Shown here piece by piece: positions 1 to 64,000 of a stretch of DNA of 64,000 nucleotides. Under the pieces are notes generated by a model. That model saw only the letters and a list, made by a program, of their open reading frames with translations. It was not told the origin of the DNA and did no database searches. Numbering within the stretch: the first letter of the stretch is position 1; each line of letters starts with the position of its first letter. The position numbers and the translations under genes were made by a program. This stretch comes from Obrimoposthia wandeli (lineage: Eukaryota), in NCBI GenBank assembly GCA_977020255.1, contig CDROCS010000253.1, positions 434,001-498,000 of the forward strand. Reading direction: 5' to 3'.

Positions 1-65
1 ACTCTATTTCGATTAATTTATTCAGTAAGCTTTATTACTGAATTTTGCTAATTTTTGGTGCAACA

Positions 66-572
66 ATGGCTAGAAAATCAAAAGTCCCTATTAATATGTC
101 AGCGCTATTACAAACAACGACAGGCACTTTGGCACATATTCAGACAAAAACCAACTCTTTGACCATCTTGGCAGACATTGTACGGCAAATTTGCCCTGAT
201 TTACCAGTAGATGCTTGGCATATTGCTAATTGCCGAAAAGACACCCTAATTATAGAAGTGAAGTCTCCTGTTTGGGGGCAACGATTACAGTTTGAACGCA
301 ATACTATTTGTAACGCATTAATGAGCAGTACTGACGGTAACTTTCAAAGGATAGAAATTAAAGTTAACCCGCAGGGTTTCCGCCAGCAACGCCATGAAAT
401 AACCGAAAAGACACGCGCCGATCTCATGCAATCAGCACCAGTGAAGCCTTATCAAAGTGATGCGGTTGTTAATGAAAAAACCGCTAAGCAGTTTTTAGAT
501 ATCGCAAAAAATGCACCAAAGGGCTTGAAAGAAAAACTAGAGAAATTAGCCCGGGTTGCAGGAAGAAAATAA
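66..572 (+). CDS. dciA: DciA / DUF721-family protein (replicative helicase loader-like)
   Basis: DUF721-like core (WHIANCRKDTLIIEVKSPVWGQRLQFER...IEIKVNP). It is convergent on lpxC, the usual position in gammaproteobacteria. I prefer the ATG at 66 over the ORF-track start at 45. Confidence 0.75.
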   Translation: MARKSKVPINMSALLQTTTGTLAHIQTKTNSLTILADIVRQICPDLPVDAWHIANCRKDTLIIEVKSPVWGQRLQFERNTICNALMSSTDGNFQRIEIKVNPQGFRQQRHEITEKTRADLMQSAPVKPYQSDAVVNEKTAKQFLDIAKNAPKGLKEKLEKLARVAGRK

Positions 573-651
573 ACTGGGTATAGGATTACACTATGCGAAC
601 ACTATGTTTAGTGATATTAATGTTCGCAGCTTTCTGGCTCTAGAGCGAAGG

Positions 652-1569
652 CTAAAATGCCGTGGCATTAATTTCCTGGTACTCTATTGGTGAAGGTTTA
701 TCACCTTCATAGGTAACCCATTCCCATGAATCTGTCCGTTTAAAAACTTCTCTAAGCAACATATTATTTAAACCATGTCCTGATTTAAAAGCGTTTAATT
801 CACCTAAAATACTAGCACTGCCCATATAAAGGTCACCAATAGCATCAAGTATTTTATGCTTTACAAATTCGTCATCATAACGTAATTCATTTTTATTAAG
901 CATTCTATAATTATCAAGTACGATGGCATTTTCTAAACTGCCACCCAAGGCCAAATTATGAGAGCGTAAGAACTCAATATCTTTCATAAAACCAAACGTT
1001 CTAGCACGGCTTATTTCTTTAATAAAAGAACAACTAGAAAAATCCATACTCATAGTTTGACAAGTTTTTTCGATAACTGGGTGTTCAAATTCAATAGAAA
1101 AATTGACTCTAAAACCTTCATAAGGCAGTAACTCTGCCCATTTGTCACCTTCTTCAACACGGATTGGCTTCTTAATACGCAAAAAGCGTTTAGGCGCATT
1201 TAATGTCTCAATACCAACCGATTGAATTAAGTAAACGAAAGGTAAGGCACTGCCATCCATAATAGGAATTTCAGCGGCATCAACATCAACAAACAAGTTA
1301 TCGATGCCTAAACCGGCAACGGCTGAGAGTAAGTGCTCAACAGTTGATACTTTAACCTGCTGTTCATTAACTAAACAAGTACATAACGTTGTTTCGCCCA
1401 CAGCTTCTGGTGTTGCTTTGATATCAACCACAGGGTCAAGATCAATACGACGGAAAACAATACCGGTGTTTGCTGGTGCAGGACGGAGAGTAACCTGCAC
1501 TTTTTCACCTTTATGTAAACCAACACCTACTGTTGAGACACTCGTTTTTAATGTACGTTGCTTAATCAT
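652..1569 (-). CDS. lpxC: UDP-3-O-acyl-N-acetylglucosamine deacetylase
   Basis: MIKQRTLK N-terminus, STVEHLLSA and [10 protein letters not shown] zinc motifs; last gene of the dcw cluster. Confidence 0.98.
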
Positions 1570-1843
1570 ATCAGCCTCGCTTACTTTGCTTTTTATTGGT
1601 TAACAAATGCAATTGCTCTTATAATATTTTACTTAGCACCAAGCTATATAAAATGATCTACAAGCCGCATTTTATCCCATCATTAAAATGAACTACCCAC
1701 CTACTCCCGGAGTAAATTTAAGAATAAATTTAGGAGTAAAAGCGGCTACGCTCGTTTAAGGGCGCATAATATATCAAAAAAAAACGCTAAAATCAAAAAT
1801 ACCAATGACAGCCGAACTTAATTCAGACCTAAGAACTTAATAG

Positions 1844-3004
1844 TTAGTCCGCTTGCTTACGCAAAAATGCGGGAATATCTAAATAGGTATCTAAATCCGT
1901 TGCCACCGCTTTTTGCGCATTGCTATCAGTCATCGCCAACGCTTCTGTCGCTAAATTGACCTGTGGTACGGCTGGCGTATAATCACCACCAACAACTTTT
2001 GGCTCTGCCATTGGCTTAGGGTTTACTAAGGTAATATCAGGCTTATTTTCAGCGCCAATACCCGTAGCAACAACGGTTACGCGAAGCTCATCTGTCATAT
2101 CCATATCAATAACCGCACCAACAACAACCGTTGCATTTTCAGAAGCAAAGGCTTTAACGGCATTACCAACGGTCTCAAACTCATCGATACTAATATCCAT
2201 GCCTGCAGTAATATTAACTAAGATACCGCGGGCACCAGCTAAATCGACATCCTCTAACAAGGGACTTGAAATAGCCGCATCGGCTGCTTCTTGTGCTCTA
2301 TCATCACCAGAAGCAGTACCAGAACCCATCATGGCAGTACCCATTTCAGACATAACAGTACGTACATCGGCAAAATCGACGTTGATTAAGCCAGGACGAG
2401 TAATTAATTCAGCAATCCCTTGCACTGCGCCAAGTAAAACATTATTTGCCGCTTTAAAGGCATCTAATAAACTTGTTCCTGGCCCAAGTACTTTCAATAA
2501 CTTTTCGTTAGGGATAGTAATAAGTGAGTCAACGCTTTTAGATAAGAATTCAATGCCTTGATCGGCATAGTTCATTCTCTTTTTACCTTCAAAAGGGAAC
2601 GGTTTCGTTACGACAGCAACCGTTAAAATCCCCATTTCTTTTGCAATTTCAGCAACTACAGGGGCTGCACCAGTACCTGTACCGCCGCCCATACCAGCAG
2701 CGATAAAGATCATATCGGCACCTTGTAAGGCTTGCTTAATTGTTTCTCTATCTTCTTCGGCTGCACAACGACCAATTTCTGGGTTAGCGCCAGCGCCCAA
2801 ACCTTTAGTAACATTAACACCAAGCTGTAAAGTAACATCTGCAGACGAATTACGTAACGCTTGAGAATCAGTGTTTGCCGTAATGAACTCTACACCTTCA
2901 ATGGTTTGTGAAACCATGTGTTCAACAGCATTACCACCACCGCCACCAATACCAATAACTTTAATTATCGCTTCTTCGCTATGGTCTTCCATTAATTCAA
3001 ACAT
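1844..3004 (-). CDS. ftsZ: Cell division GTPase FtsZ
   Basis: GGGTGTG tubulin signature, VDFADV T7 loop, C-terminal LDIPAFLRKQAD peptide. Confidence 0.99.
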   Translation of the reverse strand: MFELMEDHSEEAIIKVIGIGGGGGNAVEHMVSQTIEGVEFITANTDSQALRNSSADVTLQLGVNVTKGLGAGANPEIGRCAAEEDRETIKQALQGADMIFIAAGMGGGTGTGAAPVVAEIAKEMGILTVAVVTKPFPFEGKKRMNYADQGIEFLSKSVDSLITIPNEKLLKVLGPGTSLLDAFKAANNVLLGAVQGIAELITRPGLINVDFADVRTVMSEMGTAMMGSGTASGDDRAQEAADAAISSPLLEDVDLAGARGILVNITAGMDISIDEFETVGNAVKAFASENATVVVGAVIDMDMTDELRVTVVATGIGAENKPDITLVNPKPMAEPKVVGGDYTPAVPQVNLATEALAMTDSNAQKAVATDLDTYLDIPAFLRKQAD

Positions 3005-3128
3005 TTTTCTCTCCCCGCTTTACTTACAATGACTTAAAATATTTAATAAACTGTTGCTATTTGTTAGTTTACTTAACAACAATTCGAGATAGCTGTTATC
3101 TCCATTTAGCAGCTCACAACATAACTCT

Positions 3129-4364
3129 TTAGAACTCGCCTTTAAACCAAGCATGTATTCTTGACCAAAAATCGCCAACACTTTCTCGTTTACTTACTGT
3201 ACTATCGGCTCCACTTTTCGCCTGCATACCATAATGCAACAGACCAACAACAGTGGCATAACTAGGATCGTTTACATACTCTTTTAGTCCTTGCACTGCT
3301 AATGGCTTAGCAATACGAACTGGCATTTGGAAAACTTCTTCTGCAAACTCAAGTACGCCTTCCATTTTCGCCGTACCACCTGTTAATACATAACCGGCAG
3401 CGATTTGATCTTCTAAACCAGATTCTCTAATTTCGTCTTGAATCAGTTCGAATAATTCTTGATACCTAGGTTCAACCACTTCCGATAAAGTATGGCGTGA
3501 CATTGAGCGAGCAGGACGACCACCGACACTTGGCACACCAATACTTTCTTCCATACTAACCAATTGCTTTAAAGCACAGGCGTACTTCACCTTAATATCT
3601 TCGGCATGACTTAGTGGTGTTCTAAATATTTTAGAAATATCGCTAGTCACTTGGTTGCCTGCAACAGGTATTACTGCGGTATGTCGTAAGGTTCCACCGG
3701 TAAATATTGAGATATCCATAGTACCTGCGCCCATATCAACAACACACACACCTAATTCTTTTTCATCATCAGTTAACACAGCATAGCTTGACGCTAGTGC
3801 CGAAAAAATTAATTGATCCGCGGTTAAATCACAGCGTTCAACACATTTAACTAAGTTTTTAGCCATATCATTAGCACAGGTAACGATATGAACTTTAGCT
3901 TCCATACGTACACCAGACATGCCTATTGGGCTTTTTATACCGTCTTGGCAGTCAATACTGTATTCTTGTGGAAGAACATGCAACATACGACGCTCAGCTG
4001 AAATGGGTACTGAACGCGCTGTGTGAATGACATTATCTACATCTTCTTGATTAACTTCTTTGTCGTTAATTGGCACCATGCCATTTTCATTTTGGCAACT
4101 AATATGCTTACCTGAAATACCTAAATATATTGAACTTATTTGACAGTCAGCCATCAATTCAGCTTCATTAATGGCGCGTTGGATCGCTTGAATAACTAAA
4201 TTCAAATCATTAACCCCGCCTTTATCCATACCGCGAGCAGGTTGATTACCGACACCAATAATACTTAATTGGTTGTCTGGTGTGATCTCCCCGACGGCGA
4301 CAGATATTTTGGAGGTGCCTATATCAAGGCCAACCACTAATTTTCTTTCTGCTGCTTTAGACAT
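3129..4364 (-). CDS. ftsA: Cell division protein FtsA
   Basis: VGLDIGTSK actin-fold motif, VLTGGTA, C-terminal amphipathic helix WSRIHAWFKGEF. Confidence 0.98.
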   Translation of the reverse strand: MSKAAERKLVVGLDIGTSKISVAVGEITPDNQLSIIGVGNQPARGMDKGGVNDLNLVIQAIQRAINEAELMADCQISSIYLGISGKHISCQNENGMVPINDKEVNQEDVDNVIHTARSVPISAERRMLHVLPQEYSIDCQDGIKSPIGMSGVRMEAKVHIVTCANDMAKNLVKCVERCDLTADQLIFSALASSYAVLTDDEKELGVCVVDMGAGTMDISIFTGGTLRHTAVIPVAGNQVTSDISKIFRTPLSHAEDIKVKYACALKQLVSMEESIGVPSVGGRPARSMSRHTLSEVVEPRYQELFELIQDEIRESGLEDQIAAGYVLTGGTAKMEGVLEFAEEVFQMPVRIAKPLAVQGLKEYVNDPSYATVVGLLHYGMQAKSGADSTVSKRESVGDFWSRIHAWFKGEF

Positions 4365-4456
4365 TTAACGTAAACTCTTCACTGATTGTGCTTATTTGAA
4401 GCACTAGTTTTAGGTGATTATTATTGTTTTGTTGGTAATTTATTTGTGTCTTATAA

Positions 4457-5257
4457 TTAGGTAATACTTTCTACTGTTTTCCAACCAACAGCCAATCCTG
4501 TATCATACCGCAAATCGATGTAATCAACTGCCTGATTTTGCTGTTTTTCCGTAATTATTTTTGCCTTCAACTGCGCTTTAATTATTGGATAAACATCCAT
4601 AAAACGTTGAATACGTTCAACTCGCTCTTCACGACCTAAATTTAAGGTCACACCATCATCAAGCGTTAACTGCCAAGAAAAACGTTCACTCAATACTAAT
4701 TCATCAATTTTTAGTGCTTTAAAGTCAAGTAATGCATTGAGATCTCTGTAATTTTTCAATGCCATTAACTCAGTTCCCTCTGGGCCAAAGAAGTTTGGTA
4801 GGTAATGATTAATGCGTTCAATATCCGCCTGAAAAACCTGCCCAAGTTGATTGATCAGAAAATTGCCATTCCATAATGCCACCGGATTTTGGTCAACCAC
4901 ATATATTTTTAATTCATTTGGCCATTGCTTTCTTACCGCTACCGAGTAAACCCAAGGCAGTGTGAGTACATAACTTTGCACTTCATTAACATCAACTTGA
5001 AAGAAATTTCCCATGTCAACCTGATCAATAGCATTGATAATATCGCTACGTTGACTATAAGGCATTTCCCCTGAAATAACGATTGAAGTGACTGGTGCAC
5101 TTTCTTGACCAATAAAGTGCTGAGCAAGCCACCAACTAATAGTTATTAGACTAAATAGCACAACAAGAAAAAACACTAAACCCAAGCCAAAAGACAAAAC
5201 GTTGTTTTGGCCTGGCTGAGCTGCTGTTTTACTATTGCCTTGCTGTTTATTTGTCAT
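4457..5257 (-). CDS. ftsQ: Cell division protein FtsQ
   Basis: Single TM, POTRA domain (LPWVYSVAVRKQWP), YIDLRYDTGLAVGW; lies between ddl and ftsA. Confidence 0.95.
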   Translation of the reverse strand: MTNKQQGNSKTAAQPGQNNVLSFGLGLVFFLVVLFSLITISWWLAQHFIGQESAPVTSIVISGEMPYSQRSDIINAIDQVDMGNFFQVDVNEVQSYVLTLPWVYSVAVRKQWPNELKIYVVDQNPVALWNGNFLINQLGQVFQADIERINHYLPNFFGPEGTELMALKNYRDLNALLDFKALKIDELVLSERFSWQLTLDDGVTLNLGREERVERIQRFMDVYPIIKAQLKAKIITEKQQNQAVDYIDLRYDTGLAVGWKTVESIT

Positions 5258-5266
5258 TTTAATTTC

Positions 5267-6232
5267 TTATTTTTTGACACTAAGCTGTAAAATTTGAGTC
5301 ACTAACTCGCTAAAATTCAAACCAAATACCTTTGCTGCTTTTGGTACAAGTGACGTTTCCGTCATCCCTGGTACCGTATTTACTTCTAATATCTGCCATT
5401 CGCCAATACTATTACGCATGATATCAACACGCCCCCAGCCCTGAGCACCTGTTGCATTAAAGGCTTTAACAGACAAAGCTTTTATTTCATTTTCATCACG
5501 TTCACTTAACCCGCATGGACAGTGGTATTGTGTTGTTGTCGATTGATACTTTGCTTCATAATCATAAAATTCATGGGGTGTTTCCATGTGAATAGCAGGT
5601 AAAGCCTTATCGCCTAAAATGGTGACGGTATATTCCGGACCGTCAATCCAAGCTTCAAGTAATACTTGCGTGTCAAAACAAAAAGCTTCAATCAATGCAG
5701 TACGCAATTGCTCAATGGTTTGTGCCTGTGCCATACCAATACTTGAACCTTCATTGGCAGGTTTTACCATTACTCTACCGCCTAAATCAGCAAGAATACT
5801 TGCTAACGGTAACTTTTCAAAGTCAGCTTTATGAACAACGGTAAAAGGTGCTGTTGGTATGTCACACGCTTTAAATATTTGTTTACTTCTTACCTTATCC
5901 ATCGAGAGCGAGGACCCTAAAACATTCGAGCCGGTATAGGGGATAGCTAAATACTCAAGTGCCCCTTGCAAACAACCATCTTCACCACCTCTACCATGTA
6001 GCGCAATGAAAACTCGATCTATCTTTTTAGTTAATAAATCAGTTAATGGCACTGTTTTAGTATCAATTAAAACAACAGTAAAACCCGCTTCTTCTAAACC
6101 TTTCGCAATCGCTTTCCCTGAATTGAGGGAGACTTCTCGTTCTGCTGAGTTACCGCCATAAAGCACGGCTATTTTCTCTTGCTTGAGCAATGCAAGTGAA
6201 CTCTCCATTGAAGACTCCAAAGTACTGCCCAT
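5267..6232 (-). CDS. ddl: D-alanine--D-alanine ligase
   Basis: [34 protein letters not shown] motifs. Confidence 0.97.
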
Positions 6233-7761
6233 TACTTCTTACCTTTAAGTGCAGATTGAGCTATAGCCTTAACATGCAATAAACTATGCTCGGCTAGGTT
6301 GCGAGCCACTGTGCCAATACTTCCAGCTCCTTGCGTAATGACCATGTCACTATCTTGCAACTGAGTCGCTAATAATTGCGCTAACTTATCTACATCACTG
6401 ACATAAATAGGTTCTATTTGGCCACGTTGACGAATTGATCGCGCTAAGCTTTTGCTATCTGCTGACGAGATTGGTGTTTCTCCTGCCGCATAAACATCAA
6501 GCAAAAATAAACAGTCAACTTCTGAAAGTACTTCAACAAAGTCTTCATATAAATCGCGGGTACGAGAATAACGATGCGGTTGAAAAACCATGACCAAACG
6601 TTTATCTGGCCAACCTTGACGCATTGCTAAAATAGTCGCTTTCACTTCACTCGGATGATGACCATAATCGTCAACCAACACCATATTACCGGCATCGGTT
6701 GTTAACGTAGCTAACTGCTCAAAACGTCTACCAATGCCTTCAAACTCAATTAATGCCTGACAAATCGCTTCATCATTCACACCCTCGTCTTTAGCAACGG
6801 CCACGCCAGCCAAAGCATTTAATACATTATGCTGACCAGGCAAGTTTACGCTCATATTTAGCGGTTCCTGCCCTGCTACCTCTACGGTGAAATGACTAAC
6901 AGCACCATTTTGCTGGTAATTCACCGCTCTTACATCAGCATCTTCAGAGAAACCATAAGTGATCACTTGACGGCTAATGCGTGGTAATAATTCACGCACG
7001 ACGGGGTTATCAATACAAACAACCGCTAAACCATAAAAGGGCAAGTTATGTAAAAACTCTATGTAAGTATCTTTAAGCTTTTCAAAATCACCTTGATAAG
7101 TTTCCATATGATCTTCATCAATATTGGTTATTACCGCAACCATAGGCTGTAAGTGTAAAAATGATGCATCACTTTCATCAGCCTCTGCAACCAAATAGCG
7201 ACTGCTACCTAATCTTGCATTAGTACCCGCGCTATTAAGTAAGCCACCAATCACAAACGTTGGATCTAATTTACCCTGTGCAAAAATACTGGCAATCAAA
7301 CTCGTTGTCGTTGTTTTTCCGTGCGTACCTGCAATAGCAATTCCGTGACGAAAGCGCATTAACTCAGCCAACATCTCTGCTCGCCTCACGACAGGAATAC
7401 GTAATTCTTTTGCCTTAACTAGTTCAGGGTTTTCACTATTTATCGCAGTAGATACCACTATTACGCTGGCTTGAACCACGTTTTCTGCTTGATGACCAAT
7501 GACAATGGTCGCACCTAGCGCTCTTAAGCGTTTAACCACTTGGTTTTCACCAATATCTGAACCTGAAATTTGATAACCTTCATTAAGCAATACCTCAGCA
7601 ATACCGCCCATACCAGCACCACCTATACCAACAAAATGGATACGTTTTACCCGACGCATTTCAGGTACCTGAGTTGCAGTTGCGTTGGTACTCTTACTGG
7701 CATTAGAAATTGAATCAGTACTTGAGCCAGTATTATTACTTGAGTGAGTTTGCTTAATCAT
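6232..7761 (-). CDS. murC: UDP-N-acetylmuramate--L-alanine ligase
   Basis: [32 protein letters not shown]; carries a Ser/Thr/Asn-rich N-terminal extension. Confidence 0.98.
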
Positions 7762-7773
7762 ATTTTCTCTTCA

Positions 7774-8922
7774 TTATTTTCTAAGTTCTGCGCCATTAGC
7801 TTCTGAAAGCTGTTGGCACAATTTTGCTACTTTCTGACTTGCATCACTGTTTGCTGCACTAAAAGAAGCTTTAGCCATATTTGTTAACGTTTCAGGCTGT
7901 TCAAATAGCTCGGTAATTAACGCAGTGACACTCTCTTTATTCAATTTCGCCTGTGGCAATAATTTTGCCGCTTCACGTTTGACCAGATAAAGCGCATTTT
8001 TTGTTTGATGATCATCTACTGCATGGGGTAATGGTACAAAAATGGCTGGTGTTGCCGCCCTCGCTAATTCTGATACGGTTAACGCTCCTGCACGACAAAT
8101 AACAATATCAGCCCACTGATATGCTGTGGCTATATCAGTAATAAATTCAGTAACTTTCACTTTTCCAGTGACAATATCATCTTGTTCATAAGAGGCGATC
8201 ACTTGTGCTTGATTACGTTCACCCGTTTGGTGCCATATACAATATCCTTCATCACTTGCTGACAAGTCCTTAAAGCTTTGCGGCATCACCTTATTTAAGA
8301 CCTGAGCCCCCAGACTACCACCAACCACGAGTATATTTTTACTGTCTCGATCACTTTGCTCTGTCTTTTCTGCAACAACAATTTGTTGACCAATTGACGC
8401 CCGTAACGGATTGCCAACAACTTCAGCATCAACGCCACTAGCAAAGGCATTAGGAAAAGCACAGCAGACTTTATTGGCAATGCGTGCTAATAATCTATTG
8501 CTCAACCCGGCAGCAGCATTTTGTTCATGAACAATTAGCGGTATTTTACTTAACCATGCTGCCAAACCACCCGGAGCACTGGCATAACCACCCATGCCTA
8601 AAACAACATCAGGTTTCACTATTTTAATTACACGTCTTGCTTGTATCAACGATAGTAACAATTTGAAGGGCATAACAAGCGTTGCTAATAGATTTTTACC
8701 ACGCAAACCACTTATATTGATAAACGAAATATCATAACCATGTTCTGGAACTATGTTAGCTTCCATACGATCTGCGGTTCCCAGCCAATGGATTTTCCAC
8801 CCTTGTGCTTTAAGCTCATCAGCAACCGCAATACCTGGGAATATATGTCCGCCGGTGCCACCAGCCATGACTAGCAAAGTTTTTTCTTTACCTTCATCGC
8901 CTTGGCTATAATTAGCGTTCAT
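7774..8922 (-). CDS. murG: Lipid II GlcNAc transferase MurG
   Basis: GGTGGHIFP, HEQNA, GNPLR, GGSLGA, DDHQTKNA. Confidence 0.98.
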   Translation of the reverse strand: MNANYSQGDEGKEKTLLVMAGGTGGHIFPGIAVADELKAQGWKIHWLGTADRMEANIVPEHGYDISFINISGLRGKNLLATLVMPFKLLLSLIQARRVIKIVKPDVVLGMGGYASAPGGLAAWLSKIPLIVHEQNAAAGLSNRLLARIANKVCCAFPNAFASGVDAEVVGNPLRASIGQQIVVAEKTEQSDRDSKNILVVGGSLGAQVLNKVMPQSFKDLSASDEGYCIWHQTGERNQAQVIASYEQDDIVTGKVKVTEFITDIATAYQWADIVICRAGALTVSELARAATPAIFVPLPHAVDDHQTKNALYLVKREAAKLLPQAKLNKESVTALITELFEQPETLTNMAKASFSAANSDASQKVAKLCQQLSEANGAELRK

Positions 8923-10234
8923 TATTTATCAGCACTTTTTTGACATCGCTCTTAGCATCTTTTTTACTGGCTCTTTTCGAACTAGTCGCCTGAATACTCT
9001 GTAAGCGAATTTCATGGTCGATGCGTATTAATAGTACTAGCGCTAAAGTCATTACTATCATCGAGCTACCACCATAACTAATCAGTGGCATTGTTAATCC
9101 TTTCGTCGGCACAATACCTGCACTGGCACCAATATTCACTGCCGCTTGAAAACACATCCAGATACCAATGGAGTAGGCCAAGAAACCTTCAAAGTATTTT
9201 TCTTTAGCTAATGCATAACGCCCTAAGATAAGTGCTTTGTAGACCAAGGTCATACTAAGTAGTAACACAACACTTATCCCGACAAAGCCAAACTCTTCTG
9301 CCAAAACCGCCATAACAAAATCAGTATGCGCTTCTGGCAAGTACTCTAATTTTTGTATGCTATTACCTAATCCCTGACCTAATATTTCACCACGACCATA
9401 AGCCATTAATGATTGGGTTAGCTGATAACCACTGCCAAACGGGTCTTGCCATGGATCTAAAAAGCTAGTCACTCGTCGCCAACGATAAGGTTCAAGATAA
9501 GCAAGCATTACCAATGAAGTTGCTCCAACTAAAGCCATGGCGATAAATTGCCATAACTTAGCGCCAGCTAAAAATAGCAAACCGAACGTAGTAACAAACA
9601 TCACAATCACGGTGCCTAAATCAGGCTGTAATAATAACAATGCCGCCATCACACCAAAGACAATTAATGGCTTAATAAAACCTTTCAGGTTTTCCATGAC
9701 TTGCTCACGGCGACGTACTAGGTAGGCAGATAAATAACAAAAGAAGAATAATTTAGCAGGCTCTGCTGCTTGCACCGTAATTGGACCGAGAGCAATCCAA
9801 CGGGTGGAACCGTTTACTGAGCGTCCTATAAGTAATACCGTGACAAGTAGTACAATGGCAAAACCCAATAAGTAACTACTGTTTTTATGCCACCAAGACA
9901 TAGGGATTTGTAGGGTAACACCCGCGATAGCAAGGCTTAAGCCAATATAAATACCGTGACGAATAACAAAATGAAATGGGTTATTAAATAAACGCTCAGC
10001 TACTGGTATAGAAGAAGATGCGACCATGACTAGTCCAACCATATACATAGTCAGCCCCAAAACGATAAAGCTACGATCAAAGGCGCTTGCACCATATTGA
10101 TTTGAGCTCGCCATCAAGCGATTAATCCATTCAGGTAACTGTGGTACTGGCACTTGCGATAGCGTTCTTGTTATTGCCTGCGTTGCTTCTAATGACATTG
10201 TTCTTACTAAGATCATGGTTTTTTCTAACGACAT
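8912..10234 (-). CDS. ftsW: SEDS peptidoglycan polymerase FtsW
   Basis: Multi-TM, QPDLGT, LPEAHTDF, ISYGGSS. The true start may be the second Met at 10198. Confidence 0.96.
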   Translation of the reverse strand: MSLEKTMILVRTMSLEATQAITRTLSQVPVPQLPEWINRLMASSNQYGASAFDRSFIVLGLTMYMVGLVMVASSSIPVAERLFNNPFHFVIRHGIYIGLSLAIAGVTLQIPMSWWHKNSSYLLGFAIVLLVTVLLIGRSVNGSTRWIALGPITVQAAEPAKLFFFCYLSAYLVRRREQVMENLKGFIKPLIVFGVMAALLLLQPDLGTVIVMFVTTFGLLFLAGAKLWQFIAMALVGATSLVMLAYLEPYRWRRVTSFLDPWQDPFGSGYQLTQSLMAYGRGEILGQGLGNSIQKLEYLPEAHTDFVMAVLAEEFGFVGISVVLLLSMTLVYKALILGRYALAKEKYFEGFLAYSIGIWMCFQAAVNIGASAGIVPTKGLTMPLISYGGSSMIVMTLALVLLIRIDHEIRLQSIQATSSKRASKKDAKSDVKKVLINNER

Positions 10235-11673
10235 GAGTCCTCCTTAGCGTTTACTACAGCAACGGCAGTTACTGCAGTAATAAATTGCTCACCGCGCACC
10301 ATATAATTTTTGAACATATCAATACTAGCGCAAGCAGGTGAAAGTAATACCATGTCACCTGGTTTAGCTATTTTCTTAGCTTGATCTACCGCCTCAGTCA
10401 GACTGTTAACTTGGAGTGCATCCGTCACTAAACCGGCAATTTCAGCACCGTCTTTACCTAAGGTAATTAACTGACTGACTTCACCGTTTACTATTGCTCT
10501 GAGCGGAGAGAAATCAGCGCCTTTACCTTCGCCACCAGCAATGAGAATTAACTTGTTTTTATCTGTTAGGGTTGGCGCTAACCCCGTAATAGCTGCGAGT
10601 GTTGCACCAACATTGGTCGCTTTAGAATCATTAATCCATTGAATACGATCGTCACTCGCCACGCGTTGACAACGATGAGCTAAGCCCGTAAATCCTGCCA
10701 AATTTTCTGCCATGGTTGATAATGGCCAACCCGCGCTGTAACCAAGAGCTAAAGCTGCCATATAATTGAGCGCATTATGCATACCGGCAAGTGGTAATTT
10801 ATCTATAGAAATAAGTGCTTGGTCACCAAACATCAACACCTGGTTATTATCGCTTTTTCTATTGTCGAGAAGTGTCAGACCAAAGTGGCCTTGCTCTGGT
10901 TTGTTTAAACCAAAAGAAATTGTTTGTTGTCCTACAACCAAGCTTTTAGTTGCTTGATCTTCTCTACTCACCACAGCGATTTTTGCTTGTGGATAAATGC
11001 CTTGTTTAATCGCCTGATAATTAGCTAAGGTTTTATGTCTATCTAGGTGGTCATCACTTAAATTAAGCACACTAGCAGCAATAGCTTGCATGCTAGTTAA
11101 CGTTTCTAACTGAAAACTAGAAAGCTCGACAATGACAATATCTGGCTGATTAGCACGCTGACTATTACCCACATGTTCCAGTTGCAGCAGATCAAGTATT
11201 GGCTCGCCAATATTACCGGCCAATGCAGCATTAACGCCAATGACATTTGCTAGATAAGCAAGCAGTGACACCACGGTCGACTTACCATTAGAGCCAGTTA
11301 CTGCCAGCATACTCATTGGCTTAGGACGACTATTATTGACTAGGCAAAATAACTCTACATCACCTATAACTTGGCAGTGTTCTGAAATAAGGTCAACAAT
11401 GCCCTCACTGACTAAATCAATACCCGGACTGGCAATGATAATATCAGCACTAGCAATTAAGCTTTGCTGCCATTGACCAAAAATAAATTCAGCCTTTGGA
11501 TAATCGTTCTCGTATTGAGCTTGTTCATCAATATTTGCAAAAGGCATAGCTCGTGAATCATTAACAGCAAATGACAAATCGTGTGCGTGCAAAAACCGTA
11601 GGCATGACAAACCTGTCATTCCTGCACCTAGCACGACAATATTTTTATCTTTAAACGCTGTTAACCAAGTCAT
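10225..11673 (-). CDS. murD: UDP-MurNAc-L-Ala--D-glutamate ligase
   Basis: VTGSNGKST, ELSSFQLE, DHLDRH, NDSKATN, LSPACAS. Confidence 0.97.
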   Translation of the reverse strand: MTWLTAFKDKNIVVLGAGMTGLSCLRFLHAHDLSFAVNDSRAMPFANIDEQAQYENDYPKAEFIFGQWQQSLIASADIIIASPGIDLVSEGIVDLISEHCQVIGDVELFCLVNNSRPKPMSMLAVTGSNGKSTVVSLLAYLANVIGVNAALAGNIGEPILDLLQLEHVGNSQRANQPDIVIVELSSFQLETLTSMQAIAASVLNLSDDHLDRHKTLANYQAIKQGIYPQAKIAVVSREDQATKSLVVGQQTISFGLNKPEQGHFGLTLLDNRKSDNNQVLMFGDQALISIDKLPLAGMHNALNYMAALALGYSAGWPLSTMAENLAGFTGLAHRCQRVASDDRIQWINDSKATNVGATLAAITGLAPTLTDKNKLILIAGGEGKGADFSPLRAIVNGEVSQLITLGKDGAEIAGLVTDALQVNSLTEAVDQAKKIAKPGDMVLLSPACASIDMFKNYMVRGEQFITAVTAVAVVNAKEDSCR

Positions 11674-11770
11674 AACTTATTAAAATCACCCTTATTTTAC
11701 TTAACGCTCTTTGTTCGAAATGTATTGTGTAACATTCGTTATTTACCGTTCTTTGTTTGATATAAAGTAT

Positions 11771-12853
11771 CTAACGTAACTTCAAGGTCGCTAAACCTAC
11801 CAGTACTAATATCAATGAAATAATCCAGAAACGAACAATAACTCGCGGCTCTGGCCAACCTTTTAATTCATAGTGATGATGAATTGGCGCCATACGGAAA
11901 ATGCGCTGTCCACGCATTTTATAAGAGCCAACTTGTAAAATGACCGAGACGGTTTCCATAACAAAAACACCGCCCATAATAAATAAAACTAACTCTTGGC
12001 GAACAAGAACAGCAATAACACCCAATGCTGCACCTAATGCCAATGAGCCGACATCGCCCATAAACACTTGTGCTGGATAGGTGTTAAACCACAAGAAGCC
12101 TAATCCTGCACCGACAATAGCGGTACAGACAATAACCAACTCACTTGTTAAGGCGATATGGGGAATATTCAAATAAGCAGAAAAGTTCACGTGACCGGTA
12201 ACATAAGCAAATAAAGCAAAAGCCCCTGCAACCATTATGGTAGGAACAATAGCTAAGCCATCAAGACCATCAGTCAAGTTCACCGCATTTGAGGTGCCTA
12301 CAATAACGAAATAGGTCATCACCACATAAAATATACCTAACTGTGGTAATAGCTCTTTCATAAAGGGTATTAATAACGCTGTTTCATTTGGGCCTTGGGC
12401 AATAAAAAATAAAAATAAAGCGGTGCTTAAGCCGATAACGGTTTGCCAAAAATACTTCCAACGAGCGATTAGACCATTAGCATCTTTACGAACAACTTTA
12501 CGATAATCATCAACAAAGCCGACGATGCCAAAGCTCACTATCACGAATAGCACTACCCAAACATAAATATTGCTTAGATCTGCCCACAGTAAAACACTAA
12601 CGACAATAGAGGCGAGTATTAACAAACCGCCCATCGTTGGCGTACCCGATTTAGATAAGTGACTTTCTGGACCATCATCTCTTACCGTTTGACCAATTTG
12701 CATTTTTTGCAAATAACGAATAAGTTTAGGTCCAAAATATAAGGATATAAACAGCGCGGTTAGCGTGCTAATAATGGCGCGAAATGTTAAATAGGAGAAA
12801 ACATTAAACGCTGAATAAAATTGAGTTAAATACTCACCTAACCACAATAACAT
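11771..12853 (-). CDS. mraY: Phospho-N-acetylmuramoyl-pentapeptide transferase
   Basis: [37 protein letters not shown]. Confidence 0.99.
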
Positions 12854-14466
12854 TAAGCCATACCTTCTTTACTTTGATTATCACTAGCTTGAGTTTTACT
12901 AGCTTTGTTTTTACTCGCAACACTTTCTTGACTAATACTTTGTTCTTGATTCATAACTTGCTGGGCATTCATTTTTTCAAACCAATCAATAATTTCTGTC
13001 ACTACATACTCCATATGTGCACTTCGAGAGCCTTTAACTAAAATAGCAATATCTTGCTGACCAACAGACAGCTGTTGACTCAACATGGTAAATAAATGAG
13101 TTATCAAATCAGCTCTTTGATTGAAATGCTGACTTTGCTCATTTTGGTGATTGTCTTTGGCAAACGCATCACTGGCACTTTGACTTAACACGCCTAACGA
13201 CAATAGGGTATTTAACTGTAAGTGCTTAGCAAATTCGCCAACTTCTTGATGATAACTACGCGCTTCACTGCCTAGTTCACCCATATCACCTAGAATAAGT
13301 AATTGCTTCCCTGGATAATTTGATAATAATTGCGCTGCCGCTTTTGCTGACTCAAGATTAGCGTTATAGCTATCATCAATCAGTTTGATGTTGCAGCCCG
13401 TTTTTGTGTCTTTTAATTGATGTAAATTCAGTCGGCCTTTTACTGGCTGCATTTGGGCTAAACCTAACTGAATGTCCTCAAGGCTGGCGCCAAACTCTAG
13501 CGCAATACAAGCAGCAGCAACCGCATTACAAACATTATGCTTGCCAGGTACGGTTAAAGTGACGTCACAATTGCCCTTTTCGCTTTGCAGAGTGAAACTT
13601 GCGCAGCCATTGTCGTCTAAGCTGACATTTTCGCTATAACAATTGGCTTTACTAGTACCAGTACTAAAACAAGAAAAAGTACGAACCGTTTTATCCGTTA
13701 ACCGCCATTGCCATTTACTGGTGTACTTAGTGTCTTGGTTGTATAGGGCAACACCATTTTCACCAAGACCTGAAAATATTTCGCCTTTAGCACGGGCTAC
13801 TCCACATAAATCACCAAAGCCTTCTAAATGTGCGGCGGCAATATTATTAATTACGGCAACGTCTGGCTGAGCTAATGCGGTGGTATAAGCAATTTCACCC
13901 ATGTGATTAGCGCCCATTTCAATCACAGCAAAATCATGGCTGTTATCTAAACGAAGTAATGTTAAAGGCACGCCAATATCATTATTAAAATTACCGTTCG
14001 TTGCTAAGACTTTGCCTAAACGAGACAAAATAGCGGCAACCATTTCTTTAACTGTTGTTTTACCACTACTACCGGTAATGCCCACCGTTTTAGGGGCAAG
14101 CTCTTTTTTAACAAAAGCGGCAATTTTCCCTAGAGCAATACGCGTATCGCTAACAATTAATTGTGTGGTATCAGTTACTTCATTCAAGTGATGATCAACG
14201 ATGAGTAATTGACAGCCTTGCTTGATAACTTGCTTTGCAAAACGGTGGCCATCGAAATTAGGCCCTTTAAGTGCAAGAAAGGCAGTGCTCTTGTCAGAAT
14301 TTTCAATGATAGCGCGACTATCAATAACTAAATCATCAATGACTAATTCATCAATAAACAAGTCATCGGAAGCTAATTCATCGAGACTGAACACAGCCGG
14401 TTTTTCTGCAATAATGAGTTCACCGTCAGTCACTTTTGCTAAAGTAGCCACTGAAAGCGTAATCAT
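12853..14466 (-). CDS. murF: UDP-MurNAc-tripeptide--D-Ala-D-Ala ligase
   Basis: [35 protein letters not shown]. Its start overlaps the murE stop (ATGA). Confidence 0.96.
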
Positions 14467-16079
14467 AACTTTGCCTCATTAGGCAATGTTTTTTTTGAAG
14501 CTAAGCCTGCATGCTTTTGATAAAAATTTGTCACAACTAAGCGTTCGTTATAAGCTAATTTCTGCGTACCAATGACTGCGCCATGGTTATCATGCTTAGC
14601 AACAATGACGTAATCTTCATGGCCTTTACCTGCCAACAAGACGATATCACCAGCTTGTGCTTTATTCAGTGTCTTCAATACGGCTTGTTCTCTTGCTAAA
14701 ATAATGGTTATTTTCTCGGCATCCGGATTGGTAAAACCAGCAATAATATCATTGGCTATCAACTGGGCATCTTCACTACGCGGGTTATCATTGGTAACTA
14801 TCAAATAATCCGCATGTTTTTCTGCCGCTTGCGCCATTAAGGGTCTTTTGCCTTTATCTCTATCGCCGCCACAGCCAAAGACAACATAAAGCTCACCTGA
14901 ACAATGTTGACGACAGGCTTGCAGTGCTTTTTCCAACGCATCGGGAGTGTGGGCATAATCAACCACGGCCGTTGCTAAGTTCTCAGCACTTGTTGCTTCC
15001 ATTCGTCCTGCGATAGCACTCACTTGGCTAACTAAATTAGGAAGCTCGCTTAATGGTATGCCTTGAATAAGCAGCACACTGATGGCCGCCAATAAATTAT
15101 CAATATTAAAATCGCCCAACAATGGACTGGTAATGTCTATATCGCCTAAATGACTCGCTAAGGTAAAAGAAACACCGTGACTATGACGATTAATAGCTTT
15201 AGCGGTTACAAAATACTTGTAGGCACCTATGTGATTTTCACGACCATATAACCAAAGGGGTTGCTGCTCTGGCCAGTTTTTCAGCCATTGTTTTGTTTGT
15301 TTATCATCAAAGTTCACTACGGCAACTTGCTTACTATCTGCGCTAAAAATCTGCTTTTTAGCCTTGGCATAACTTGCCATAGAACCATGGTAATCAAGAT
15401 GGTCACGGCTTAAATTGGTAAACAGTGCTATATCAAATAAATCTGCTTGCACACGTTTTTGTGATAAAGCATGTGAAGACACTTCCATCGCTACGTAGCT
15501 AAATTTGCCATGGACAGAGTGCTCATCATTAAAACAGTTAAATAATTGATGTAACTCACAAGCACCAGGAGTGGTATTTTCTATGGGATGTAACTTATCG
15601 ATACTACCCGCACCATTAGTACCAATAACAGCACAAGGTTTATGGTAAGCACTAAGCATCTGAGCTAACAATTGACTGGTGGTGGTTTTACCATTGGTAC
15701 CGGTAATACCTACTATAGTCATATTATCTTGCGGCGCTTGATAGTAGTTTTTTGTTAAGGTAAACAAATGCTGATTAAGTTGATAAAACTTAACAATAGC
15801 GACCTTATTTTCGCTTGACGAAAAAGCAACCTCTCCATGATCAGTAATCTTCTCACATTCAGCAAGCACTAATTTAGCACCTTGGCTAATGGCTTGTTCA
15901 ATGTATTGGCGACCATCTTGATCATGCCCCATAATGGCGCAGAAAATATCACCCTCGACAATGCCTCGACTATCATTGTGAAGATCACCACAACAGCCCA
16001 TTAAATTAATGGTTTTAGGTAAATCAATGGAAAATTGAGTTAAACAAGTCACTATATTTTGTGTAGTAGGTTTAGGCAT
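14463..16079 (-). CDS. murE: UDP-MurNAc-dipeptide--meso-diaminopimelate ligase
   Basis: GITGTNGKTT, MEVSSH, DHLDYH, DYAHTPDA. The DNPR motif is the established meso-DAP specificity signature. Confidence 0.97.
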   Translation of the reverse strand: MPKPTTQNIVTCLTQFSIDLPKTINLMGCCGDLHNDSRGIVEGDIFCAIMGHDQDGRQYIEQAISQGAKLVLAECEKITDHGEVAFSSSENKVAIVKFYQLNQHLFTLTKNYYQAPQDNMTIVGITGTNGKTTTSQLLAQMLSAYHKPCAVIGTNGAGSIDKLHPIENTTPGACELHQLFNCFNDEHSVHGKFSYVAMEVSSHALSQKRVQADLFDIALFTNLSRDHLDYHGSMASYAKAKKQIFSADSKQVAVVNFDDKQTKQWLKNWPEQQPLWLYGRENHIGAYKYFVTAKAINRHSHGVSFTLASHLGDIDITSPLLGDFNIDNLLAAISVLLIQGIPLSELPNLVSQVSAIAGRMEATSAENLATAVVDYAHTPDALEKALQACRQHCSGELYVVFGCGGDRDKGKRPLMAQAAEKHADYLIVTNDNPRSEDAQLIANDIIAGFTNPDAEKITIILAREQAVLKTLNKAQAGDIVLLAGKGHEDYVIVAKHDNHGAVIGTQKLAYNERLVVTNFYQKHAGLASKKTLPNEAKL

Positions 16080-17847
16080 TAGGCTCTCCTACTGCTATCT
16101 TGCGCTCTGGACGCGAGTGTTTGCTGTACTTACTGGCTGTTTGTAATTTTTGTGCATCTGGAGCAATATTAAGAATACGCAAAGCACCTTTCATCACCCG
16201 TGAAAATACCGGTGCGGCTATATCACCACCATAATAAAGATCGCCACCCGGTTCATTTATGACCACAACGACAACAATTTCAGGGTTAGAAATTGGCGCC
16301 ATACCTGCAAAAAAACCAACATAGTCATTACCATAACCACCAGCAACGGCTTTAATTGAAGTGCCTGTTTTACCACCTACTCGATAACCATCAATTTTCG
16401 CTTTTGGTACATGTTGATCCACAACAGCTTCTAACATATGCGTAATAGCTAGACTGTTCTTAGCAGAGAAAATTCTTTCCTGATCTTCTGGAACAGCCGC
16501 TTTATCACTGCTTTTAACAATCGTTAATTTACGTTTTATGCCACCATTGGCAAGGGCCATATAAAAACGTGTTAATTGTGCCGGGGTAATGGCTAGTCCA
16601 GCGCCCCAAGAGAGGGTCGCTAATTCAAACTTCGACCAACGACTTCTATCATGCATCATGCCCGAACTTTCACCAACTAAGTTAGTACCCGTATCTTCTG
16701 CAAAACCTGCATCAAAAAACTTGGTTAACAGATAATCTTTTGGCACTGATAGTGCCAATTTTGTAGTGCCCATATTGGAAGAGTGAACCAAAATATCTTC
16801 AATGGATAGCTTGCCACGATTAATAGGGTCACTAACTCGACGTCCGCCTAAACGCATCCATCCGGGGCTAGTATTTATCACCGTATTTTCTTTAACAGAG
16901 CCAAACTCTAATGCGGCCATTGCTGTCAATGGTTTCATTGTTGAGCCGGGTTCATACACATCAGTAATAGCGCGATTTCTAAAACGATGAATTGCCGTAT
17001 TACGGCGATTATTTGGGTTATACGATGGGCTATTGGTCATTGCCAATATCTCACCAGTATGAACATTTGCGACCACGATTGAACCTGAAGTAGCTTTAAA
17101 TGCTTGCACAGCACCTTTTAGCTCTTTATAAGCAATGGCTTGAATACGTTGGTCGATACTTAAGGTAATATCTTGTGCTTGCTCAGGCTCTTCCACTGAA
17201 ATTATTTCAATTTTACGACCTTTGGCATCTTTTCTAAAACGTTTTGCACCACCCGTACCCGTAAGTAATTCATCATACATACGCTCGATGCCTTCAATGC
17301 CTTTATCATCAACATTGGTAAAACCAATAAGGTGAGCACTAATTTCCCCAGTAGGATAAAAGCGCTTCGATTCTTTACGCAGGTGTATTCCGGGGATTTT
17401 TAATTTTTTGATGTAATTAGCCATGGCTGGCGATATTTTACGCTCTAGATAAATAAAACGTTTACGGGGATTTTTAACTACGCGAGCGATAAGTGTATTT
17501 ATATCTTGATCAAGTACGTCTGCAAGCGCCTGCCAATGCTTAGTCATCGCGAGAGCATTATTGTCCATAATAATTTTAGGATCGGCCCAAACGGTTTCTA
17601 CAGGCACACTAATAGCGAGTTCGGCGCCGTTGCGATCAACAATAGAACCACGTTGCACAGTATTAGCAGCAACGCGTAAAGAGCGTAAGTCGCCTTGTTT
17701 TTTCAGCATTTCTGGTTCAATAATTTGGATGTAGGCGGTTCGCGCCATCAAACTGATATAAATAAGAGCAACAACAGCCAGCACGAGATAATAACGCCAT
17801 GGAGCGGTATTTAGTGGATTATTGTTTTTGGCTGCTTTTTTATTCAC
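16072..17847 (-). CDS. ftsI: Septal transpeptidase PBP3
   Basis: EPGSTMK (SxxK), SSN (SxN), KTG motifs; N-terminal TM; GTG start. Confidence 0.97.
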   Translation of the reverse strand: MNKKAAKNNNPLNTAPWRYYLVLAVVALIYISLMARTAYIQIIEPEMLKKQGDLRSLRVAANTVQRGSIVDRNGAELAISVPVETVWADPKIIMDNNALAMTKHWQALADVLDQDINTLIARVVKNPRKRFIYLERKISPAMANYIKKLKIPGIHLRKESKRFYPTGEISAHLIGFTNVDDKGIEGIERMYDELLTGTGGAKRFRKDAKGRKIEIISVEEPEQAQDITLSIDQRIQAIAYKELKGAVQAFKATSGSIVVANVHTGEILAMTNSPSYNPNNRRNTAIHRFRNRAITDVYEPGSTMKPLTAMAALEFGSVKENTVINTSPGWMRLGGRRVSDPINRGKLSIEDILVHSSNMGTTKLALSVPKDYLLTKFFDAGFAEDTGTNLVGESSGMMHDRSRWSKFELATLSWGAGLAITPAQLTRFYMALANGGIKRKLTIVKSSDKAAVPEDQERIFSAKNSLAITHMLEAVVDQHVPKAKIDGYRVGGKTGTSIKAVAGGYGNDYVGFFAGMAPISNPEIVVVVVINEPGGDLYYGGDIAAPVFSRVMKGALRILNIAPDAQKLQTASKYSKHSRPERKIAVGEPNA

Positions 17848-17954
17848 ACCGCTCTCATTTATATTATTGTTTTGCTATTGTCTGACTTATTATGTCTGAC
17901 TCATATCCGGCTAAAGCTTGCTACGCTTTTGAATTGTGAACTGCTAAACTCCTT

Positions 17955-18263
17955 TTATTCTAAGGTCACAATCACTTCCGAATTCCCATTAGGGCGTTTC
18001 ATATCCAATAGATTTTTTGCTTTACTTTCAATGGCGCTGTGCTCAGCCAAACTACTTTGTTCTAATAACAAGTTGCGCCATTCAATATTTAGTTCGTCTT
18101 TTTGTGACAGCAATACTTCAAGCTCACTGGTGGTCTGTCGGTTGACATGGCTGTAATAAATTACAGAAAACGCCGACATCACGACAAACACCAATAAAAT
18201 ATAAGTAACACTATAACGGACAATATCTTGCCAAATATCAAAAACTAAGGCGCGAGCAGCCAT
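17955..18263 (-). CDS. ftsL: Cell division protein FtsL
   Basis: Small bitopic protein with a leucine-zipper-like segment (ELNIEWRNLLLEQ), lying between rsmH and ftsI. Confidence 0.95.
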   Translation of the reverse strand: MAARALVFDIWQDIVRYSVTYILLVFVVMSAFSVIYYSHVNRQTTSELEVLLSQKDELNIEWRNLLLEQSSLAEHSAIESKAKNLLDMKRPNGNSEVIVTLE

Positions 18264-18265
18264 AA

Positions 18266-19216
18266 CTAATCAGTGTTTCTGACTAAACGCTCAGCTACAC
18301 GTAATACCGAGCTACGCGAGCGCACATTCTCTTCAACTTCCGTCGGACTTGGCTTTAATCGACGACCAACCAAAGCGAACTTTTTACCCTTGTTTAATTC
18401 TTCTTCACTAATAGGTAGGCCACGAGGTACTTTTTTACCTTGTGAATGCTTTTTCATAAACTGCTTAACCAAACGGTCTTCAAGAGAATGAAAACTAATA
18501 ACAACCAGACGTCCGCCTTCTGCTAATACATCAAGTGAAGCAACAAGGGCCTTTTCAATTTGATCCAACTCACTATTGATATACATACGAATAGCTTGAA
18601 AGCTTCGTGTTGCAGGATGCTTTTTTATTTCTCTTTGAGGCGCTGTGGTTTTAATGAGCTTTGCTAATTGACTTGTTCTGGTTAACGGTGCTTCTTCACG
18701 AGTATCTACAATCGCATTGGCAATTCGCCAAGCATGCTTCTCTTCACCAAAAGTACGTAATACCCAAGTGATGTCTTCAACATCAGCAACTGCTAACCAT
18801 TCTGCCGCTGTTTGGCCTTTACTGGTATCCATACGCATATCAAGTGGGCCATCTTTCATAAAACTAAAACCACGTTCAGCTTCATCAAGTTGGGGAGAAG
18901 ATACGCCAAGATCAAGTAAAATTCCGTCAACCTTACCGGTTAACTGGTGTTTTTCTGCTATTTCAGCCAAAGCGGCAAAACCTTGATGTTCAATCAAAAA
19001 ACGTGAATCATCTTTAAATTTTTCAGCAGCGATAATTGCTGTTGGATCACGATCAATGGCAATTAAGCGTCCATCATCAGATAGCTTAGAAAGAATTAAT
19101 GACGAGTGCCCGCCTCGACCGAAAGTACAATCGATATAGCAACCGCCATCGGTTATAGCTAAGCCTTCAACAGCTTCATTGAGCAACACTGAGATATGAG
19201 TGGTGTCTAGTTCCAT
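18266..19216 (-). CDS. rsmH: 16S rRNA m4C1402 methyltransferase
   Basis: [43 protein letters not shown]. Confidence 0.98.
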
Positions 19217-19287
19217 GTTATTATTTTTGTAACCTTTGTTCGCGAAAGTGTTAACGCATTTATTTTAAAAAGTGACTTTGGTAAGTA

Positions 19288-19746
19288 CTAAAGTGATAAG
19301 TCTAGTAAGCGTTCCGTCAATTCAATTTCACCCGATTGTATTTTGCTAATGCCTTGTTGCATTTGCGCTTGCCATGCTGTGTCATGCCAAATTTCAAATT
19401 TTTTCAATTGACCCACAAGCATAACATTTTTGTCTAAACTGGCATGTTGTCTTAAAGGGCCGTTTATTAATAGTCTACCGTTTTTATCCATCTCGCAGTC
19501 ACTAGCATTTCCTAAAATAACTTGCTGCAATAAACGCTCTTGTGGGTTCATGCTGGATAAATTACACAGTTTTAGTTCAATTTCTTCCCATTCGGGTAGC
19601 GGATAAAGTAATAAACACGGATGTTGAATATCAACCGTACAGACCATTTTTCCTTGGCAATCAGCAAATAGTTCTTCTCGATACTTTGTTGGTATCGTGA
19701 TCCTATTTTTGCTGTCAAGCGTAATTGCGCTAGTGCCTCTAAACAT
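19288..19746 (-). CDS. mraZ: dcw cluster repressor MraZ
   Basis: MFRG...LDSKNRITIP and DKNGRLLI AbrB-like repeats. Start is the ATG at 19746; the ORF-track extension to 19848 runs through the promoter. Confidence 0.96.
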   Translation of the reverse strand: MFRGTSAITLDSKNRITIPTKYREELFADCQGKMVCTVDIQHPCLLLYPLPEWEEIELKLCNLSSMNPQERLLQQVILGNASDCEMDKNGRLLINGPLRQHASLDKNVMLVGQLKKFEIWHDTAWQAQMQQGISKIQSGEIELTERLLDLSL

Positions 19747-19822
19747 ATCTGTTGTTACTTCACTCTTTTGAACGATAAATAAACAAGTAATTGGTAATGT
19801 GATAACTAATACAATGCAAGAT

Positions 19823-19846
19823 CCACATTTCCCCACTTTTTTCCAC
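19823..19846 (-). promoter_or_regulatory. Three MraZ-type GTGG direct repeats at exact 10-bp pitch
   Basis: The minus strand reads GTGG-aaaaaa-GTGG-ggaaat-GTGG (plus-strand CCAC at 19823, 19833, 19843), just downstream of the predicted promoter. This matches the known TGGG/GTGG repeat architecture of MraZ operators. Confidence 0.8.
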
Positions 19847-19854
19847 ATTGATAC

Positions 19855-19884
19855 AGTTTAGTGAAAAATGCAACGATCTGTCAA
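19855..19884 (-). promoter_or_regulatory. Sigma70 promoter of the dcw cluster
   Basis: TTGACA (19884-19879), an 18-nt spacer, then TAAACT (19860-19855). Confidence 0.7.
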
Positions 19885-20123
19885 GTGAGTAAAAACAAAA
19901 ATAAACGTACAGACACTGACTATAACACCAGTAAAATTAAGGCTTATAGGGAAGTGGATGAAATAGTGGACTTTTGTGGCAAGTAATCCCAAAAAAGGGC
20001 AAAAAAATAATTATTTTACTGAAATGCTGTCTATTATTAGCGACAGGGGTAGTAAAGGTGGTGTGCTAGGGTTCATTTTTCCCAGAAAGAAAAACGTCCC
20101 CTAGCAGAGGTTATCTTACGCGT

Positions 20124-21932
20124 TTAAAATAACTCATCATTAATAGCAAACAAACAATCACTGCCTGATTTTGCTGAAGCAATTAAAGACAGTCTACGCG
20201 ATAATAATCGGGTATAGAAGTATCGAGCCGTGTGCAGTTTACTTTGATAGAAGTCCGCACCGCTTTCGCCATTACTCTCTTGCTTTGACAAAGAAACCTG
20301 TGCCATTTTCGCCCAAATGAATGCCATTGCCGTATAACCAAAAACATGTAAATAGTCATTTGCTGATGCGCCTAACTCATTTATATCACTTTGTGACTTA
20401 GTTAATAAATCAGTCGTTAATTCAGTTAAATCAGTTACCGCTGCTGCTAGAGGAGTAATAAATTCAGCCATATCTTGATCATCTTTACTGCTTTCAATAA
20501 AAGCATCCACTTCATCAGTAAACACTTTTAACATAGCGCCTTTTGAACTTGCTACTTTTCGCATCAATAAATCCATGGCTTGAATACCATTTGTACCTTC
20601 ATATATTTGAGTAATTCTAGCATCACGTACTAATTGTTCTTGTCCCCATTCACGAATATAACCATGACCACCAAAAACCTGTTGGCCAGTAACGGTATTT
20701 TCAAAGCCTAAGTCAGTAAAAAATGCTTTCGCAACAGGTGTCATCAATGCGGCTAAGGTTTCACCTTTAGTTTGCTCTTCGCCTTCACCGTAAGTAGCGT
20801 AATCAAGCTGCATAGAGATATAGCTAGAAAGCGCGCGCGATCCCTCATTTAATGCTTTCATATTTAAAAGCATACGACGAACATCACCATGTACCATGAT
20901 AGAGTCAGCTTCTTGATCAGGATTTTTAACGCCATTCACTTTACTATCAAGTGATCGACCTTGTAATCTGTCTTTCGCATATTCTAGCGCATTTTGATAA
21001 GAGCGTACTGCAGCACTTAAACCTTGGATGCCAACACCAATACGTTCAAAATTCATCATGGTGAACATACAAGCTAAGCCTTTATTTAGATCTCCAATTA
21101 AGAAACCTTTTGCATCATCAAAATTCATTACACAAGTTGACGAGGCATGAATGCCCATTTTATGTTCTATAGAACCACAAGTAACATTGTTACGTTCACC
21201 GAGCGTCTCATCATCATTGACATTAAATTTAGGCACTAAAAATAAAGAAATACCACGAGGGCCTGCTGGCGCATCGGGTAGTTTAGCTAACACTAAGTGG
21301 ACTATATTTTCAGTAAGATCATGCTCGCCACCCGTGATAAATATTTTATTACCCGTAACACGATAACTCCCATCGTCTTGTGGAAGTGCTTTTGTACGAA
21401 TAATACCAAGATCAGAGCCAGAGTGTGATTCAGTCAAGCACATAGATGCAGACCAATCACCGGCATACATACGCGTTAAGTAACGTTGTTTTAATTCTTC
21501 ACTACCATGTTTGGCTAATGACAAAGCCGCACCCGCGGTAAGTACTGGATAAAGCGCAAAAGAAATATCGGCACTACATAACATTTCTTCATGCATAGCC
21601 GTTAACATTTTTGGCATACCCATGCCGCCATAATCAACATCACCACCAAGCGCAGTCCAGCCACCTTCAGCATAAGTATTGAATGCTTCTTTATAACCAG
21701 GCGCTGTGGTAACTACACCCTCTTTAAAACTCACGCCAATTTCATCACCTTGACGAGCAATAGGATCAAGCTCTTGTTCCGCAATTTTGGCACATTCTTG
21801 TAAAATAGCTTGAGCTGTTTCTTTATCAACTTGCTCTGCTAATTTAGGTATTTTTTGCCACATTTCATCCGCTTTAAATACTTCATAAAGCAAAAAACTC
21901 ATATCCTTTAACGGAACTTTATACTCAGCCAT
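20124..21932 (-). CDS. Acyl-CoA dehydrogenase (long, ~600-aa family)
   Basis: MCLTESHSGSDL, KIFITGGEH, EHKMGIHAS, QVFGGHGY, IYEGTNGIQ. Start set at the ATG at 21932, which follows AAGGAAG. Confidence 0.93.
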   Translation of the reverse strand: MAEYKVPLKDMSFLLYEVFKADEMWQKIPKLAEQVDKETAQAILQECAKIAEQELDPIARQGDEIGVSFKEGVVTTAPGYKEAFNTYAEGGWTALGGDVDYGGMGMPKMLTAMHEEMLCSADISFALYPVLTAGAALSLAKHGSEELKQRYLTRMYAGDWSASMCLTESHSGSDLGIIRTKALPQDDGSYRVTGNKIFITGGEHDLTENIVHLVLAKLPDAPAGPRGISLFLVPKFNVNDDETLGERNNVTCGSIEHKMGIHASSTCVMNFDDAKGFLIGDLNKGLACMFTMMNFERIGVGIQGLSAAVRSYQNALEYAKDRLQGRSLDSKVNGVKNPDQEADSIMVHGDVRRMLLNMKALNEGSRALSSYISMQLDYATYGEGEEQTKGETLAALMTPVAKAFFTDLGFENTVTGQQVFGGHGYIREWGQEQLVRDARITQIYEGTNGIQAMDLLMRKVASSKGAMLKVFTDEVDAFIESSKDDQDMAEFITPLAAAVTDLTELTTDLLTKSQSDINELGASANDYLHVFGYTAMAFIWAKMAQVSLSKQESNGESGADFYQSKLHTARYFYTRLLSRRLSLIASAKSGSDCLFAINDELF

Positions 21933-21978
21933 GATGACTTCCTTTATTAAATTTGGATTTCTGTGTGGTAAACACACA

Positions 21979-21998
21979 ATTAAAACGCTTGTTTGAAT
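21979..21998. promoter_or_regulatory. Candidate PsrA operator upstream of the acyl-CoA dehydrogenase
   Basis: attAAAACgcttGTTTGaat is a 14/20 palindrome fitting AAAC-N4-GTTT. PsrA is a known regulator of fatty-acid degradation genes in gammaproteobacteria. Confidence 0.6.
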
Positions 21999-22232
21999 AA
22001 TAATATAAATCATGAAAATGTAAAGCTATATCGAACAATAGCCCGGTATTTTTTACTTAATAGCGAGGTTATTAACATAAATAAGACTATTTTCTAGTAA
22101 GAGCTTTGCTCGCTGTTTGCTATTATCTTTAAAATTAAGTTAAGGTGTTATTTATGGGCTATGAAAATTAATGATAGTAATAATAACGTGACTAACACCT
22201 GTATTAGCACCTGTACTAGCGAGTAAAATAAC

Positions 22233-23261
22233 GTGATCTCCGATTTAGCTAATTCATTTTTTAAAAAGTACTCTCTTGCGATGGCGATAGTTGCCTTGTT
22301 ATTATTTTTTATTACTGAAGGACAGGCGCAGCAATTGAGTTTTAGTAAAACTCAAGTAAAGCAAGGTTATAACTTTCAATACCAATGGCTCGACCACACC
22401 AAAACAAAACAAGCAATAAGCTTTACTTTAAGTCAACAAGGGTTGTTTGATCGTTTTAGAAATTTTAAAACTTACCAGAATAATTATGCGCAAAAAACGA
22501 TCCTCAGACGTATTAAAAAAGAAATGCAGCGAAATCCTATTCCAGGAGTACAAATACTTTATCGACAGCAACAAGATAACTTTCTAATTGAAGCCAAGGG
22601 CGTAGATAGACACAAGGTAACAAAAGCTTATCAAGCGTTAACTAGACTTGAGAGTGAGGTAACGCAAAAATACCTTAAGGATAGTTATTATCAAGCTTTT
22701 ACCAATCATGAACAGATAAATGGCATTAAAGTAGATCATGTCAATATAGCTAATAATTCGGTTGCTGATTTAAAGCCACTAAAACCATTAATTTTAGACC
22801 ATGTATCAATTCAGGATATTCGAAAGGTCACCAATTATGTATTGAGCTTTGTACAGAGTATTCCTTATAGTACTCTTGAGTCTCGTCTTACTTCTTCCGG
22901 TGCCGGTTTTAATCCGCCATTACAAGTATTGTGGGAAAACCAAGGTGATTGCGATAGTAAAATGACGTTAACTGCGGCTTTATTGAGAGCTTTGATGCCA
23001 CGTATTGATATGGCGTTAATTTATATTGATGGCCATGCATTTATTGGTATCAATATTCAAGGGGAAGCAGGAGAAGTAACCATTGAGCATAATAAGGTAA
23101 GGTACTTATTAGCTGAGCCTACGGGACCGGCATTACTGCCTTTGGGTACACTAGCGCCGGAGTCAGAACTAGCAATTAATCAAGGACACTATATTGCCCA
23201 AGATTATCACGAAGTCTTATCTGATGAGAAAGCTGATCTTCAAGCAGAACAAGTAGAGTAG
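22233..23261 (+). CDS. Exported hypothetical protein with a transglutaminase/cysteine-protease-like motif
   Basis: Signal-like N-terminus; QGDCDSK, then GHAF and AEPTG. Confidence 0.65.
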   Translation: MISDLANSFFKKYSLAMAIVALLLFFITEGQAQQLSFSKTQVKQGYNFQYQWLDHTKTKQAISFTLSQQGLFDRFRNFKTYQNNYAQKTILRRIKKEMQRNPIPGVQILYRQQQDNFLIEAKGVDRHKVTKAYQALTRLESEVTQKYLKDSYYQAFTNHEQINGIKVDHVNIANNSVADLKPLKPLILDHVSIQDIRKVTNYVLSFVQSIPYSTLESRLTSSGAGFNPPLQVLWENQGDCDSKMTLTAALLRALMPRIDMALIYIDGHAFIGINIQGEAGEVTIEHNKVRYLLAEPTGPALLPLGTLAPESELAINQGHYIAQDYHEVLSDEKADLQAEQVE

Positions 23262-23319
23262 GCCATTTGTTCATAACAACGTTAGGGAATTAATTTTTAG
23301 TCTATATAGCCGTTGCCAA

Positions 23320-24282
23320 TCAAGATGTATGTTTCAGAGCACTTTGAATGGTAACTGGTATATCTGCGACATGAGCGAGAAAGGTTAAACTCGGTGCAAA
23401 AAAGGCACTACCCGTTTCGGCTTCGGTATATTTAAGTAAGTGGTCCGAGTTACCATGACCATCCCCATGAATCATACTTTTGAGCATAATCTCAAAGGGC
23501 TTAGGTGACTGACAATACGAAACAAAGAATAATCCTTTGCGCTTCATATCACCATAGGGCATGCTTTGTCTTACAATTTCAATACTATTACCTTGTTCAT
23601 CTTTAAGGCTGGTGCGCTTAGTATGTGCTGTCAGCGCCTTATCATCACTATCATATTCAACGTTATCTAGTTTGGTTCGACCATAAACATCTTCTTGTTC
23701 ATGTTCAGCAAGAGAGCCCCAAAGCGTTAAATTATGCTGATACCGTTGAGTATGCAAATAACTACCGCCAGCAAAGTTCATATCATCTTGGTCTTTAACC
23801 AGCGCTACTTCTCGACGATGTAACCCTTGAGGATTTTCAGTACCATCAACAAAGCCAGTTAAGTCTCTGCCATCTAAAAACCTGAAAGCTTGTACTTGTT
23901 CTATTAATTCAACACTATCACCAAGTAATTGACACACCTTAGTGCTGACAATATGATTAACATCGGCACGGTCACTACGAATTTCAATGTAAATATCATA
24001 GCTATTTGTCGGCGCAACTCTGTCATCGCTGTGCATGGCAGGAAATGGCGCTAACAATGCTGGACGTGCTTGAGGATAAAACTCATCCCAATAAGCTTCA
24101 CCAATAGCCACGACTCCAATAAGGTTTGCTTCTGAAAACTGGTCAGAATAATTATCAAATAGCTGGGGTAAACGAGATATTGCTGCACGAATAAAAGCAT
24201 TTTTATCATCTAGCGCATTGAATAATAGATAATTTCCATGAAGGTTTGGTTCAGCGCAAATACCAAATTGTTCTCTAGCCAT
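23320..24282 (-). CDS. DyP-type peroxidase (YfeX-like)
   Basis: RDLTGFVDGTENP (GxxDG), IVRQSMPYG, GSAFFAPS. Confidence 0.9.
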   Translation of the reverse strand: MAREQFGICAEPNLHGNYLLFNALDDKNAFIRAAISRLPQLFDNYSDQFSEANLIGVVAIGEAYWDEFYPQARPALLAPFPAMHSDDRVAPTNSYDIYIEIRSDRADVNHIVSTKVCQLLGDSVELIEQVQAFRFLDGRDLTGFVDGTENPQGLHRREVALVKDQDDMNFAGGSYLHTQRYQHNLTLWGSLAEHEQEDVYGRTKLDNVEYDSDDKALTAHTKRTSLKDEQGNSIEIVRQSMPYGDMKRKGLFFVSYCQSPKPFEIMLKSMIHGDGHGNSDHLLKYTEAETGSAFFAPSLTFLAHVADIPVTIQSALKHTS

Positions 24283-24513
24283 TTTCCATTCCTATTAAGA
24301 TATTTTATTGCAAACTTACATTGTCCGTATTGTACACAATAAATATTATTTTATACCACTTTCATTAAGTTTGTGATCTTGTTGTGTTGAGAGAAAATAA
24401 ATCAAAGCAGTAATAGCTGACTATTGGAGTTCAGAACAACCATGTCTTGAAGTATTTTATCGCACACAGATAAGTAATCATTTATTGCCATTGCTGTAAT
24501 ATGAACTAAAAAA

Positions 24514-25434
24514 TTAAATAACTTTCCATAACCCTTTCTCATTTTTGCACATCAACTCTTTGAGTGTTTCTTTATCCCTGCCAAAGTGATTATTAAAAGT
24601 AAGATTAATACATTGTTGTTTATTACGAGTAGTCTTTTTTCCCTTAATAATTGTGCCACTATTACCACTCTTAACATTTTGCCAAACCGTCTTTGTTTGA
24701 TTGCTATCATTAAGCAAGCCAATAACTTTTTCTTGCATCAGAGCCACATCTTGGGCGGTTAAATACTTAGCAGAACGAGAGTCAACATCCACAATACCAG
24801 TTAAACCAGACACCACTTCAAATGGCAGATTGATTACGCCTTTAAAAAAGCCAGACACTAAACCGCTACTCGCTTCTGAGCCAACAGTCTTAGCATCAAC
24901 AATAGTATTTTCAATACGTGCTAGGTACTCTGGAATATAATCTCTGGAGAGCTCTATTTCCTCAAGGTAACGAGTGGAGTGTGGGCGCCAACGAGCGACC
25001 TCTTCAGTGGTATTATTGGTAGTTTTAACAACAGCATCAACACGCTTAAGTATTGCTGGCATAGACGCTTGTAATTTTGCTAATTGCTGTTCGATACTCG
25101 CGATTTGACTTAGCAATGTTGGTAATTGCCTTGAATAATATTCGCTTTCAACAACCACTTGTTGTACGACAGGAAGAGAAGCCTCAACTTGCGATAAGAT
25201 AGCGGGTGTTTGTTGAGAAACTAATGCCCTCACTTTACCCACTTCTATTCTAACTAAGGCAACTTCATTAACAATATCATCAACTTTAGGGCTAACTAAA
25301 TCGACTGTTTGTGTGGTCTTTTCAATAACACTGATAATAGCAGGCACATGCATTGTGAATTTGAATAAAGACAAGGCTAAAAAAGCAATAGCTAAAGCTA
25401 GCAATGCCTGAGAATAAGAAAATTGTTTCACCAT
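24514..25434 (-). CDS. Hypothetical membrane-anchored helical protein with a C-terminal 17-kDa-antigen-like domain
   Basis: N-terminal TM, long amphipathic helical region, Gly-rich segment, and WQNVKSGNSG...C...C at the end. The ATG at 25434 lies 7 nt after the kinase stop. Confidence 0.6.
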   Translation of the reverse strand: MVKQFSYSQALLALAIAFLALSLFKFTMHVPAIISVIEKTTQTVDLVSPKVDDIVNEVALVRIEVGKVRALVSQQTPAILSQVEASLPVVQQVVVESEYYSRQLPTLLSQIASIEQQLAKLQASMPAILKRVDAVVKTTNNTTEEVARWRPHSTRYLEEIELSRDYIPEYLARIENTIVDAKTVGSEASSGLVSGFFKGVINLPFEVVSGLTGIVDVDSRSAKYLTAQDVALMQEKVIGLLNDSNQTKTVWQNVKSGNSGTIIKGKKTTRNKQQCINLTFNNHFGRDKETLKELMCKNEKGLWKVI

Positions 25435-25441
25435 ACGAATA

Positions 25442-28372
25442 CTATTGCTGCTCAATAAAATTAATTTCATCAATTAAACAATGAGTCAATTCACCAATTA
25501 GTAGGTGTGCTGGCTTATCTGTCATTGATTCTCTCTTAATTATAGCCTCTAACTCTTTTGCTGCCTGGTTAAGCTCAACAAAGCCAAACATTTGTGCCGC
25601 TCCAGCTAAACGATGTGCAAGGGAAGCTATTTTCTTTATATCATCATTGTCGTCATAGAAAACAAGATCTCGTTTATCGTTACTGAGATTGGCTTTAAAT
25701 TCGGCAACTAAATCACTTAAATCAACTTTGGAGAGGCTTTTCTCAGCTTGATGAACAAGCTCATTGGCTGTCAAAGTATTCTCTGCTAACTTATGTAACG
25801 GTTCAGTGAATGAGCTTTCTTTCGTACTAGCAGTGAAGTACTTTGCAATAGTGGTAATAAAGTATTTTCTTTCAATAGGCTTCTTTAAATGTCCAGTAAA
25901 GCCTAGCCCTAAGTATTGGCTAACTTCATGAGACATAGCGTTTGCCGTTAAGGCATAAATAGGTTGATTACAGCCTAAATCCCGTAAGGCTTTAAAAGCC
26001 TCAACGCCATCCATTTCAGGCATTTGAATATCTAATAACACTAAGCGGGGTTGATGCTCAACACAAAGTTTCACCGCTTCCTTACCATTACTGGCAACAA
26101 TAACGTCTAAACCTAAACTCGTTAGTAAGCGGGCAATCAGTCGTCTGTTATCATCATGATCCTCAGCCAATAGAATTTTACCGCTAAAGAATATTTCACT
26201 ACTATCGATATGCGATGAATCAGCTAAGGGTATGACTTTATCGTCAATATTATGCTGACAAGGTAACGTTAAACAAAAACGACTGCCCTCTCCTAACTCA
26301 CTTGTTACTGCGATATTACCCGACATTAATTTTGCTAACTGGTTTGATAAAGTCAGCCCTAATCCTGAGCCGCCAAAACGCCTACTGATACTATTATCCG
26401 CTTGGGTGAATATTTCAAAGACCTGTGCTAAATGCTCTTCACTTAACCCGATGCCAGTATCAGTTACAGTGAAAGCTAGTTGTTCTTTTTGCCAATTAAT
26501 CGTTAGCATTACCTGTCCACTTTCAGTAAATTTGATAGCGTTAGCACATAAGTTAAGCAATATTTGCTTTAACCGTAAACTATCAACCTGAATAATAAAG
26601 GGTGTGGGTAATTGATGTTCAATAATAAAAATCAAATCTTTTTGTTGGGCTTGAGAAGTAAAAGTATGTGATAAATCTTGAATTAATTCGCCTAAATCAA
26701 GTGGCTGAATTTCTAATTCAAATTTATTTGCTTCAATCCGACTTAAGTCCAAAATATCATTGATTAATTCGAGTAAATGCAAACTATTGCCATGGATGAC
26801 TTCAATATCTTCTTGTACTTTATCTTTATCAATATCGTCATGAATAATGGCTTCCGCATGGCCCACAATGGCAGTTAGCGGTGTACGGATTTCATGGCTC
26901 ATATTCGCTAAAAATTGACTTTTAACTTGATTCGCCTTTTCTAATTCTTTGGTTAAACCTTCAAGCTCATGCGTACGTTGTTTTACCCGTAATTCCAACT
27001 CATGTGTTAAGCGTTTTTCAAGGTAACGACGGTAGATAAAAAAGGCCACCACAAGGACTAAAATTAAGGCTAAAATAATAATATTACGTTGCTGCTCTTT
27101 TTTCGCAGATTGTAATATCTGCAGCTTTCTCCGCTGTTCTAAATCAACTATTTTCTGGTTTAGCTGCTCAGATTCAAATGCAGCCAACTTATCATTGAGC
27201 ATGTTGTTTGAGGTAAGAAGATAACTTTTCCCATAACGCTGATGTTCAGAAAGTGCCTTAATAAACTGTTGTTGACTAGCACTAATCAAAGACGATATTG
27301 CCAAGTTTTCAATAAGTAACTTCTGAAAGTTAATTTTGGTGCCTACCGTAGTTGAACGTTCAATATAATGCTCGGCTTGCTCTAGGTCACCGGAAGAGAA
27401 AGAAGCTCTAGCAAGACTCTGTAAACTTCCTGCATAGGCTTTTTGATGGCCAACTTCCTTACTCACAATTAATGCCTGTTGACCATATAACGTTGCTTGT
27501 TCGATATCAAAGGTATCATTATAGATTTCTGACATATTATGTAATTGCGAAGCGATATCATGCTTATAATCATGTTTTTGAAAGTATGTTAAAGCCGCTA
27601 ATATATTTTCCTTGGCTAACTTGAATTGCCCTGAATACCTATAAGCAATACCTAAATCTGCTCTCGCTGTGGCAACACCATGATCATCCTTAAACTGCCG
27701 ACGCTTATTTATGACCACTGTCAGCATATCAATCGCACTATCATAGCGCCTTAAACTAATGTGTAATGCGGCAATATTGTATCTAACATCTACTTTGTCA
27801 ACTTCATCGCCATAACGGGCATATAAGGGTTCGGCAAGTTGGTAATTTACTAAGGCTAAATTTGATTGCCCTAATGAGGTATAAACTAACGCAATGTTAT
27901 TTAATAAATTGGCACGTTCAATGGCAAACATATTCATGCCAATAGTTTGGTTATTGTCATAATAAGCCAGTGATACTTGATAAGCTTTCAGTGCTGATTT
28001 TAATTCACCCTGATAATAAAGCAGTATACCAAGCATCTTATTTGCTTGTGCAGCTAAGCCTAATACATTGGCCCGCACCGCAGTATCTCTTGCCTGTAAA
28101 ATTGATTCAATACCTTGATTATATTTATAAAGGACAAATAACAGCTTACCTCGTTGAAGAAGTATTTCCGCTTGGTCAGCACCATTAAATGTATTGGATT
28201 TAATTAATGTAGATAATGTTGCTAGTGCTTGTACTTTATCTTCTTGCTGGTTAATTGCATGAAGCTTTTTTTGTAACTGACTATCCTGTGCCCAAGTTTT
28301 ATCAACCATTGCTAGACTTGCAACAGTTAGTAAACAAAATAGCAGTATTATTTGTGTTAGGCGTTCGATCAT
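25442..28372 (-). CDS. TPR-containing hybrid sensor kinase (TM-TPR-TM-HisKA-HATPase-REC-Hpt)
   Basis: TPR-like repeats, FLANMSHEIRTP H-box, N/G1/G2 boxes, LLDIQMP receiver, AHRLAGAA Hpt. Start uncertain (28372 or 28390). Confidence 0.92.
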   Translation of the reverse strand: MIERLTQIILLFCLLTVASLAMVDKTWAQDSQLQKKLHAINQQEDKVQALATLSTLIKSNTFNGADQAEILLQRGKLLFVLYKYNQGIESILQARDTAVRANVLGLAAQANKMLGILLYYQGELKSALKAYQVSLAYYDNNQTIGMNMFAIERANLLNNIALVYTSLGQSNLALVNYQLAEPLYARYGDEVDKVDVRYNIAALHISLRRYDSAIDMLTVVINKRRQFKDDHGVATARADLGIAYRYSGQFKLAKENILAALTYFQKHDYKHDIASQLHNMSEIYNDTFDIEQATLYGQQALIVSKEVGHQKAYAGSLQSLARASFSSGDLEQAEHYIERSTTVGTKINFQKLLIENLAISSLISASQQQFIKALSEHQRYGKSYLLTSNNMLNDKLAAFESEQLNQKIVDLEQRRKLQILQSAKKEQQRNIIILALILVLVVAFFIYRRYLEKRLTHELELRVKQRTHELEGLTKELEKANQVKSQFLANMSHEIRTPLTAIVGHAEAIIHDDIDKDKVQEDIEVIHGNSLHLLELINDILDLSRIEANKFELEIQPLDLGELIQDLSHTFTSQAQQKDLIFIIEHQLPTPFIIQVDSLRLKQILLNLCANAIKFTESGQVMLTINWQKEQLAFTVTDTGIGLSEEHLAQVFEIFTQADNSISRRFGGSGLGLTLSNQLAKLMSGNIAVTSELGEGSRFCLTLPCQHNIDDKVIPLADSSHIDSSEIFFSGKILLAEDHDDNRRLIARLLTSLGLDVIVASNGKEAVKLCVEHQPRLVLLDIQMPEMDGVEAFKALRDLGCNQPIYALTANAMSHEVSQYLGLGFTGHLKKPIERKYFITTIAKYFTASTKESSFTEPLHKLAENTLTANELVHQAEKSLSKVDLSDLVAEFKANLSNDKRDLVFYDDNDDIKKIASLAHRLAGAAQMFGFVELNQAAKELEAIIKRESMTDKPAHLLIGELTHCLIDEINFIEQQ

Positions 28373-28580
28373 CAGGTATTTACAGCTCAACTTTCGCTAT
28401 CATGGGATACTGAATCTAATGAGCAGTATTAAGGGATATTATTTATAGCATTAATCGCTATTAAAAAACATCATATCAACAAAGCGTCTTTGCAAAAATC
28501 ATGACTTCAATAGAAAAATAAGATCAAAAATGACGTTACAAGGTATTGGTTTTGTATAACTTAAAACGGTTAACCGCGTT

Positions 28581-28609
28581 TTGACATAATAAATTACATT
28601 ACCTACAAT
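28581..28609 (+). promoter_or_regulatory. Near-consensus sigma70 promoter
   Basis: TTGACA (28581-86), 17 nt, TACAAT (28604-09); AAGGA SD before the ATG at 28656. Confidence 0.75.
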
Positions 28610-28655
28610 TCTACACCATGGCGTTACTTCAGTTTTCTCATTTAAGGATAGCTCT

Positions 28656-28987
28656 ATGATTAAAACATCTGTTGCATTGATACTTGTACTAACGAGTATC
28701 ACCAGCCTACTTACTGATGCATATGACGGAAAAAATCAATTTGTCGAAGTCGAAATTAGATCTTTAGATGGCTTAATGTCCCTATTTAAAAACACCATTA
28801 CACCAGTAAAGATTGGAAAAATGGCGATAGAGAAGTGCCGAGGCTAACATTTAGCGGTGTTAGTGAGCAATGGAAAGTCGCTTCAAGTCATATTCAAGTT
28901 AAACAAAAAAAACAGCTGTTTTTTCGCTTAATGGCACCTTTAGTTTTAATGTCTAATGAAAAATCAAATCAATTTAAACCGCAATAA
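28656..28987 (+). pseudogene. Frameshifted, truncated exported protein resembling the N-terminus of Bax/glucosaminidase-domain proteins
   Basis: The ORF at 28656 has a signal-like start. The -1 frame opens after the A5 run at 28788-92 and reads KHHYTSKDWKNGDREVPRLTF...KKQLFFRLMAPLVLMSNE, stopping at 28985-87. The family call is from recall only. Confidence 0.55.
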
Positions 28988-29017
28988 AAAAAGCAATGTT
29001 TGGTAACATTGCTTTTT
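28987..29017. terminator. Bidirectional intrinsic terminator
   Basis: aaagcaatgtt-tggt-aacattgcttt with A/T tracts on both sides. Confidence 0.8.
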
Positions 29018-29103
29018 ATTGTTCGAACTAAAAGTTTACTCAGGATTTAGCTTCCTCCTTTAACGTTAGTGCTTAACACTAACGATTAACCCAGTGATTA
29101 ATT

Positions 29104-32100
29104 TTAAGCTAGTTCTTTAGCCGTTACAGCTCCCTCAACAAGTTTTTTATTTTTGTTACGCGAAAATATCTTTTTTATGTCTTCGATAATTAAATACAAA
29201 CTTGGTATCAATACTAAAGTTACCACTGTGGCAAATAGCACGCCAAAGGATAATGATACCGCCATAGGGATCACTATTTGTGCCTGCGCACTGGTTTCAA
29301 AGAAGATGATGGGTACTAGGCCAATAAAAGTAGTGATTGAGGTTAACATGATGGCGCGAAAACGCTTTGTTCCAGCATGAATTACCGCATCTTTTAAATG
29401 CTCACCGCGCTTTCTTGCCTTGTTCACAAAATCAACCATCACTAAGGAATCGTTGACCACAACGCCCGATGCAGCCGCAATACCAAACATGGATAAAACA
29501 CTTAAATCTAAGCCTAAGATCATGTGACCAAAGACAGCACCAATGACACCAAAAGGGATTACGGTTAAGATCATAAGTGCTTGTGAGTATGACTTTAGTG
29601 GTATAGCCAAGAGTGAAAATATAATCATGATCGAAATCATTAGATCACGGAGCTGTTTAGCTGCGCCATCCATTTCTTCCTGAATCCGGCCGGACACTTC
29701 ACTTTTCACCAACGGATACTTTCTAAGTAATTCCGGCATAAAATTATCACGAACATCTTTAGCTACTTCAAAAGGTTCAACCTGCTCAGCATCAACAGAT
29801 GCCCACACATTAATAGTACGATTACCATTTTCACGACGAATACGAGTAATACCATCGGTCAAATTAATTTCAGCTAACTCAGATAAAGGCAATTCTGCAC
29901 CATTAGGCGCTTTGATCATAACATCATCAACATGACCAATACTGCTGCGTTGCTCAAGCGGATAACGCACCATAACCTTAACCTCTTCGCTATCACGTAA
30001 AATACGCTGCGCTTCTAAGCCATAAAAGCTATAACTAACTTGCGAAGCAATATCTTCCAAAGTTAAACCTAAGCTATAGGCTAAAGGTTTTAATGAGAAC
30101 TGCACTTCTTTAGCACTGGTTTGGCGAGAATCATTAACATCACCAACACCTTTAAGTGAATTAAGTTTACGTTTCAGCTCTTGTGATGCCGCCATTAACT
30201 GAGCGTCATCCTGACTTTCCAGTCTGAAGGCTATATCACCATCATCACGACCATCGCCGCCAAAAAGATTATCACTAATGGTTAGCGACTTAACACCTGG
30301 GTAATTAGGAATAGCATTACGCCATAAATCGGCAAGTTCAAAAGTGTTGATAGCTCTTTCTTTTGGAATAACTAATTTAACCATCACTTGACCATTAGTT
30401 CTGCTACGTAAATCGACTTGCATATCTTCGATCATTGAACTGCCATACTGCTTTTCAATATCCTGATCTATTTTATGAACAACACTTTCAATGTTTAGTA
30501 AGGCATTTAGTGTGGCTTTTTCCGAAGCATCTACGTTCATTTCCACACTGATGCGAGGAAAATCATGAGGGATTTTAGGCTGACCAACATAGCGTACTAA
30601 ACCACCACCAAATAAACCGGCACTCAACAACATCAAGCTAATAAAAAACATCAGCACTGCATATCGATATTCGATAAACATTACTAAAGATGGTCGATAT
30701 ACATTCTCGATAAAGTTTTTTAACTTAGTATCAATCCATGCACGAAGTCTATCCAATGGATTTTTTGGATTAAATTTTTTCACCTTCATTTTAACTAAAT
30801 GCGCCGGTAAAATAAGTTTAGATTCGATTAGTGAGAATATTAGACATAAAACTACTACCCCACCAATGGCTTTCCCAAAGGCAGCTGATGGACCTTCACC
30901 AAAGAGGAAGGGTAAAAACACAGCAATAGTGGTTAACACTCCAAAAGTGGCCGGCATAGCAACACGCTTAACACCACGAATAACATTGTCAGTAGTATGA
31001 CCGTGCTCTTCTATTTCATCATGGGCACTTTCCCCCATAACAATGGCATCATCAACGACAATACCCAAGACCAATATAAAGGCAAATAAGCTAATAACAT
31101 TGATGGTGACACCAATAAACTCCATTGGCATAAAGAGTAAAGTGCCTAAGAAACATACTGGTAAGCCCATCATTACCCAGAAAGCTAAACGCACCCGTAA
31201 AAATAGAGCCAACATCAAAAAGACTAATATCGCACCACTTTTCATGTTGTCTAGCATCATATTCAAACGGCCATTGAGGTAATAGGTCATATCAACCCAG
31301 GTTTCCAACTGCACGCCTTGAGGTAAAACCAACGATTTATCATCAACATATTTATTCATAATATCAGCGATTTTAGTAATACTCTGATTCTCTGAGGCGC
31401 CGATAAAAATAGTGATAGAATTTTCACCATTAAACTTAGAATACTGCAATCCCTCCTGGAAACCATCATTGATGGTAGCAACATCACCTAACATGACTTT
31501 GGTGCCATCCTCTAAAGTAACAACAGGGAGTTGTTCAAACTCATGGCCACGATAGGCTTGGTTTTCTACCCGTAAGTTAATATATCCATTGGCTGCACGT
31601 ATCTGTCCCGCTGACATATTGCGAGAAAAACTACGTACTGAGTTGGCGACATCTCTGAAACTTAAGCCGTATTCACGTAATTTGTCTTTACTCACTTCCA
31701 CTGATATCTCATAGGCTAAGCCACTATATAACTCAGAAATACTGATCCCAGGTAGCTGTTGTATTTCATTATGAATTTTACGGCCAAGTTCTTTCAACTC
31801 ACCATTAGTTAAATCACCATAAAGTGAAACATACATTACCTCTTGACGAAATTTCTCTCGTTCAACTTTAATACGTTCCATGCCTTCTGGGAAACTTGGA
31901 ATCGCGTCAATGGCTGACTTTACTTCCTCCAGTACAACTTGGGGATCATAATCAAGCTCAACTTCAAACCAGCCGTTGGAATAATTTCGATTAGAATAGG
32001 TTATTACTCGTTTAAGACCTTGCACTGATTTAAGTGCCTCTTCGATCTTAATAGTAATACCTTCTTCAACCTCTTGTGGTGCGGCCCCCGGATATGGTGC

Positions 32101-32316
32101 GGCATATGAAATCCAGTTAAACTCTAGCTGGGGAAACATTTGTTTATTAATGGTTAGTGCCGTTAAACCACCACCAATTAAGATAAAAACCATAAGTAAG
32201 TTGGCAGCGATAGTATTACGGGCAAACCAAGCAATAATGCCCTTATTTGTATCGATATCATCATGAGGTCGATTTAAGTTGTCACTGTCATTATTTGTCA
32301 GGTCATTAGAACTCAT
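29104..32316 (-). CDS. RND efflux permease (AcrB/D/F family)
   Basis: 1070 aa; WFARNTIAANLLM, LGIVVDDAIV (TM4), RFRAIMLTS (TM11). Confidence 0.93.
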   Translation of the reverse strand: MSSNDLTNNDSDNLNRPHDDIDTNKGIIAWFARNTIAANLLMVFILIGGGLTALTINKQMFPQLEFNWISYAAPYPGAAPQEVEEGITIKIEEALKSVQGLKRVITYSNRNYSNGWFEVELDYDPQVVLEEVKSAIDAIPSFPEGMERIKVEREKFRQEVMYVSLYGDLTNGELKELGRKIHNEIQQLPGISISELYSGLAYEISVEVSKDKLREYGLSFRDVANSVRSFSRNMSAGQIRAANGYINLRVENQAYRGHEFEQLPVVTLEDGTKVMLGDVATINDGFQEGLQYSKFNGENSITIFIGASENQSITKIADIMNKYVDDKSLVLPQGVQLETWVDMTYYLNGRLNMMLDNMKSGAILVFLMLALFLRVRLAFWVMMGLPVCFLGTLLFMPMEFIGVTINVISLFAFILVLGIVVDDAIVMGESAHDEIEEHGHTTDNVIRGVKRVAMPATFGVLTTIAVFLPFLFGEGPSAAFGKAIGGVVVLCLIFSLIESKLILPAHLVKMKVKKFNPKNPLDRLRAWIDTKLKNFIENVYRPSLVMFIEYRYAVLMFFISLMLLSAGLFGGGLVRYVGQPKIPHDFPRISVEMNVDASEKATLNALLNIESVVHKIDQDIEKQYGSSMIEDMQVDLRSRTNGQVMVKLVIPKERAINTFELADLWRNAIPNYPGVKSLTISDNLFGGDGRDDGDIAFRLESQDDAQLMAASQELKRKLNSLKGVGDVNDSRQTSAKEVQFSLKPLAYSLGLTLEDIASQVSYSFYGLEAQRILRDSEEVKVMVRYPLEQRSSIGHVDDVMIKAPNGAELPLSELAEINLTDGITRIRRENGNRTINVWASVDAEQVEPFEVAKDVRDNFMPELLRKYPLVKSEVSGRIQEEMDGAAKQLRDLMISIMIIFSLLAIPLKSYSQALMILTVIPFGVIGAVFGHMILGLDLSVLSMFGIAAASGVVVNDSLVMVDFVNKARKRGEHLKDAVIHAGTKRFRAIMLTSITTFIGLVPIIFFETSAQAQIVIPMAVSLSFGVLFATVVTLVLIPSLYLIIEDIKKIFSRNKNKKLVEGAVTAKELA

Positions 32317-32318
32317 TA

Positions 32319-33551
32319 CTATTCTCCTGACTCTTTAATGCTTGCCATTTGAGTGTCACCTTGCTCAGTTTCTACATCTTTTTCTTCCAGCTTGCTTTCA
32401 TCACTTGCTAAGGCTAATTTCATGCCATCTACAGGATAATCGAGTGCGGAGACAATGAGTTGGTCACCATCTTGCAAACCGTTAGCGACAACAACATTGC
32501 TGCCCTGCTGGCGAACAATGTCAATGACAGCATAATGTAATTTTGATTCACTATCTAAGATAGCGACTTTATTTTTTACCACTAAATAGCGAGGCACTAG
32601 GGTTGCTTGACTGATGTCATAACCCATAATTTTAGCATTGACATAACTACCAAAACGTAGCGGTACATCGCTGCTATCACTTGAACTATTTAATAGGTAG
32701 GGATCATTAATTTCAGCGACTAAGTAACTCATTCGGCTTTTGCTATCAATAACACCTTCACTGCGCGTTATAATTGCTTGCCATTCGATATCTTGTCCTG
32801 CATAAGTACCAATAAGGTTAACTGGTGCATTAACGCCTTGTTTAGTGGATTCCGTTTTAACTAAAAATGCTAATTGATTATCTGCAACTGGTAAACGAAT
32901 TTCTGCCGTTGCTGTACCCAATACATGACCAATTTTAGTGCCTACACCAACATAAGATCCTAAACCAATATTACGACTATTGATCATGGCATCATAAGGC
33001 GCTCTAATTTCAGTGCGCTCTAAGTTACGTTCAGCACGCAACACTGAGGCTTGAGCCGCTTTAACACGCGCAAGCTCCTGAGCAAGTTGTGGCTTACGTA
33101 AACTCAGCTCCGTTGGAGACGTATCTGTTATTTGCTTCCATTCGCGCTCTGCAACTTTACCTTGAGCAACTTCCTTTTCAAGTGCAGCTCTGGCTGTTGC
33201 CATAGAAGCTTGTGCATCAATTAAAGCCGCTTGATAATCGTTCGGGTCAATACGAGCTAACAACTGATTCTTTTTAACAAAACCACCTCGAAGGAAAGTA
33301 TCACTCAGCTCAACGATTTCACCGTTAACTTGAGCAATCAATTCAGTTTCATATTTTGGTTTAGCAATACCGTATGAACTCACCTCTAATGTCATTGGTG
33401 CAACCGTAATTTTGCTCACAGCAACGATCGGTGTATTGTCAACTTCCGCTTTCTCTTCCGGCGGTTTTTTCATACTAGAAAAAACCGCCATGGCAGCTAT
33501 GCCTGCAGCTAAGATGACGATAGGTATAATAATTTGTTTTTTAGTGGCCAC
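32319..33551 (-). CDS. RND periplasmic adaptor (MFP)
   Basis: N-terminal anchor, lipoyl halves, alpha-hairpin, TEIRAPYDA; 2 nt from the permease gene. Confidence 0.92.
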   Translation of the reverse strand: MATKKQIIIPIVILAAGIAAMAVFSSMKKPPEEKAEVDNTPIVAVSKITVAPMTLEVSSYGIAKPKYETELIAQVNGEIVELSDTFLRGGFVKKNQLLARIDPNDYQAALIDAQASMATARAALEKEVAQGKVAEREWKQITDTSPTELSLRKPQLAQELARVKAAQASVLRAERNLERTEIRAPYDAMINSRNIGLGSYVGVGTKIGHVLGTATAEIRLPVADNQLAFLVKTESTKQGVNAPVNLIGTYAGQDIEWQAIITRSEGVIDSKSRMSYLVAEINDPYLLNSSSDSSDVPLRFGSYVNAKIMGYDISQATLVPRYLVVKNKVAILDSESKLHYAVIDIVRQQGSNVVVANGLQDGDQLIVSALDYPVDGMKLALASDESKLEEKDVETEQGDTQMASIKESGE

Positions 33552-33894
33552 TTTTAATCCCTTATTTCTTTAAAATTTTTATATTTTATATTTTATATTT
33601 GCTTTATTGATCGCAAACTTATCTTTATTTTAATAGCGCTAGAATAACCAATTCTTGATTACATGTATTAACAAAGATGTAACTCAGTATTACAAGATGC
33701 ACGCCAAAAAAAAGTAAAAAGATATTCCAGTACCATTTAAAACATAAATCCCCTATTTTACAGTTAGTTAAAATAACATTTAGTGTCCCTTATTTTTTAA
33801 AATAAGTACTTATCGGTAATGATTTTTTTTGTTATTAGTCTTTTTCACTACTTATTGAGCTGTTTCTCATCAACATTGTTAAAATAACCACATA

Positions 33895-34161
33895 TATACC
33901 CAAGCCACTTGAAGCTGCGTGTTTCAGGACCACTGAGCGATTTATGATCAAGGCGCTTCCTTTTATTAAGGATTATTCCCTTAAAAAATGAGGCAACGAA
34001 GCGCATAAACTGCTCAGGGGTCCCCATAGGGCTGGTTTAGAAACGCTTTATGCTGCGTTATTGATTTCGACAATAGAATAACTATTATCTTCAATCAATG
34101 CCTTGCCTAAAGGCGCTTCTAATTCCAGCTGAAACCGGCATCTTCAGGTGGCTTGGGTATA
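33895..34161. mobile_element. ERIC-like MITE, intact copy 1 (267 bp)
   Basis: Starts TATACCCAAGCCAC and ends GTGGCTTGGGTATA. The 33-bp terminal inverted repeats match 29/33, with TA at both ends, two internal long hairpin modules and no ORF. Confidence 0.85.
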
Positions 34162-34243
34162 GTAAATAATAATCGAATTGAAATCAGTGGGTATAACTTT
34201 TTGAATACGTTATAATGAGAAAAATTTATCCACGGCTTTTTCC

Positions 34244-35098
34244 ATGACAGATTCTCAAAATACAACACCAGCAACCCTTGGTAAATTCAACCTGCTCAAC
34301 ATTGTTGCCATGTTGGACAAAGGCGCATACCTAGATGGTGGGGACTTAGGTGAGATTCTATTACCTAAACGCGACCTGCCAGAGGCTTGCAAAGTCGGTG
34401 AAAAAATCAAGGTATTCCTTTACCTTGATTCTGCTGAAAGGCTTATAGCTACAACAACTACGCCTTTAGCCCAAGTAGGTGAATTTGTCTCTTTAAAAGT
34501 TGTACAGGTAAATAAAATTGGCGCCTTTCTTGATTGGGGGTTACCTAAAGATTTATTAGTACCGTTCACTCAACAGCATTCCGAAATGGAAGTGGGTAAG
34601 TACTATCTCGTTAGAGTTTTTCTTGATCAACTTACTAATCGTATTGCCGCTTCAAGTAAGATAGATAAATTTCTTGATATCTGGCCTGCAGAATACCAAC
34701 AAGGCGATAAAGTAAACTTAATTATTGGTGGAAAAACTGATTTAGGTTTCAAGGCTATTGTTAATGACCTACATTGGGGCTTACTTTATGATAATGAAAT
34801 TTTTCAACATCTTAGAGTTGGAAAAAAAATTCCTGGCTATATTAAACAAGTACGTGAAGACGGCCGCTTAGATCTTCTTTTAACACGTGGTAGTAAAAAT
34901 AAAGTTAATGATTTTTCTGAAAAGCTATTAGCGCATATTGCTGATAGAGGTGGTATCACGCCATTAAATGATAAAAGTGCCCCCGAATTAATTCAAAGAA
35001 CTTTAGGGGTAAGTAAAAAAACCTTTAAAGCAACGGTAGGCAATTTACTAAAAAAGGGAAAAATTGCCATTGTTAAAGAAGGTATAAAGTTAGTTTAA
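34244..35098 (+). CDS. cvfB: CvfB/YitL-family S1 RNA-binding protein
   Basis: GAYLDGG, GAFLDWGLPKDLLVP, C-terminal winged helix (SKKTFKATVGNLLK). Confidence 0.88.
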   Translation: MTDSQNTTPATLGKFNLLNIVAMLDKGAYLDGGDLGEILLPKRDLPEACKVGEKIKVFLYLDSAERLIATTTTPLAQVGEFVSLKVVQVNKIGAFLDWGLPKDLLVPFTQQHSEMEVGKYYLVRVFLDQLTNRIAASSKIDKFLDIWPAEYQQGDKVNLIIGGKTDLGFKAIVNDLHWGLLYDNEIFQHLRVGKKIPGYIKQVREDGRLDLLLTRGSKNKVNDFSEKLLAHIADRGGITPLNDKSAPELIQRTLGVSKKTFKATVGNLLKKGKIAIVKEGIKLV

Positions 35099-35124
35099 AT
35101 AAATTAACTCAATAACGTTCAAAC

Positions 35125-35163
35125 AAAAAAGAGGCTATAACATTGTTATAGCCTCTTTTTTTT
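35125..35163. terminator. Bidirectional intrinsic terminator
   Basis: aaaaaagaggctataac-att-gttatagcctctttttttt between convergent genes. Confidence 0.88.
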
Positions 35164-35260
35164 ACGCTAACTTTTGCTACGAATATCAATACTACCAGTC
35201 AGACCAATTTATTATTCCGCTTGGTATTACTACTTAAGCAAACAGCATAATCTATTAGTA

Positions 35261-37726
35261 TTAAAAACTTCCTCGAATACCAATGCTGAAATTACGTCCA
35301 GGCAATGGCGCAACTTCTTTTAGAAATGATGAATGCACACGAGCGCGCTCATCTGTTAAGTTTTGTGCTTTTACATACACGGTTAAATCATCACCAACAC
35401 CATTGATGTAATAATTAAAGTTTGCATCAACCATGGTATAACTATCGGTGTTTGTCTCTAGCTCCGCTACATCATCCTGTTCGAAGTAATGGCTCACGCT
35501 TAATTCACTATCAAACTTATCGGCTTGATAGTTGAAAATAGCGCCAATCCGCATAGGAGGGATCCGCGGTAAATTATCATTTTCATCTTCATTGACTAAG
35601 CGTGCTCGAATATAATCAGCGATTAAGCTTGTTTTAAATGACGATGATACTTGATAAATAAACTCAGCTTCAGCACCGTACATTTCAACATCATCTTGTT
35701 GGTACACTAAAATTGGTAGACCTGATTCATCTTCATGCTCATCGGCATGGCCGTGTTCCTTAACAAAAAACAAACCAGTATCTCGCTGATAATAATAATC
35801 ATCTACACGGTTATAAAAAGCACTAATGACGTAGCCAAAATCACCATTAAATTTTCGGAATGTTAAGTCAAAATTAAGTGACGTTTCAACACTCGGTGCT
35901 TGCTCGACTAACTCAACATGTACTTCATCACCTTCTTGGTGCACATCAAACATAGCACCGACTTCAAAGGTATTAGTTCCTATATGAGGACCAAAGGAAA
36001 ATAACTCTCCCGCAGAAGCCGCTCGTTGTGATAATGCCGTTGAGAACCCTAAATTATAACCTGCTTGGTAATTCCATACTAAGCCTACTGAAGCACTGAT
36101 TGGCGTAAATGACTGCTGATCGAATGAGACTAATGTTTGATGATGTTCATCGTGTGATGGCTCTGTATGTTGATCTTGATGAGAATCTTCAAAGCCAATT
36201 AAGCTATCATCGGCATCTATATTTACCTGCTCGATCCTTGCACCTAACTGCAACAATACCGAACCGAAGTGTTTCTCTTCTAACCAAGCAACAGCAAACA
36301 TTTCCGATTTAGATGGAGGAGAAAAAGCCTCTTCACCCAGTGCTTTAAAGTCTGATGATTTATAATGAATTGTCCATGCACCCTGCCATCCTGCAGTATT
36401 TTCGTGGAATAGGTCAATGCGTGCTTCAGTACTTTTATTGGTAAAAGTTGTGCCCACTTCACCTGACTCAATCTCTTGATGCTGATAATCACTATAAGCA
36501 AATTTTGTCGCTACCTTGCTAATAAATTGTTGCTCAAAATTATACTCCCCGAGAACCTGCCACCTATCTTGCTTCATTTTCGCATAAACACCTTCTTCTT
36601 CATCATGTTCCTCAGTTGAGTGTTCATCGGCATGTTCTTCTTCATGGCTATGTCCAGGAATACCGTACTCTCTGTCCATAAAACCATAAGAAAAACCAAT
36701 AAAGCCATCTTCAAACAAGTAACTTGAACCCAGTGTTGCGCCACTGGCAGTACTCGAGCTATTTGCTAGACGAGTTTCCCCATGATCTTCATGCTCTTCG
36801 TTATGGATATCAGCTTCACCCGCAAGTTTATAGTCTTTAGAGTCACGCCAAAAGGCATCAAGATGAAAAGCTATGTTATCAGTACCCGTTTGGATATTAA
36901 CAGAGGCTTGCTGCTCATTAGATACATCGTTATATTGTAACAAGTAGTCGACTTGATCATCACTACTCGTTGGCACACGTCCATCCACCACGTTAACTAC
37001 ACCACCAATAGCGCCACTGCCATAAAAAAGTGTCGCTGGACCCCGTAAAACTTCTATTTGAGTGGCGGTACTCGTTTCTGTAGCGACAACATGATCAGGC
37101 CCAACACGTGATGCATCACCAACGTCTAAGCCGTTTTGTGTAATAAGTACTCTAGGACCATCCAACCCCCTAATAATTGGGGTGCTGGCAACAGGACCAT
37201 AATAGCTAGAGTGCACGCCAACTTCATTTTTTAAGGTTTCACCTAAAGTTGCCGCTTGTTTCATTTTCAATTCATCTGCGCTGAGCACATTAATAGGCAG
37301 TGCTGACTCAATTGATGAAGTATGTAATGGCGTTGCATGTACATCAATAACTTCCATTACCGATCTAGGTAATACTACATTTAAGTCAGTAATATCTTCT
37401 TCTTTCATTGTAATGTGTTGATTGCTATGACCGTAGTTTTTAGCACTAATGTGAAGTTCAAAAAACCCCTTCTTAACATCGGTAAAATTAAATAGTCCCA
37501 AAGAGTTTGTGTGTACTTGCTGTGAATCTCCATTTAACCCTACAGTAGCATTATTAATCGGTTGACCTTGTTTGTTCAGTACAACACCAGATAACTGCTG
37601 AGCGAAGGTGTTAGGAACAAAACATAACATTGTACCCAGTGTCGACAGTACCGTAGCACTAACTATTTTTTTCAAAGGTGATTTTACTTGAGCATTAATA
37701 CTCTTTTGAGTCGCAGAGAATGACAT
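35261..37726 (-). CDS. TonB-dependent receptor, ZnuD-like with His-rich loops
   Basis: Plug motifs (PIIRGLDGPRV, IEVLRGPATLFYGSGAIGGVVN), several His/Glu-rich inserts, C-terminal GIRGSF. Start set at the ATG at 37726. Confidence 0.88.
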   Translation of the reverse strand: MSFSATQKSINAQVKSPLKKIVSATVLSTLGTMLCFVPNTFAQQLSGVVLNKQGQPINNATVGLNGDSQQVHTNSLGLFNFTDVKKGFFELHISAKNYGHSNQHITMKEEDITDLNVVLPRSVMEVIDVHATPLHTSSIESALPINVLSADELKMKQAATLGETLKNEVGVHSSYYGPVASTPIIRGLDGPRVLITQNGLDVGDASRVGPDHVVATETSTATQIEVLRGPATLFYGSGAIGGVVNVVDGRVPTSSDDQVDYLLQYNDVSNEQQASVNIQTGTDNIAFHLDAFWRDSKDYKLAGEADIHNEEHEDHGETRLANSSSTASGATLGSSYLFEDGFIGFSYGFMDREYGIPGHSHEEEHADEHSTEEHDEEEGVYAKMKQDRWQVLGEYNFEQQFISKVATKFAYSDYQHQEIESGEVGTTFTNKSTEARIDLFHENTAGWQGAWTIHYKSSDFKALGEEAFSPPSKSEMFAVAWLEEKHFGSVLLQLGARIEQVNIDADDSLIGFEDSHQDQHTEPSHDEHHQTLVSFDQQSFTPISASVGLVWNYQAGYNLGFSTALSQRAASAGELFSFGPHIGTNTFEVGAMFDVHQEGDEVHVELVEQAPSVETSLNFDLTFRKFNGDFGYVISAFYNRVDDYYYQRDTGLFFVKEHGHADEHEDESGLPILVYQQDDVEMYGAEAEFIYQVSSSFKTSLIADYIRARLVNEDENDNLPRIPPMRIGAIFNYQADKFDSELSVSHYFEQDDVAELETNTDSYTMVDANFNYYINGVGDDLTVYVKAQNLTDERARVHSSFLKEVAPLPGRNFSIGIRGSF

Positions 37727-37850
37727 AAACTGGTTTCCGATAATTTTAGAAGATGTATACCGCACTGCAAATTGATATTCGCAGACAGGCAATTAAGTGA
37801 AGTACTTATGTTGACTAAGCACTCACTATAAAAAATAAATAATAATAAAA

Positions 37851-38141
37851 TTACAGAAAGCTTGGTGGTGCTCTTAATGGAGGGTATACGTAAGCTGTAG
37901 AAGTAAGCGCAAGGTTGATAATACGAATTTTGTTAAAATTAGTGATACCTGAAGATATCGGATATAGTCTTATAGGGCTTGGTGGTGAGTCGATACCTTG
38001 TTGACATAAGTTACAGTCATGCTGTTCAAAATTTGACAAGGCGTCAAATTCAACTTGTGCATAATGCTCACTATGGACAAACAAAGTGGCACAAAAAAGC
38101 AAGAGCGTTAAAACACTCTGGCGAATTTGTCGTTCATTCAT
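37851..38141 (-). CDS. DUF2946-like small protein with CxxC and C-terminal RAPP
   Basis: Hydrophobic N-region, HSEH, HDCNLC, ending YPPLRAPPSFL. Start is probably 38141 or 38168, because the ORF-track start lies upstream of the Zur box. Confidence 0.75.
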   Translation of the reverse strand: MNERQIRQSVLTLLLFCATLFVHSEHYAQVEFDALSNFEQHDCNLCQQGIDSPPSPIRLYPISSGITNFNKIRIINLALTSTAYVYPPLRAPPSFL

Positions 38142-38171
38142 CTGTAGTTGAGATAATGTAAAGTTCATACT

Positions 38172-38186
38172 TGTTATAGTATAACA
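38172..38186. promoter_or_regulatory. Zur box
   Basis: Perfect 7-1-7 palindrome TGTTATA-G-TATAACA, the gammaproteobacterial Zur core. It overlaps a minus-strand TATACT -10-like hexamer. Confidence 0.85.
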
Positions 38187-38358
38187 CTTAAAAATCAAAC
38201 TCAATAATTGCTTCTCTCTCTGTAAGAGTTTTTTTATCTTCAACAAAAAAAACAGCAGTGCTGCGCTATACTTTATGCAAGTTCCCCCTGTCCTACCATC
38301 GCATCGAGTAGTTATTGATTGAATAGTTATGTTGTCTCATTAATACAAGGATATCTTT

Positions 38359-39624
38359 ATGGCACCTTTAACCCACTCCCCATTAAATAAATCTAGTGCT
38401 AGAGTCCTAAAACGAGCATTATTTCTATTGTCCATAATGCTTGTAACATTTCCTATTTATAGTGAAAGCTTTACCGCAAAGCGAACAGGACAAGGTTTTA
38501 CCGGCTTAACACAAGACTTTACTTCATCGTTGAGCAACCCCGCCTTACTGACTAAGTTCCGTAATGATAATGACGTCTTCTTTTCTTTAAACATAGGCAT
38601 CATGGCATCTGATAAATATAATGTTATTGATAACGCTGAGGACATTAGTGACAATCTTGATACATTGGCCGACGACATTAACGGCACGCAACTTCAAAAT
38701 ATTCAATCACCAGATCAAGTAAAAAACTATAGCGATGATTTGAATCAGCAGGTCGACACTATAATTACTGATTTTGAAAAAATAGATGGGCAAGTGGTAA
38801 AAGTGCGTAATGGCTTGAACTTACAAATTATCATCCCTAATCAATTTTTGAGTTTTGGTCTTTTTACCAACCAATATAGTCGTATTGGTGGGGTAATGGA
38901 TTACAACGAAAACGATGAAGAAATATTAAATGATGCCATTTTATCAGGTGACCTAGATTTAAAGGATCTAGAATCAGCAACTACAGCCGTCGGTTACTCC
39001 ATTGCTGAGGCAGGTTTTATGGCTGGTTATCCTGCCATTACACACACTAACTATGATCTAAGCATCGGTGCCAAGTTAAAATATCAACGTATTGATCTTT
39101 ATTATAACCGCGTACAAATTAGTGACTTCGATGATGACGACTTCGAGATTACCAATGATGAAAATATCACAAAAAAAAGTGGCACTAATATTGACTTAGG
39201 AATATATATAAACTGGGGCTCAGAGCGTCAATGGCACGCGGCATTGGTCACAAATAATTTAATAAAACAAACCGTGCATCATGTTGAGAAAAATCTTATT
39301 TTTACTTTAGAAAACAGTACTAGCTTTGGTTTAAGCTATCAAAACAGTTGGGTAAGTTTAGCAACCGATATCGATTTAACCGATCGGGAACAATTCGCTT
39401 CTATAGAGCCATCCAGATATGCTGGCGTGGGGGCTGAGTTTCGTTTCTATGAGCATATTCAATTTCGTTTAGGTTATCGCACTGACTTAAATAATGTTGA
39501 TGATGATATTTATACTGCTGGTATTGGTATTTCACCCTGGGATGTTTTCGCCGTTGATATTGCTGCCTTTACGGGAGATAGCGATACTATAGGGGCTGCA
39601 TTGCAACTCAGTTTAAAAATATAG
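38359..39624 (+). CDS. TraF-family (PF13729-like) outer-membrane beta-barrel protein
   Basis: Signal peptide, SSLSNPALL, beta-strand-rich C-half, terminal LQLSLKI. Confidence 0.65.
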   Translation: MAPLTHSPLNKSSARVLKRALFLLSIMLVTFPIYSESFTAKRTGQGFTGLTQDFTSSLSNPALLTKFRNDNDVFFSLNIGIMASDKYNVIDNAEDISDNLDTLADDINGTQLQNIQSPDQVKNYSDDLNQQVDTIITDFEKIDGQVVKVRNGLNLQIIIPNQFLSFGLFTNQYSRIGGVMDYNENDEEILNDAILSGDLDLKDLESATTAVGYSIAEAGFMAGYPAITHTNYDLSIGAKLKYQRIDLYYNRVQISDFDDDDFEITNDENITKKSGTNIDLGIYINWGSERQWHAALVTNNLIKQTVHHVEKNLIFTLENSTSFGLSYQNSWVSLATDIDLTDREQFASIEPSRYAGVGAEFRFYEHIQFRLGYRTDLNNVDDDIYTAGIGISPWDVFAVDIAAFTGDSDTIGAALQLSLKI

Positions 39625-39679
39625 TCACCCTTACTGCTAAGTTACGCTACTTCTGTATATTCTTTGCATAACAGATAAT

Positions 39680-39718
39680 AAAAAAGCAGTTATTGATAAT
39701 ATCAATAACTGCTTTTTT
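39680..39718. terminator. Bidirectional terminator ending the lysine operon
   Basis: aaaaaagcagttattgat-aat-atcaataactgctttttt. Confidence 0.88.
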
Positions 39719-39740
39719 AATGTTATATGGTTAGTAATAA

Positions 39741-40874
39741 TTAAAGTTTAAAGTAATTACAAAAAACCTTATATAACTCAGTTCCCTGATTAACACTCGC
39801 AGAAGCGAAGTGCAAAATAGGAATAACCTCTTGCTCAAGTGACACATAATGCAACGCCTCACCATCACCGTAATTATCCATACGAAGGATTCGAGCTAAC
39901 GGCTCTCCGGCTGCTAAAGGCTTACCGAATTCCCCAAGGTAATCAACCATGCCACCCATCGGTGAATATAAGGCTTTATAATCCTTCAAGTAACAAGCGT
40001 ATCGGGTCATTTTCTGAGGCTGATACTGTTTATTATCGATAACACCCTGAGCGTGTAAATAAGACAAAATACCCAGTGCATCTTGCTTAGCTACCTCTAG
40101 GTCAATTTGTTCTTGGGAGCCAAGCTCAACGGTAAAGCTCTCTTTCTTAAAAGCGCCTTTACCCATAGTAAAGTTTCGACCTAAGTCTTGATAGGCTTCT
40201 TGCAAGCTCCACCATGGACAAAAGGTTGCTTCATCCATGGCGCCATCAAAGCCATTCTGAATAAAGATGGTATGCTCAATATCAAAAAACTCCGCGCTGG
40301 CTTTGGCATACTCAGGACAATATAAGTGCTTACTTGAAATAGGACCTGTGTGTAAGTCCAAAACTATATCAGCCTGATATGCTAGACGTTGTAACTGGTA
40401 GGCAATACGTTGCCCCGTAGTGATCCCCCAAATATTGTGTTCTAATCGTTGATCTATTTCAGTAATCAAAAGTTGCTGGAATTTATCTGCTATTTCTTCT
40501 TCACTCGCATCAAGGTATTGCTGAGCAAAAGGCCCAATAACACTTTGGTCAAAGTGATACATTCGATTCCAGTTTTCCCCAGTAATGGGGTCAAATCGTC
40601 CTAAAGTATACTCACCATTTTTATGATTACAGGCTACCGGATTAGCATACGGCACTAAGGTAATATTGCCTTGTAAATTACAATGCTGTAGCAATTCAAG
40701 CAGCTGAAAAATAACCGCGTTACCTTGTACTTCAGCGCCATGCATATTGGCCTGAATATAAACATTGGGACCAGAATTACTTTCAGATTTAAAGGCATAC
40801 ACCGGCACAGTTAACTTAGCACCACTCGCCATTTCGCCAACTGACATAACTTCTTTGGTAAAACTATTCATCAC
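39741..40874 (-). CDS. M14 / AstE-AspA-family zinc desuccinylase/deacylase
   Basis: HGAE (HxxE), ENWNR, VLDLHTG; biotinyl-like C-terminal domain. Confidence 0.85.
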   Translation of the reverse strand: MMNSFTKEVMSVGEMASGAKLTVPVYAFKSESNSGPNVYIQANMHGAEVQGNAVIFQLLELLQHCNLQGNITLVPYANPVACNHKNGEYTLGRFDPITGENWNRMYHFDQSVIGPFAQQYLDASEEEIADKFQQLLITEIDQRLEHNIWGITTGQRIAYQLQRLAYQADIVLDLHTGPISSKHLYCPEYAKASAEFFDIEHTIFIQNGFDGAMDEATFCPWWSLQEAYQDLGRNFTMGKGAFKKESFTVELGSQEQIDLEVAKQDALGILSYLHAQGVIDNKQYQPQKMTRYACYLKDYKALYSPMGGMVDYLGEFGKPLAAGEPLARILRMDNYGDGEALHYVSLEQEVIPILHFASASVNQGTELYKVFCNYFKL

Positions 40875-40897
40875 AACTCCTCACTCCTAAACATAAG

Positions 40898-42148
40898 CTA
40901 AGCCAAATAAGATGAAGCAGGCTGAGCTGCTCTGATTTGAGTTAGCGTACCATTTTGGTAAACATATTCAGCCGCTAATTCATGACATAAGAAAAACGGC
41001 ATGCTTTCAGTAAAGCCATAAGCGCCGCAATAACCAAACACTAATTGTTCACCAACAGCAGTGTCTTTAGGTAACTGTAAATGCCCTAACTTATCCATAC
41101 TAGTGCATAAAGGGCCATGAATATCAAAAGCTTGCATAGAGTCTTTTTCAGCTATAAACCCTTCTCGTAGTATCTGTACCGGAAAAGGTTGTTCGGTTAT
41201 CGCTGGGCGTAATAAGTGATTGATACCCGCTGCCAAAACTAGCTGTTCTTGGCCATAATTCATTTTTCTATCAACGACAGGTACGACATAATAGCCATAC
41301 TCTGCAACCGCAAAACGTCCTAATTCAAGCCATAATTCTTTGACACCAGCTTTTTCTTTGATAATGGCCAAGTCTTCGATAACTTGAGACCAAGACAATA
41401 CTTGTCCTTCACCTAAGTAATCAATACCTAAACCACCGCCTAAATCGAGTACATCAAGTGTCATACCAATGCTTTTAGCTAAATTGGTCAAGGGCGTTAT
41501 CATTTGAGACCATAATGAAAACATTTTTTCATTACTGAGCATGTTGCCCCATTGAAAAATATGCAAGCCACAAAGATCCAACGCTGGATAGTCATCTACG
41601 TGGATATTTTGCCACTCAGACACTGATAAACCAAAAGGCGTTAAGCTATTGCCACCCAGTGGATTTTTCTCGCCTTCATGCCATTGCAGCTGAACTCTTA
41701 GAAGTACTTTCGGTCTGGCATTGCTACAGGAAGATTGTTCCTGCTCAAGAACCGCTTCATTTAACCAGTTCAGTTGATTTAAACTCTCAACCACAAAAGT
41801 ATTAACGCCCAGCTTAACAAATGCAGTAAGCTGTTTTTTTGATTTAGCGGGTCCAGTATTTAATACTCGACTGGGATCGATACCTTGCGCTAAAACTTGA
41901 GCTAATTCACCACTACTAGCAACATCAAAGTTAAAACCTTCACTATCTAATGTTTGAATTACTTTTGATAATGGATTCGCTTTAACAGCAAACCATAATT
42001 TAATGACGTCTTGCTGCTGCAAAGCGGCTAAATGTACTTTAAGTGCATCGAGTTGATAAACAAAATAGCCTTGTTCATCTTCTGGTGATTCATGGGTAAC
42101 TAAGGCATTTTCAATACTGGTGTCAAACCAAGTGGATTTAGTCATCAT
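40898..42148 (-). CDS. PLP fold-III amino-acid decarboxylase, divergent LysA-like
   Basis: FAVKANP, DLGGGLG, ELGRF, GPLC, GAYG. It has HIFQWGN where canonical LysA has HIGSQ. Confidence 0.85.
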   Translation of the reverse strand: MMTKSTWFDTSIENALVTHESPEDEQGYFVYQLDALKVHLAALQQQDVIKLWFAVKANPLSKVIQTLDSEGFNFDVASSGELAQVLAQGIDPSRVLNTGPAKSKKQLTAFVKLGVNTFVVESLNQLNWLNEAVLEQEQSSCSNARPKVLLRVQLQWHEGEKNPLGGNSLTPFGLSVSEWQNIHVDDYPALDLCGLHIFQWGNMLSNEKMFSLWSQMITPLTNLAKSIGMTLDVLDLGGGLGIDYLGEGQVLSWSQVIEDLAIIKEKAGVKELWLELGRFAVAEYGYYVVPVVDRKMNYGQEQLVLAAGINHLLRPAITEQPFPVQILREGFIAEKDSMQAFDIHGPLCTSMDKLGHLQLPKDTAVGEQLVFGYCGAYGFTESMPFFLCHELAAEYVYQNGTLTQIRAAQPASSYLA

Positions 42149-42303
42149 AATTTTCTTTAATCTTAATAACTCAATCGAGTTAGTGAATTAGTTATTCAGC
42201 TTTAAGTTGTATGATTCAAGCTAAAGAAAAAAGCACGGAGTTGATGAATATCAATGAGTACTTTTGACGCATAGATTGGACCATACAGCGACAAGATGAT
42301 TAA

Positions 42304-43053
42304 TTAACGTAGAATTGATTCTAGTTCTAGTGAAGCATCGCTTTGTTCATCGCGATATTTAACGATAAGCGCACATGCCATACTTAGACCTTGCTCTTGA
42401 GCCCATTCACCTTTTACAGGACGGGTACCAGGTACAACAACTGCACGTTCTGGAATTTCAGCACCTTTTTCTCGCATAACTTGATTAACACAATCATAAA
42501 CAGGTACTGATTTTGAAAGAGATACGCCTGGTGCTAATACCGCACCTTTTTTAACAACAATGCCTTCAACTACAACGACACCAGCACTTAAAAAGGCACC
42601 ATCTTCAATGATTACAGGACTAGCGCCTATTGGCTCTAATACGCCACCAATTTGAACGGCTGCTGAAATATGTACATTTTTACCAACTTGTGCACATGAA
42701 CCAATCAAGGCATGGCTATCAACCATAGTGCCACTATCAACAAAAGCGCCAACATTGATATAAGCTGGTGGCATGATGATAACACCTTCAGCGACGTAAG
42801 CACCTGCGCGTACTGATGAACCACCAGGTACTAAACGAACACCATCTTTTGGTGTAAATTGACGAGCTGGTAAGTTGTGTTTATCAACAAAACCTTGGTA
42901 ATTATCATCAAAAGCAACGTTTTTACCTGCTTTAAATGCAGCTAAAATACCTTGTTTCACTTCAATGTTGGCATGCCAGTTACCGGCATCATCTTGGTTT
43001 GCCGCTCGTAAACTACCTGATTCTAACTGTGCTAATACATCTTGCCAGTCCAT
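42304..43053 (-). CDS. dapD: Tetrahydrodipicolinate N-succinyltransferase, short form
   Basis: RLVPGGSSVR, MPPAYINVGAFVD, GSCAQVGKNVHIS, GGVLEP hexapeptide repeats. Confidence 0.88.
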   Translation of the reverse strand: MDWQDVLAQLESGSLRAANQDDAGNWHANIEVKQGILAAFKAGKNVAFDDNYQGFVDKHNLPARQFTPKDGVRLVPGGSSVRAGAYVAEGVIIMPPAYINVGAFVDSGTMVDSHALIGSCAQVGKNVHISAAVQIGGVLEPIGASPVIIEDGAFLSAGVVVVEGIVVKKGAVLAPGVSLSKSVPVYDCVNQVMREKGAEIPERAVVVPGTRPVKGEWAQEQGLSMACALIVKYRDEQSDASLELESILR

Positions 43054-43229
43054 TTATTACTCCGCTTATCTGATAAAAAGTTTATAGAAAAATAATGAGT
43101 ACCCGTGTTATTAAAGGTATGCATAAACACACTTGATTAATAAAACTAAATACATTGCGCGGAGGACTGGGCATTGACAGAGAAGAGCATAATATCAGCT
43201 GAGCTGGTATTTGGGCTAATATGCAAAGA

Positions 43230-43640
43230 CCAGAAGCTCCCCACTTAATACCCGTTCCACTTGAAGATGCATGATTCAGCTGGAATTAGAAATGCCTTTA
43301 GGCAAGGCATTGATTGAAGAGAATAGTTATTCTATTGTCTAAATCAATAACGCAGTATAAAGCGTTTCTAAACCAGTTGTTGGTTACATTTCTTAGGGAA
43401 TGACCCTTAATAAAAAATGTGCCTTGATTATGAATCGCTCAGACTTCCTGACGAGCATTTCAAGTGATAAAATATAAAGTGACAAGTATTCAGCCCACAA
43501 CCGATAAACAGCTAATCAAATAGTCATTTATCTCGGCGTTAATCCCCCTCATTACTATCTACAGATTTTGATATCTGTTTTTGAATTGTTCAAGACAATA
43601 CAAAACAATAGTAATTACCTGGTTAACGCTCCTCTTCTGG
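43230..43640 (-). ncRNA. Lysine riboswitch, interrupted by a 230-nt insertion
   Basis: The 5' end is CCAGAAGAGGAGCGUUAACCAGGUA. P1 CCAGAAG (43640-34) pairs with CUUCUGG (43236-30). P2 attactat/atagtaat and P3 are present, the loops AUCAAA/UUUGAU are complementary, and the 3' end is AAGUGGGGAGCUUCUGG. It lies upstream of dap/lys genes. Confidence 0.85.
43247..43476. mobile_element. ERIC-like MITE, decayed copy 2 (inverted relative to copy 1)
   Basis: 43263-43376 aligns ungapped to the reverse complement of copy 1, with 8 mismatches in 114 nt (manual count). The rest matches the other module, with a 35-40 nt internal loss and eroded TIRs. Confidence 0.9.
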
Positions 43641-43808
43641 CCCTATTAAAATTTACTGGTAAGTTACTCAACCGGTAAATTGAAATTAGGGACTCTACTA
43701 TTTAAGCATTTTTTTTACCTAGGTACAATTAACTTCCGGCAAATAACCCTATTCCCTTATAACTATTTACCGTAGAATATAACCATAATTTTTATCATTT
43801 ATTGCCCT

Positions 43809-44882
43809 GTGTCTTACCTTATGTCTTTGTCGAATCCCAGCCAAATTTTATTACGTAATAGTGAATTACTTATCGCTAAAACGCCTTTATTTATTAACTT
43901 ACCTGAGGATGGTTTCATTGATGCTTATATAGAGATTCATAAGCCAGACAGTATTGATTGCTTTAATACCAACTTTATTGATTATCAGGCTATTACCAAA
44001 AAGCATAACAGCTCATCTAATAATAAAAATGTTCAAACAACATTCGCCAGTACCTATCAAACAAAGACTTGCCATGACGTCGTCATAATAGCCTTCCCTA
44101 AAAGCAAGGCTGAACTAAATTTCACTCTCGCTATGATTGCTCATTGTATAAATGAAACAACAAAAATATTGCTGGTTGGCGAGAAAAAATGCGGCATTCA
44201 GTCTGCGGCTAAATTAACCCAAAACATATTATCTTGTTGTCAAAAAGTCGATGCGGCACGCCATTGTCTGCTTTTTGTTGGGCTATTTCAGCCAGAAAAA
44301 TTATCTGATGTTTTCAACCTGCAAGATTGGTTTAAAAAATACCATATTACGGTTGAAGGTATTCAACTGACAATTGCCTCATTACCAGGCGTTTTTAGTC
44401 AGCAAAAGCTTGATGTTGGTACGGCATTATTACTGAGTAACTTACCCAATAAGATGTCAGGAAGAATTCTCGACTTTGGTTGTGGTGCAGGGGTAATTAG
44501 CTGTTTTATTGGCAAGAAATTTAGCGAGGCAGACTTATCTCTATTGGATGTTAGCGCCTTAGCCTTAACCTCAGCACAAGAGAGTTTAGCGTTAAATGGT
44601 CTATCGGGTAATGTATTCCCCTCAAATAGCTTATCGGATGTTAACGAACACTATCAACACGTTGTTTCAAATCCTCCGTTTCATCAAGGTGTTAAAACGC
44701 ACTATCAAGCCAGTGAGGACTTCTTAGCCGGAATAAACAAAAAACTTAACAAGCAAGGTAGCATTACCATAGTAGCCAACAGCTTTTTGCGTTATCTCCC
44801 CATCATGGAAGCACACATCGGTCATACTCGCGTGATAACAAAGGACAAAGGGTTTACTATTTACCGAGCTCAGCTATCATAA
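43809..44882 (+). CDS. rsmC: 16S rRNA m2G1207 methyltransferase
   Basis: FPKSKAE, LPGVFS...LDVGT, LDFGCGAG, VSNPPFH. Confidence 0.93.
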   Translation: MSYLMSLSNPSQILLRNSELLIAKTPLFINLPEDGFIDAYIEIHKPDSIDCFNTNFIDYQAITKKHNSSSNNKNVQTTFASTYQTKTCHDVVIIAFPKSKAELNFTLAMIAHCINETTKILLVGEKKCGIQSAAKLTQNILSCCQKVDAARHCLLFVGLFQPEKLSDVFNLQDWFKKYHITVEGIQLTIASLPGVFSQQKLDVGTALLLSNLPNKMSGRILDFGCGAGVISCFIGKKFSEADLSLLDVSALALTSAQESLALNGLSGNVFPSNSLSDVNEHYQHVVSNPPFHQGVKTHYQASEDFLAGINKKLNKQGSITIVANSFLRYLPIMEAHIGHTRVITKDKGFTIYRAQLS

Positions 44883-44901
44883 AGAAACAGAATATAATTT
44901 A

Positions 44902-46542
44902 TTGGGTACCATGCCACACTTAACCAACACCATTTCACTACAAAGTCGCTTAGTCCAAAGCATAATGGCTTTAACCCTATTAATATTAATCATTGTTTCG
45001 GTGAGTATTATTAATATCGTTGATGAACAAGAAAATAAGACTATTGCCAGTGAGACGCATGCATGGGCCAATATATTGGCAAGAAATAGTAGTCGATTTC
45101 TAGAAAGTGATAATGATAATAGCCAAAGCAAACTGAACAGTGAGCTTAAAAAATTAATTTCAACTCCACTAATCAATCGTATACATATTTATCGGTCGAA
45201 TGAAGATGGCAGCATTGAGTATTTTAGTAGTTATAATAAAAATCATAATTTTCCAGCCATTAGCGATAAAATAGCCAAAATATCACAATTAACGACTATC
45301 CAATATGAAGAAAACCACTTAGAACTGATTGTTAAAATAACTCAAGGTCAGCAGACCTTGGGCTACTTATTCATCCAATCTAGTCTGCTTGAGAAACAGA
45401 GTTTCATCAAAAGATTAATCTATATTATGTTCGGATTTATTCTATTCGCTCTTATACTTGCTTTTGGTGTCTCGCAATGGTTATTTAATAAAACCAATCA
45501 ACCCATAGTCAAGTTAATCGAAGATGTCGGGCAAATATCACAAAGTAAAAATTATCAACTTAAATTAGCTAACCAGCCCTATAAAGAACTTGATATTCTG
45601 GCTAGAAATATCAATGTACTATTACTTCGCACTGATAAATACATCAATAAAATCATGGATGAACATCAATATGCCTTATCTCAAAACCAAGCATTAGAGA
45701 ATAGACTTAGCGCTAGAACTGATGCATTAAAAGAGTCAAATCAAGAGTTACTATCAACCTTAGAAAAGCTCCATGAATTTCAGGGGCAATTAGTTGAAAC
45801 TGAGAAGATGGCTTCACTTGGTGATATGGTGGCTGGCATAGCACATGAAGTAAACACGCCTATTGGTTTAGGTGTAACTGCTTCGAGTTTATTAGCAGAT
45901 AAACTCGATGAAATTAAAGTTGCCTTTGAAGATAAAACATTAAAATCTAGCCAATTAAAAAAATTCTTAACTGATGGTGTTGAGAACGTCTCAATAATAT
46001 TCCGTAACTTAGAACGAGCGGCAAAATTAATATCAAGCTTTAAAAAGGTTGCTGTTGACCAATCGAGTGCTGAAAGCTGTACCTTTAATGTTCGCGGTTT
46101 GTTAGATGAAGTATTGCTCACGCTCTCAGCAAAACTGGTGTCTACCAATGTAGCTGTTTCGGTCAACTGCCCAGAAGAGCTCTATATCAAGAGTAAACCA
46201 GGTCCTATCAACCAGATACTAATAAACCTGATCCTAAATTCAATTTATCATGCTTTTGAAGGGCTTGAGCGTGGCACGATAACAATAAACGTAATGAATT
46301 TGAGTAACCAATTGCATATTAATTATAGTGATGATGGTATTGGTATTGATGATTCTGTGAAAGCAAAAATTTTCGACCCCTTTACTACCACCAAGCGCGG
46401 TAGTGGTGGCAGTGGATTAGGTATGCATTTAGTTTACAATTTAGTAACTCAAGCACTCGATGGTCATATAGTGCTTGACAATGAAGCAGAGCATGGCGTG
46501 TGTTTTGATATCACTTTTCCGGTAGAATTAGCAGCAACTTAA
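44902..46542 (+). CDS. Periplasmic-sensing histidine kinase (TM-sensor-TM-HAMP-HisKA-HATPase)
   Basis: EKMASLGDMVAGIAHEVNTP, DDGIG, FDPFTTTK, GSGLG. No receiver domain and no obvious PAS. The ATG at 44911 is a likely start. Confidence 0.9.
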   Translation: MGTMPHLTNTISLQSRLVQSIMALTLLILIIVSVSIINIVDEQENKTIASETHAWANILARNSSRFLESDNDNSQSKLNSELKKLISTPLINRIHIYRSNEDGSIEYFSSYNKNHNFPAISDKIAKISQLTTIQYEENHLELIVKITQGQQTLGYLFIQSSLLEKQSFIKRLIYIMFGFILFALILAFGVSQWLFNKTNQPIVKLIEDVGQISQSKNYQLKLANQPYKELDILARNINVLLLRTDKYINKIMDEHQYALSQNQALENRLSARTDALKESNQELLSTLEKLHEFQGQLVETEKMASLGDMVAGIAHEVNTPIGLGVTASSLLADKLDEIKVAFEDKTLKSSQLKKFLTDGVENVSIIFRNLERAAKLISSFKKVAVDQSSAESCTFNVRGLLDEVLLTLSAKLVSTNVAVSVNCPEELYIKSKPGPINQILINLILNSIYHAFEGLERGTITINVMNLSNQLHINYSDDGIGIDDSVKAKIFDPFTTTKRGSGGSGLGMHLVYNLVTQALDGHIVLDNEAEHGVCFDITFPVELAAT

Positions 46543-46673
46543 TGAAATAATGGCTTTAAAAATTGTTTTTTCAATTTCACTTGACTAAAATAGTTAAATA
46601 AATGTAAATAAATTACATATACCCATTAAAATAATAATCGCAATAACCATTAAAATATTAGGTAAATTCCAAC

Positions 46674-47375
46674 ATGCAGACTTATCAAATCTTAGTTGTA
46701 GAAGATGAAGACGTTACTCGTTTTAACTTACGCAATTTATTTGAAGCAGAAGGTTACGTCGTTTTCGAAGCTGTTGATGGCAATAGTATGGCTGAGCAGC
46801 TTAGACTACATACCATCAATCTCGTCATTATGGATATTAATTTACCGGGAAAAAATGGCTTATTATTAGCGCGTGAATTAACAGCAAATAAAGACTTAGG
46901 GTTAATTTTTCTTACCGGTAGAGATAGCGACATTGATAAAATTCTTGGCTTAGAAATTGGTGCCGATGATTATTTGACTAAACCTTTTAACCCACGCGAG
47001 TTGACTATCAGAGCACGTAATATTTTAAGTCGCATTGGTCAAACGAGTACAGAACCCGAACAAAGCGTAGTGAGCTTCAATCAATGGACCCTAGATGGAA
47101 ATTCTCGTCAAATGACCAGCCCTGTAGGTGATGTGATTGCCATTCCACGTGGTGAGTTTCGCGCATTAAGTTTACTTATAAAAAATGCCGGAAAAATAAT
47201 TTCACGCCAAGAATTAATTAAAGAAATGACCGGTAGAGATTTACGTTCTAATGACCGTACAGTTGATGTCACCATAAGACGCTTACGTAAACACTTTGAA
47301 CTGAACCAAAACACGCCAGAGCTTATTAATACCATTCATGGTGAAGGTTATCGCTTTGTCGGTACTCTAGATTAA
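46674..47375 (+). CDS. arcA: Response regulator ArcA
   Basis: LFEAEGY...[22 protein letters not shown]...FLTGRD...[14 protein letters not shown] closely follows ArcA. Confidence 0.88.
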
Positions 47376-47396
47376 ACAGTTCAAGGTTAATATATT

Positions 47397-47424
47397 AGCG
47401 GCCCTAGCTTGGGCTGCTTTATTT
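47397..47424 (+). terminator. Terminator after arcA
   Basis: agcggccc-tagctt-gggctgct followed by a T-rich run. Confidence 0.55.
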
Positions 47425-47454
47425 GATTAGTTCGATATTAAATATAATTACAGT

Positions 47455-47817
47455 CTAGATTGTTTCCAACCAATTTTTAAAAGCAAGCATTGCTTGCTCA
47501 TTCGATAACCTCAAATCCTTTAACAATACCGATTTTTCCTCTTTCGATACGTCCATTTTTTCTAATAACTTTAATTGCCCATGTAATTGCAACATGCCGA
47601 CACTCGCTGTGGCGCCTTTCATTTTATGACAATGCTCTTGCCAGCCCGAGAGTGAATCACTGAGTTGTGCACTTTCAATATCGTTAAGGTAAATTTCAAC
47701 TTGCTGACAATATAAAGTGAACATCTGTTCCACAATAGTTTTACCTAAACTGTCTAAATAACCCTGAAGTAACTCCAGATCTAAAGAAGGATTCGATTGT
47801 TTAGTTTCCACAGTCAC
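47455..47817 (-). CDS. Stand-alone Hpt protein (HptA-like)
   Basis: 120 aa, helical, CHKMKGATASVG phospho-His motif. Confidence 0.88.
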   Translation of the reverse strand: MTVETKQSNPSLDLELLQGYLDSLGKTIVEQMFTLYCQQVEIYLNDIESAQLSDSLSGWQEHCHKMKGATASVGMLQLHGQLKLLEKMDVSKEEKSVLLKDLRLSNEQAMLAFKNWLETI

Positions 47818-48058
47818 GCCTTTTTCTGCAAATAATATAGAATATACCTATATTACCGCAGTAATAAAAATCAGACAAACTTATTGAAAATTATGAAAAA
47901 AAACAACCTTTTCTCATGTTTTTTATCTCTAGAGCAACAACAGTAATGATTACCATTAAAAAATAAGCTAGAATGTGCGCCCTTAGATCTACTCTTCGTC
48001 CTTCTTTCAAGAATATCTCGAAGATTAGTTAATAACTATCGTTTAAAGTGGAGTCGAA

Positions 48059-48985
48059 ATGACGACATCAATGCCAGATATCGCCAATCATACAACAGCT
48101 CAAACCGAAGGTACTCTTGACTGGGTCGGTATGAGTAACATTGAAATGCCTATTATGGTTGCCTCAAAAGGTGAAAGTGAGCGTATGGTATCAGCTCATA
48201 TTGATGCCTTTGTGAACTTGAAAGATGCACAAGCTAAAGGCATACATATGTCACGCCTTTATCTACTTATCGATGAATTATCTACAAGTAATGTACTTAA
48301 CTATCAAAGTTTAGTCAGCTTGCTTGATGGTTTTATTAGTAGTCACCAAGAGTTAAGTGATCAAGCTAAAGTACAATTTAGCTTTGATTATCATTTACGT
48401 AGAAAATCATTAATCAGTGGTAAAGAAGGCTGGAAGGCTTACCCGGTAACAGTAACAGGATACCTAAACAAAGGTAAACTCACTATTGAGCTAGCCATTG
48501 ATGTACCCTATTCATCTACATGTCCATGCTCTGCGGCCCTTGCTAGACAATTAATACAAAAGGCTTTCCAGGATAAATTTGCTCAACAAAGCGAATTAGC
48601 ATTAACTGATGTCCATGATTGGTTAGGTACAACAGAAGGGATCGTAGCAACTCCTCATTCACAGCGCTCTGTTGCCGAAATGAAAGTAAAACTTAATTCG
48701 ACTGTTAATGACTTTCCTATTACTGAGTTAGTTGATTTAATTGAAAATTCTCTGAAAACACCAGTGCAAGCTGCAGTGAAACGTGAAGATGAACAAGAGT
48801 TTGCTCGTCTAAATGGTCAGAACCTAATGTTTTGTGAAGATGCCGCGCGTCGCTTACAACACAGTATGAATCAAACAGATCAATTCGATGATTTCTGGCT
48901 ACGTATTAATCATTTAGAATCACTCCATGCCCATGACGCGGTCAGTGTCACGACTAAGGGTGTCGAGGATGGCTATCAGCCATAA
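48059..48985 (+). CDS. folE2: GTP cyclohydrolase IB
   Basis: [39 protein letters not shown]. Confidence 0.95.
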
Positions 48986-49010
48986 CAATAACTAAATTCT
49001 GTTATTAAAC

Positions 49011-49043
49011 AAAGCCAATAGTGATATTACTATTGGCTTTTTT
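49011..49043 (+). terminator. Terminator after folE2
   Basis: aaagccaatagt-gatatt-actattggctttttt. Confidence 0.85.
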
Positions 49044-49422
49044 GTTTTTATCCCCCCCTTTTTTTAGCGCTTGCAAGCGTGCCTCCTAAATAGATCACAT
49101 ATACTGACTCCCGCTATAAAACGTCTGTAAAACGTATTTATTTCATGATTGTCTAGTCCATGAGAATCAAATAACATTTAAAAAAGAACAATCACTGCAA
49201 AAACAATCTATTGATAAAGTTGCATTTCATTATTCAAGTACAACACAGCAAAGACATGTAGATGACTTACGAGCAAAAGCTCTATTTTAATTGACCTTTA
49301 CTAAAGAACTGGGTAGTGTTGATCATTCCACTTACTTAAAAAGAGGTGTATTTATGCATTTTTTTCATGCCTTTATTCTTTTTTATCTGTCCTGTAAGTT
49401 GGTTTATTATTAGGAGAAAAAC

Positions 49423-52400
49423 ATGCAGCTTTATGATCATAGCGTCCAAAAAGACAACTGTGGTTTTGGTTTAATTGCCCATCAACAGGGTGAAACCAGT
49501 CACAAACTTATTAAAACCGCTATTTCCGCTTTAGATCGTATGCAACATCGTGGTGGTATCGCCAGCGATGGTAAAACAGGTGACGGCTGTGGCTTATTAT
49601 TACAAAAACCAGACAGTTTTTTTCGCGCCGTAGCTGCCGACAATAACTGGAAGCTAGGTAAAAAGTATGCTGTTGGCATGATTTTCCTAAGCCCTGATCC
49701 AATTGAAGCTGCACTTTCCAAAAAAGTATTAGAAGAAGAGTTAGCCAATGAAAGCTTAACTTTAATAGGCTGGCGAACAGTGCCTATTGACACTTCCGTG
49801 TTAGGTGAAATCGCTATAGGTAATTTGCCAACCATAGAACAAGTATTTGTTGACGCACCTCCAGGATGGAGAAATCTAGAGCTCGAACGCCGTTTATATA
49901 TGGCGCGTCGTCGTGCTGAAAAGCGTATTACTGACGAGAAGTTTTATGTAGCAAGTTTATCTTGCTTAGTCACAATCTACAAAGGCCTGATGATGCCGGT
50001 AGATTTACCTAATTTTTATTTAGATTTAGCTGATATTCGAATGCAAAGTGCAATTTGTGTATTCCATCAGCGCTTTTCAACCAATACTTCGCCACAGTGG
50101 CATTTAGCACAACCGTTTCGCTATCTAGCGCACAATGGTGAAATCAATACCATTAACGGTAACCGTCAATGGAGTCGCGCCAGAACTCATCGTTTTAAAT
50201 CACCTTTATTACCTGACTTACAAGATGCAGCACCTTTTGTTGGTCAAACAGGCTCTGATTCATCGTCTTTAGATAACATGCTTGAACTCTTTTTAGCGGG
50301 TGGTATGGATCTATACCGTGCTATGCGCTTATTAATGCCACCAGCATGGCAAAACAATCCCTTAATGGATGATGATTTACGTGCCTTCTATGAATTCAAC
50401 TCTATGCACATGGAACCGTGGGACGGCCCTGCTGGCGTAGTAATGACAAATGGTCGTCATGTTGCCTGTAACCTTGATAGAAACGGCTTACGCCCTGCTC
50501 GTTATGTCATCACTCGTAATGGTTTTATTACCCTCGCCTCTGAAGTAGGTATTTGGGATTATGGTGAAGATGAAGTAGTAGAGAAGGGCCGAGTTGGCCC
50601 GGGTGAAATGCTCGCCATTGATACCTATACGGGTAAAATATCTCATTCAAGCGATATTGATAACAACTTAAAAGAGCGCCATCCTTATAGAGAATGGTTA
50701 ACTAAAAATATTCGCCGCTTAATCCCTTTTGATCAGCTTGAAGCTAACTTAATTGGCCAGCGAGTATTTACTGATGCAGAAATGAATCAGTACCATAAAA
50801 TGTTTAATTATAGCTATGAAGAAATTCAGCAAGTGATCAGAACATTAGCTGAGAATGGTCAAGAAGCGACAGGCTCTATGGGAGATGATACTCCTATGGC
50901 GGTATTATCGAGTCAAACGCGTACTTTATATGACTATTTCCGTCAGCAGTTTGCACAAGTAACAAACCCACCAATAGACCCCTTGCGTGAGCGTTATGTG
51001 ATGTCACTAGGTACCTGCATTGGTCGTGAGCATAACGTATTTAATGAAACGTCGGGTCATGCCGATCGGATGTTATTTTCAACGCCAGTATTGATGTATA
51101 CCGGCTTGAAACAATTACGCGAGTTAGATCCTGAACATTATCGTTCAGACACCTTAACGCTCAGTTTTGAGGTAGAAGAAGGTTTAGAAGCCGCCATAAG
51201 ACGTTTATGTGATGAATCCGAAAAACTTGTTCGCGATAGCGGCACAGTTATCTTGGTATTATCAGATAGAAATATCCAGCCTGATTTACTGGTTATTCCT
51301 GCGGCAATGGCTGTTGGCGCAGTACAAAAACGTTTAGTCGATCAGCAGTTACGTTGTGACTCAAATATCATTGTTGAGACTGGCTCAGTACGTGACTCAC
51401 ATCAGTATGCCGTATTACTTGGCCTAGGTGCCACGGCAATATACCCCTATCTAGCGTTTGAAACTATTGAACAATTAGTTGAACAAGGGCAAATTAATTT
51501 ATCAGCCCGTGATGCTATCGTTAATTATCGTGAAGGCATTAATAAAGGTTTATTGAAAATACTGTCTAAAATGGGTATTTCAACCATTGCCAGTTACCGT
51601 TGTGCCGGCTTATTTGAAGTTATTGGTTTAAATGAAGACATTATGGCGCTTTGTTTCAGTGACTTACCAAGTCGTATTAAAGGAGCTGACTTTAGTGATA
51701 TCCAACAAGATGCTGTTAACCTAACGCGCAAAGCATTTTTACCTCATCAGAAAGTTAATCATGGCGGCTTATTAAAGTATGTTCATGGCGGTGAATACCA
51801 TGCCTTTAACCCTAATGTGGTTAATTATTTACAACGTGCCGTGCAAAACGGTGATTATAATGATTATCGCACTTTTGCCGATGAAGTTAATAACCGCCCT
51901 GTCGCCACCATCCGTGATTTATTAAAACTCAAGGATGACTGCGAGCCGATTGAACTCGATCAAGTTGAACCTGAAAGTGAAATGTTCAAACGTTTTGATA
52001 GCGCCGCGATGTCAATTGGAGCGCTTAGCCCAGAGGCACATGAAGCGCTAGCTATTGCGATGAATCGCTTAGGTGGATTTTCAAACTCTGGTGAAGGCGG
52101 TGAAGATGAACGCCGTTTTGGCACGGTTAAAAACTCCCGTATCAAACAAATTGCCTCAGGACGCTTTGGCGTAACCCCACACTACTTAGTTAATGCAGAC
52201 GTATTGCAAATTAAAGTAGCGCAAGGGGCAAAACCTGGTGAAGGTGGACAATTACCTGGCGATAAGGTATCGCCGTTAATTGCTAAATTACGTTATTCAG
52301 TACCCGGTGTCACCTTAATTTCTCCACCACCACATCATGACATTTATTCTATTGAAGATTTAGCTCAGCTTATTTTTGACTTAAAACAAGTTAATCCAAA

Positions 52401-53883
52401 AGCCGTTATATCCGTGAAGTTAGTTTCTGGGCCAGGCGTTGGCACAATAGCTTCGGGTGTTGCTAAAGCGTATGCCGATTTTATTACTATTTCAGGTTAC
52501 GACGGTGGCACTGCTGCCAGCCCACTTAGTTCGGTAAAATATGCGGGTTGCCCTTGGGAGCTAGGTTTAGCGGAAGCTCATCAATCATTGGTGACCAATG
52601 GCTTGCGCCATAAAGTTCGCTTACAAGTTGACGGTGGATTAAAAACCGGTGTAGATATTGTTAAGGCCGCTATTTTAGGCGCTGAAAGCTTCGGTTTTGG
52701 TACTGCCCCTATGGTAGCGCTAGGCTGTAAATTTCTCCGTATTTGTCATCTAAATAACTGTGCTACTGGTGTAGCCACTCAAGATGAAGTCTTGCGCGAG
52801 CAATTTTTTAAAGGCTTACCGGATCAAGTAATGAATTATTTTAAATTTATTGCCCGTGAAGTGCGTGAAATATTGGCAAGCCTTGGCGTAAAAAGTTTAA
52901 CTGACATCATTGGTAGAACTGACTTATTAATACAAATTGATGGCATTACCTCTAAGCAAAATAAGTTAGATTTATCACCGATAATCGCGCCGGTTGTTGC
53001 CGGTGAAAATACCGCACTTCATCAAACAGAAGAAAATACTGCCTTTGATAAAGGTCTATTAAATCAGAAGATTTTATCTGCTGCTAGTGAAGCAGTGGCG
53101 CATAGTAAAGGTGGTGAATATCGCTTTACTATTCAAAATACCGATCGCTCTGTCGGGGCTACATTATCGGGTGAAATTGCTCGTCATCACGGCGACCAAG
53201 GCATGGCTTCCTCTCCAATTACCATACATTTTTCAGGTACTGCTGGGCAAAGTTTTGGTGTCTGGAATGCAGGCGGTTTACATATGATTTTAACTGGTGA
53301 TGCCAACGATTATGTCGGTAAAGGTATGGCTGGTGGTAAGCTCACTATCAAACCCCCTGTTGGTGTCGAATACGCTAGCCATGAAACTATGATCATGGGT
53401 AATACTTGTCTCTATGGTGCTACTGGCGGTAAGCTATTCTCTTCTGGCCGTGCTGGCGAACGTTTTGCTGTACGTAACTCAGGTTGCCATGCGGTTATCG
53501 AAGGTACTGGCGATCATGCCTGTGAATATATGACTGGCGGTATCGTCACTATATTAGGCGATACTGGTGTGAATTTTGGTGCGGGTATGACTGGCGGTTT
53601 TGCTTATGTATTAGATAAAGCAGGTGATTTAGATGTTCGCCTGAACAAAGAGTCTATCGAAATGCTTGCTATTGAAGATCTAACAATCCACCAAGAACAT
53701 TTACGTGGCATCATCAATCAACACTTTGAAGAAACGGGTAGTTTACACGCTCATGATATTCTTCATAATTTTGATAAATATGCCCCCTTATTTAAATTAA
53801 TTAAACCAACAGCTACCGACGTAAAAACTTTATTAGGTCACCGTAGTCGTTCTAGTGCTGAACTTCGTGTCCAAGCACAATAA
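49423..53883 (+). CDS. gltB: Glutamate synthase large subunit
   Basis: NCGFG amidotransferase start, HNGEINT, EPWDGP, KVAQGAKPGEGGQL, and the CHLNNCATGVATQ Fe-S motif. Confidence 0.99.
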   Translation: MQLYDHSVQKDNCGFGLIAHQQGETSHKLIKTAISALDRMQHRGGIASDGKTGDGCGLLLQKPDSFFRAVAADNNWKLGKKYAVGMIFLSPDPIEAALSKKVLEEELANESLTLIGWRTVPIDTSVLGEIAIGNLPTIEQVFVDAPPGWRNLELERRLYMARRRAEKRITDEKFYVASLSCLVTIYKGLMMPVDLPNFYLDLADIRMQSAICVFHQRFSTNTSPQWHLAQPFRYLAHNGEINTINGNRQWSRARTHRFKSPLLPDLQDAAPFVGQTGSDSSSLDNMLELFLAGGMDLYRAMRLLMPPAWQNNPLMDDDLRAFYEFNSMHMEPWDGPAGVVMTNGRHVACNLDRNGLRPARYVITRNGFITLASEVGIWDYGEDEVVEKGRVGPGEMLAIDTYTGKISHSSDIDNNLKERHPYREWLTKNIRRLIPFDQLEANLIGQRVFTDAEMNQYHKMFNYSYEEIQQVIRTLAENGQEATGSMGDDTPMAVLSSQTRTLYDYFRQQFAQVTNPPIDPLRERYVMSLGTCIGREHNVFNETSGHADRMLFSTPVLMYTGLKQLRELDPEHYRSDTLTLSFEVEEGLEAAIRRLCDESEKLVRDSGTVILVLSDRNIQPDLLVIPAAMAVGAVQKRLVDQQLRCDSNIIVETGSVRDSHQYAVLLGLGATAIYPYLAFETIEQLVEQGQINLSARDAIVNYREGINKGLLKILSKMGISTIASYRCAGLFEVIGLNEDIMALCFSDLPSRIKGADFSDIQQDAVNLTRKAFLPHQKVNHGGLLKYVHGGEYHAFNPNVVNYLQRAVQNGDYNDYRTFADEVNNRPVATIRDLLKLKDDCEPIELDQVEPESEMFKRFDSAAMSIGALSPEAHEALAIAMNRLGGFSNSGEGGEDERRFGTVKNSRIKQIASGRFGVTPHYLVNADVLQIKVAQGAKPGEGGQLPGDKVSPLIAKLRYSVPGVTLISPPPHHDIYSIEDLAQLIFDLKQVNPKAVISVKLVSGPGVGTIASGVAKAYADFITISGYDGGTAASPLSSVKYAGCPWELGLAEAHQSLVTNGLRHKVRLQVDGGLKTGVDIVKAAILGAESFGFGTAPMVALGCKFLRICHLNNCATGVATQDEVLREQFFKGLPDQVMNYFKFIAREVREILASLGVKSLTDIIGRTDLLIQIDGITSKQNKLDLSPIIAPVVAGENTALHQTEENTAFDKGLLNQKILSAASEAVAHSKGGEYRFTIQNTDRSVGATLSGEIARHHGDQGMASSPITIHFSGTAGQSFGVWNAGGLHMILTGDANDYVGKGMAGGKLTIKPPVGVEYASHETMIMGNTCLYGATGGKLFSSGRAGERFAVRNSGCHAVIEGTGDHACEYMTGGIVTILGDTGVNFGAGMTGGFAYVLDKAGDLDVRLNKESIEMLAIEDLTIHQEHLRGIINQHFEETGSLHAHDILHNFDKYAPLFKLIKPTATDVKTLLGHRSRSSAELRVQAQ

Positions 53884-53907
53884 TTATTACTGTATTAAAA
53901 AATAGAT

Positions 53908-54059
53908 AAGAGCCATTGAAGTGAACAAGCGATACACATGAATCCGTCCATGGAGTTCAACACAAGCATCAGGACAATGTGCTCCTGCATTGTCTAATAA
54001 GGTATATCCGTATACCGACATGCTTGTGAAAATCGCTTTTATCACAATCAATAACTCTT
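53908..54059. repeat. Nested palindromic element in the gltB-gltD spacer
   Basis: aagag/ctctt, attga/tcaat, gtga/tcac, aagcgat/atcgctt and cacaagcat/atgcttgtg enclose two small hairpins. Confidence 0.7.
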
Positions 54060-54114
54060 TCATCAGCCCATTAGTCGCAGCTTTGTCAGCTAATAGGTAG
54101 AGTAGAGGATTTAA

Positions 54115-55545
<1,431 letters not shown>

Positions 55546-55581
55546 TTAACAACGAGATAAATAATTCACAGTAATAACTTG

Positions 55582-55614
55582 AAAAGCTGCCCGTTTATAA
55601 CGTGCAGCTTTTTT
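55582..55614. terminator. Terminator between gltD and the ADH gene
   Basis: aaaagctgc...gcagctttttt. Confidence 0.75.
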
Positions 55615-55645
55615 ATTGCCTCCACTATAATATTAATAGCAGAGG

Positions 55646-56806
55646 TTAATCCCATAATCCTTGGTAAATAGTGATAATTTCATTGATAGAAGGTTCAATA
55701 GGGTTATTCGCTGGTGAGCCCGAAGCCAATGCCTGTTCGGCCATCGTATGGCAAACCTCAAAAAACTCATCACGCTTAATACCAAACTCTTGTGGGGTTG
55801 GCACCACTAATTCATCATTCAACGCACGAAGCTCAATTAATAACTTCTGATTAGCCTCATCATTATTATCTAGATCCGTTGCTATACCCATTGCTCGAGC
55901 GCAATCGGCGTATCGTGCTGGGGCGGCAGATATTGAAAAGGCGGTAACGCTTGGCAATAACATCGCATTAGAGAGGCCGTGAGGAACATGAAAAAAAGCG
56001 CCAATAGGGCGACTCATGCCATGCACTAATGCCACCGATGCGCTAGAGAATGCAACACCCGCTAGTGTCGAACCAAGCATCATGGCTTCACGCGCTTTTT
56101 CATCTCCGCCGTTGTTATAAACTTTGCGTAAATTTGGCCCTATTAGCTTAATTGCGGCAATCGCTTGACTATCGCTATAGGCATTAGCTTTCTTACTAAC
56201 ATAGGCTTCTATGGCGTGTGTTAAGGCATCAATACCCGTATCAGCCGTCGTTCTTGGTGGCAGACTCATCGTTAATTTATAATCAACCAACGCTGCTACC
56301 GGCATAAAGCCGATACCTACACACAGCATTTTCTCATCACTTTTTTCGTCGGTGATAATGGTGAATTTAGTGACTTCAGAGCCAGTACCAGCCGTTGTTG
56401 GTATAGCGATAAGCGGTAAACCTTGTTCTGTAACCATACGAGGAAAACGATAATCCTGCATCACGCCGCCATGCTTAGCTAAAATAGCAATGGCTTTAGC
56501 GCTATCAATTGGACTGCCACCACCTAGCGCAATAATACAGTCATAGTCGCCATTTTTGGCTTTGGCAACACCTACCTGAATAGATACTACCGTCGGCTCT
56601 GGTACCGTATCATCAAAAACATCACAGGCAATATCATGCTGCTGTAGGAGTGCTTGGATAGTGTTGGCATAACCCAATTTAACCATCATTTTGTCAGTAA
56701 CAATTAAAGCCCGATTACAATTAAGGCTAGCTAATACACTAGGTATTTCAAGGCTGGCGCCACTGCCAACTTGCATAATGCGTGGCAATATTATTTGCGA
56801 AGACAT
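55646..56806 (-). CDS. Iron-containing alcohol dehydrogenase
   Basis: GGGSPID, PTTAGTGSE, DALTHAIE, LVHGM, HVPHG. Confidence 0.93.
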   Translation of the reverse strand: MSSQIILPRIMQVGSGASLEIPSVLASLNCNRALIVTDKMMVKLGYANTIQALLQQHDIACDVFDDTVPEPTVVSIQVGVAKAKNGDYDCIIALGGGSPIDSAKAIAILAKHGGVMQDYRFPRMVTEQGLPLIAIPTTAGTGSEVTKFTIITDEKSDEKMLCVGIGFMPVAALVDYKLTMSLPPRTTADTGIDALTHAIEAYVSKKANAYSDSQAIAAIKLIGPNLRKVYNNGGDEKAREAMMLGSTLAGVAFSSASVALVHGMSRPIGAFFHVPHGLSNAMLLPSVTAFSISAAPARYADCARAMGIATDLDNNDEANQKLLIELRALNDELVVPTPQEFGIKRDEFFEVCHTMAEQALASGSPANNPIEPSINEIITIYQGLWD

Positions 56807-57190
56807 AGAAATAGTTCCTTATTACAAATTATATTATTTAAGATGCTTAATATAAACGCATCTAGATAATTAACAACTCAGGTTAACAATACATTGCGAG
56901 TAGGCTATTTAATACGCCCACATCGAAAAATAAACAATTAAGGCGTAATAGCCGATAGTTACATCAGGTAACTTATATACCTTAATTGATTATGCTATTG
57001 GACAGAGTCAGCCATTTATTGGTGGCAGTCTAACGGGTGATAATGATGAAACCAATAGCCGTTTAAATATTAACTTTGGTTATTATTTTTAACTATACAA
57101 CTTAAACTTTCTTGTTGTCTTCCAAACTCTATGCAAAACCAATCAGACAAACGATTGTTTTTTTTGATTTTCAGCTAGTAATCTTAATAA

Positions 57191-57527
57191 ACTCTTTGGT
57201 GCGTAGAGAGGAAGTTAGCTATCAGTTGTCCTTTAGGTCAACTGATAGTCAATAGCTGTCCTTAGGTTTAATGCTTATAAGGGCAACTTGGAGCACTTTG
57301 AAGTCTTTCCGATGCGATTACTTGAATGACCTCAAGTGCCTTAGTTGCCTGTCAGGATAAAGGTAACTCTATGTCTCTGAGCGTTCTAAACAGCCTAGAA
57401 AACTATTGGTGCTTACGACCCTTTAGTCGGATCACTTGTCGTTAGGTAAACCAAGGTCAACGTCTATATCGTATCAAAGGGAACATAAAACAGGGTGGTT
57501 TTGACCAGTGAATTAGGTCAGTTTTTT
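57191..57527 (+). ncRNA. Putative structured RNA (~335 nt) containing a 24-codon ORF
   Basis: A 12-bp 5'-3' closing helix, several internal hairpins, a terminal hairpin plus T6, and an upstream TTGTTT-18-TAATCT. I recognise no known family. Confidence 0.6.
57371..57445 (+). CDS. Putative small peptide MSLSVLNSLENYWCLRPFSRITCR
   Basis: AGGATAAAGGT lies just before the ATG at 57371; TAG at 57443-45. Confidence 0.35.
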   Translation: MSLSVLNSLENYWCLRPFSRITCR

Positions 57528-57652
57528 GGCATTAGGGATCATGGTTAACTTCAATCTAATTTAGTAATTACTAATCTCAAATATTATGCCTAGTCCCAGA
57601 TATATAAATTATTACTTTAATACGTAGTTATCTTAATAAGGGTCAGAATAAT

Positions 57653-57685
57653 AAAAAAGGGTACGTTAATAACGTACCCTTTTTT
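57653..57685. terminator. Terminator of folA (bidirectional form)
   Basis: aaaaaagggtacgtt-aat-aacgtaccctttttt. Confidence 0.88.
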
Positions 57686-57744
57686 CTTTTCACAACTTGG
57701 CGTATATCTAAAAAAGTTTAATAATTGAGTCCACTCAAGTCTTT

Positions 57745-58257
57745 CTAGTTAGCTATTCGTTCGTAAACACAAAAATCTAATTGATGGACATTCTTTTCAT
57801 CGCTGTCTCGAAGCTCACTACTTATTTTTTGCCAACTGCCATCATCATAATGGGGGAATTGGGTGTCTCCATCAATGGCAGCCTTAATATGAGTAATATA
57901 TAAACGGTCTGCTTTTGGTAGGCAATGCGCATAAATTGCGCCGCCGCCAATCACCATAATTTCGTCAGCACCTTCACTACCATCGCGGCCATCAACTAAG
58001 GCCAGTGCTTGCTCTACTGAGGTAACGCTATCAATACCCTTAGCTTGGTAGTTTTCATCACGGGATATCACAATATTACGACGACCTGGTAAAGGCCTGC
58101 CAATGGACTCAAACGTTTTACGTCCCATAATAATAGGTTTACCTAAAGTAACCTTTTTAAAATAGGCTAAATCTGCGGGCAAGTGCCAAGGCATATCATT
58201 GTCTTTGCCAATTATATTGTTATCAGCCGTTGCAACTATCATCGATAAAATGGTCAT
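57745..58257 (-). CDS. folA: Dihydrofolate reductase
   Basis: IIGKDNDMPWHLPADL, MGRKTFESIGRPLPGRRN, IGGG, GDTQFP. Confidence 0.98.
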   Translation of the reverse strand: MTILSMIVATADNNIIGKDNDMPWHLPADLAYFKKVTLGKPIIMGRKTFESIGRPLPGRRNIVISRDENYQAKGIDSVTSVEQALALVDGRDGSEGADEIMVIGGGAIYAHCLPKADRLYITHIKAAIDGDTQFPHYDDGSWQKISSELRDSDEKNVHQLDFCVYERIAN

Positions 58258-58358
58258 ACAAAACTCTCAAAATTATTTTCTGCTTTATCACGAGAAAAAG
58301 GTAAAAAAAAAGCACTGGTTCATATAAATAAACAAGTGCTTAATATTAACAGGTAATG

Positions 58359-59528
<1,170 letters not shown>

Positions 59529-59625
59529 TCAATAACCCTAATATGGTAAGTCTTTTACAATTACCGCTAGTATAAACTATTTTTGACTGACTAAAAATGA
59601 ATCTCTACTCTGTCAAAAAAAAACT

Positions 59626-59657
59626 AAAAAAAAACCTCGCTATGAAGCGAGGTTTTT
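59626..59657 (-). terminator. Terminator after rpmA
   Basis: aaaaaaaacctcgc-tatgaa-gcgaggttttt. Confidence 0.8.
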
Positions 59658-59674
59658 GGAGTGTTAAGTTGTTA

Positions 59675-59932
59675 TTAGTCAGCGATGATGCTAACAAACT
59701 TACGACTCTTTGGACCTTTAACTTCAAATTGTACTTTACCGTCAGATAAAGCAAATAAAGTATGATCTTTACCGATACCCATGTTGCTACCAGCGTGGAA
59801 ACGAGTTCCACGTTGACGAACAATAATGTTACCAGCTAAAACAGATTCACCACCAAAGCGTTTAACACCTAGGCGTTTTGCTTCTGAATCGCGACCATTT
59901 CGAGTACTACCCGCAGCTTTCTTATGTGCCAT
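59675..59932 (-). CDS. rpmA: 50S ribosomal protein L27
   Basis: [22 protein letters not shown]. Confidence 0.99.
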
Positions 59933-59947
59933 GTCTAAATGCTCCTA

Positions 59948-60259
59948 TTAGCCGTTAATACCAGTAATTTTCACTTCAGTGAACCATTGACGATGGCCCG
60001 CTTGCTTGCGTGAATGCTTACGACGTTTAAATTTAACGATAGTAACTTTAGGAGCACGAGCTTGTGTAACAACCTCAGCAACTACTTTACCACCAGCAAC
60101 GTAAGGCGCGCCTACATTGATGTTATCGCCATTAGCGATCATTAAAACGTTATCAAATTCTACTGTTGCGCCTACTTCAAGCTCAAGCTTTTCTAGACGA
60201 ACTGTTTGTCCTTCGGTTACACGATGCTGTTTACCACCGCTTTGGAATACCGCGTACAT
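59948..60259 (-). CDS. rplU: 50S ribosomal protein L21
   Basis: [14 protein letters not shown]...[11 protein letters not shown]; start at the ATG at 60259. Confidence 0.99.
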
Positions 60260-60545
60260 AGCTACTCCGTACTGCGTCATTATATATGTGACGCTAATTT
60301 TAAAAAATATAGGTCGCGAATTCTACTCGAAGAAAAGAACAAGGGCAAGTCTAAAAGCGATCATTTATTAACTTTATTGACCATTTATGCTTTTTAATTA
60401 CTTTTACGTTAAGAAATTAGAACAAAGCCACCAGAAAGCTACTTTTGCCTAAAATTTAGTGTAAACTTTGCCATCTCAACTAATTGAATACTTTTGATTA
60501 TTATCTAGTCAAGATAAGCAATCAAAATAGCTAAAGAAAAGTGGT

Positions 60546-61529
60546 ATGGGCAATAAAGAAGATATTAAAGCAATACAGGCATTAGCACAAAGCGATATGA
60601 CAGCAGTAAATGATCTTATTTATGATCAATTACAATCTGATGTCGCACTCATTAATCAGCTCGGTATATATATTGTTAACGGTGGCGGTAAGCGTATGCG
60701 CCCTATGTTAACGGTTCTTGCTGCTAGAGCATTCGCGTACCAAGGTGAACAACATTGGGAAATTGCGGCAATTATTGAGTTTATTCATACGGCAACTTTA
60801 CTCCATGATGATGTCGTCGATGAGTCAAATATGCGCCGTGGTAGAGAAACCGCCAATGCTTTATTTGGCAATAGTGCTAGCGTATTAGTCGGTGATTTTC
60901 TTTATACTCGCTCTTTCCAAATGATGACTAAACTCGGTGATATGCGCATTATGGATATTTTATCAGAGGCCACTAATATAGTTGCCGAAGGTGAAGTATT
61001 ACAGTTAATGAACTGCAATGATGCAAGCACTACCGAAGAAAGCTATATGCAGGTCATTTATTGTAAAACAGCTAAATTGTTTGAAGCAGCAACACGCCTT
61101 GCTGCCGTAATAGCGAAACAAGATGATAAAATAGAACAAGCGATGGCTGATTATGGTAAGTACTTAGGTACCGCATTCCAGTTAGTTGATGACATTATGG
61201 ATTATACTGCTGATGCTAAAGAAATGGGCAAAAATGTCGGTGATGATCTTGCTGAAGGTAAACCAACATTACCATTACTATATGCCATGAAGCACGGTAA
61301 TGATGCCCAACAAAAATTAATTAAAGAAGCCATTGAACTTGGTAATGGTATGGATAACCTTGAATTGATTCTTGCAGCGATGGAAGAAACAGGCTCTTTA
61401 CGTTATACCCAGAAACAAGCTGAAATTGAAGCAGACAAGGCCATTAAGGCACTCGATATCATTGCTGATAGTGAACACAAGCAAGCACTCATTGCCTTGG
61501 CTCATATCGCTGCTAATCGAAGTCATTAA
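60546..61529 (+). CDS. ispB: Octaprenyl diphosphate synthase
   Basis: GGKRMRP, LLHDDVVD, FQLVDD, GDDLAEGK; divergent from rplU as in E. coli. Confidence 0.97.
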   Translation: MGNKEDIKAIQALAQSDMTAVNDLIYDQLQSDVALINQLGIYIVNGGGKRMRPMLTVLAARAFAYQGEQHWEIAAIIEFIHTATLLHDDVVDESNMRRGRETANALFGNSASVLVGDFLYTRSFQMMTKLGDMRIMDILSEATNIVAEGEVLQLMNCNDASTTEESYMQVIYCKTAKLFEAATRLAAVIAKQDDKIEQAMADYGKYLGTAFQLVDDIMDYTADAKEMGKNVGDDLAEGKPTLPLLYAMKHGNDAQQKLIKEAIELGNGMDNLELILAAMEETGSLRYTQKQAEIEADKAIKALDIIADSEHKQALIALAHIAANRSH

Positions 61530-61581
61530 TGTTATAATCACTACGAATGAATTAGCTAATTCGCTCTCAAAATTAGCACAT

Positions 61582-61618
61582 AAAAAAACGCTGTTATCAA
61601 TCGACAACAGCGTTTTTT
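61582..61618. terminator. Bidirectional terminator between ispB and mdh
   Basis: aaaaaaacgctgtt...aacagcgtttttt. Confidence 0.85.
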
Positions 61619-61638
61619 ATTGGGTGTTTTATGGCTGC

Positions 61639-62574
61639 TTAGCTAGCCATAAAATCAACACCTTCTTGAATATCTTTTTTCAAGGTAGCAAGCATGTCTT
61701 CTTTTGCTTTTTGTTCAAAAGCACTTAACTCACCGTAAGGTAAAATTTCGCTTACACCGTTAACGCCTAAACGTACTGGTTGTGCGAAAAATTGTGCATC
61801 AGCACCGTTACCTTCAACATAAGCGTAATCTACAACATCTTCACCTTGTAGGCCTTTAACTAAAGACATACAAAAACGTGCTGCTGCTGCGCCCATTGAA
61901 AGTGTAGCAGAACCGCCACCCGCTTTTGCTTCAACTACTTCAGTACCTGCATTTTGGATGCGAGGAGTAAGTGCTGCAACTTCTTCATCTGAGAAAGTAG
62001 CACCTTCAACTTGAGATAGTAATGGTAAAATAGTTGTGCCTGAGTGACCACCAATTACTGGTACTTTAACTGTAGCAACATCTAAGCCTTTCAGTTCAGC
62101 AACAAAAGCTTCACTACGGATAACATCTAAAGTAGTCACACCGAAAAGGCGAGCAGCATCATAAGTACCCGCTTTTTTGAATACTTCAGCAACAATTGGC
62201 ACAGTACCGTTAACTGGGTTAGTAATTACACCTACCAACGCTTTAGGACAGCTAGCAACAATGCCTTCAGCCAATACTTTAATAATACCAGCATTTACAT
62301 TGAACAAATCAGCACGGTCCATACCTGGCTTACGTGGCATACCTGCTGGGATCAAAACGATATCAGCACCTGCTAACGCACCGTTAAGGTCGTCACGACC
62401 AAAACCAGCAACTTTAACATCAGTTGGGATGTGTGATAAATCTACCGCAACACCTGGAACAACAGGTGCAACATCATATAAAGACAACTCAGATCCTGCT
62501 GGTAATTGAGTTTTCAATAATAATGATAATGCTTGACCAATACCGCCTGCGGCGCCTAAAACAGCTACTTTCAT
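61639..62574 (-). CDS. mdh: Malate dehydrogenase
   Basis: [32 protein letters not shown]. Confidence 0.99.
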
Positions 62575-62814
62575 GTGATTTCTCCGAAACTAAGTGGGGG
62601 TTATTTGTTGTAAAATTTATGATTAAAATATTATTCGAGTAAATACGTTAATTTTTTGCTGACCAAAAGATATAGCATAAGTAAGTAAAAAACAATTGTT
62701 ATACTCTTTTACTCAGATATTAACTTTCAGTATTAGGATGCGATAACGTATACTAGCTTTATTTATACTGATTACAAACGCCACTTTAGTCTACTACAGG
62801 GTTGATTACGCATT

Positions 62815-63288
62815 ATGAGCGGTTTACAAAAACAAGAAGCACTCGTACAAGAATTTAAAGATTTACTAAAACAAGAACAGTTTGGCTCTCAAGGTGAAAT
62901 CGTTGATGCACTCAAAGCCAATGGATTTGACAATATCAGTCAATCAAAAATATCTCGTATGCTCAGTAAATTTGGTGCAGTAAGAACCCGAAATGCTCGC
63001 CAAGAAATGGTCTATTGTTTACCTGCTGAATTAGGCGTACCGACCGCACAAAGCCCACTTAAGCAGTTGGTATTAGAAATAGAACATAACGAAGTAATGA
63101 TCATCATTCAAACGAGTCCCGGTGCTGCGCAATTAATTGCCCGACTACTTGATAGTTTAAGTAAAAGTGATGGTGTACTTGGCACAATTGCTGGAGATGA
63201 TACTATTTTCATTGCACCTAGTGATGTGAGTAAAATCAATGAAACCATCAAAAAATTAGAACAACTTTTCTCTAAAAACTTAAGCTAA
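62815..63288 (+). CDS. argR: Arginine repressor
   Basis: [17 protein letters not shown]; divergent from mdh. Confidence 0.98.
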
Positions 63289-63328
63289 AATTTACGCTTA
63301 AAGTTAACCCTAAAACATAGGGGATAGC

Positions 63329-64000
63329 TTAAACTTTTATTTCACTTAGCACTTTTTTTATGCTGCTAAGCAATGTTTGTCCGGTAACGGGTTTAGGCAT
63401 ATGCAAGTTCATTCCGGCTGCTAAACTTTGTTGTTTATCTTCCTCTCGGGCATGAGCTGTCATGGCGATGATGGGTAAATGTTGATACTTTTTTTGCGAT
63501 CTAATATGTTTAGCTGCGGTAAGTCCATCCATAATGGGCATTTGAATATCCATTAATACAACATCAAAATCATGTTCTGCTAAGATATCTAAAGCCCCTT
63601 GACCGTTATCAGCTATAATCACTTTAGCCTGCATACTCAATAACAACTCTTTAGCGACTAATTGATTAACTAAGTTATCCTCCACCAACAAAACAGACAC
63701 GCCTTGTAAATTCTCTCCACCCTTTGTAATTAAGCTCCCTTTGCTATTCACTGTTGCTGTTGTATTAATAACGCCATCTCTATGATCCTGATAATGATTA
63801 GTGCTTACTCTTAAAACGTTATTCTGTTGAGCTGAGTGCTCTACTTTATAAAATAACGCTTGTGCTATTTGGTCAAGCGCATAACGAAACAAAGGCATAT
63901 CAACTAAAAGGTAAGGTGTAGACAGCTGATCTAAATAGTTACACGTTTCATTGTTCAGTTGCGTTAATGCCGGCTGGCACAAACAGAGTAATTTAAACTT
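63329..64000 (-). CDS. C-terminal part of a hybrid kinase/response regulator (5' end outside the window)
   Basis: Receiver domain (LLVEDNLVNQ, LMDIQMP, AMTA, KP). The frame stays open from 63982 to the window edge. Confidence 0.85.
   Translation of the reverse strand, partial: KFKLLCLCQPALTQLNNETCNYLDQLSTPYLLVDMPLFRYALDQIAQALFYKVEHSAQQNNVLRVSTNHYQDHRDGVINTTATVNSKGSLITKGGENLQGVSVLLVEDNLVNQLVAKELLLSMQAKVIIADNGQGALDILAEHDFDVVLMDIQMPIMDGLTAAKHIRSQKKYQHLPIIAMTAHAREEDKQQSLAAGMNLHMPKPVTGQTLLSSIKKVLSEIKV

What the first reader, a model, noticed from the sequence alone, without database searches (positions are those of the whole stretch)
39741..43640. Lysine-riboswitch operon dapD + divergent decarboxylase + M14 desuccinylase: a possible DapE/DapF-independent lysine route
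Seen: a lysine riboswitch leads three co-oriented genes that end at one terminator. They are a short DapD, a fold-III PLP decarboxylase with HIFQWGN in place of the LysA HIGSQ motif, and an AstE/AspA-type zinc deacylase (HGAE, NWNR, DLH) starting 23 nt after the decarboxylase stop. Known: the canonical succinylase path uses DapD, an aminotransferase, DapE (M20 family), DapF and LysA. AstE-type M14 enzymes remove succinyl from N-alpha-succinyl amino acids, and other fold-III decarboxylases act on L-centres. Inference A: the M14 protein is a non-orthologous DapE. Inference B: the decarboxylase acts first on N-succinyl-L,L-DAP to give N-alpha-succinyl-lysine, which the M14 enzyme then deacylates. 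Route B would skip the epimerase and separate lysine supply from the meso-DAP that MurE (DNPR motif, this window) needs. An aminotransferase would have to come from elsewhere.
Basis: partly seen in the sequence, partly recalled or inferred. Interest (0 to 1): 0.82.

Follow-up and report, generated by a model that had tools for sequence, protein, structure and literature searches.

The report
Riboswitch-controlled variant lysine synthesis module
A Colwellia chromosome carries, behind a lysine-sensing RNA switch, the last three genes of a widespread but unstudied lysine operon, in which an unusual decarboxylase and a zinc desuccinylase of a different family appear to replace the textbook LysA and DapE.

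Summary
A lysine riboswitch leads dapD2, a LysA-like decarboxylase ("dec") and an AstE-type M14 deacylase ("M14a"), and the operon ends at one hairpin terminator. One correction applies. The aptamer really ends near 43228 and carries a 247-nt segment with a high-copy repeat in its P4-P5 region.

The host is a Colwellia on a 4.68-Mb contig. That contig also has canonical dapD, dapE, dapF and lysA, so the trio is an auxiliary set here.

The trio is the trimmed end of a conserved riboswitch operon, asd-lysC-dapB-dapA-dapD2-dec-M14a. The operon occurs in Bdellovibrionota and in Francisella and its relatives, and shortened forms occur in Colwelliaceae and other Enterobacterales (GTDB sense).

- **dec** forms its own clade outside LysA. 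It is the only LysA-family gene found in at least nine genomes of the Francisella order, so it most likely makes lysine.
- **M14a** occurs in genomes where no DapE was found.
- **M14a without dec** persists as riboswitch-lysC-M14a in DapE-positive genomes, so it probably also acts on N-succinyl-DAP.

Route B (decarboxylation before desuccinylation) fits the changes in dec's distal substrate pocket and the existence of a second M14 paralog next to dapF. It is not proven (about 0.4). Independence from DapF is not shown. I found no paper that describes this module's chemistry.

The parts
43228..43644 (-). Lysine riboswitch aptamer (P1 to P1), interrupted in the P4-P5 region
   Evidence: Rfam RF00168 at 49.1 bits for 43443-43644. 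Close relatives score 67-103 bits. The alignment places the true 3' halves of P5 and P1 at 43246-43228. The fold closes P1 and P5 around the insert.
43249..43495 (.). 247-nt segment that replaces 75 nt of the relatives' aptamer; contains a high-copy MITE-like repeat (about 43249-43451)
   Evidence: Alignment gap against L017, L019 and L020. A joint 43248->43496 with 75 other letters appears in contigs of three runs. Depth over 43212-43485 is roughly 10-1000 times that of the flanks in four runs.
43054..43227 (-). Leader and probable expression platform. A C-rich stretch (43159-43170) can pair with the GGAG Shine-Dalgarno (43060-43063) and the start-codon region
   Evidence: Sequence. The minimum-energy fold pairs these segments, but the overall z-score is only -0.8, so this is an inference.
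42304..43053 (-). dapD2: short (249 aa) tetrahydrodipicolinate N-succinyltransferase paralog
   Evidence: NF008808 at 297 bits (cut-off 204); TIGR00965 at 190 bits (cut-off 375). About 165 bits to solved DapD structures, against 86 bits to the acetyl-type DapH. It is the only DapD hit in Francisella, Oceanisphaera and G031.
40898..42148 (-). dec: fold-III PLP decarboxylase of a distinct LysA-like clade (HxFQWGN, LCT, NH..RP..T, GAYGFTESMPFFLCH)
   Evidence: It is the only LysA-family hit in at least 9 genomes of the Francisella order.
39741..40874 (-). M14a: AstE/AspA-family zinc deacylase, the probable desuccinylase
   Evidence: PF24827 at 101.6 bits. 414-417 bits to PDB 3FMC and 3LWU. H45, E48, N103, R104, H175 and E250 are invariant in 35 relatives.
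39679..39719 (.). Bidirectional intrinsic terminator shared with the convergent gene 38359-39624
   Evidence: 19-bp stem with T-runs on both strands.

Best explanation
The trio is the trimmed 3' end of an old, horizontally spread, lysine-riboswitch-controlled lysine operon. Its full form is asd-lysC-dapB-dapA-dapD2-dec-M14a.

**Proposed steps**
- DapD2 succinylates tetrahydrodipicolinate.
- An unlinked aminotransferase makes N-succinyl-L,L-DAP.
- dec is the lysine-forming decarboxylase of the operon. It belongs to a separate clade of LysA-like enzymes.
- M14a is an AstE-family zinc desuccinylase that does the work of DapE.

**Most likely order (inferred, not shown)**
dec removes the carboxyl group at the free L-centre of N-succinyl-L,L-DAP. 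M14a then releases lysine from N2-succinyl-lysine. M14a probably also hydrolyses N-succinyl-DAP.

**Role in this Colwellia**
The module is an extra branch that is switched on when lysine is scarce. It runs beside a complete canonical pathway that supplies meso-DAP for the cell wall. Regulation is probably translational, by sequestering the ribosome-binding site.

**Confidence by step**
- Lysine-biosynthesis module: about 0.9.
- dec makes lysine: about 0.85-0.9.
- M14a is the desuccinylase: about 0.75.
- Decarboxylation comes before desuccinylation: about 0.4.
For: **Regulation.** The riboswitch was found upstream in 11 of 13 Colwelliaceae loci. It was also found in Francisella, in G731 and in four Bdellovibrionota operons.

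**Operon context.** Five divergent dec representatives (39-43% identity) all sit in asd-lysC-dapB-dapA-dapD2-dec-M14 operons with overlapping stops and starts. Shortened forms were also seen.

**dec as a family.** It forms a 100/100 clade on a long stem, outside the LysA clade. The search against 50%-identity cluster representatives returned only about 25 representatives of this family.

**dec as the lysine-forming step.** dec is the sole LysA-family hit at E<=1e-40 in G709, G727-G731, G733, G734 and G764, and in G031.

**Co-occurrence of dec and M14a.**
- 4 of 4 dec-positive genomes among 401 gammaproteobacteria also have M14a.
- 20 of 22 dec-positive genomes among 301 Enterobacterales have M14a, always adjacent.
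- In the Francisella order, canonical DapE was found only in two genomes that have neither dec nor M14a.

**For the order of steps.**
- The family-wide replacements are CE(S/T) to CT, RPxxY to RPxx(T/S/I) and ND to NH. PLP Lys56, His196, ELGR, Arg314, Cys348 and Tyr377 are kept.
- The nearest solved relatives are SbnH and BtrK, which decarboxylate the L-centre of substrates with an acylated far end (227 and 226 bits). The best DAP decarboxylase scores 204 bits (PMC7857480).
- A second paralog, M14b, lies next to dapF in 12 genomes and is translationally coupled to it in the one locus examined. This fits two desuccinylases serving two branches.
- dapD2 and dec stay adjacent even where M14a is unlinked or not found.

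**Expression.** Metatranscriptome contigs of relatives bridge riboswitch to dapD2 and dec to M14. This is weak evidence.
Against: - No enzyme assay or genetic test exists.
- M14a is kept after loss of dapD2-dec in 28 of 48 M14a-positive Enterobacterales. It is often kept as riboswitch-lysC-M14a, and five of five such genomes checked have DapE. Two Francisella genomes lack both dec and DapD2 but keep M14a. M14a therefore has a role that does not need dec, most simply on N-succinyl-DAP. That makes free DAP available to dec.
- Seven of the nine dec-only genomes keep DapF, so meso-DAP is available there and canonical chemistry would work.
- The CT motif is shared with a wider group of uncharacterised decarboxylases, some of which pass the lysA cut-off.
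- The score margin of SbnH and BtrK over DAP decarboxylases is small.
- The roles I assign to the LysA Glu and Tyr come from my memory of the UniProt/HAMAP LysA features, not from a test here.
- Oceanisphaera and G501 have dapD2-dec but no M14a was found.
Confidence: 0.42

Rival explanations
1. Isozyme set with textbook chemistry. DapD2 is a DapD, M14a is a non-orthologous N-succinyl-L,L-DAP desuccinylase (a DapE analog), and dec is a divergent meso-DAP decarboxylase (a LysA analog). DapF and an aminotransferase act from elsewhere. The module only adds lysine-repressible capacity.
For: - It is the simplest reading. Sources name dec "diaminopimelate decarboxylase" (PMC5584792).
- M14a works without dec in DapE-positive genomes and stays under the riboswitch with lysC.
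- Seven of nine dec-only genomes keep DapF.
- The Arg that binds the distal carboxylate in LysA is kept in dec.
Against: - dec and canonical LysA coexist in 2-Mb Francisella genomes and across Colwelliaceae. This argues against plain redundancy.
- Two LysA substrate-contact residues (the Glu of CES and the Tyr of RPxxY) are replaced family-wide.
- dec lies outside the LysA clade on a long stem and scores below the lysA cut-off.
- Genomes with DapF carry a second desuccinylase-like gene beside dapF in addition to M14a.
- dapD2 and dec are always adjacent although their steps would be three reactions apart.
Confidence: 0.3
2. dec decarboxylates free L,L-DAP. M14a acts first as a DapE analog, and dec then acts on an L-centre. 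Lysine is made without the epimerase, but with no succinyl-lysine intermediate.
For: - dapF is absent from every operon seen.
- No DapF was found in most Francisella that carry dec.
- The nearest solved relatives of dec are L-centre decarboxylases.
- M14a's dec-independent role fits a DAP-forming enzyme.
Against: - The far end of L,L-DAP is the same free L-amino acid as in meso-DAP. The LysA residues for it should then be kept, but they are replaced.
- DapF loss is not tied to dec.
Confidence: 0.12
3. The module makes a product other than lysine. Examples are a succinylated diamine or a precursor for a secondary metabolite. The riboswitch would only couple it to lysine status.
For: The nearest solved relatives of dec work in siderophore and antibiotic pathways. 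A sister-clade decarboxylase is coupled to an aminotransferase.
Against: - The module is always embedded in asd-lysC-dapB-dapA operons behind a lysine riboswitch.
- dec is the only LysA-family gene in many genomes.
- No synthetase or exporter genes lie nearby.
Confidence: 0.05
4. dec is a PLP-dependent DAP epimerase that replaces DapF.
For: Francisella adeliensis has dec and LysA, but no DapF was found.
Against: - At least nine genomes have dec but no other LysA-family gene, so nothing else could make lysine.
- DapF is also missing in Francisella genomes without dec.
- dec and DapF coexist in many genomes.
- To my knowledge, every characterised member of this fold-III subfamily is a decarboxylase.
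Confidence: 0.02

Closest known systems
Succinylase branch of the diaminopimelate pathway (DapD, DapC/ArgD, DapE, DapF, LysA)
   Same: The start is the same: tetrahydrodipicolinate is succinylated by a hexapeptide-repeat DapD. A succinyl protecting group is later removed, and a fold-III PLP decarboxylase makes lysine. As in many bacteria, the aminotransferase is not in the operon.
   Different: - DapD2 lacks about 30 N-terminal residues and scores at the low end of the general DapD model.
- The desuccinylase belongs to the M14 AstE family, not the M20 DapE family.
- The decarboxylase lies outside the LysA clade and has changed substrate-contact residues.
- No dapF was seen in any operon.
- The whole set sits under a lysine riboswitch.
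SbnH, BtrK and FigC/FslC: LysA-related decarboxylases that act on the L-centre of amino acids with an acylated or conjugated far end (PDB 6KNH, 2J66/7RU7, 7KH2; PMC7857480)
   Same: SbnH and BtrK are the best-scoring solved relatives of the dec profile (227 and 226 bits). They share Cys-Thr in place of the LysA Cys-Glu. In FigC, loss of the acidic residue next to the catalytic Cys accompanies an acylated substrate.
   Different: dec has its own invariant HxFQWGN and GAYGFTESMPFFLCH motifs and keeps the LysA-type Arg of RPxx. FigC itself scores only 117 bits. dec sits in lysine operons, not siderophore or antibiotic clusters. Its substrate is unknown.
AstE (succinylglutamate desuccinylase), DoeB and aspartoacylase (Pfam AstE_AspA_cat)
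   Same: M14a has the same catalytic domain, and the motif positions stay invariant (H45, E48, H175, E250, N103, R104). I read these as zinc ligands, catalytic Glu and an Asn-Arg carboxylate clamp from memory of aspartoacylase. These enzymes remove an N-alpha-acyl group from an L-amino acid.
   Different: No equivalog model is met. DoeB scores 35.7 bits against a cut-off of 402.7. Solved succinylglutamate desuccinylases 8EIN and 8EIP score only about 80 bits. The context is lysine biosynthesis, not arginine or ectoine breakdown. The nearest structures (3FMC, 3LWU) are labelled only as putative succinylglutamate desuccinylase/aspartoacylase.
Alternative DapE of Bacteroidota (Echvi_1427 family, GapMind 2026, PMC13759103)
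   Same: It is a precedent that DapE can be replaced by an unrelated or distant amidohydrolase in organisms that keep DapD.
   Different: That enzyme is a dipeptidase-like amidohydrolase with distant homology to N-acetyl-DAP deacetylase, and it was confirmed by complementation. M14a is a different fold and is untested.
Lysine-riboswitch operons listed in PMC5584792 (PLoS One 2017)
   Same: The paper already lists riboswitch-dapD in Colwellia psychrerythraea, dapA-dapD-lysA-hypothetical1-hypothetical2 in Pseudoalteromonas haloplanktis, and lysC-dapB-dapA-dapD-lysA in Bacteriovorax marinus.
   Different: It treats the genes as ordinary dapD and lysA. It calls the Colwellia dapD independently regulated and leaves the M14 gene as "hypothetical". 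It makes no statement about chemistry or about DapE replacement.

Membership tests
Lysine riboswitch (Rfam RF00168) | Covariance-model score at or above the gathering threshold (30 bits) | tested here: met
   49.1 bits, E 7.5e-10. Orthologous leaders score 67-103 bits.
Lysine riboswitch (Rfam RF00168) | Five-helix junction closed by P1, with intact P4 and P5 | tested here: inconclusive
   The Rfam alignment mispairs P4, P5 and P1. The true 3' strands lie 200 nt further on. The fold closes P1 and P5 around the insert. Whether lysine still binds with the 247-nt segment present is untested.
Lysine riboswitch (Rfam RF00168) | Lies in the 5' leader of a lysine synthesis or transport gene, with an expression platform | tested here: met
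   It lies upstream of dapD2, and of lysC, asd or dapA in other taxa. A helix that sequesters the Shine-Dalgarno site is predicted (weak).
DapD, tetrahydrodipicolinate N-succinyltransferase (NCBIfam NF008808 / TIGR00965) | Score above the curated equivalog cut-off | tested here: inconclusive
   NF008808 is met (297 bits, cut-off 204). TIGR00965 is not met (190 bits, cut-off 375.4). Canonical DapDs score 368-398 bits on NF008808.
DapD, tetrahydrodipicolinate N-succinyltransferase (NCBIfam NF008808 / TIGR00965) | Serves as the cell's DapD | tested here: met
   It is the only DapD-like hit in Francisella adeliensis, G070, G031 and Oceanisphaera ostreae. This is indirect genomic evidence only.
LysA, meso-DAP decarboxylase (TIGR01048) | Score above the curated cut-off (297.9 bits) | tested here: not met
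   170.4 bits. The canonical LysA on the same contig scores 482 bits.
LysA, meso-DAP decarboxylase (TIGR01048) | Catalytic core: PLP lysine, His of HxGSQ, E-P-G-R, catalytic Cys, Tyr of GAY | tested here: met
   K56, H196, E275/R278, C348 and Y377 are invariant or nearly so in 17 family members.
LysA, meso-DAP decarboxylase (TIGR01048) | Residues that hold the distal L-amino-acid end (Glu after the catalytic Cys; Tyr of RPxxY). This feature list is from memory of the UniProt/HAMAP LysA rule. | tested here: not met
   The Glu is Thr349 and is invariant. The Tyr is Thr, Ser or Ile. The Asp of the ND motif is His311. All five canonical LysAs aligned here keep CE(T/S)GD and RPxxY.
LysA, meso-DAP decarboxylase (TIGR01048) | Falls inside the LysA clade | tested here: not met
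   The LysA clade (100/98) is separated from the dec clade (100/100, stem 1.15) by a 99/99 split.
Acyl-amino-acid L-decarboxylases (SbnH/BtrK/FigC group) | Closest solved relatives, and loss of the acidic residue next to the catalytic Cys | tested here: met
   SbnH 227 bits and BtrK 226 bits, against 204 bits for the best DAP decarboxylase. The LCT motif is shared. The margin is small.
Acyl-amino-acid L-decarboxylases (SbnH/BtrK/FigC group) | Acts on an L-centre of a substrate with an acylated far end | not testable with these tools
   This needs enzyme assays with N-succinyl-L,L-DAP, L,L-DAP and meso-DAP.
AstE/AspA zinc deacylases (Pfam PF24827, MEROPS M14) | Catalytic-domain match with zinc ligands (H, E, H), catalytic Glu and the Asn-Arg carboxylate clamp | tested here: met
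   PF24827 at 101.6 bits. H45, E48, H175, E250, N103 and R104 are invariant in 35 sequences. The residue roles are from memory of aspartoacylase.
AstE, succinylglutamate desuccinylase proper | Equivalog-level similarity and an arginine succinyltransferase gene context | tested here: not met
   No AstE equivalog hit in NCBIfam. About 80 bits to solved succinylglutamate desuccinylases 8EIN and 8EIP. The context is lysine biosynthesis.
DapE (M20, TIGR01246) | Homology to the M20 desuccinylase | tested here: not met
   M14a is a different fold. The canonical DapE lies elsewhere on the contig (536 bits). M14a can be only a functional analog.

The most novel reading that the evidence does not exclude
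N-succinyl-L,L-DAP is a branch point. dec decarboxylates it to N2-succinyl-L-lysine, and M14a then releases lysine. This would be a lysine-only branch that never passes through free DAP. A separate desuccinylase (DapE, or M14b beside dapF) feeds meso-DAP to the cell wall. It would add a new intermediate and two new enzyme activities to lysine biosynthesis. It would also explain how a wall-essential pathway can sit under a lysine riboswitch.
Probability: 0.4. Interest if true: 0.85.

Novelty: new variant of a known kind. Interest (0 to 1): 0.7.

Why it matters
Lysine and DAP synthesis is a textbook pathway and an antibacterial target.

- **A conserved, unstudied terminal module.** It occurs in predatory Bdellovibrionota, in Francisella and its relatives, and in many marine gammaproteobacteria. 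It contains a new LysA-like decarboxylase family and an AstE-family desuccinylase.
- **Filling annotation gaps.** In the Francisella order searched here, canonical DapE was found in only 2 of 65 genomes. No canonical DapD was found in the two Francisella genomes checked. These genes are therefore the only candidates found for those steps.
- **A function for orphan structures.** It suggests a role for two structural-genomics entries (3FMC, 3LWU).
- **If decarboxylation comes first.** It would show a new way to separate lysine supply from cell-wall DAP supply.
- **Easy to test.** Everything can be checked with E. coli auxotroph complementation and simple enzyme assays.

Tried and rejected
- **dec as a DAP epimerase.** Rejected. 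At least nine genomes have dec but no other LysA-family gene.
- **Loss of DapF as evidence for a DapF bypass.** Rejected. Francisella genomes lack DapF with or without dec.
- **NF008808 as a marker for the short DapD2 type.** Rejected. It is a general DapD model that canonical DapDs pass with higher scores.
- **M14a as a simple replacement for DapE everywhere.** Rejected. Five of five M14a-only Enterobacterales genomes checked have DapE.
- **Relatives of G031.** It is alone in its order in the collection.
- **Whole-genome checks in Bdellovibrionota.** Their loci are not in the genome collection, so the lysA, dapF and dapE status of Halobacteriovorax stays unknown.
- **Literature.** Seven searches found no paper on the module's chemistry. 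The 2003 Rodionov lysine-regulon paper is not held.
- **Sister-clade contexts.** The contigs were too short to inform, apart from one coupled aminotransferase.
- **Not run.** Structure prediction, fold search and complex prediction were not run. They would not separate the rival substrates without ligand modelling.
- **Read depth.** Depth over the genes could not be used to compare expression, because all the runs were contigs.

Full report
**1. What is in the window**

Four features lie on the minus strand, in this order:
- A lysine riboswitch (Rfam RF00168, 49.1 bits).
- A 249-aa DapD-like gene, 42304-43053.
- A 416-aa fold-III PLP decarboxylase, 40898-42148.
- A 377-aa AstE/AspA-type M14 deacylase, 39741-40874.

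A 19-bp hairpin terminator at 39719-39679 closes the set. HIFQWGN sits at residues 196-202 of the decarboxylase. HGAE, NWNR and DLH are in the M14 protein. The gap between the last two genes is 23 nt. A MurE with the DNPR motif lies at 14463-16088.

NCBIfam places the first protein above the cut-off of the general DapD model NF008808 (297 bits, cut-off 204). It is well below TIGR00965. The decarboxylase is far below the lysA cut-off (170 bits against 297.9). The M14 protein matches no equivalog model.

**2. Correction to the riboswitch**

The Rfam match ends at 43443 with mispaired P4, P5 and P1. I aligned the leader to three close Colwellia genomes. I also laid contigs of public runs on the region. 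Both show that window 43249-43495 replaces 75 nt in relatives. The real 3' strands of P5 and P1 lie at 43246-43228.

Depth over 43212-43485 is roughly 10 to 1000 times that of the flanks in four runs. The segment therefore holds a high-copy repeat. This agrees with an earlier scan note, s1-247193. The minimum-energy fold of 43215-43650 closes P1 and P5 around the insert (z -4.9), so the aptamer may still work. That is untested.

Downstream, a C-rich stretch (43159-43170) can pair with the ribosome-binding site and start-codon region. This fits translational control but is weak evidence.

**3. Host and canonical genes**

The closest relative is Colwellia demingiae, at 96% protein identity. The assembly is 1.35 Gb in 6912 contigs and holds many bacteria. 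The window lies on contig C253, which is 4.68 Mb. That contig also carries canonical genes:

| Gene | Score (bits) |
|---|---|
| lysA | 482 |
| dapD | 466 |
| dapE | 536 |
| dapF | 309 |

In this organism the trio therefore adds to a complete pathway and replaces nothing.

**4. Conservation**

The dapD2-dec-M14 order holds in about 78 of 80 related loci from Colwellia, Thalassotalea, Litorilituus and Thalassomonas. The riboswitch was found in 11 of 13 of these loci that I scanned, sometimes with dapA in front of dapD2.

A search of 1.84 billion cluster representatives shows that dec belongs to a small, sharply bounded family. About 25 representatives score 186 bits or more. Scores then drop to 176 bits or less, at 35% identity or below.

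Five divergent members (39-43% identical) all lie in asd-lysC-dapB-dapA-dapD2-dec-M14 operons with overlapping stops and starts. At least some are from Halobacteriovorax or Bacteriovoracaceae. Four of these loci have a lysine riboswitch in front.

Shortened forms make a series:

| Operon form (RS = riboswitch) | Where seen |
|---|---|
| RS-asd-lysC-dapB-dapA-dapD2-dec-M14a (in one locus asd is divergent) | Bdellovibrionota |
| RS-lysC-dapB-dapA-dapD2-dec-M14a | G731 |
| RS-lysC-dapB-dapA-dapD2-dec, M14a unlinked | Francisella adeliensis |
| lysC-dapA-dapD2-dec-M14a, no riboswitch found | G031 |
| RS-lysC-dapA-dapD2-dec-M14a | G472 |
| RS-dapA-dapD2-dec-M14a | G687, Thalassomonas |
| RS-dapD2-dec-M14a | Colwellia, this window |

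No operon contains dapF or a co-oriented aminotransferase.

A 2017 survey had already listed some of these operons. It treated the genes as ordinary dapD and lysA and called the M14 gene "hypothetical" (PMC5584792).

**5. What dec is**

In a maximum-likelihood tree, the dec family is a 100/100 clade on a long stem (1.15 changes per site). It sits inside a radiation of uncharacterised "LCT-type" decarboxylases. A 99/99 split separates it from the canonical LysA clade.

Residues kept in the family: the PLP lysine (K56), H196, E275/R278, R314, C348 and Y377.

Family-wide differences from LysA:

| LysA motif | dec family |
|---|---|
| HxGSQ | HxFQWGN |
| ND..RP | NH..RP |
| RPxxY | RPxx(T/S/I) |
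| CE(S/T)xD | CT(S/A/G)xD |

As I recall the UniProt/HAMAP LysA features, the Glu and the Tyr contact the distal L-amino-acid end of meso-DAP. I did not test this here.

A profile of the family scores highest against two solved structures:
- SbnH, at 227 bits.
- BtrK, at 226 bits.

Both decarboxylate the L-centre of substrates whose far end is acylated or conjugated. The best DAP decarboxylase scores 204 bits and the others score 128-181 bits. In FigC, a paper links loss of the acidic residue beside the catalytic Cys to an acylated substrate (PMC7857480). The score margin here is small.

**6. Gene-presence evidence**

*Gammaproteobacteria, 401 sampled.* dec occurs in 4 genomes, and all 4 also have an M14a homolog.

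*Enterobacterales (GTDB sense), 301 sampled.* dec occurs in 22 genomes. M14a is adjacent in 20 of them. One exception is cut by a contig end, and one has no M14a hit.

*The Francisella order, 65 genomes.*
- Twenty-seven genomes have a full-length dec.
- Nine of these (G709, G727-G731, G733, G734, G764) have dec as the only LysA-family hit at E<=1e-40. So does G031. dec must therefore be the lysine-forming decarboxylase there. This rules out the idea that it is an epimerase.
- Canonical DapE was found in only two genomes, both without dec and M14a.
- M14a was found in every genome with a full-length dec.
- DapD2 is the only DapD hit in the Francisella genomes examined.

These patterns make M14a the candidate desuccinylase and DapD2 a working DapD.

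**7. Evidence that cuts against a strict route B**

- M14a orthologs (46-74% identical) occur in 28 further Enterobacterales genomes that lack dec.
- In six of ten such genomes examined, the arrangement is riboswitch, then lysC, then M14a. Stop and start overlap in the locus checked.
- Five of five such genomes checked have canonical DapE.
- In the M14 tree, the lysC-linked genes form one clade nested among dec-linked ones. They therefore arose by loss of dapD2-dec while M14a was kept.
- PDB entries 3FMC and 3LWU match M14a at 414-417 bits.
- Two Francisella genomes without dec also lack DapD2 but keep M14a and LysA.

M14a thus has a use that does not depend on dec. The simplest such use is hydrolysis of N-succinyl-DAP. 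DapF is also missing from most Francisella with or without dec. Its absence therefore says nothing about dec.

**8. Evidence that favours route B**

- The pocket changes described in section 5.
- dapD2 and dec are always adjacent, even where M14a is unlinked or not found. This holds in Francisella, Oceanisphaera and G501.
- dec and canonical LysA coexist in 2-Mb Francisella genomes.
- A second AstE-family paralog, M14b (about 30% identical to M14a), lies directly next to dapF in 12 genomes of the Francisella order. Its start overlaps the dapF stop in the locus examined.

Two desuccinylases, one beside the epimerase and one beside dec, fit a branch at N-succinyl-L,L-DAP. One arm would lead to meso-DAP for the wall and the other to lysine. 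None of this is proof.

**9. Verdict**

| Statement | My estimate |
|---|---|
| The trio is a lysine-biosynthesis module | about 0.9 |
| dec is its lysine-forming decarboxylase | 0.85-0.9 |
| M14a is its desuccinylase | about 0.75 |
| Decarboxylation comes before desuccinylation (route B) | about 0.4 |
| Textbook chemistry by isozymes | about 0.3 |
| dec acts on free L,L-DAP | about 0.12 |
| Some other product | about 0.05 |

The first three rows are separate sub-claims. The last four are rival readings of dec's substrate.

Metatranscriptome contigs of related strains cover all three genes. They bridge riboswitch to dapD2 and dec to M14. This is compatible with expression but is no more than that.

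I found no paper on the chemistry of this module in seven searches.

Noticed in passing
window 43249-43495: A 247-nt segment inside the riboswitch replaces 75 nt of the relatives' aptamer. It includes a repeat whose depth in four public runs is roughly 10-1000 times that of the flanks, so it is MITE-like. Loose ends mark its borders near 43248 and 43451.
   Followed up: partly
L135 (G731:C1) 4536-6433; also G727-G735, G737, G753, G754: In 12 genomes of the Francisella order, a second AstE-family paralog (M14b, about 370 aa, about 30% identical to M14a) lies directly next to dapF. Its start overlaps the dapF stop in the locus examined. It is a candidate N-succinyl-DAP desuccinylase that feeds the epimerase.
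   Followed up: partly
L122-L125, L127, L130 (Enterobacterales genomes without dec): These loci carry a two-gene operon of lysine riboswitch, lysC (aspartokinase III) and M14a, in genomes that have canonical DapE. PDB 3FMC and 3LWU match M14a at 414-417 bits.
   Followed up: partly
G268 (Francisella adeliensis, complete), G070, G739, G747: No DapF, DapE or canonical DapD was found in most Francisella genomes. No Ddh was found in G268 or G070. LysA is present. G739 and G747 also lack DapD2 and dec but keep LysA and M14a. How these genomes obtain meso-DAP is unexplained.
   Followed up: partly
L089 / G002 (Oceanisphaera ostreae): This genome has dapD2-dec with no M14a, canonical DapD or canonical DapE found. 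It does have meso-DAP dehydrogenase (474 bits), LysA and DapF. No riboswitch was found at the gathering score.
   Followed up: partly
G000:C3797:232000-241999 (L119): A second copy of dapD2-dec-M14 lies on another contig of the same assembly. It comes from a different Colwelliaceae bacterium (M14 73% identical, nearest to Colwellia polaris).
   Followed up: partly
G000:C253:3690564-3691790 and 3984401-3985654 (L117, L118): Two further LysA-like paralogs lie on the same chromosome (249 and 231 bits on the lysA model). They group away from both LysA and dec. Their function is unknown.
   Followed up: no
G000 as a whole: The assembly is 1.35 Gb in 6912 contigs and holds more than 20 different canonical lysA genes. 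It is therefore a mixture of many bacterial genomes, possibly with a host.
   Followed up: no
L140 1-2357: A decarboxylase from the clade sister to dec (P0183) overlaps the stop of an upstream class I/II aminotransferase gene. This is an aminotransferase-decarboxylase pair of unknown pathway.
   Followed up: no
L121 (G526:C1:719000-729000): A Colwelliaceae-like genome keeps M14a (72% identical) next to the same rsmC-like methyltransferase gene as in the window. It has lost the riboswitch, dapD2 and dec.
   Followed up: partly
L111 / L112, 9203-10369 and 3822-4988: In one Bdellovibrionota-type operon, a class I/II aminotransferase gene converges on the 3' end of M14a and overlaps it. It is a possible candidate for the missing transaminase.
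   Followed up: no

What the first reader, a model, noticed from the sequence alone, without database searches (positions are those of the whole stretch)
43230..43640. MITE inserted exactly in the P5 loop of the lysine riboswitch
Seen: on the minus strand the aptamer runs normally to UCACUU (43482-77), is interrupted by the 230-nt ERIC-like copy, and resumes at AAGUGG-GGAGCUUCUGG (43246-30). UCACUU and AAGUGG are the two P5 strands. The element's ends still pair (CACUUGAA..AUGC with GCAU..UUCAAGUG, plus G-U pairs further out), so it can fold out as a self-contained extension of P5. Inference: this could be a tolerated or exapted insertion that preserves the ligand core, changes folding kinetics or adds an RNase site. 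A ~410-nt aptamer would probably be missed by standard covariance searches.
Basis: partly seen in the sequence, partly recalled or inferred. Interest (0 to 1): 0.8.

Follow-up and report, generated by a model that had tools for sequence, protein, structure and literature searches.

The report
Transposon-disrupted lysine riboswitch in Colwellia
A small mobile repeat really does sit between the two P5 strands of a lysine-sensing RNA switch in a Colwellia-like bacterium, but this copy of the switch has also lost its P4 arm, so it is more likely a broken, lysine-blind switch than a cleverly tolerated one. Three related species carry the same repeat in another loop of an otherwise intact switch.

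Summary
On the minus strand, an RF00168 lysine riboswitch (49.1 bits) sits 177 nt upstream of a dapD-like gene. A 219-nt copy (43466-43248) of a TA-flanked, TIR-bearing MITE lies between the P5 strands UCACUU (43482-77) and AAGUGG (43246-41). The true P1 3' strand follows at 43236-27. The family has at least 70 copies here and occurs across the genus. It is not ERIC.

The aptamer does not "run normally" up to the insertion. I compared 17 MITE-free congeners, three of them about 95% identical in the adjacent leader and gene. Against these, the window lacks the P4a side hairpin, the 3' strand of P4 (CCCAACA) and the whole distal P5 hairpin. It differs at 26 of 149 genus-invariant columns, all in P4. 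The MITE copy is 5'-truncated, internally deleted and has no target duplication.

Published B. subtilis mutants show that cutting P4 to 4 bp abolishes the lysine response. I therefore read this as a recently disabled switch upstream of a still-constrained operon.

Three other species carry the same MITE, in the same orientation, in the P4a loop of an intact aptamer. That is where "tolerated insertion" holds.

Caveat: public contigs from the best-matching sample do not show the window's junction.

The parts
43227..43644 (-). Whole interrupted lysine riboswitch aptamer, from the P1 5' strand to the true P1 3' strand
   Evidence: Rfam RF00168 49.1 bits over 43644-43443. The true 3' end was set by homology to relatives and by the MFE fold.
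43634..43643 (-). P1 5' strand GGGCCAGAAG
   Evidence: Pairs with 43236-43227 in the fold. The same 10 pairs are invariant or G-U/G-C in 17 relatives.
43503..43633 (-). J1/2, P2 (with a long lineage-specific loop) and P3. All genus-invariant positions are kept. One new A.C mismatch in P3 (AAAUGACU against AAAUGGCU).
   Evidence: Alignments and invariant-column count.
43484..43502 (-). P4 remnant GGUUGUGGGCUGAAUACUU. The 5' strand and the CUGAAU loop are present. The P4a hairpin (about 26 nt) and the 3' strand CCCAACA are deleted. Only about 3 pairs (GGU/ACU) are possible.
   Evidence: Comparison with L121-L139. RNAalifold P4 pairs are invariant in 17 relatives.
43477..43482 (-). P5 5' strand UCACUU
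   Evidence: Homologous to alignment columns 216-221, invariant in relatives. Pairs with 43246-41.
43467..43476 (-). 10 nt UAUAUUUUAU of unclear origin. They stand where the MITE's 5' terminus TACCCGCTC should be, and pair by A-U and G.U with the element's 3' terminus GGGUAU.
   Evidence: Flank comparison of 28 copies; folds.
43248..43466 (-). MITE copy of 219 nt. It is 5'-truncated and 36-84 nt shorter inside than other copies (254-256 or 300-303 nt). No TSD. It replaces the distal P5 hairpin of relatives.
   Evidence: 58 BLAST matches in G000, a lower bound. Boundaries are shared by all copies. The 19-nt end motif gives 137 hits against 0 in the control.
43349..43366 (-). Weak terminator-like hairpin inside the MITE, in the sense of the leader (AACGC-loop-GCGUU then AUUGAUUUAG)
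   Evidence: Consensus scan: 1 found against 0.4 expected. Weak and not tested.
43241..43246 (-). P5 3' strand AAGUGG
   Evidence: Identical to relatives; pairs in the fold.
43227..43236 (-). True P1 3' strand CUUCUGGUCU, preceded by J5/1 GGAG (43240-37)
   Evidence: The Rfam alignment instead used MITE letters at 43460-43443.
43159..43171 (-). Conserved anti-SD element CCCAGUCCUCCGC of the expression platform
   Evidence: Leader alignment of 21 loci. Pairs with the SD and codons 2-3 in single-sequence folds. L129 carries a compensatory change.
43045..43065 (-). SD GCGGAG (43065-60), start codon AUG (43053-51) and GGACUGG, the partner of the anti-SD element
42304..43053 (-). dapD-like tetrahydrodipicolinate N-succinyltransferase-type gene (249 aa), the first gene of the regulated operon. 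It is intact.
   Evidence: Pfam Hexapep plus THDPS_N_2. 92-93% identical to Colwellia proteins. dN/dS 0.03-0.08.

Best explanation
This is the 5' leader of a dapD-like / PLP-decarboxylase / AstE-type desuccinylase operon in a Colwellia-like bacterium. The bacterium is a 4.68-Mb contig inside a 1.35-Gb multi-organism assembly.

In the genus, the leader is a lysine riboswitch with two parts:
- an aptamer with P1-P5 plus a lineage-specific P4a branch;
- a translational expression platform, in which CCCAGUCCUCCGC can sequester the SD and the first codons.

In this genome the aptamer has been structurally disabled:
- A decayed copy of a genus-wide TA-targeting MITE has replaced the distal P5 hairpin.
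- Separate deletions removed P4a and the 3' strand of P4.

The RNA should still form P1, P2, P3 and a very long, very stable P5. It cannot build the P4 stem-loop whose L4 docks on P2 and organises the lysine pocket. It has therefore most likely lost its lysine response.

What is shown: the insertion, the deletions, and the conservation of what was lost. What is inferred: the loss of ligand response. The direction of the resulting constitutive state (on or off) is not determined. Because the downstream gene remains under purifying selection and the rest of the aptamer has few changes, the damage is probably recent.
For: Rfam scores:
- The window scores 49.1 bits. MITE-free aptamers at the same locus score 64-79 bits.
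- Other relatives of the first scan score 59-110 bits.

Empty sites:
- They occur in 16 same-genus loci.
- They also occur in contigs of three isolate-like runs about 96% identical to the window. These have 74 letters where the window has 247.

What was lost:
- The window differs at 26 of 149 columns that are invariant in 17 relatives. All 26 are in P4/P4a. The nearest relatives differ at 0-2.
- P4 proximal, P4 distal and the loop are invariant. P4a and distal P5 covary.

State of the MITE copy:
- It lacks the canonical 5' terminus that all 27 other copies inspected carry. It has no TA duplication and is 36-84 nt shorter.

Experimental precedent (PMC3082890):
- P4 reduced to 4 bp completely disrupts lysine-mediated control.
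- P5 lengthened to 16 bp raises the off state with or without lysine.

Signs of recent, local damage:
- There is one new A.C mismatch in P3.
- The leader and SD/anti-SD elements are conserved.
Against: - P1, P2, P3, all junction letters and proximal P5 are intact, and the MFE fold keeps the overall architecture. A weakened response cannot be excluded.
- dapD-like dN/dS is as low as in relatives. The 178-nt 5' part of the aptamer has only 3 derived changes. This could mean continued function rather than recency.
- The P4 evidence comes from a transcriptional riboswitch of a distant species.
- The allele itself is unconfirmed. The X1 contig reaching the junction departs from the window at 43496/97, no run holds the junction words, and two exact scans of metagenome contigs found nothing.
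Confidence: 0.55

Rival explanations
1. Tolerated or exapted insertion. The MITE folds out of P5 as a self-contained hairpin, the aptamer still binds lysine, and regulation persists, perhaps with altered kinetics or stability.
For: - The MITE ends pair and extend P5.
- P5 is the least conserved helix, and only its junction-proximal pairs matter (PMC3082890).
- The same MITE is evidently tolerated in the P4a loop of intact aptamers in three species. One insertion was retained through a speciation.
- The operon is intact and constrained.
- Few substitutions have occurred in P1-P3.
Against: - P4 is truncated to about 3 bp, with loss of about 20 genus-invariant positions.
- A P4 shortened to 4 bp is inactive in B. 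subtilis.
- Distal P5, which covaries in relatives, is also gone.
- The element is a decayed fragment without a TSD, which is what relaxed constraint would produce.
Confidence: 0.15
2. The assembled allele does not represent the organism. It is a local assembly error or a minority variant, and the dominant sequence is an intact aptamer like those of L121-L123.
For: - In the best-holding run X1 (flanks 100% identical, depth about 43), nothing covers 43473-43496.
- X1 record 6 (252 nt) aligns only to 43497-43646. Its other 102 letters lie off the window. The break is where MITE-free relatives diverge.
- No run holds any of the 5 sampled junction words, although X1 holds 85% of the words of the wider stretch.
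- Exact scans for both junction signatures in metagenome contigs gave 0 hits.
Against: - The locus lies on a single 4.68-Mb contig and occurs once in the assembly.
- The inserted DNA is a bona fide family member with sharp boundaries and copy-specific indels, which assemblers do not invent.
- Logan contigs drop or break sequence next to high-copy repeats, and the tool itself warns that a hole proves nothing.
- X1 contains a second, minor strain that complicates the graph.
Confidence: 0.2
3. Gain of a new regulatory function. The MITE supplies a terminator, a promoter or an RNase site, or its hyper-stable P5 clamps P1/P5, so the leader becomes a lysine-independent attenuator with a newly set expression level.
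For: - A weak terminator-like hairpin lies in the sense orientation inside the MITE.
- Lengthening P5 drives the off state independently of lysine in B. subtilis.
- All aptamer-borne copies share one orientation relative to transcription.
Against: - The terminator candidate is marginal (5 bp, 3 G-C pairs).
- Promoter-like sites do not exceed chance (3 found, 3.6 expected).
- Orientation agreement in 2-3 events is not significant.
- Thermodynamic modelling of on and off states was inconclusive.
- No RNA data are available.
Confidence: 0.1

Closest known systems
Lysine riboswitch (L box, Rfam RF00168), e.g. B. subtilis lysC, T. maritima asd, E. coli lysC
   Same: It passes the Rfam gathering score. 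It has the five-way-junction layout with the conserved junction letters GAGGAGCG, GCCGAG, CGG and GUGGGGAGCU. It lies upstream of a lysine-pathway operon. In relatives it appears to work by SD sequestration; that E. coli lysC works this way is from my own knowledge.
   Different: P4 is truncated to about 3 bp and the P4a branch is lost. P5 carries a 219-nt mobile element. The aptamer is 418 nt long, against about 246 in sister species and 182 model positions.
Engineered P4 and P5 length mutants of B. subtilis lysC (Blouin, Chinnappan and Lafontaine 2011, PMC3082890)
   Same: The window combines, in nature, the two perturbations tested there: a shortened P4 and a greatly lengthened, stabilised P5.
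   Different: Those were transcriptional riboswitch constructs with a few base pairs changed. Here a whole transposon is inserted, in a probably translational riboswitch of a gammaproteobacterium. Nothing has been measured.
BOX element between the two T-box riboswitches upstream of the S. pneumoniae trp operon (Croucher et al. 2011, PMC3049150)
   Same: A small non-autonomous repeat is co-transcribed within a riboswitch-bearing 5' leader. There, regulation seems to be retained.
   Different: BOX lies between two complete riboswitches, not inside an aptamer helix. No aptamer element is lost there.
Bacterial TA-flanked TIR MITEs (own knowledge: Correia elements, RUP, IS630/Tc1-mariner-derived MITEs)
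   Same: About 250-300 nt long, with TIRs of about 24 nt, TA on both flanks, tens of copies, mostly intergenic, and folding into a long hairpin when transcribed.
   Different: The sequence is specific to Colwellia. No autonomous partner was identified here. It is unrelated to ERIC by sequence.

Membership tests
Lysine riboswitch RF00168 | Covariance-model score at or above the curated gathering score | tested here: met
   49.1 bits against 30, with the full model 1-182 aligned, but the 3' third is aligned to the wrong letters.
Lysine riboswitch RF00168 | P1 closing helix and conserved five-way-junction nucleotides | tested here: met
   P1 of 10 pairs, 43643-34 with 43236-27. Junction letters are identical to 17 relatives, except for an extra U before GUCAC.
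Lysine riboswitch RF00168 | P2 and P3 with the elements for the L2-L3 contact | tested here: inconclusive
   All genus-invariant positions are kept. One new A.C mismatch in P3. The tertiary contact cannot be tested in silico.
Lysine riboswitch RF00168 | P4 stem-loop of defined length presenting L4 to P2 | tested here: not met
   The 3' strand CCCAACA and P4a are absent, and about 3 bp are possible. The importance of this feature comes from PMC3082890.
Lysine riboswitch RF00168 | P5 with conserved junction-proximal pairs | tested here: met
   UCACUU/AAGUGG are retained. The distal part is replaced by the MITE.
Lysine riboswitch RF00168 | Binds L-lysine and changes gene expression | not testable with these tools
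   Needs probing, binding and reporter assays.
Lysine riboswitch RF00168 | Lies in the 5' leader of a lysine biosynthesis or transport gene | tested here: met
   177 nt upstream of a dapD-like gene, followed by genes for an Orn/DAP-decarboxylase-family protein and an AstE/AspA-family protein.
MITE (non-autonomous TIR element) | Many dispersed copies with shared boundaries | tested here: met
   58 or more matches in G000. Boundaries are identical in 27 copies. The end motif gives 137 hits against 0 in the control. The family is present in 4 of 5 other Colwellia genomes in dozens of copies.
MITE (non-autonomous TIR element) | Terminal inverted repeats | tested here: inconclusive
   The family has TACCCGCTCCACTTGAAGATGC / GCATCTTCAAGTGGAACGGGTA. 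This copy keeps the 3' TIR and only the inner 12 nt of the 5' TIR.
MITE (non-autonomous TIR element) | Target-site duplication | tested here: not met
   The family has TA on both sides. This copy has none recognisable...UUUAU|CACUUG and GGGUA|UUAAGUG.
MITE (non-autonomous TIR element) | Small size, no coding capacity, and an autonomous partner with the same ends | not tested
   At 219 nt it has no ORF of 50 aa or more. No partner transposase was looked for.
ERIC (enterobacterial repetitive intergenic consensus) | Sequence similarity to the ERIC consensus carried by E. coli genomes | tested here: not met
   blastn (word 11) of the element against 5,426 E. coli genomes gave no match.

The most novel reading that the evidence does not exclude
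MITE entry into peripheral loops of this lysine riboswitch is recurrent in Colwellia and selectively tolerated, or even used. There are two or three independent entries at the dapD-type locus, in the P5 and P4a loops. A MITE remnant also sits in the P3 extension of the genus's second lysine riboswitch in one species. Under this reading the transposon hairpins act as natural tuning modules that change helix stability and folding timing. In the window, the hyper-stable MITE-extended P5 would have converted a ligand-gated switch into a fixed-output leader, after which P4 became dispensable.
Probability: 0.12. Interest if true: 0.7.

Novelty: new variant of a known kind. Interest (0 to 1): 0.45.

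Why it matters
Riboswitch aptamers are usually treated as compact, indel-intolerant folds.

These Colwellia genomes offer a natural series at one orthologous locus:
- intact aptamers;
- aptamers carrying a 210-255-nt transposon in a peripheral loop with every conserved element preserved;
- one aptamer (this window) where an insertion goes together with loss of P4.

The series could be used to ask how much extra RNA a translational riboswitch tolerates between the strands of a helix, and how riboswitches die.

It also has a practical side. Covariance searches still find such loci but mis-place their 3' ends, so annotation pipelines will under-call the true aptamer span.

For this window alone the result is more ordinary: a mobile-element-associated, probably disabling lesion in a known regulator.

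Tried and rejected
- **Rfam model on a MITE-spliced sequence.** This was not possible, because the tools take only stored loci. I used natural empty sites instead.
- **ERIC identity.** Rejected.
- **MITE originally in the P4a loop, as in G024/G041/G050, then rearranged.** I considered this because the 5' flank TTGTCACTTTATATTTTAT resembles P4/P4a TTGTGTACTTTATATATTTTAT. I rejected it as less parsimonious, because TGGGCTGAAT lies upstream of that flank in the window. It is not excluded.
- **The 10 nt at 43476-67 as a mutated MITE terminus (CCC to TTT and so on).** This would need 5 substitutions plus 1 deletion in 10 nt next to a 93%-identical stretch, which is unlikely. It is left open.
- **Thermodynamic comparison of P1-forced and anti-sequester-forced states** in the window and 10 relatives. 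The SD was paired in nearly all states, so there is no usable contrast.
- **Independent confirmation of the allele.** All of these drew blanks: a second run search on the junction, two exact metagenome scans, and exact-protein look-ups for both neighbouring genes.
- **Other copies of the locus in the assembly.** None.
- **Promoter-like sites in the region.** Not above chance.
- **Literature search for a MITE inside a riboswitch aptamer.** No case was found in the held library.

Full report
**What is there**

Rfam's gathering-threshold scan of the whole window gives a single hit: RF00168 Lysine, 43644..43443 on the minus strand, 49.1 bits. A permissive scan of 43150-43700 adds nothing.

Downstream on the same strand lie three genes:
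- a 249-aa dapD-like gene (43053..42304; Hexapep plus THDPS_N_2);
- a 416-aa Orn/DAP/Arg-decarboxylase-family gene;
- a 377-aa AstE/AspA-family gene.

The window is part of a 4.68-Mb contig (C253) of a 1.35-Gb, 6912-contig assembly that holds several bacteria. The dapD-like protein is 92-93% identical to those of Colwellia asteriadis and other Colwelliaceae.

**The repeat**

A search of the assembly with 43485-43240 gave 58 matches, which is a lower bound. All share the same limits, window 43466..43248, a length of 219 nt.

Twenty-seven other copies, inspected with their flanks, are 239-256 or 300-303 nt long (most are 253-256 or 302-303). They all read TA|TACCCGCTCCACTTGAAGATGC ... GCATCTTCAAGTGGAACGGGTA|TA. 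That is a TIR of about 24 nt with TA on both sides. The 19-nt end motif occurs 137 times, against 0 for the reversed control.

The family is present in dozens of copies in four of five other Colwellia genomes tested. It has no match in E. coli genomes and no Rfam family. So it is a genus-wide MITE, not ERIC.

The window copy is aberrant:
- The terminal TACCCGCTC of its 5' end is missing. UAUAUUUUAU stands in its place.
- It is 36-84 nt shorter internally.
- No TA duplication can be recognised.
- Its 3' half is 97-98% identical to the 303-nt subfamily, and its first 72 nt are 93% identical.

**Position in the aptamer**

The letters before the element include UCACUU (43482-77). The letters after it are UAAGUGGGGAGCUUCUGGUCUU (43247-43226). 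The latter are identical to the P5 3' strand, J5/1 and P1 3' strand of relatives.

The MFE fold of the 426-nt stretch forms P1, P2, P3 and a P5 prolonged by the MITE hairpin (-125.4 kcal/mol, z -6.2).

Rfam's own alignment uses MITE letters (CACUUGAAAUGCU..UCAGG) as a poor substitute for the 3' end. This is why its hit stops at 43443. The hit still passes the threshold, so the prediction that such an aptamer would be missed is wrong.

**Empty sites and what else changed**

A search of the 55 genomes of the same genus found the locus in 54. For the 20 closest, the DNA was fetched. Nineteen have RF00168 directly upstream of the leader.

Sixteen have an aptamer of 234-266 nt with no MITE, scoring 64-79 bits. 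Three of them (G014, G007, G016) are 95% identical to the window in the adjacent leader and gene.

Contigs of three isolate-like public runs, about 96% identical to the window, bridge 43248 and 43496 with 74 letters where the window has 247.

In these relatives the sequence reads: CGGTTGTG | TACTTTATATATTTTATAAAGTAG (a P4a side hairpin) | TGGGCTGAAT | CCCAACAACT | GTCACTTT | GAAAAACAACCCTATGGGTTGTT (distal P5) | TAAGTGGGG.

The window reads: CGGTTG | TGGGCTGAAT | ACTT | GTCACTTT | ATATTTTAT | MITE | TAAGTGGGG.

So besides gaining the MITE, the window has lost P4a (about 26 nt), the P4 3' strand (CCCAACA) and all of distal P5 (23 nt).

RNAalifold on 17 MITE-free relatives shows the following:
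- P4 proximal (6 bp), P4 distal (UGGG/CCCA) and its CUGAAU loop are invariant.
- P4a and distal P5 are helices with compensatory changes.

The window differs at 26 of the 149 columns invariant in those 17 sequences. All 26 lie in P4/P4a. Its nearest relatives differ at 0-2. Outside P4 it keeps every invariant column, and it has one new A.C mismatch in P3.

**Functional reading**

The B. subtilis lysC riboswitch has been tested directly (PMC3082890):
- The P2-L4 contact organises the binding pocket.
- Lengthening P5 to 16 bp raised termination with or without lysine.

The window combines a P4 of about 3 bp with an enormously stabilised P5. I therefore infer that the aptamer is lysine-blind or nearly so.

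The expression platform is as conserved as in relatives. The element CCCAGUCCUCCGC (43171-59) pairs with the SD GCGGAG (43065-60) and with GGACUGG after the AUG in single-sequence folds. L129 carries a compensatory change in this pairing. This points to translational control in the genus.

Whether the damaged leader is fixed on or off could not be decided. A two-state thermodynamic comparison was uninformative.

The dapD-like gene has dN/dS of 0.03-0.08, like its relatives, and the 5' 178 nt of the aptamer carry only three derived changes. So either the lesion is recent or some function persists.

The genome's second lysine riboswitch (C253:3901380-3901600) is intact at 85.8 bits.

**The same MITE in intact aptamers of relatives**

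In three loci the two P1 strands lie 428-485 nt apart: L128 (G024), L129 (G041) and L137 (G050). The same MITE family, in the same orientation, sits in the loop of P4a. Every conserved element is retained.

The L129 RNA folds with the MITE as an extension of P4a. Rfam scores these loci at 55.1, 56.8 and 48.8 bits with a misplaced 3' end.

On a tree of 1.9 kb downstream DNA:
- L128 and L129 are sisters (100/100), nested among MITE-free species, so that insertion survived a speciation.
- L137 lies elsewhere.
- The window lies in a 100/100 clade whose other five members are MITE-free.

There were therefore at least two, and probably three, independent entries.

In G031, the other type of lysine riboswitch carries a 43-nt MITE 5' remnant inside an extended P3 and still scores 73.9 bits.

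A rough estimate suggests this frequency is about what neutral landing in tolerant loops would give. It assumes about 100 copies, about 0.5 Mb of intergenic DNA and a 250-nt target in about 20 lineages. So I do not claim targeting.

**Caveat on the allele**

Run X1 holds 85% of the sampled words of 42300-43800 and matches both flanks perfectly at depth about 43. No X1 contig covers 43473-43496. The 252-nt contig that reaches the site from the 5' side aligns only to 43497-43646.

A run search with the 83-nt junction stretch listed no run at all. Exact scans of metagenome contigs for both junction signatures found nothing. Exact-protein look-ups of both neighbouring genes found no other assembly.

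Contigs break at high-copy repeats, X1 also holds a minor second strain, and the tool warns that holes prove nothing. Even so, the allele is unconfirmed and could be polymorphic.

**Comparison with what is known**

The locus is a member of the lysine riboswitch family by score, layout and context, but it fails the P4 criterion.

The nearest published situation found is a BOX element lying between two T-box riboswitches in S. pneumoniae, where regulation seemed to be retained (PMC3049150). Reviews only speculate that MITEs might form riboswitch-like structures (PMC10969869). No report of a MITE inside an aptamer helix turned up in the held library.

**Verdict**

The 'exapted, core-preserving' interpretation is not supported for this window. 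It is supported, as tolerance, for the P4a insertions in three sister species.

Noticed in passing
L128:1079-1522, L129:1022-1522, L137:1023-1522 (genomes G024, G041, G050): The same MITE family, in the same orientation, sits in the loop of the P4a side hairpin of an otherwise fully conserved lysine aptamer. One insertion is shared by two sister species. In L137 the P4a stem around it carries compensatory changes (GUGCU/AGCAC).
   Followed up: partly
L121-L139 aptamers (alignment A2): The dapD-type lysine riboswitch of this genus has an unusual three-way junction in P4 (a 9-bp P4a branch between proximal and distal P4) and a long, variable P2 loop. The segment UGGGCUGAAUCCCAACAACUGUCAC is invariant in 16 of 17 species.
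   Followed up: partly
L152:482-551 (G031:C76, minus strand): In one species, the other type of lysine riboswitch in the genus has a 70-nt insertion in P3 that contains a 43-nt remnant of the same MITE's 5' end. It still scores 73.9 bits.
   Followed up: partly
window 43045-43171 (-) and homologous leaders: A conserved CCCAGUCCUCCGC element can pair with the SD GCGGAG and with GGACUGG just after the start codon. The aptamer's 3' strand GUGGGGAG...CUGG mimics that target. This suggests an E. coli lysC-like translational switch. L129 has a compensatory G-to-A / C-to-U change.
   Followed up: partly
L031:1969-2901 and most loci: In many Colwelliaceae and Thalassotalea, a 310-aa ORF lies between the riboswitch and the dapD-like gene. 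It is absent in the window's clade, in L032 and in L038, where the riboswitch directly precedes dapD-like.
   Followed up: no
window 39741-43053 (-): The riboswitch-controlled operon is dapD-like + Orn/DAP-decarboxylase-family + AstE/AspA-family (M14-like) desuccinylase. This is an unusual gene set for lysine synthesis.
   Followed up: partly
G000 contigs C122, C1101, C506, C1209, C5125, C2834, C3797: Seven further lysine riboswitches (90-133 bits) lie on other contigs of the 1.35-Gb assembly, so it holds several different bacteria besides the Colwellia-like chromosome C253.
   Followed up: no
window 43644-43786, run X1 record 8: The best-matching public sample contains a second, minor strain (depth about 10, about 92% identical). 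It shares its variants with the MITE-free isolates X4, X8 and X12.
   Followed up: no
L035 (Colwellia sp. E2M01, G004): No lysine riboswitch is detectable within 3 kb upstream of its dapD-like gene, although the genome has one elsewhere (96 bits) and many MITE copies.
   Followed up: no
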